Positions 1 through 22,083 are shown, counted from the stretch's first letter. The stretch: 22,083 nucleotides of DNA from Octopus sinensis (GCF_006345805.1 NW_021836954.1:1-22083), one strand, 5' to 3'. Translations and numbers: made by a program. The notes: generated by a model from the sequence alone, not told the origin.

Positions 1-44
<44 letters not shown>

Positions 45-78
45 TAGTTTCAGCGCAGAGCTGCGGCAATGCTGATAG

Positions 79-159
<81 letters not shown>

Positions 160-175
160 ATATATATATATATAA
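1..175. repeat. (TA)n microsatellite interrupted at about 43-78 by a short SINE-like 3' end remnant
   Basis: TA repeat read directly. The insert ctagtttcagcgcagagctgcggcaatgctg resembles cttgtttcagccatttggttgcagctatgctg at 965-997. Confidence 0.85.
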
Positions 176-539
176 AATAGACCTATGAGTATTTCGCTTT
201 CATACGAAAAAAAGCTGCGCGAATTGGTTCCATACTTGGGGTGCAAGAATAATTTGACCTCGGGATACATAATAGGGTCTTCATTTTATTTTTTTTTATA
301 AAAGATAAATAATATTACTTTATATATATGATTCACTTTTTAAAAAAGGTTTTTCAGTGTCAAAATTTTACTGAAATTAACGAACAAAACCAGCTGTTCA
401 TTTTAGCCTTTCTGCAGGTTCAACCGAAAGAATGCCAAAATATGTGACTGAAACGAACATTTATCAGCAAATGAACGACGGCAGACTATATCATTAAAAA
501 ATTATTAGAATCAAGACCCGGAGGCGGTCTTTCTGCTAG
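160..539 (+). mobile_element. Probable non-autonomous Helitron (about 380 bp)
   Basis: 3' end has hairpin AAGACC-cggaggc-GGTCTT (513-531), then tctg-CTAG (536-539) followed by T, the canonical Helitron 3' signature. The 5' end emerges from tatatataaaa; no clear 5' TC, so the start is uncertain. Confidence 0.55.
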
Positions 540-670
540 TGTATAGTAGAAAATATTTGGCACAGAATTATATATTTGAAAAAATGAATAGAAATGTTAC
601 ATATCAGCAGTGTAACTACATGCATGCTGTTGGCGATTTCTTTTTCTTCTTTGGACTTTTCCCTTTCTCC

Positions 671-703
671 TTTCCAACGAAGAACTATGCTCGAAACGTC
701 AAA
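671..703 (+). ncRNA. Degenerate minimal type I hammerhead ribozyme motif (Penelope-like element type), probably inactive
   Basis: ttt-CCAACGA-a-GAAC-tat-GCTC-GAAAC-GTC-aaa matches stem I / CUGANGA / stem II / GAAA / palindromic stem III / GUC with two core transitions and one stem II mismatch. Confidence 0.35.
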
Positions 704-771
704 CTCCGAGCGTCAAGTTAATACATTTCTTGCGCACGTCCTCTTGTTCGTTAATTTTACTAGTTTATTTG

Positions 772-778
<7 letters not shown>

Positions 779-813
<35 letters not shown>

Positions 814-837
814 TATGTATGTCTGTATGTATGTGTA

Positions 838-913
<76 letters not shown>

Positions 914-945
914 CATCTTTATCTACCTGCCTATCTATCTGTTTA
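779..945. repeat. Compound (TA)n/(TATG)n/(TCTA)n microsatellite
   Basis: Direct reading; it explains the low-complexity ORFs 594-1010 and 808-1056. Confidence 0.95.
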
Positions 946-954
946 ATATTCTTT

Positions 955-1345
955 TATTCTTTTACTTGTTTCAGCCATTTGGTTGCAGCTATGCTGGAGC
1001 ACTACCATAATAAGTTTTTAGTCGAAGAAATCGACCCCAGGGCTTATTCTTTGTAAGCCTAGTACTTATTCTATCAGTCCTTTTTGCCAAACCGTTAAGT
1101 TACGGGGACGTAAATACACCATCATCGGTTGTTAAGCGGCGGTGGGGGGACAAACACAGACATAAAGACCCACTCACACAAATAGATACATACATAAAAG
1201 ACAGGTCTCCTTCTTTCAGTTTCCGTCTACCAAATCCACTCACAAGGCTTTGGTCGGCCCGAGACTATAGTAGAAACACTTGCCCAAGGTGCCATGTGGT
1301 TGGGAAGCAAGCTCCTTTCCACACAGCAACACCTACGTCTATATA
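955..1345 (-). mobile_element. Composite tRNA-derived SINE (head carries a CORE-like ccttgggcaagtg motif; microsatellite-like linker; 3' unit)
   Basis: Minus strand reads gtgtggaaaggagcttgcttcccaaccacatggcaccttgggcaagtg...; the 3' unit contains gatagaataagtact and ctggggtcgatttcttcgac, shared with the other SINE family in the window. Family identity is from recall of octopus repeats. Confidence 0.65.
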
Positions 1346-1789
1346 TCTCAATAATACTAAAACTCTAGAGGCGTTTGTGTGTATCCTAAATACCTCCGAA
1401 ATTGTATATTTTATGTTAATTTTTTTTGCATATTTATTTTCATACTTTCCTTCGGCAGTGCAGTACAAATTTTTGTGATATTTGGACCTCTATTTAAACA
1501 ATTAAACACAATTTTTGTTTGTTATTTCTTTACGAAAAAATCATGTTTTCCCTGACGTCAACACATGTCGAATACACACACATGTATTGAATGTCATGGC
1601 GTGTCAATCAACACAAACACACATCCGCTATCTGTGACATATACACACACATAACCTTCGCACTCTCTAAGAAAAAGCGTCGACTTTTTGACGTACACAA
1701 TATTTTCATCATTTAGAAATATTTTTAACTGAATGTGATTTCATCATCTGGAGTTCGTTAATTTCTGTAAATTTTTTTTATTTATTCAC

Positions 1790-1835
1790 TTTTGTTTTAA
1801 AGTGAAAGAGAAGAGAAAGTGAAAGGTGTATGTAC

Positions 1836-1898
<63 letters not shown>

Positions 1899-2117
1899 GA
1901 ATTGAGAGAGAGAGAGAGAGAGAGGACGAGAGAGAGAAAGAGAGAGAGGAAGAGAGAGAGAGAAAGAGAGAGAGTGAATGAAGGGTTGTGTTGTCACGTA
2001 TACGATCATACATTAATACATATGCGTACTTCTTTTTTGTATGTATGTGTGCATGTGTGTGTGTGTGTGAGAGAGAGTGAGGGAGTAAACGCGTGTGTTC
2101 TCATGTATGTGTAAGTG

Positions 2118-2163
<46 letters not shown>

Positions 2164-2227
2164 GTCTATTTCATATACACGCTCATATAACTTTCACTTT
2201 CTCCTCTCTCTCAATTTAAAACAAAAA
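1790..2227. repeat. Imperfect inverted repeat (foldback) built around (GA)n/(CT)n and (GT)n/(CA)n tracts
   Basis: tttgttttaaagtgaaagagaagagaaagtgaaagg...gtgtgtgagagag (from 1790) is the reverse complement of ctctctcacacacac...ctttcactttctcctctctctcaatttaaaacaaaa (to 2227), including the non-microsatellite parts. Confidence 0.55.
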
Positions 2228-2489
2228 TAACAGGTGATTTTCAGGATGAAAATTATTTAAATAAATGCTTCTGCTCATGTAAATTGATTACCATTTTTTG
2301 GATAGTTCCAATTAAATAAGTCCAGAAGTTAGGTTAAATATATAGACATGCATAAGTATCATGAATTCCCATTCTACAAACTGGCAAACAATTCCGTGAA
2401 TAGTTCACTGGGCAACACTGGGTAGTAAGTAATACACCTGTTTGTTGTTTATGCACCTGTCTTCGTCTTTTGTTTTTTGTAAATTCGAA

Positions 2490-2491
<2 letters not shown>

Positions 2492-2550
<59 letters not shown>
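2492..2550. repeat. (CA)n microsatellite
   Basis: Direct reading. Confidence 0.95.
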
Positions 2551-2553
<3 letters not shown>

Positions 2554-3435
2554 GGTGCGATGGGTAAATTATCACCATTTTATATTTTTAATTTTGCGCA
2601 TGAGCATTGTTTGTTTTTTATTTTGTCGACTACACAGTATAATAGGGTTAGTTGGGCACCGTCTATGAGAAAATCAGCACCGTGACGCAATTCACTCTGC
2701 CCGAAATTTGGAAACAACATCCTGTACTGCTTGGCATTCGATCCGGAAGTTCCAATATGAACATTTCAGAGTGTTTGGGTGTCAATCTGAGGACAGTGCA
2801 TTCTGAGAACATGTACCGACTGTGATAAAAATCAAACACCCAGTCAACATCATGGTGTTTGGAGTGATCACTAGTGATGGCGACGTTATGCCCCCGTTCT
2901 TTTTCTCACTCGGCTTCAGACTCAACACGGAGGCCTATACCTAGTTCCTGGAGGAGATAGTGCTGCTCTGGATCAAGAGGGTGGCTCCTGGAAGACCCTA
3001 TGTCTGGCAACAGGACTCTGCACCATGCCACACAAGCAGGAGAACTCAGTGATGGCTATCAGACAATTTCTGCGACTACATCACTCCTATCATCTGGCTA
3101 CCTATCTCCCCAGACTGCAACCCCCTTGATTATTATGTGTGGAGCGTAGTTGAGCGAGAGACCAACAAAACTCATTGTAACATCAAAGATGAACTGAAGG
3201 TAAGGATTATGGCAGCATTCACCAACTTAAAGAGACCGTCCAGAAGAATTGCAGGAGATTCCGAAGTTGTCTGGAAGCCGTGTTTGAAGTCAATGGCGAT
3301 TTTACTGAATAAATTTACTGTTTAGTATTTCAAGTTATTTTTATGTAATTTTGATAAATATATCAATTAAAATGAGATGTCAGTGTTATTTTCATTTTTG
3401 CATAATTTAGACGATAATATATTCATTGCACCCTT
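2551..3435 (+). mobile_element. Internally deleted Tc1/mariner DNA transposon, DD37D (maT-like) type
   Basis: Imperfect TIRs of about 24 bp (agggtgcgatgggtaaattatc at 2552; reverse complement agggtgcaatgaatatattatc ending at 3434), TA at the right flank, and transposase remnants inside. Confidence 0.85.
2683..3312 (+). pseudogene. Transposase pseudogene (N-terminal HTH start fused by deletion to the catalytic C-terminal half)
   Basis: The N-terminus reads ...ISECLGVNLRTV. From 2822: KHPVNIMVFGVITSDG...WQQDSAPCH...SPDCNPLDYYVWSVVE, with two in-frame stops. A frameshift near 3230 leads to ETVQKNCRRFRSCLEAVFEVNGDFTE*. 37 residues lie between the second and third catalytic D. Confidence 0.85.
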
Positions 3436-3439
3436 TATA

Positions 3440-3560
3440 CATATATAATAAACGCGAAATTCTGTCTGTCCGTACGAGACCCCTCTATTTCAGTCTATAT
3501 TTGCTCTATGTCGACATATTATCATATTATACCTTTTTGGGATCAGAATGATCCCGATAT
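3440..3560 (+). mobile_element. Possible 5' end of another Helitron-like repeat
   Basis: atatataataaacgcgaaattctgtctgtc start and a GGGATC-agaat-GATCCC hairpin near 3538-3554; no matching hairpin+CTAG 3' end found. Confidence 0.2.
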
Positions 3561-3647
3561 TAAAAGTCTGTTCTTCGTTTGGTTCTTGAATGCTAAATGT
3601 TGAAAATTCAAAATTTAAAACTCTAAACATTTGTGAACTTAACTTAC

Positions 3648-3713
3648 AAGATTTTCATTTAAACTGAATTTAAATTAAACAAGTCTTTCATTTAAACTGA
3701 ATTTAAATTAATA
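3648..3713. repeat. 33-bp tandem duplication (2 units)
   Basis: aagattttcatttaaactgaatttaaattaaac / aagtctttcatttaaactgaatttaaattaata. Confidence 0.85.
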
Positions 3714-4287
3714 CCAACACCTTGCCCCATCAGACTTAACCAAGGAGCCAAACAACAACAAAAATAACTCACACACGCACCTTTGGATCCCCCTCTCTCT
3801 ATTTCTCTTATTCTCACACTCTGTATCTTTATCTCTATATCTCTCTAAACATTCACATGTTTATCAAATGTATATAATGACATTTCCATATAATTCCTGT
3901 ATTTTTTTCTAAAAAAATACTTATCACCTGATTTAAATTCGCACTCGTTAATTTATATACACGCTACTTCACTTCATTTTACGCTCTCTTCTCTTCTCTT
4001 CTCTATGTCTACACATTTCTTTCTGTCTTTCTATCTTTTCTCGTTTTTCTTGTTTGTTTGTTTCGCTCTCTCCCTCACACACGTACACGGTCTCTTCGTT
4101 TCCCACTCTTACACATTTATCGCTTGATATCTCACACCTTCACGTCTCACCTTCTCAATACGCTCCATTCCACCATGCATCTATTACGTCACTAAATTTA
4201 CACCTCGATCTCTGCCAATGCTTGCCTTCTTGTCTGCCTGTATCTTTGCTAATTTCTTCTTATACATACCTGCATACATACATATAT

Positions 4288-4288
4288 T

Positions 4289-4340
<52 letters not shown>

Positions 4341-4341
4341 C

Positions 4342-4374
<33 letters not shown>

Positions 4375-4463
4375 CCTACCTACCTACCTACCTACCTACC
4401 TACCTACCTACTTACCTACCTACCTACCTACCTACCTACCTACCTACCTACCTACCTACCTAC

Positions 4464-4498
<35 letters not shown>

Positions 4499-4525
4499 CC
4501 TACCTACCTATCTATCTATCTATCT
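4288..4525. repeat. Compound (TCTA)n/(CCTA)n microsatellite
   Basis: Direct reading. Confidence 0.95.
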
Positions 4526-4719
4526 CACTCTCGTTCGTACATCAATCACGTGACTATATTTGCACCTCGTCCTCCCCCTACTTGCCTACATGATCCTTTT
4601 AGTCTCATCTCTCCCCGTCACGCACTTATCATACAACAATATCTGATATTCCTCCTTCATTATCTCTTAGCAAAAACATTTTCTATAATAATTGCTTCCT
4701 CTTTCCCCTCTCTTATTTC

Positions 4720-4731
4720 GTATATATATAT

Positions 4732-4778
<47 letters not shown>

Positions 4779-4882
4779 GTATGCTCGGTGTGCGCGCGCG
4801 TGTGTATGTGTTTGTAAATATACATACACACGCACATATATATATACATACATAAATATATATACATATTTCTATTTATAAC

Positions 4883-4935
<53 letters not shown>

Positions 4936-5092
4936 TATATGTATATACAGGTATATATATGCACATATATGCAGTAATATTTATATGTGAATATATGACT
5001 GGTATATATATATGTTATGTGAGTGTGTGAGTAGATGTGTGTGTGTGTGTGTGCGTGTGCGTGTGGGTGTGTGTGTGTGTGTGTCTGTGTGT
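4720..5092. repeat. (TA)n and (GT)n microsatellite-rich tract
   Basis: Direct reading. Confidence 0.9.
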
Positions 5093-5230
5093 TTATAAAT
5101 ACGTAGCTAATATTTTCATTAACTTTTTTTTTACTCTGTTTGACATCTCTCAGTCTCTGAAATATCGTAGCTATCTCATAATTGCATTATACATTTCTCT
5201 TGTGGATTCTTAGAAATTCCTTGAAAGGGG

Positions 5231-5365
5231 AAAATAAATAAATAAATAAATAAATAAATAAATACATAAATGAATATAATGTTACAACCACGTGGACGAT
5301 CACAAAGACGATGAAAACAAGAAGAAGAAGCAGAAGAAGAAGAAGAACAACAACAACAACAGCAA

Positions 5366-5401
<36 letters not shown>

Positions 5402-5402
5402 C
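5231..5402. repeat. (AAAT)n and (GAA)n/(CAA)n microsatellites
   Basis: Direct reading; explains the poly-C and poly-V ORFs. Confidence 0.9.
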
Positions 5403-5448
5403 GAAATAATACTGTTTTGAAATATTGAATCTCGAAGCACACATAATT

Positions 5449-5510
5449 TTGGGTTGAAAAATTCTTATGGATAGAAAAAGCCGAGGGCTGTCCAAGGATT
5501 TTCAACCCAA
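5449..5510. other. Pre-miRNA-sized imperfect hairpin
   Basis: ttgggttgaaaa-a-ttctt-at-ggatag [13-nt loop] ctgtcc-aagga-ttttcaacccaa gives 23 pairs (two G-U) with two small bulges. Confidence 0.5.
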
Positions 5511-6139
5511 TATTTGCATGCTTTTTATTATTTATAGCTTTACGTAAGCTTCGAGATCCATTATCCCCCAAAAAGAATTATTTCACATTCGCTCGAGAGC
5601 TTATAAAATTCTTGTGACGTCAATAGCAACACTAGCCGCTACTACAAAACATCCTACATCTCCACAGAAAAAAAGAGAAAACAAAAGAAAGCAATACTAC
5701 ACAGAAGGACATTTGGTTATAATATTTTGATGTCATAACTTTTCTTTCATTTTTGTCTTGTTTAATGATTCTTGTTATTAAATCGTTTCTTAAAGATATG
5801 CATCCATCCACTTGATGCACTCGTCTCTTCGGCAATGAACCAACGAGGAAGCTCTGTGTACGCTGTCGCTTGACTTGCTACGAAAAAAACCCCAGTCAAA
5901 CTTCCCTTAAATCACGTCTGAGCGCATTAAAATAAAAGGCGGTGGTAGTGCTGATGGTGGTAGTAGGGTGGAGAGACACAGTGGTGGATAATGTAACCGC
6001 AGATGTTACATGCAGAATGTCTGAAAATAAAAGACAAAATGGCGATGGCTGGAGATGTCTTGATCATAGGTGTGGTCAATTAGGTCTAATCGCAAGGGTG
6101 GTGGTGGTCTAAAACAACAAAGACAACAGCCGCAACAGT

Positions 6140-6330
6140 GGAGGCGCAATGGCCCAGTGGTTAGGGCAGCGGACTCGCGGTCGTAAGAACGCGGTTTCGA
6201 TTCCCAGACCGGGCATTGTGAGTGTTTATTGAGCAAAAACACCTAAGCTCCACGAGGCTCCGGCGGGTGGTGGTAGTGAACCCCGCTGTACTCTTTCACC
6301 ACAACTTTCTCTCACCCTTTCTTCCTACTT
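6140..6330 (+). mobile_element. tRNA-derived SINE
   Basis: A box TGGCCCAGTGG (6150-6160) and B box GGTTTCGATTCC (6193-6204) at tRNA spacing, followed by a non-tRNA body and a pyrimidine-rich end. Confidence 0.75.
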
Positions 6331-6964
6331 CTGCCACAAAGCAGAAGAACCATGGTGTAACCCACTATGGTGTGGTAAACTTTCAGACCCTAGTCTAGAT
6401 TGCGAATCCTCTGTACCCCAGGATGGTTCAGCTCTCCACCCGTTAAAAGCCACCGTTTACGGAATGAGCATAACAACGTAGCTTTTGCGCCCGTGCAACC
6501 GCCAGTCTATCGCGTGTGGTGGGTGGATCTTCAAGTTGCTACACGCATTCTTAGTAGCTTAGAGTAGGCTCGAATTAGAGATTATTCTTTGTGGCTAATG
6601 GCGTGAGTCCTGATTGGAAGAAGAAGAAGAAGACAGCAGCAACAACTATAACGACAATGGCGTCATCGATTTATTGATCTCTTCTGAATATATGGCGCCG
6701 CATTTTATATTGATAACTCATGATATTCTACATTGGTAGAATCATTACAGCTCCAGACAAAATGCCTTCCCGTATTTGTCCCGTGTCCGTATGTTGTGTG
6801 TTCAAATCTATCCGAGTTCAGCTTAGTCTTTTATCCTTCCGGAGTCGATGTGACTGTTTCCGCCTCATCATATTTCTGGTTTTGTTTGGAGATCGTTGGG
6901 CAGTGAATTGATTGGGAGAATCGTTTGAGCATCGACCAAAATGGCTGGTGGTATTCAGTTTCAT

Positions 6965-7192
6965 ATTTCTTTACTGTCCACAAGGGGCTACACACAGAGG
7001 GGACAAACAAGACAGACAAACGGATTAAGTCGAATATATCGACTCCAGTGCGTAACTGGTACTTATTTAATCGACCTCAAAAGGATGAAAGGCAAAGTCG
7101 ACCTCGGCGGAATTTGAACTCAGAATGTAAAGACAGACGAAATACCAAGCATTTCGCCTGGCGTGCTAACGTTTCTGCCAGCTTACCGCCTT
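6965..7192 (-). mobile_element. SINE, abundant family 1, tail subtype A
   Basis: The reverse complement aligns along its length with 17143-17375 (ctggcagaaacgttagcacgcc...gagttcaaattccgccgaggtcgactttgcctttcatcc...tccgtttgtc...gtaaagaaat). Confidence 0.85.
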
Positions 7193-7224
7193 CATATTTA
7201 GTTTCAGCTTTTATGAGTACATCA

Positions 7225-7608
7225 TGAGTTAAAATTTCACCAAGGTCAGATTTTCATTCCTTCGGGTCGATAAAATAAAGCATCAAAATGCCTTGTGCTA
7301 TTCAGTTGCACGTTTTACATCATGAGTTCATCTCCCGCTGAAGTCATCTTCTCTTTTCTTTCTTCTGGGTGGGCTATTCATTTTCCTCTAAACTTTTGCT
7401 CCTATATCACTGTAAAAAAATTACTTAAGGCGGTGTGTTGGAAGAATTGTTAGAGCATTGGACAAAACGCTTTGCGATGTTTGGTTCGGAGTTCAAATCA
7501 TGTCGAGATCATCTATCTCTTTTATCCTCTGGAAATCATTAGAAAATACAATTGAAATTGATATTATCAAGTAACTCCTTACCACAAATTTCTGGCCTTG
7601 TACCTACG

Positions 7609-7610
<2 letters not shown>
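7225..7610 (+). mobile_element. Two degenerate family 1 SINE pieces (about 7225-7285 and 7427-7610)
   Basis: Recognisable motifs gagttaaaatttc..aaggtc, ttcgggtcgataaaataag, aaggcggtg, gagttcaaat, aaatttctggccttgtacct. Confidence 0.55.

Positions 7611-7654
<44 letters not shown>
7611..7654. repeat. (GT)n microsatellite
   Basis: Direct reading. Confidence 0.95.
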
Positions 7655-7656
<2 letters not shown>

Positions 7657-7889
7657 CTTTGGGTAAAAGAAAATACAAGAATATCAGTTATGATTTTATT
7701 GAATATAATCCCTCTCAGATTCACACACTTATTGCAGCGGCCCTCTTTCTAAGCCCTATAAATGAATTCGGAAGGTTGGGCCTCTAACCAGGCCTTTCGC
7801 GACACCTTCAAAACCAGGAACGTTCCAGCTACCCCTCATATATTAGAAAAAGGGCGAACGATTGGCGGAACCCTTAGGCTTTTACATCC

Positions 7890-8175
7890 TGAGTCCAAAT
7901 TTCACGAAGGTCAACTTTGCCTTTCGTCCTTTCGAGGTCGGTTAAATAAAGTATCAGTCACGTGCAAAGTCGTGACTGATGGATTAGTCCTTTTCCTTCA
8001 GGACTGTTGGTTTTGTGAGCCTGAATCAGACATTATTGAGTTCAAATTCAGCTGCAAACAACTGTACCTCTCATCCTTTCAGAATCAAGAAAATAATGTA
8101 CCTGTGAAGTACTGGGGTCGATGTTATAGATTTAACCTCTTTCCTGATAACTGCTGGCATGGTGCAAAGATTTTT
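7890..8175 (+). mobile_element. Two degenerate family 1 SINE fragments (about 7890-7955 and 8035-8175)
   Basis: ctgagtccaaatttcacgaaggtcaactttgcctttcgtcctttcg; gagttcaaattc...gtactggggtcgat. Confidence 0.55.
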
Positions 8176-8180
8176 AACAA

Positions 8181-8270
8181 TTCTTCTTCTTCTTCTTCTT
8201 CTTCTTCTTCTTCTTCTTCTTCTTCTTCTTCTTCTTCTTCTTCTTCTTCTTCTTCTTCTTCTTCTTCTTC
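8181..8270. repeat. (TTC)30 microsatellite, i.e. a (GAA)n tail of the adjacent minus-strand R4 fragment
   Basis: Direct reading; it runs directly into the 3' UTR at 8271. Confidence 0.95.
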
Positions 8271-8545
8271 CATTTCTCGCCGAGTGTTTTCTGTACACCT
8301 AGGGCAGAGAAGCTCATTGTATACATTCCCGGATTACACACGCAAATTCACAGGTAAAATATGTATCTAAAAAAATTAATAAATAAATAAATTCATGAAT
8401 GGATGTTGTTTTCACAGCGACAATGCCCTTCTCAGTACATGAGTCGTTCCAGTTAACACAATTTTTTGCACTTCCTGTAGGGATGGTAAGCCTGGTATCA
8501 TTTTAAAAATAGGTTTCAATACCTTTTTTTTTTATCATTCCTAGA
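8271..8545 (-). mobile_element. 5'-truncated R4/Dong-like LINE fragment A (ORF C-terminus + 3' UTR)
   Basis: Minus strand encodes LGMIKK...MIPGLPSLQEVQKIVLTGTTHVLRRALSL* (stop 8412-8414), nearly identical in protein to the end of the full-length ORF; the 3' UTR end is homologous to 9190-9245. Confidence 0.85.
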
Positions 8546-8555
8546 GATACTATCA

Positions 8556-8732
8556 TTTGTACAAGTTGGATCCAAGACTCACCCAGAGACCTCAAGAGAC
8601 AAGTTGGAAGTTCATGCTGGTGTTATGCCTAGGGTGGCATATATTTGGTTTTGTACAAAGTGTTGTTCTAGAGAATGTTTAAGAAACCATAAGAAAATTA
8701 TGCTTGTTTTAAAACTTGAGATTACATAGAAA

Positions 8733-8734
<2 letters not shown>
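8556..8734 (-). mobile_element. 5'-truncated R4/Dong-like LINE fragment B (last codons LSM* + 3' UTR)
   Basis: Aligns with 13410-13580 (ttgtacaagttgg..ccaag.ctcacccagagacctcaagagac...ttgagattacatagaaagt); followed by (TTA)n at 8734-8768. Confidence 0.85.
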
Positions 8735-8768
<34 letters not shown>

Positions 8769-9093
8769 GAGTGAGAGAGCAGTTCATGCCATCAAAGTGA
8801 CACTGGGGTAAAATATACGAAGCCCAATATACCCATCATGACTACCCGTCTGATAAAGGTACACCAGGCACATGCATCACAACCATATGTGCGCGACATG
8901 GTGATCTCATATCAAGATAAACAGCACATGACCTTGCAGGTGGGGCCCAGTTAGAATTTTCTTCAGGTTGAGTAGCCCATCCCGCTCAAACGGTCCCTGA
9001 ATAAGGGTTGTTTAAGGATGTTGAAAGAACCACTTCCAATCAGTTAAGATCAGAAGCCATGAGAGCCACTGCCCGGTACTGCATCAGGGCATG
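8769..9093 (-). mobile_element. Short non-coding element flanked on both sides by (TTA)n, copy 1 (strand given relative to the TAA sense)
   Basis: 8769-9020 is the reverse complement of 14560-14793 with the same terminus (ctgctctctcactc next to the repeat array); no credible ORF and no A/B boxes seen. Confidence 0.75.
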
Positions 9094-9108
9094 TTATTAT
9101 TATTATTA

Positions 9109-9165
<57 letters not shown>
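9094..9165. repeat. (TTA)n array: tail/target at the 3' end of the full-length R4 element
   Basis: Direct reading. Confidence 0.95.
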
Positions 9166-9166
<1 letters not shown>

Positions 9167-12100
9167 TTTTTTTTTCTTCTTTCAAATTTTCTTCCATTTC
9201 TTGCCGAGTGTCTTCCCGACTCCTAGGGCAAAGAAACTCATAGTGTATATTGGTAGGCCATTAAACCAAACTCAGTAGTTCGTTAATTTTTTTTTTTTTT
9301 TTTTTAAGTTAAATTAAAATGCATGAGCAGCAACAGTTCTCACATCGACAATGCTCTTCTCAATACGTGTGATGTACCAGTTAAGACAATCTTTTGCACT
9401 TCTTGCAGGGATGGTAAGCCAGGGATCATTCTCATATAATTTCGGTTCCCTTCTTGATCATTCCTAGTGCTCCTACGATCACTGGTATTGTAATCGCCTT
9501 GAGATGCCACATTTTCTCAATTTCAATGAGTAGGTCTTTATATTTTCTGAGCTTGTCAAACTCTTTCGCTGAGATATTATGATCACAGGGGATGCTCATG
9601 TCGATCAATAAGCAAACTTTATTGTTTTGGTCTTTCACAACAATATCTGGTTTATTGGCCTTGATGGTTCGGTCTGTATGTACTGGAAAGTCCCACAGAA
9701 TGGTTACATTTTCTCCTTCAGTTACAGCCTCAGGGTGGTGATTATACCACTTGTCGGCCAGTTTTGATATTGTAATGCCGACTTATTAGCCAGTGGAGAT
9801 ATTGGCCAACTCTGTCATGTCTAATTTATACTCCACTGGTGCTAAGACTTTACATCCAGAGATTAGGTGGTCCACTGTTTCAATCATGTCGTTGCCAGAA
9901 TCGGCATTTTGGGTCTGCTCCATTTTTCATCACATTGGCCTGGTAGTTCCGGGTTGATAGGCTTTGGTCTTGAGCAGCCAGGATGAAACCTTCGCTCTCT
10001 GCTTTTAGCCCTGAGCTCCGCAGCCACTGATGGGTTTGCTTCTGGTCAACATCAGCTTGTTTGCTGCGGGTCACATATTTGCCGTGCAGAGGCTTCTCCT
10101 CCCACCTATCAGCCAATTGCTCGTGCGCTTTTTTCATTGCCATCATTTTCACCTTCTTTGCAACAATAGTTGCCGTACTTCCCTCGGGTTGTTCAGTTGG
10201 GTATCCTGCACGAGATCAATAGCAAATTTTTTGCTTTCCTTGATGATAGAATGAAGCTTCTTTCGTCTCTCGTGATTTTCCACGAGCTTTAGCATCCAGT
10301 CATTCGATATTTCGAGATATTTGGCCAGTCCAAATGTGGTTGTTTTGTAAGCTAGTTCAAATTGGATCAGGCCTCGACCTCCTTGGGCTCTGGGAAGGTA
10401 AAGGCGATCTACGTCTGCCTTTGGGTGGTGCATCCTATTACAACTCAGCAGCTTGCGTATTTTTCTATCTATATTCTTTACTTCACTCATATTCCAGTTC
10501 AACACATTGTAGCTATAAGTAACAACTGGAACTGCTATGGAATTTATAGCTAACACCTTGTTACGTGCATTTAGTTCAGATTTCTGGACTGCACGAACTC
10601 TCCTATAACATTCCTTCCTGATTTTCTCTTTCATGCTTGCATGCTGAATACCAGAACCTTCATTTATCCCTAAATATTTGTATGTTTGTTCTTGCTCAAG
10701 CTCTCTTATGACTGTGTCAACATCTAACACGACTGAATTTGTGGTCTTCACTTTCCCTTTCTGGAAAGTGGCCTTGGCACACTTCTCAAGTCCAAACTCC
10801 ATCCCGATGTCATCACTGAATGATTTCACGGTGCGCAATAGGCCTTCAAGTTCATTATTGTCTTTACCATAAATTTTTAAGTCATCCATATAAAATAGAT
10901 GGCTTATTTTTTTATTGGCAATTTTTACCCATACCTTGTTCTGTTTAATTCACTTGTAAGGGGTATTAGGGCTATGCAGAATATTAAAGGTGAAAGTGAG
11001 TCACCTTGAAAAATTCCACAGTTGATGTTTATATTTTCTGAGGCAAGTACTCCATTAGAGTGGTATAATTGGAGATTCGTATTCCACAACGACATATTGT
11101 GCTTCAGGAAGTTTGAAATCACAGGGGAAATTTTGAAGATGTCCAGCGATCTCAAGATCCATGGATGCGGTATACTGTCGAAGGCCTTTTTATAGTCAAT
11201 CCATGCGGTGCTGAGATTTCTTCGCTTGTTGTGACAGTTCTCAAGGATCACTACGATTGATTAGCAGTTGATCTTTGCATCCGTAAGAGCCTCGGCAGCA
11301 CCCTTTTTGTTCAATGGGGAAAATATCGTTCTTCTCCATGAATGCATATGTTTTCTCCGCCAGGATAGATGTTAGGATTTTATACGTGGTGGATAGACAG
11401 GTATAGGCCGATAGTTTTTTGGAAGGTTGGTTTCGTTATTCTTTGGGAGTAGGTAAGTAATGCCACTTGCTAACCATTCAGGTGTTTTCTTTGGGTCTCT
11501 CATAATTCCATTGAGCAGCTGAACTAGCTTACCGTGTGCGCACGGGAGCGATGCGAGCCAGAAATTCGACACCCTATCTTTACCGGGGGATTTCCAATTA
11601 TGGGCCTTCGTGAGTGCCTTTCTTAGGTCTGCTATTGTGATGTCTTCCCATGCTTGTTGTTGTAAATTTTGGTAGGATCCTTCAGTTTGTATAATCCAGT
11701 CTGCATTTATGTTGTACGTCTTCTTGTCTCTCCAAATCTTTTTCCAAAAGTTTTGAACTTCTTCCATGGGAGGGGGGTCTTTAACGGTTACTTTCTCCTT
11801 CCCTATTTCTCTGTAGAATTTTTTGGCATTGGATGTGAACAGCTTATTTTGCTTGTAAAACTTGTTTCTCTTCTCAAATCTTCGTATTCTTTGGGCTTTT
11901 GCTTGGACTTTTTGTTTCAGCGTTTCTTTTATTGATATCAGTTCTTCTCTTGGTGAGGATCCAAATTTTCTCTTCATCTTTCTTCCTGTTCTGGATCTTA
12001 CATCATTTCCACATATTAGTTCATTTAATATTGATATTTCCCCTCTCATAAATTCAATCTCTTTTTCAATTTTACTTCTCCAGGTTTGATTTCTTCCCAG

Positions 12101-13016
12101 GTTTTGTTTTCTTTGTTTTTTCGGGGCATACAGCTGGTTTCAATTGCCCTAGCAGAAGCGTAAATAATTTCATTTAACTCAGTAAAATCAGGTTTTAATT
12201 CTCGTATTATTTCATTTGTTACATAGTTGCCAATTTGGATTTGTTTTTTATTTTGGTTTGTATTTGAGAGTTTATGAAGTGGTTCTCTATCATTCATACT
12301 TGTATGTCTTACAACTTCCAAGCGTATTCAGGATTTTCTGCTCATTTCTTTCTGCTATAGACTCTCTGTGTTCTTCAGCAAATGCGAGATCTTCAGTTAC
12401 TGTTGCTTTTTCGTTTTCCTGGCTATCTTTAACAGGTACAATAGAATTTCTTGTATCTTCAGGCCTTTGCGTACTTTGGTCAGATGGCAGTCTTTCAATA
12501 AGCCTCGTGGCGGGCTATACTGTTCATCTGATTCTTCATTTCCTTTGTGTCTTATATTTATGTCATTTTCCGTTGCGTGCTTGATCGCGCTTATTTCACT
12601 GTCTGTGAGTCTGTTATTTCTAAAGATATCCCTCCTCACATTTGCTAATTTGTTCTCGTCCAAATAGGGCCTACTGTCTTGATTCCGTGTTCTCCATATA
12701 CTGTAAGAGTTTGCGGTGTGTCTCTCTTGAGATGGCCTACCTAATGCATAGTAATAAGCGTATATTACTTCTTTATACTCTTCTCGGGTCCATTTGTTCC
12801 GCTTACATTTTTCTTTCTGTGGTGGTTGTGGTGGTGAACTTGGAGGGCTCGAGTTGGGGGATTTCCCGTTCAAGTGACCATCCATGTCCGTATTCGGAGA
12901 AGAGTTTGTGCCAGTTGATGACTTTTCGATCCCAGGCTGGCTCTTCCCTGGGGGACGCGCTTCCAGATTAACCATAGGACAAGCGATTTGGTATACTGAT
13001 TTAGTTTTCCTTTTAG

Positions 13017-13017
<1 letters not shown>
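9166..13017 (-). mobile_element. Apparently full-length R4/Dong-clade non-LTR retrotransposon (about 3.85 kb) inserted in (TAA)n
   Basis: Single long ORF architecture, about 40-nt 5' leader, about 175-nt 3' UTR, TAA arrays at both ends (9094-9165 and 13018-13060). The N-terminal KWTREEYKEVIYAYY...KLANVRRDI block is typical of the R4 clade from my knowledge of the family. Confidence 0.92.
9340..12975 (-). pseudogene. RT + CCHC zinc knuckle + PD-(D/E)xK restriction-like endonuclease polyprotein (about 1200 aa), frameshifted as assembled
   Basis: KSPGKD, NYRPI(T)CL, DYKKAFDS, GIFQGDSLSP, YMDD, YKYLG; C-x2-C-x8-H-x4-C (CRFCNDMIETVDHLISGC after one frame correction); KPD-x14-D and KLRKY; ends ...VLRRALSM* (TGA 9340-9342). 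Joins track ORFs 12397-12975, 12046-12321, 11372-12049, 10925-11251, 10149-10889, 9880-10152 and 9432-9638. Confidence 0.93.
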
Positions 13018-13060
<43 letters not shown>

Positions 13061-13269
13061 GAAGGTGGCGGGCTGGCAGAATCGTTGGCACGCCGGAGAA
13101 AAAGCTTAGTGACATTTCGTTTGTCTTTTCGTTCTGAGTTCAAATTCCGCCGAGGTCGACTTTGCCTTTCATCCTTTCGGGATCGATAAATTAAGTATCA
13201 GTAAAACACTGGGGTCGATGAAATCGATTATCCCCTCCTCCAAATTTCGGGGCTTGTGCCTATAATAGA

Positions 13270-13270
<1 letters not shown>
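13061..13270 (+). mobile_element. SINE family 1, tail subtype B, with (AAT)n tail
   Basis: ctggcagaatcgttggcacgcc...gagttcaaattccgccgaggtcgac...ctggggtcgat...cttgtgcctataatagaaa then AAT repeats. Confidence 0.85.
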
Positions 13271-13305
<35 letters not shown>

Positions 13306-13310
13306 TATTA

Positions 13311-13389
<79 letters not shown>
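13269..13389. repeat. Spacer-less inverted microsatellite (AAT)n|(ATT)n, centre at 13304/13305
   Basis: Direct reading: ...aataataa|ttattatt... Confidence 0.9.
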
Positions 13390-13906
13390 TGTTTGACTTT
13401 TGCTTTATATTTGTACAAGTTGGCTCCAAGTCTCACCCAGAGACCTCAAGAGACAACAGGTTGGAAGTTCACGTTGTTGTTATGCCTAGTGTGCCATATA
13501 TTTGGTTGTTTTTTGTGTTATACTAGTGGATGTCTAAAAAAAAAATGTTTGTTTTAAACCTTGAGATTACATAGAAAGTATTTTGCGTAGGATATGAGCA
13601 GTTCCTATGAGCACTATCTTTTGAATTTCTGCCATTTTTGGGTTTCCTGGTATCTGAGTTAGGTAGCAATCAGCCCCTTTTGCTATCATTCCCAGGGTAC
13701 CTCTGACAACAGGTATTGTTTTAGTCTTCAGGTTCCACAGTTTGCTGATTTCTATTTCAAGATCTTTATATTTGCTCAGTTTTTGGTAGGTCTTGACAGA
13801 TACGTTTATATCGATTGGGACAGTCATATCAATGAGGAGGCATGTTCTTTGTTTGAAGTCTTTCAATATGATGTCTGGCCTATTTGCATCTACCTTCCTG
13901 TCAGTT
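13390..13906 (-). mobile_element. 5'-truncated R4/Dong-like LINE fragment C (endonuclease domain + 3' UTR)
   Basis: Uninterrupted TDRKVDANRPDIILKDFKQRTCLLIDMTVP...KLSKYKDLEIEI...GTAHILRKILSM* (13567-13906); TTA arrays on both sides. The poly-I/N N-terminus of the track ORF is microsatellite. Confidence 0.92.
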
Positions 13907-13925
13907 ATTATTATTATTATTGTTA

Positions 13926-13967
<42 letters not shown>

Positions 13968-14044
13968 TATTATTATTATTATTATTATTATTTGAAGTAA
14001 TAGTAGTATTTTTAGTTGTAGTAGAATTTGTAATATTAGTATTA

Positions 14045-14254
14045 AAGCAGTGAGCTGGTAGAATCGTTACCGCACCAGACAAAATGCTTAACAGCATTTC
14101 TTTCGGCTTCACGTTCTGGGTACAAATACTGCCGAGGTCTACTCTGCCATTCATTCTTTCGGCGGTCGATAAAAGTAAGAACCTGCCAAGTACTGGGGTC
14201 GTGTAATCGACTTGTTTTCGCCTATAAAATTTCAGGCCTTGTGCCTATAGTAGA

Positions 14255-14256
<2 letters not shown>
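14045..14256 (+). mobile_element. SINE family 1, subtype B, more diverged, with (AAT)n tail to about 14377
   Basis: gagctggtagaatcgttac...ctgccgaggtctac...gtactggggtcg...ggccttgtgcctatagtagaaa. Confidence 0.8.
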
Positions 14257-14329
<73 letters not shown>

Positions 14330-14377
14330 TAATAAACATATAATAATAATAATAATAATAATATAATAATAATAATA

Positions 14378-14793
14378 AAAGATGGGCTACAGCAAATATT
14401 CTGCTCAATACCACAGATTTGCTTGTCAGTTGTTTGACCTTTACCAGTTGACCATGTCCCTTAGTGGATGACGATATTTGCATCTCTGATCGCGAGCAGA
14501 AGTAGTTGGGGAGCATCATAGACATGTGTTGAAAGGAATTCTTAGAGGTTTGGATAATTCATCCTTAAACAATCCTTATTCAGAGACCTTTTGACCAGAA
14601 GAAAATTCTAATTGGGTCCCACCTGCAAGGTCATGCGCTGTTTATCTTGATATGAGATCACCATGTCGCGCACATATGGTTGTGATGCATGTGCCTGGTG
14701 TACCCTTATCAAGCGGGTAGTCATGATGGGTATACTGGGTTTCGTATATTTTACCCCAGTGTCACTTTGATGGCATGCACTGCTCTCTCACTC
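14378..14793 (+). mobile_element. Short non-coding TAA-flanked element, copy 2
   Basis: Shares its last about 235 bp with copy 1 in inverted orientation; flanked by (AAT)n and (AAC)n/(AAT)n. Confidence 0.75.
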
Positions 14794-14829
14794 AATAACA
14801 ACAACAAAAACAGCAACAACAACAACAAC

Positions 14830-14881
<52 letters not shown>

Positions 14882-14883
<2 letters not shown>

Positions 14884-14944
14884 CAAAGTGACACTGGGGT
14901 AAAATATACGAAGCCCAGTATACCCATCATGACTACCCGTCTGA
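14882..14944 (-). repeat. Inverted fragment of the short element
   Basis: 14882-14939 is the reverse complement of 14714-14771 (58 bp, one mismatch). Confidence 0.9.
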
Positions 14945-15074
14945 GGCTCAGCTCAACCATGATCAAAGAAGCTTATGCTCAAAGGCGTTCTAATTGTGAT
15001 CACCCCTTCTTATTTTCTGACATATTGTATTCAGGACTACATAACGAAACGTTGTCTTATCTCTTTTCCAAAGA

Positions 15075-15140
15075 CAGCAAGGTGTGATGTAGGGAGATTT
15101 CGCTGCCAGTTTTAGCAGGTCGATTGACGCCGTAGAGGTT
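15075..15140 (+). repeat. Diverged dispersed repeat fragment; a related piece lies in opposite orientation at about 5845-5910
   Basis: agggagatttcgctgcc..ttttagcaggtcgattgacgccgtagagg versus the reverse complement of ccaacgaggaagctc..tacgctgtcgcttgacttgcta..gtcaaacttccct. Confidence 0.35.
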
Positions 15141-15296
15141 ACTTCTATTTATTTTTTTTTATATACATTTGTTATTTGTCTGTGAAAATTCTCTCCCATT
15201 CGATATCCACCTCCTCACTTCCATTAAAACTATCGATTTCTCCTTAGAATTCTTTGTTATTTTATCAAGCCTTAAACATTTATGAAATATTTGTAA

Positions 15297-16010
15297 ACGC
15301 GCGCGCGCGTATGTGTGTATGTGCGCACGATAGGGTGTATGTGTGAGTGTGTATGTTCGTGAGTGTGTGTGAGTGTGAATGTGTGAATCTGTATGTGAGT
15401 GTGTATGTGAATGGGTGTACTATGTGTGCACGTATGAGTGTGTGTATGTATGTGTGTGTGCGCGCGCGCGTGTGTGTGGTGTGTACGTTTGTGTGTGCGC
15501 ATGCTTTAGTCTGTGTATATTTGTGTGTTTGTGTGAAAGAGGTGTGTATGTACGTGTGTGTTTGTATGAGTGTGTAAGAATGTCTCTCTATGTATATGTG
15601 TGAGAATGTTTTATGTGTGTGTATGTGAGTGTCTGCGCATATGCATGAATATATGCGTGTGTGAGAATGCTTAGCTGCTATATGTGTAAGAGTGCGTGTT
15701 TGTGTGTATGAGTGTCTGTATATATTTGTGAATATGATTTTAGTCTATACTATGTAAGTATGCATATATACATGAGTGTCTGTGTGTAATATGTGTGCGT
15801 AAATATCAGTTTATTAATATATGTGTGTATTTACATATTAATAAATCAATGCGTATGTGTGTGCGCGTGTAAGCGTCTGTCTGTGTATATATGTGAATGT
15901 GTGTGTGCGTTTCTATAAGTGTGAAAATCTGCGTGTATATACAAGCGTGTGTATGTGTACATGTGTGTATATACGTGTGTGTATATTTAACATCATTAGC
16001 ATTATGCTTT
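15297..16010. repeat. Degenerate (GT)n/(TATG)n-rich low-complexity tract
   Basis: Direct reading; explains the ORFs at 15272-16120. Confidence 0.9.
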
Positions 16011-16889
16011 CTGCCTTCCATTTAAAAAAAAACAACAAAAACGAAACAACAACAACAAAAAAGAAACAATACAAGACAAACAGCTTTATTCCACCATTAT
16101 GTTTTCCGTTTTCTGGATAAATGAAACCTAAACAATTATTTAATATTAAGTGTCTGTTTGTGTGGTCTACGTCATTAGATTTGTATCTCATATAAAAACA
16201 AATAATCCGCCATTATGATTTTTGCTAAATCCCAGCATTTATTCAATGTCAAAAATGACGGTAAAAAGCGGAAGATTTCATTCATCTGAAAATAACTGAA
16301 TTTACACGCCTATATTGCGCTGGCATTATCGCCAAGATTAATGGAAAAGATTCTGTTTTTAGTGTTAAGATTACTTTCTTCAATACATCAACATAATTGG
16401 TTTCCCTTTTTCACGTGTAAATGGCTAACATTGGCACAACGCTATAAATACATTTCTTTTTTTTTGTGGGAAAGGTTGTAGGCGACTTATTTGAATGCTA
16501 GTTGTTTTTATTACACCCTCCTTCATCCCTTTTAAGAATGAAAAACAAAGTCATCGTCGAAGGGGTTTCAACTAAGCGTGTAAATAAAAAGAAAAAAAAA
16601 CAAACAAAAACGTCTTAACTGAATATTACATGATATCCAGTCGACGTTCAAAGCCACCATATTTTTTTCTGAATAAATATAGATTTATAGGTTAGGAAGA
16701 AAACCATAATTTGGGAGAAGAGAGGAGAGGAGAGAAAGAAACCATTGAGTGAACTAAGAGTCTTAAGGAGGACGTAACTGAATACTAAGAGATATTTAAT
16801 CGGCGCTCTACTCCACGCCGTTGCGTCTCTTTTTCGTTCGTGAGGAAATGTAGATTTATAACTTGAGAAAACTAAAGAGAAAGGAATTG

Positions 16890-16995
16890 ATGATTAAATC
16901 GACACAAGAACTTAATAGGTATTCATTTTATCGACTCTGGGAAGCTGAAAGTTAGTGTTAACTTCAACAAGAATCGTATTCAAAACGTTTTAAAG
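16890..16995 (-). mobile_element. Highly degenerate family 1 SINE remnant
   Basis: gattaaatcgacac...ttcattttatcgact...gaaagttagtgttaacttc resembles the reverse complement of the core. Confidence 0.35.
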
Positions 16996-17142
16996 GCTTG
17001 AAACTAGATATCGCAGGAAACATCCCATCAAGTGTCTTATCGATTCTATTAATCTCTTAATCTATCGCCTCAGTAACCTTCGAATTTATCCATTTATATG
17101 TAATGTTTATAATTTTGATTATCAATATATTATTTAAACTAA

Positions 17143-17725
17143 GGCGGCGAGCTGGCAGAAACGTTAGCACGCCGGGCGAAATGCGTAGCCGTATTTCGTC
17201 TGCCGTTACGTTCTGAGTTCAAATTCCGCCGAGGTCGACTTTGCCTTTCATCCTTTCAGGGTTGATAAATTAAGTACCAGTTACGCACTGGTGTCGATAT
17301 AATCGGCTTAATCCGTTTGTCTATCCTTGTTTGTCCTCTCTGTGTTTAGCCCCATTGTGGGTAGTAAAGAAATAGGTAGTTCGTCTGTCTTTACGTTCTG
17401 AGATCAAATTCCGCCGAGGTCGACTTTACTTTTCATCCTTTCAGGGTTGATAAATTAAGTACCAGTTGCATACTGGGGTCGATCTAATCGATAGGTCCCC
17501 TCTCCTAAAATTTTGAGCTTTGTGCTTAGATTAGAAAAGTATATATTACTTAGCTGTTCAAGGTGGTGAGATGCCAGAATCGTTAGCACATCGGGTTTTC
17601 GTCTTTTCGTTCTGAGTTAAAATACCGCCGAGGTCGACTTTACTTTTCATCCTTTCGGAGTCGATAAGATAAGTACTTAATCCTTCCCTCGAAATTGCTG
17701 ATCATGTGCCAACATTTGAAATCAA
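17143..17725 (+). mobile_element. Tandem trimer of family 1 SINE (subtype A 17143-17375; 5'-truncated subtype B about 17378-17540; degenerate unit about 17560-17725)
   Basis: The core ttctgag.t.aaat.ccgccgaggtcgacttt.c.tttcatcctttc appears three times (about 17212, 17396 and 17611). Confidence 0.85.
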
Positions 17726-18163
17726 TGTATTCATTAATCCATCAAACCACTACAATCACAAACCCTGATAAATAAAAGTCGGATTTTCAAACAAATAAAC
17801 TTACAATATATAAACATAAATGAAAAATTATCACATCGGCAGTTTCAGGATTCTCCTTTAAAAAGGATCTAGAAAACAAACAAAACAACATCAACAAAAG
17901 TAACAAAAAGGAAGTAACCCAAAGCCTGTTTAGTCACGCAGAGGTTCTTCATTAGTTTTTTTTCTTTCTGCATTCGCTATGAAATTAACGATCATTGAAC
18001 CTTTAACTTTATTGAAAGTCTGTTGACAAAAATCTTTAAAATTTATTAAATGTCTGTTTGCAATAGTTTTAGAGTAAATCAACTCTTAAATACATTTACA
18101 GCTCATCTGAACAAATAAACGCCATATTACTTCAATTTTCTTTTGCGAGCGTCAAGTTTTGGC

Positions 18164-18206
18164 TTTCTTTCTTTCCTTCTTTCTTTCTTTCTTTCTTTCT
18201 CTTTCT

Positions 18207-18249
<43 letters not shown>
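18164..18249. repeat. (TTTC)n microsatellite
   Basis: Direct reading. Confidence 0.95.
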
Positions 18250-18447
18250 GTTCCCCCCGCCTGTCCGTCTCTCCACCTGTCTGCCAGGAACCTTCCCCCA
18301 CGAAAGTGTCATTCACGAACACACTTTTAATTGGATTATTCGACAGTTTTCCAAAACGGGGGAAATAAAACGCCCAGAGTTTATTACAATAAATGAATAT
18401 GCAAATAGATAATTAGATAATCAAATAATTAAGGAATTGTAAATTTA

Positions 18448-18790
18448 CACACATACATAAATACACATACGTACTTACATACATTCATGCATACATGCAT
18501 ACATACATACATACATACATACATAAACACATACATACATATATATATTTATATACGCTCACAAGACATATTCACTTTGTTAATATATACATAGGAGTAT
18601 GCATGAGCAAGTGCGCTTATATATATGTGTAAGCATTCTATGTACATATGTGAAAACGTTTATGTACATTTAAATAATCACTCGTTCTGATGTATACACA
18701 TACACATCATATATATGCACACATATTATACACACATATTACGCACACACACATACCTGCACCCATACACGCGTTCATACATACACGTAT
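18448..18790. repeat. (CATA)n/(CA)n/(TA)n-rich tract
   Basis: Direct reading. Confidence 0.85.
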
Positions 18791-19296
18791 GAAGAACATC
18801 ACCTGAATTTATTTCTACACGTTTTGATGGGGTTTGTATGAATTAGTGTTGTGTTTTGGTAAACAAACCACTTCCACGCTAGAACCAACTTATAATTCTT
18901 CAAGTATTTGAAACAGGAGATGCTATTCCTCGCCACTTATCTTCTCTCCATTAAGAACCTCTCACTTTCCTGCTTCCAATTAAATCTTACACTTGAAATA
19001 CAAGACAGAAAAAAGTGCTAAGTTATGCACAGAAAAGCGGGTTCGATCTCGTGCAAGAAGTGCTTAATTTTTCACTATGTTTATTTAAAAAAGTATTTTA
19101 ATGATCTAAAGGGATGTGGGTGGAGGAAAACATCCACATCTCTTCCCAGGGATCCCTAGTCTGGTGGCAGGAAGGGAGTAAGTTATTCTTAGACAGGTCC
19201 TTGGCTCTAATACTTGAAATAATGGTTGCTACATTAAAAGTACCCACGAATCTAGTATTCTTTTACATTTTCATCAAATTCGAACGTTTCTGAAAC

Positions 19297-19298
<2 letters not shown>

Positions 19299-19351
<53 letters not shown>
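19299..19351. repeat. (GT)n microsatellite
   Basis: Direct reading. Confidence 0.95.
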
Positions 19352-19353
<2 letters not shown>

Positions 19354-19604
19354 TCTCTCTATAACCAACTTTTAGCTGTTAAATTAGGAAAGAGATTAAT
19401 GTCTGCCAACTAAGTACAGTTCTTAAATTGCGTGACGGGTTAAGTATATCTCTCAATAAATAAGACTACTGTGGTTTAAACCAATTTTTTCCCCGTTGAA
19501 ATATAAATATTAGAACTTTTTATTTCTCTTCCCTTATTGGAATTGGAATGAATTTGGTCGATAAGAACTTCTGATATTCATGGAAATGGGGGATAACCCC
19601 CCCC

Positions 19605-19850
19605 CCCAACTCGAGCAATAAATTATTTCTAACATCGACACAAGAGTAGAAATTTGGTAGGGAGGGGTAAGGCGATCAGATTTATCCTAGTACTTTAATG
19701 ATAGTTTATGTTATTGATTTCAGAAGAATGACAGACAAATCGGTCACACCAGGAGGATTTGAACTCTTAGAACGTGTAAAGAGTTGGAACGAATGCCGCA
19801 AATAATTTTGTTGAATGCTTTGACCAATTTCGTTTGTCATCCTAACAGCA
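19605..19850 (-). mobile_element. Degenerate family 1 SINE (subtype B)
   Basis: tttctaac...cacaag..tagaaatttggtagggagggg...cctagtact...ggatttgaactc...agaacgt matches the reverse complement of the family layout. Confidence 0.5.
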
Positions 19851-20619
19851 ACAACAAAATATTGATACAGCAGTACGTTCCTGCCTACGTCTTATATAGT
19901 GCTAAGGGAAGTAACTCAAATAAACTAAGAAATAAACTTATAGTGCTTATGGTAGTGATGGTGGTTGAGGCATCGGCAGAGACTTTGGTGTTGATAGTAA
20001 CAAACAGAGATAGCTCATATGACTAAACTCAAATTCATGGCTAGATGATTAAAAAGTTGGCTTATTAATCCTATAGTTGTTTCGGCCCTGCTGCATGTCA
20101 CCTCAGGTGTCTTCTAATATAACCTGTTATTGATTCATGCCTTGTGTGAAATTTGGTCGTCTCATTTCTTTTCTTCCCACACTTAAAATGGAACACAACC
20201 CCTCAATGGTGTTGTGAACTAATTGAGGAAGGGTGTCATCAAAACTTGGATGTTCCGAGAGAGCCTCCCGACTACATGTCATTTGTAGTCACCTCAGTGT
20301 TCACCATCTGCCCACACTGTACCATAAACGTGACGACAAATCAAACGTCAGTCTCAGCACTAATGTCCTTCACTGTGATCCCTGTGTTGTGTTGTGCCAT
20401 ATATTCTGATCGAAACCCATTCGCAAGAATATGCCACGGCCTATTTTTTTGCCTCGTCGTTAGTTTAGAAAATCAAGAATACGCTCCCATAAGCCCTACT
20501 TGTACCAACGGAAGAGATTTCGCTCCATGTATTGGCTAAAGATGTTTTCATTCATTGCTCCGAAGGTACAAGGAGATCCCCTCTGTTTTTAGAGAAGAAA
20601 AAATATATGACCCATCTTG

Positions 20620-21950
20620 GTAACTTTTAAAAAAGACCTAAAACAGACCCACTTTCACAAAATTCTTGGGAGATTCACTCACATCACTTTTATATGTTTA
20701 TATTTTACTCCATTAAATATGATACTAAATTTTACAGGATGTTACTGTAAGTTTGATAAGAACAAGTTCTACTATTTACTTAATGTGGATGACATCAAAC
20801 CAAAATTTTCTATTGGAAAAGTTTTTACAAACTGTAGAAGTTTATAGACTCGGTATCAATATGGAGTTTAAAGAGACACGTGCGCCACGCCTCTTCAATA
20901 GAGACAAGATGACTAAGACAGTAAACAATGACAAAGAAATCAACCATGTTATAAACAATTCATGGACAGTAAAAGCGTATAAATATCGGGGGACCAATGA
21001 AAGCAAACAAATAAAATATATAAAAATTAAAGAGTTAAGCTGAAAGGAATATATCTAAAAAACAAACAAAAACAAGAAATAAAAATCATCCAAACCCAAA
21101 ACAAAAACTATGACGATCTGAAATAGTGATCATAACTTTAAACGATGGTGGCAACGAATAGCTTAACAGTCTCGGTAGGAAGATACAGCTTGACTATGAT
21201 AAACCGGAAGCAGCAAGAGATATATAAAATTTAAAAGGAAAGAGTCACACACACAAAAGACAAAGAAAAATATTAAAAGATTCAAACTCTGCCATAAAAA
21301 TGAAAAAAATGCTGTAGAAGATAATGGAGAATGTGTTCTTGTAGAACAAGAAATGGTCTGTATTGCTTTTACAGTTGCGCTATACAATTCTAAAAATTAA
21401 AAATAAGACACAAGCAATTGCAAAAATATGACAAATCGCAAAAAAGATGCATACCATAAAACAGGAAAGCAAAAATATTTAGATACATGCAGATAGAAAA
21501 AAAATCGAAATAACGTCGAGATTAAAACTTCTTCACGGCAAATTTCTAAAACGATTACCACAAACAAGAGCTCAAATTACTGGTGGAGCGGGTATCTAAG
21601 AAAACAACAGGAACTCCATTCATAGGATTGGTAGCGTGCTGAAGATATGATCATTGTTTTGCCAATGCTCTTCCTAACTAGACATCGTTAGAAATATAGA
21701 CTGAAGCGAAATATCATGTACAAATATCACACGTGTTAATTTTCATGAAACCTATTATACACATATTCAGGCACAGACAAATATAAATATGTACTTCAAA
21801 CTCTCTCAAATCATGTTCCTCAAGATAGCAACCGTTTCACTTTAGAGAAGAGATGCTGCTCCGAATACCACTGGACCGGAAATTAACTGGTTTGTGGATT
21901 ACGTTTATAACATAGCTATCTTCTGCAATAGATGGTGTGTTTTAAGTGTT
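20620..21950 (+). mobile_element. Probable very old APE-type LINE ORF2 fossil (I/Jockey-like)
   Basis: Strong A-richness on + and broken motifs in the expected order: LGD(FN)SHH-like (20663-20687), ANAL (about 21660), PF..NTTGPEI (21833-21885), IAIFCNRW (21912-21935). Needs several frame corrections. Confidence 0.35.
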
Positions 21951-21974
21951 TTAATGTGCTGCATGCTTGTACCT

Positions 21975-21999
21975 GTATATATATAATAATATATATATA

Positions 22000-22039
<40 letters not shown>

Positions 22040-22049
22040 CCCACATATA

Positions 22050-22081
<32 letters not shown>

Positions 22082-22083
22082 GT
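21975..22083. repeat. (TA)n-rich microsatellite
   Basis: Direct reading. Confidence 0.9.

What the first reader, a model, noticed from the sequence alone, without database searches (positions are those of the whole stretch)
8769..14793. Short non-coding element that appears to use the R4/Dong target: candidate non-autonomous passenger
Seen: two copies (8769-9093 and 14378-14793), inverted relative to each other but in the same orientation relative to their flanking TAA arrays. They share an identical end (ctgctctctcactc + AAT) and about 235-250 bp, and differ beyond that. No ORF, no pol III boxes, and no end similarity to the R4 copies in this window. Known: R2 has short internally deleted parasites (SIDEs). 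Inference: an R4-mobilised SINE/SIDE-like family or the UTR of an unseen R4 subfamily. This is the best candidate for an undescribed component here.
Basis: partly seen in the sequence, partly recalled or inferred. Interest (0 to 1): 0.72.

Follow-up and report, generated by a model that had tools for sequence, protein, structure and literature searches.

The report
Short TAA-flanked retroposon-like repeat, unclassified
Two full copies and one overlooked fragment of a short non-coding repeat sit in (TAA)n microsatellite arrays beside Dong/R4-type jumping genes; they probably spread by the same TAA-directed copy-and-paste route, but three copies cannot show whether this is a new parasite of Dong or an ordinary truncated element.

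Summary
Copy A (9093->8769, minus) and copy B (14378->14793, plus) share a 252/234-nt 3' module. It is 94.4% identical apart from one 18-nt indel, and it ends in the same ...CTGCTCTCTCACTC next to (TAA)n. The upstream parts (73 nt in A, 182 nt in B) are unrelated. There is no ORF, TIR, tRNA/7SL/5S head or ribozyme, and no similarity to the two LINE 3' ends in the window.

It lacks the last 25 nt and abuts a TAA array in the wrong orientation.

The neighbouring LINEs are R4/Dong-type: RT, CCHC, a restriction-like endonuclease, and (TAA)n on both sides.

A and B match the orientation of their arrays, as the LINEs do, so TAA-directed target-primed reverse transcription is the most likely origin. 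Three points weaken the "Dong passenger" reading:
- No autonomous partner shares the 3' end.
- The 5' boundary is undefined.
- tRNA-type SINEs in the window carry their own TAA-type tails.

No further copy could be retrieved from any accessible collection. I cannot separate a short non-autonomous element, the 3' UTR of an unseen Dong subfamily, and a generic TAA-tailed retroposon. Interest is modest.

The parts
8769..9020 (-). Copy A, shared 3' module (252 nt), ending ...CTGCTCTCTCACTC next to (TAA)n
9021..9093 (-). Copy A, 73-nt upstream part (X). It is unrelated to B's upstream part and directly follows (TAA)24.
14560..14793 (+). Copy B, shared 3' module (234 nt; lacks 18 nt that are present in A)
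14378..14559 (+). Copy B, 182-nt upstream part (Y). It directly follows (AAT)42. It has a marginal frameshifted resemblance to the endonuclease motif PDIV..LLID (17.7 bits; 4 of 150 shuffles score as high).
14884..14944 (-). Fragment C: 61 nt of the shared module, 98% identical to A. It lacks the last 25 nt and abuts B's (AAT)18 tail in antisense orientation. With B it forms a 61-nt inverted repeat with a 111-nt spacer.
   Evidence: (D18)
8734..8768 (-). (TAA)11.7 downstream of A
9094..9165 (-). (TAA)24, lying between the LINE1 3' end and the 5' end of A
14255..14378 (+). (AAT)42, lying between the tRNA-type SINE (14042-14255) and the 5' end of B
14794..14883 (+). (CAA)13 followed by (AAT)18, downstream of B
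9166..13017 (-). LINE1: a full-length but frameshifted R4/Dong-type LINE (Myb-like WTREEY, RT, CCHC, KPD..D..K endonuclease), with (TAA)n on both sides. Context only; it does not share the A/B 3' end.
13390..13904 (-). LINE2: a 5'-truncated Dong-type LINE (endonuclease C-terminus, 153 bits, plus a 177-nt 3' UTR), with (TAA)n on both sides. Context only.
13061..13262 (+). tRNA-type SINE inserted antisense into a (TTA)n array and carrying its own (ATA)14 tail. It serves as a control showing that TAA-type tails can be element-borne.
   Evidence: (D12-D15)

Best explanation
A, B and C are copies of one interspersed, non-coding, retroposon-type repeat. What defines it is a shared 3' module of about 250 nt that ends ...CTGCTCTCTCACTC(AA) and runs into (TAA)n.

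The most likely mechanism is target-primed reverse transcription at (TAA)n arrays by a Dong/R4-type protein:
1. The restriction-like endonuclease nicks a TAA array.
2. The element RNA ends in UAA repeats and anneals to the nicked (TTA)n strand.
3. The RNA is copied from its 3' end.

This would give a constant 3' end, a fixed orientation relative to the array, and variable or chimeric 5' ends.

Shown here:
- The repeat family exists.
- Its 3' end is precise.
- A and B agree in orientation with their flanking arrays.
- It has no coding capacity.
- Dong-type LINEs with the same flank pattern lie beside it.

Inferred, not shown:
- That a Dong-type enzyme moved it.
- That the upstream 73 nt and 182 nt belong to the element.
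- Whether the master copy is a short non-autonomous element or the 3' UTR of a Dong subfamily that is absent from this window.
For: - Shared module: 221/234 identical plus one indel, with the same last 14 nt in A and B.
- A and B have TAA-type arrays on both sides in the sense orientation. Perfect arrays cover only 483 of 22083 nt, so ends that abut arrays directly are unlikely by chance.
- The same flank and orientation rule holds for LINE1, LINE2 and the LINE2 fragment in this window.
- An independent LINE1 copy on metagenome contig L001 also ends in (TAA)n. So does a Dong-type element of another species, L002.
- The LINEs are of the R2/R4/Dong endonuclease type: RVT_1; the CCHC and KPD..D..K motifs read directly; a C-terminal profile of 72 homologues scores 153-174 bits; a 53%-identical homologue matches R2 protein structures through RT and most of the region C-terminal to it; and homologues include a Pediculus RT family, a species listed among R4/Dong elements in PMC7998251.
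- PMC7998251 states that Dong targets (TAA)n in insects, molluscs and cnidarians.
- No ORF, and no protein in 5.8 billion resembles any frame of A or B. No terminal inverted repeats.
Against: - The 3' end of A/B has no similarity to the 3' UTR of LINE1, the LINE1-like fragment or LINE2, so no partner is identified. By analogy with R2, whose protein binds sequences at its own 3' end (PMC3414825), a Dong-type enzyme would be expected to need a matching 3' end.
- The parts upstream of the shared module are unrelated, yet the module starts at the same base in A and B. This is not what simple 5' truncation gives. It allows the unit to be only about 250 nt, in which case its 5' side is not in a TAA array.
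- Fragment C is 3'-truncated and abuts an array in antisense orientation.
- No HDV-like or other ribozyme lies at either 5' end. Rfam finds nothing. A generic fold descriptor gives no hit in A and one weak A/U-rich hit 14 nt inside B.
- A tRNA-type SINE in the same cluster carries its own (ATA)n tail while lying antisense in an array. A 3' TAA array is therefore not proof of target use.
- There are only two informative copies.
Confidence: 0.45

Rival explanations
1. Ordinary LINE debris. A and B are 5'-truncated or 5'-chimeric copies of the 3' UTR of a third Dong/R4-type LINE subfamily that has no coding copy in this window. It overlaps in mechanism with the best explanation but involves no passenger.
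For: - Most non-LTR copies are 5'-truncated.
- The window already holds such truncated Dong pieces flanked by TAA: LINE2 at 13904->13390 and the LINE2 fragment at 8733->8555.
- B's upstream part has a marginal frameshifted match, DICISDREQK*LGSIIDM, to the endonuclease motif (17.7 bits; 4 of 150 shuffles score as high).
Against: - Neither A nor B shows significant coding remnants of the very conserved C-terminus (for A, 38 of 150 shuffles score as high).
- A is not collinear with B upstream of the shared module.
- If the marginal motif were real, almost no 3' UTR would remain, whereas LINE1 and LINE2 have about 175 nt.
Confidence: 0.25
2. Generic short retroposon with its own TAA tail. The unit is only the roughly 250-nt module plus an element-borne (TAA)n tail. 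It would be moved by whatever machinery moves the TAA-tailed tRNA-type SINEs here and inserted at non-TAA sites. The upstream 73 nt and 182 nt would be flanking DNA, and the upstream arrays incidental in a TAA-dense cluster.
For: - The shared module begins at exactly the same base (CATCCTTAAAC) in A and B, and similarity stops there.
- tRNA-type SINEs at 13061-13262 and 14042-14255 carry their own (ATA)n/(AAT)n tails. One of them lies antisense in an array.
- A sister SINE outside the cluster (17373-17540) has the same 3' end with only a degenerate tail.
Against: - Both upstream parts begin directly at a TAA array in the sense orientation. That needs two coincidences.
- No pol III head is detectable.
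- No clear target-site duplication brackets the module plus tail. The only candidates are CTTTCAA/CTTTCTA for A and a low-complexity match for B (direct reading).
Confidence: 0.2
3. Not transposition. The copies would come from local segmental or inverted duplication within a microsatellite-rich, rearrangement-prone cluster, or from a DNA transposon, MITE or Helitron.
For: - All three copies lie within 6.2 kb.
- B and C form a 61-nt inverted repeat across a 111-nt spacer.
Against: - The flanks beyond the module are not co-duplicated.
- C is closer to A (98%) than to its neighbour B (95%).
- There are no terminal inverted repeats and no Helitron-type ends (direct reading).
Confidence: 0.07

Closest known systems
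R2 SIDEs (short internally deleted elements; Eickbush & Eickbush 2012, PMC3414825)
   Same: Short and non-coding. Located at the specific target of an endonuclease-bearing (RLE) site-specific LINE, in a fixed orientation, with a constant 3' end.
   Different: SIDEs keep the 5' HDV-like ribozyme and the 3' end of their R2 parent. Here no ribozyme is detected, and the 3' end matches neither Dong-type LINE present. The 5' parts of the two copies are unrelated to each other.
Dong / R4 clade LINEs and their 5'-truncated copies (Xiong & Eickbush 1993; PMC7998251; PMC3774820)
   Same: (TAA)n on both sides in the sense orientation, a precise 3' junction and a variable 5' end. Bona fide members lie next to A and B in this window.
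   Different: A/B has no RT or endonuclease coding remnant and no similarity to the 3' UTRs of the local members. Dong and R4 carry a 5' ribozyme that cleaves at the TAA junction (PMC3774820); none is seen here, not even in the full-length LINE1 with the tools available.
Microsatellite-associated retroposon families and LINE-tailed SINEs (for example RTE-derived families in Lepidoptera, PMC2887409; TAA-tailed I element, PMC3747384)
   Same: A short repeated flank attached to a simple-sequence array. The array may be the element's own 3' tail, as it is for the tRNA-type SINEs in this window.
   Different: Those elements insert largely without regard to target, and their tails come from a recognisable LINE. 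Here both ends of A and B touch TAA arrays, and no source LINE is known.

Membership tests
SIDE-like non-autonomous derivative of an R4/Dong LINE | 3' end shared with the 3' UTR of an autonomous partner | tested here: not met
   No similarity of A/B to the 3' ends of LINE1, the LINE1-like fragment or LINE2 above dinucleotide shuffles. A partner outside the window cannot be excluded.
SIDE-like non-autonomous derivative of an R4/Dong LINE | Self-cleaving HDV-like ribozyme at the 5' junction | tested here: not met
   Rfam finds nothing at gathering threshold, and nothing in relaxed E-value scans of both 5' ends. A generic double-pseudoknot descriptor gives 0 hits in A and 1 weak off-junction hit in B. 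Divergent ribozymes could escape both methods.
SIDE-like non-autonomous derivative of an R4/Dong LINE | Insertion in the partner's target, (TAA)n, in fixed orientation with a precise 3' junction | tested here: inconclusive
   Met by A and B but not by fragment C. Only three copies are available.
SIDE-like non-autonomous derivative of an R4/Dong LINE | No coding capacity | tested here: met
   Stops in all six frames. No protein in the 5.8-billion-sequence collection matches any frame.
SINE (pol III-transcribed) | Head derived from tRNA, 7SL, 5S or snRNA, with A/B boxes | tested here: not met
   ARAGORN finds nothing. Rfam E-value scans give no tRNA, 7SL, 5S or snRNA match in A or B.
5'-truncated R4/Dong LINE copy | Collinear with a LINE 3' region, with remnants of the endonuclease C-terminus upstream of the UTR | tested here: inconclusive
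   The C-terminal profile finds LINE1, LINE2 and the LINE1-like fragment but not A or B. The frameshift-aware score for A is not above shuffles; for B it is marginal (4 of 150 shuffles).
R4/Dong clade (applied to the neighbouring LINE1 and LINE2, not to A/B) | Single ORF with RT, CCHC and a C-terminal restriction-like endonuclease; (TAA)n target | tested here: met
   RVT_1. The CCHC and KPD..D..K motifs are read. C-terminal profile scores of 153-174 bits. A homologue matches R2 structures through RT and most of the region C-terminal to it. TAA on both sides, and also in L001 and L002. No clade phylogeny was run.
DNA transposon / MITE | Terminal inverted repeats and target-site duplications | tested here: not met
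   Comparing the terminal 40 nt with the reverse complement of the other end gives local scores of 4-6 of a possible 40. Target-site duplications cannot be assessed because the flanks are repeats.

The most novel reading that the evidence does not exclude
A/B is a true non-autonomous parasite family of (TAA)n-specific Dong/R4 retrotransposons. It would have a constant 250-nt 3' recognition module and interchangeable 5' modules, and would spread without a recognisable pol III head or HDV-like ribozyme. As far as I know and could find in the paper library, no passenger family has been described for the R4/Dong clade.
Probability: 0.2. Interest if true: 0.55.

Novelty: new member of a known kind. 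Interest (0 to 1): 0.3.

Why it matters
If it is a real Dong passenger, it would extend the SIDE concept from rDNA-specific R2 to microsatellite-specific R4/Dong elements. It would also provide a short RNA for defining what a Dong-type protein recognises at the 3' end. That is relevant because R2-type enzymes are being studied as site-specific insertion tools. It would help explain how TAA arrays grow into nested retroposon clusters like this one as well. If it is only a truncated UTR or a generic TAA-tailed repeat, it is routine repeat annotation.

Tried and rejected
**Searches for more copies (all empty):**
- Exact 22-mer and 20-mer scans of the conserved core in metagenome, viral and prokaryote-genome contigs.
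- A six-frame "peptide trick" query of A and B against 5.8 billion proteins.
- Close-relative scans with a LINE1 ORF to fetch DNA of the same species.
- An exact look-up of a window ORF.
- Sequence strings searched in the paper library.
- The only DNA from the same or a closely related species that I obtained was a 2-kb metagenome contig, L001, which stops in the TAA array.

**Similarity leads that failed their controls:**
- An apparent nucleotide similarity of the A core to the LINE1 C-terminal coding region looked significant with mononucleotide shuffles (0 of 500). It vanished with dinucleotide shuffles (39 of 400).
- Faint protein-like matches (VVMMGILGFV to PVVVGALG; DICISD..IIDM to the endonuclease motif) were tested with a frameshift-aware profile alignment. 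They were not significant, or only marginal.
- A shared 10-mer, GATGGGCTAC, between the 5' end of B and the 18-nt indel of A is not above chance (84 of 500).
- Extending the A/B homology upstream of the module is not above chance.

**Structure and class tests:**
- RNA folding z-scores are unremarkable: A -1.07, B -0.36.
- The 70-nt hairpin at 14644-14715 is perfect at its base only in B. A and C carry the other variant there, so the hairpin is not supported as conserved.
- The Ceph-domain motif CCTTGGGAAAG (PMC5786205) is absent.
- Helitron and TIR readings were rejected from the ends.
- For the ribozyme test I used only Rfam models and a generic fold descriptor, not any viral sequence.
Full report
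**Observation**

The window is repeat-dense invertebrate DNA with no identifiable gene. The two copies are real.
- A occupies 8769-9093 and is read on the minus strand. B occupies 14378-14793 on the plus strand.
- The repeat finder reports them as the longest inverted pair (I1: 236 nt, 91%). blastn gives A 74-325 = B 183-416.
- A global alignment of the shared module has 221 matches, 13 mismatches and one 18-nt indel, which is 94.4% identity outside the indel. The last 14 nt, CTGCTCTCTCACTC, are identical and are followed by AATAA.
- TAA-type arrays lie on both sides of each copy, in the sense orientation. For A these are (TAA)24 upstream and (TAA)11.7 downstream. For B they are (AAT)42 upstream and (CAA)13 then (AAT)18 downstream.

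The parts upstream of the shared module, 73 nt in A and 182 nt in B, are not similar to each other. They are also not similar to the module or to anything else in the window.

It consists of 61 nt of the module, 98% identical to A and 95% to B. It lacks the last 25 nt, and its 3' side runs into B's (AAT)18 array in antisense orientation. B and C therefore face each other as a 61-nt inverted repeat with a 111-nt spacer.

**Surroundings**

The minus strand of 9166-13017 is a full-length but frameshifted LINE, which I call LINE1.
- It has RVT_1.
- Read directly from the translations, it also has an N-terminal WTREEY Myb-like stretch, a CCHC motif (one Cys mutated) and a KPDIVV...LLIDMS...K restriction-like endonuclease.

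A second family, LINE2, is present as a 5'-truncated copy at 13904->13390 and as a 3' UTR fragment at 8733->8555. A profile built from the C-termini of 72 homologues scores 174 bits on LINE1 and 153 bits on LINE2.

Homologues of about 1100 aa are widespread in invertebrates, including Penaeus, Oculina, Diaphorina and Pediculus. One that is 53% identical matches solved R2 proteins through RT and most of the region C-terminal to it.

PMC7998251 describes the R4/Dong clade as RT plus REL-endonuclease with a diverged N-terminal Myb. It lists Pediculus among its members and states that Dong targets (TAA)n in insects, molluscs and cnidarians.

The flank pattern is consistent with that:
- LINE1 and LINE2 have (TAA)n on both sides in sense orientation.
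- An independent, 92%-identical LINE1 copy on metagenome contig L001 also ends in (TAA)n.
- A Dong-type element of another species (L002) shows the same architecture.

Calling the neighbours R4/Dong-type is therefore well supported, although I ran no clade phylogeny.

**What A/B is not**

- It has stops in all frames. A six-frame query found no related protein among 5.8 billion.
- It has no tRNA, 7SL, 5S or snRNA head and no ribozyme, either at Rfam gathering thresholds or in relaxed scans of both 5' ends.
- A generic descriptor for the HDV-like double pseudoknot found nothing in A and one weak A/U-rich candidate 14 nt inside B.
- Its folding energy is ordinary.
- It has no terminal inverted repeats.
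- Its 3' end and body have no similarity to the 3' regions of LINE1, the LINE1-like fragment or LINE2 once dinucleotide composition is controlled. An earlier apparent hit was an artefact of mononucleotide shuffling.
- A frameshift-aware profile alignment to the conserved endonuclease C-terminus is not significant for A. For B it is marginal: DICISDREQK*LGSIIDM, with 4 of 150 shuffles scoring as high.

**What it most likely is**

Across the 8.7-14.9 kb cluster, the orientation of every oriented insertion agrees with the orientation of the arrays it touches. This holds for the LINE2 fragment, A, LINE1, LINE2 and B. Perfect TAA arrays cover only 2.2% of the window.

That pattern, the constant 3' end and the lack of coding capacity fit copies made by target-primed reverse transcription at TAA arrays. 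In that mechanism the RNA's terminal UAA repeats pair with the nicked array. I put this at about 0.45 as stated, and at about 0.7 if the closely related "unseen Dong subfamily UTR" reading is pooled with it.

**Why the passenger claim is not established**

1. No partner shares the 3' end. The R2 precedent (PMC3414825) and the R4/Dong ribozyme data (PMC3774820) define such passengers by a parental 3' end and a 5' ribozyme. Neither is found here.
2. The module starts at the same base in A and B, and similarity stops there. Simple truncation does not explain that. It leaves open that the unit is only about 250 nt and that its 5' side is not in a TAA array at all.
3. A tRNA-type SINE at 13061-13262 lies antisense in a (TTA)n array yet carries its own (ATA)14 tail. 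A sister copy outside the cluster has the same end with only a degenerate tail. TAA-type tails are therefore element-borne for some retroposons of this genome.
4. Fragment C breaks the rule.
5. There are only two informative copies. They were also selected because they are TAA-flanked.

**External evidence**

I could not obtain more copies.
- Exact-word scans of three contig collections were empty.
- The protein trick was empty.
- Relative-locus scans were empty.
- Short-read contigs of the same or a closely related species stop at the TAA arrays (L001).

**Verdict**

The interpretation cannot be decided with the data available. The feature is a real interspersed repeat, best filed as an unclassified TAA-array-associated non-LTR retroposon fragment family: a new member of a known kind. 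Interest is modest unless a genome-wide survey shows discrete 5' ends at TAA arrays and no coding master.

Noticed in passing
window 8181-8554 (minus strand): A 5'-truncated 3' end of a LINE1-like Dong-type element is followed by a perfect (GAA)30 instead of (TAA)n. LINE1's own 3' end is also GAA/A-rich before its TAA array. A sister subfamily may use or generate a different microsatellite.
   Followed up: partly
window 8555-8733 joined to 8554 (minus strand): A LINE2 3' UTR fragment lacking its last 19 nt or so and its tail is fused directly to the truncated LINE1-like copy. The join looks like a template switch or a nested insertion with a deletion.
   Followed up: no
window 13061-13305 and 14042-14378: tRNA-type SINEs carry their own (ATA)n/(AAT)n tails. 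One lies antisense inside a (TTA)n array, producing an (ATA)14(ATT)29 head-to-head microsatellite junction at about 13262-13389. Such tails may seed new Dong targets.
   Followed up: partly
window 14715-14944: B's 3' part, its tail and fragment C form a 61-nt inverted repeat with a 111-nt spacer. Rfam scored it weakly as a MIR812-like hairpin. Its origin is unexplained: it does not fit the twin-priming geometry, and C is closer to A than to B.
   Followed up: partly
L001 1750-1976 (ENA ERZ22666216 metagenome contig): A 92%-identical LINE1 copy, from the same or a closely related animal, turns up in a metagenome whose record name suggests an Italian sample (its type was not checked). It also ends in (TAA)n.
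   Followed up: partly
L002 9077-9244, 12855-12944, 18781-19807, 21737-22091 (ENA ERZ25066847, another species): The same cluster architecture appears in another species: a Dong-type ORF and several short non-coding inserts (about 110-890 nt), each bracketed by same-orientation TAA arrays and not resembling the local Dong 3' UTR. TAA-bracketed short inserts may be a general feature of Dong clusters.
   Followed up: no
window 6700-8150 and 17130-17700: Many degenerate copies of the same tRNA-type SINE superfamily lie in both orientations, some with a different 3' end (...GTGGGTAGTAAAGAAATA) and no TAA tail. From memory they resemble octopod SINEs. I did not test this.
   Followed up: no
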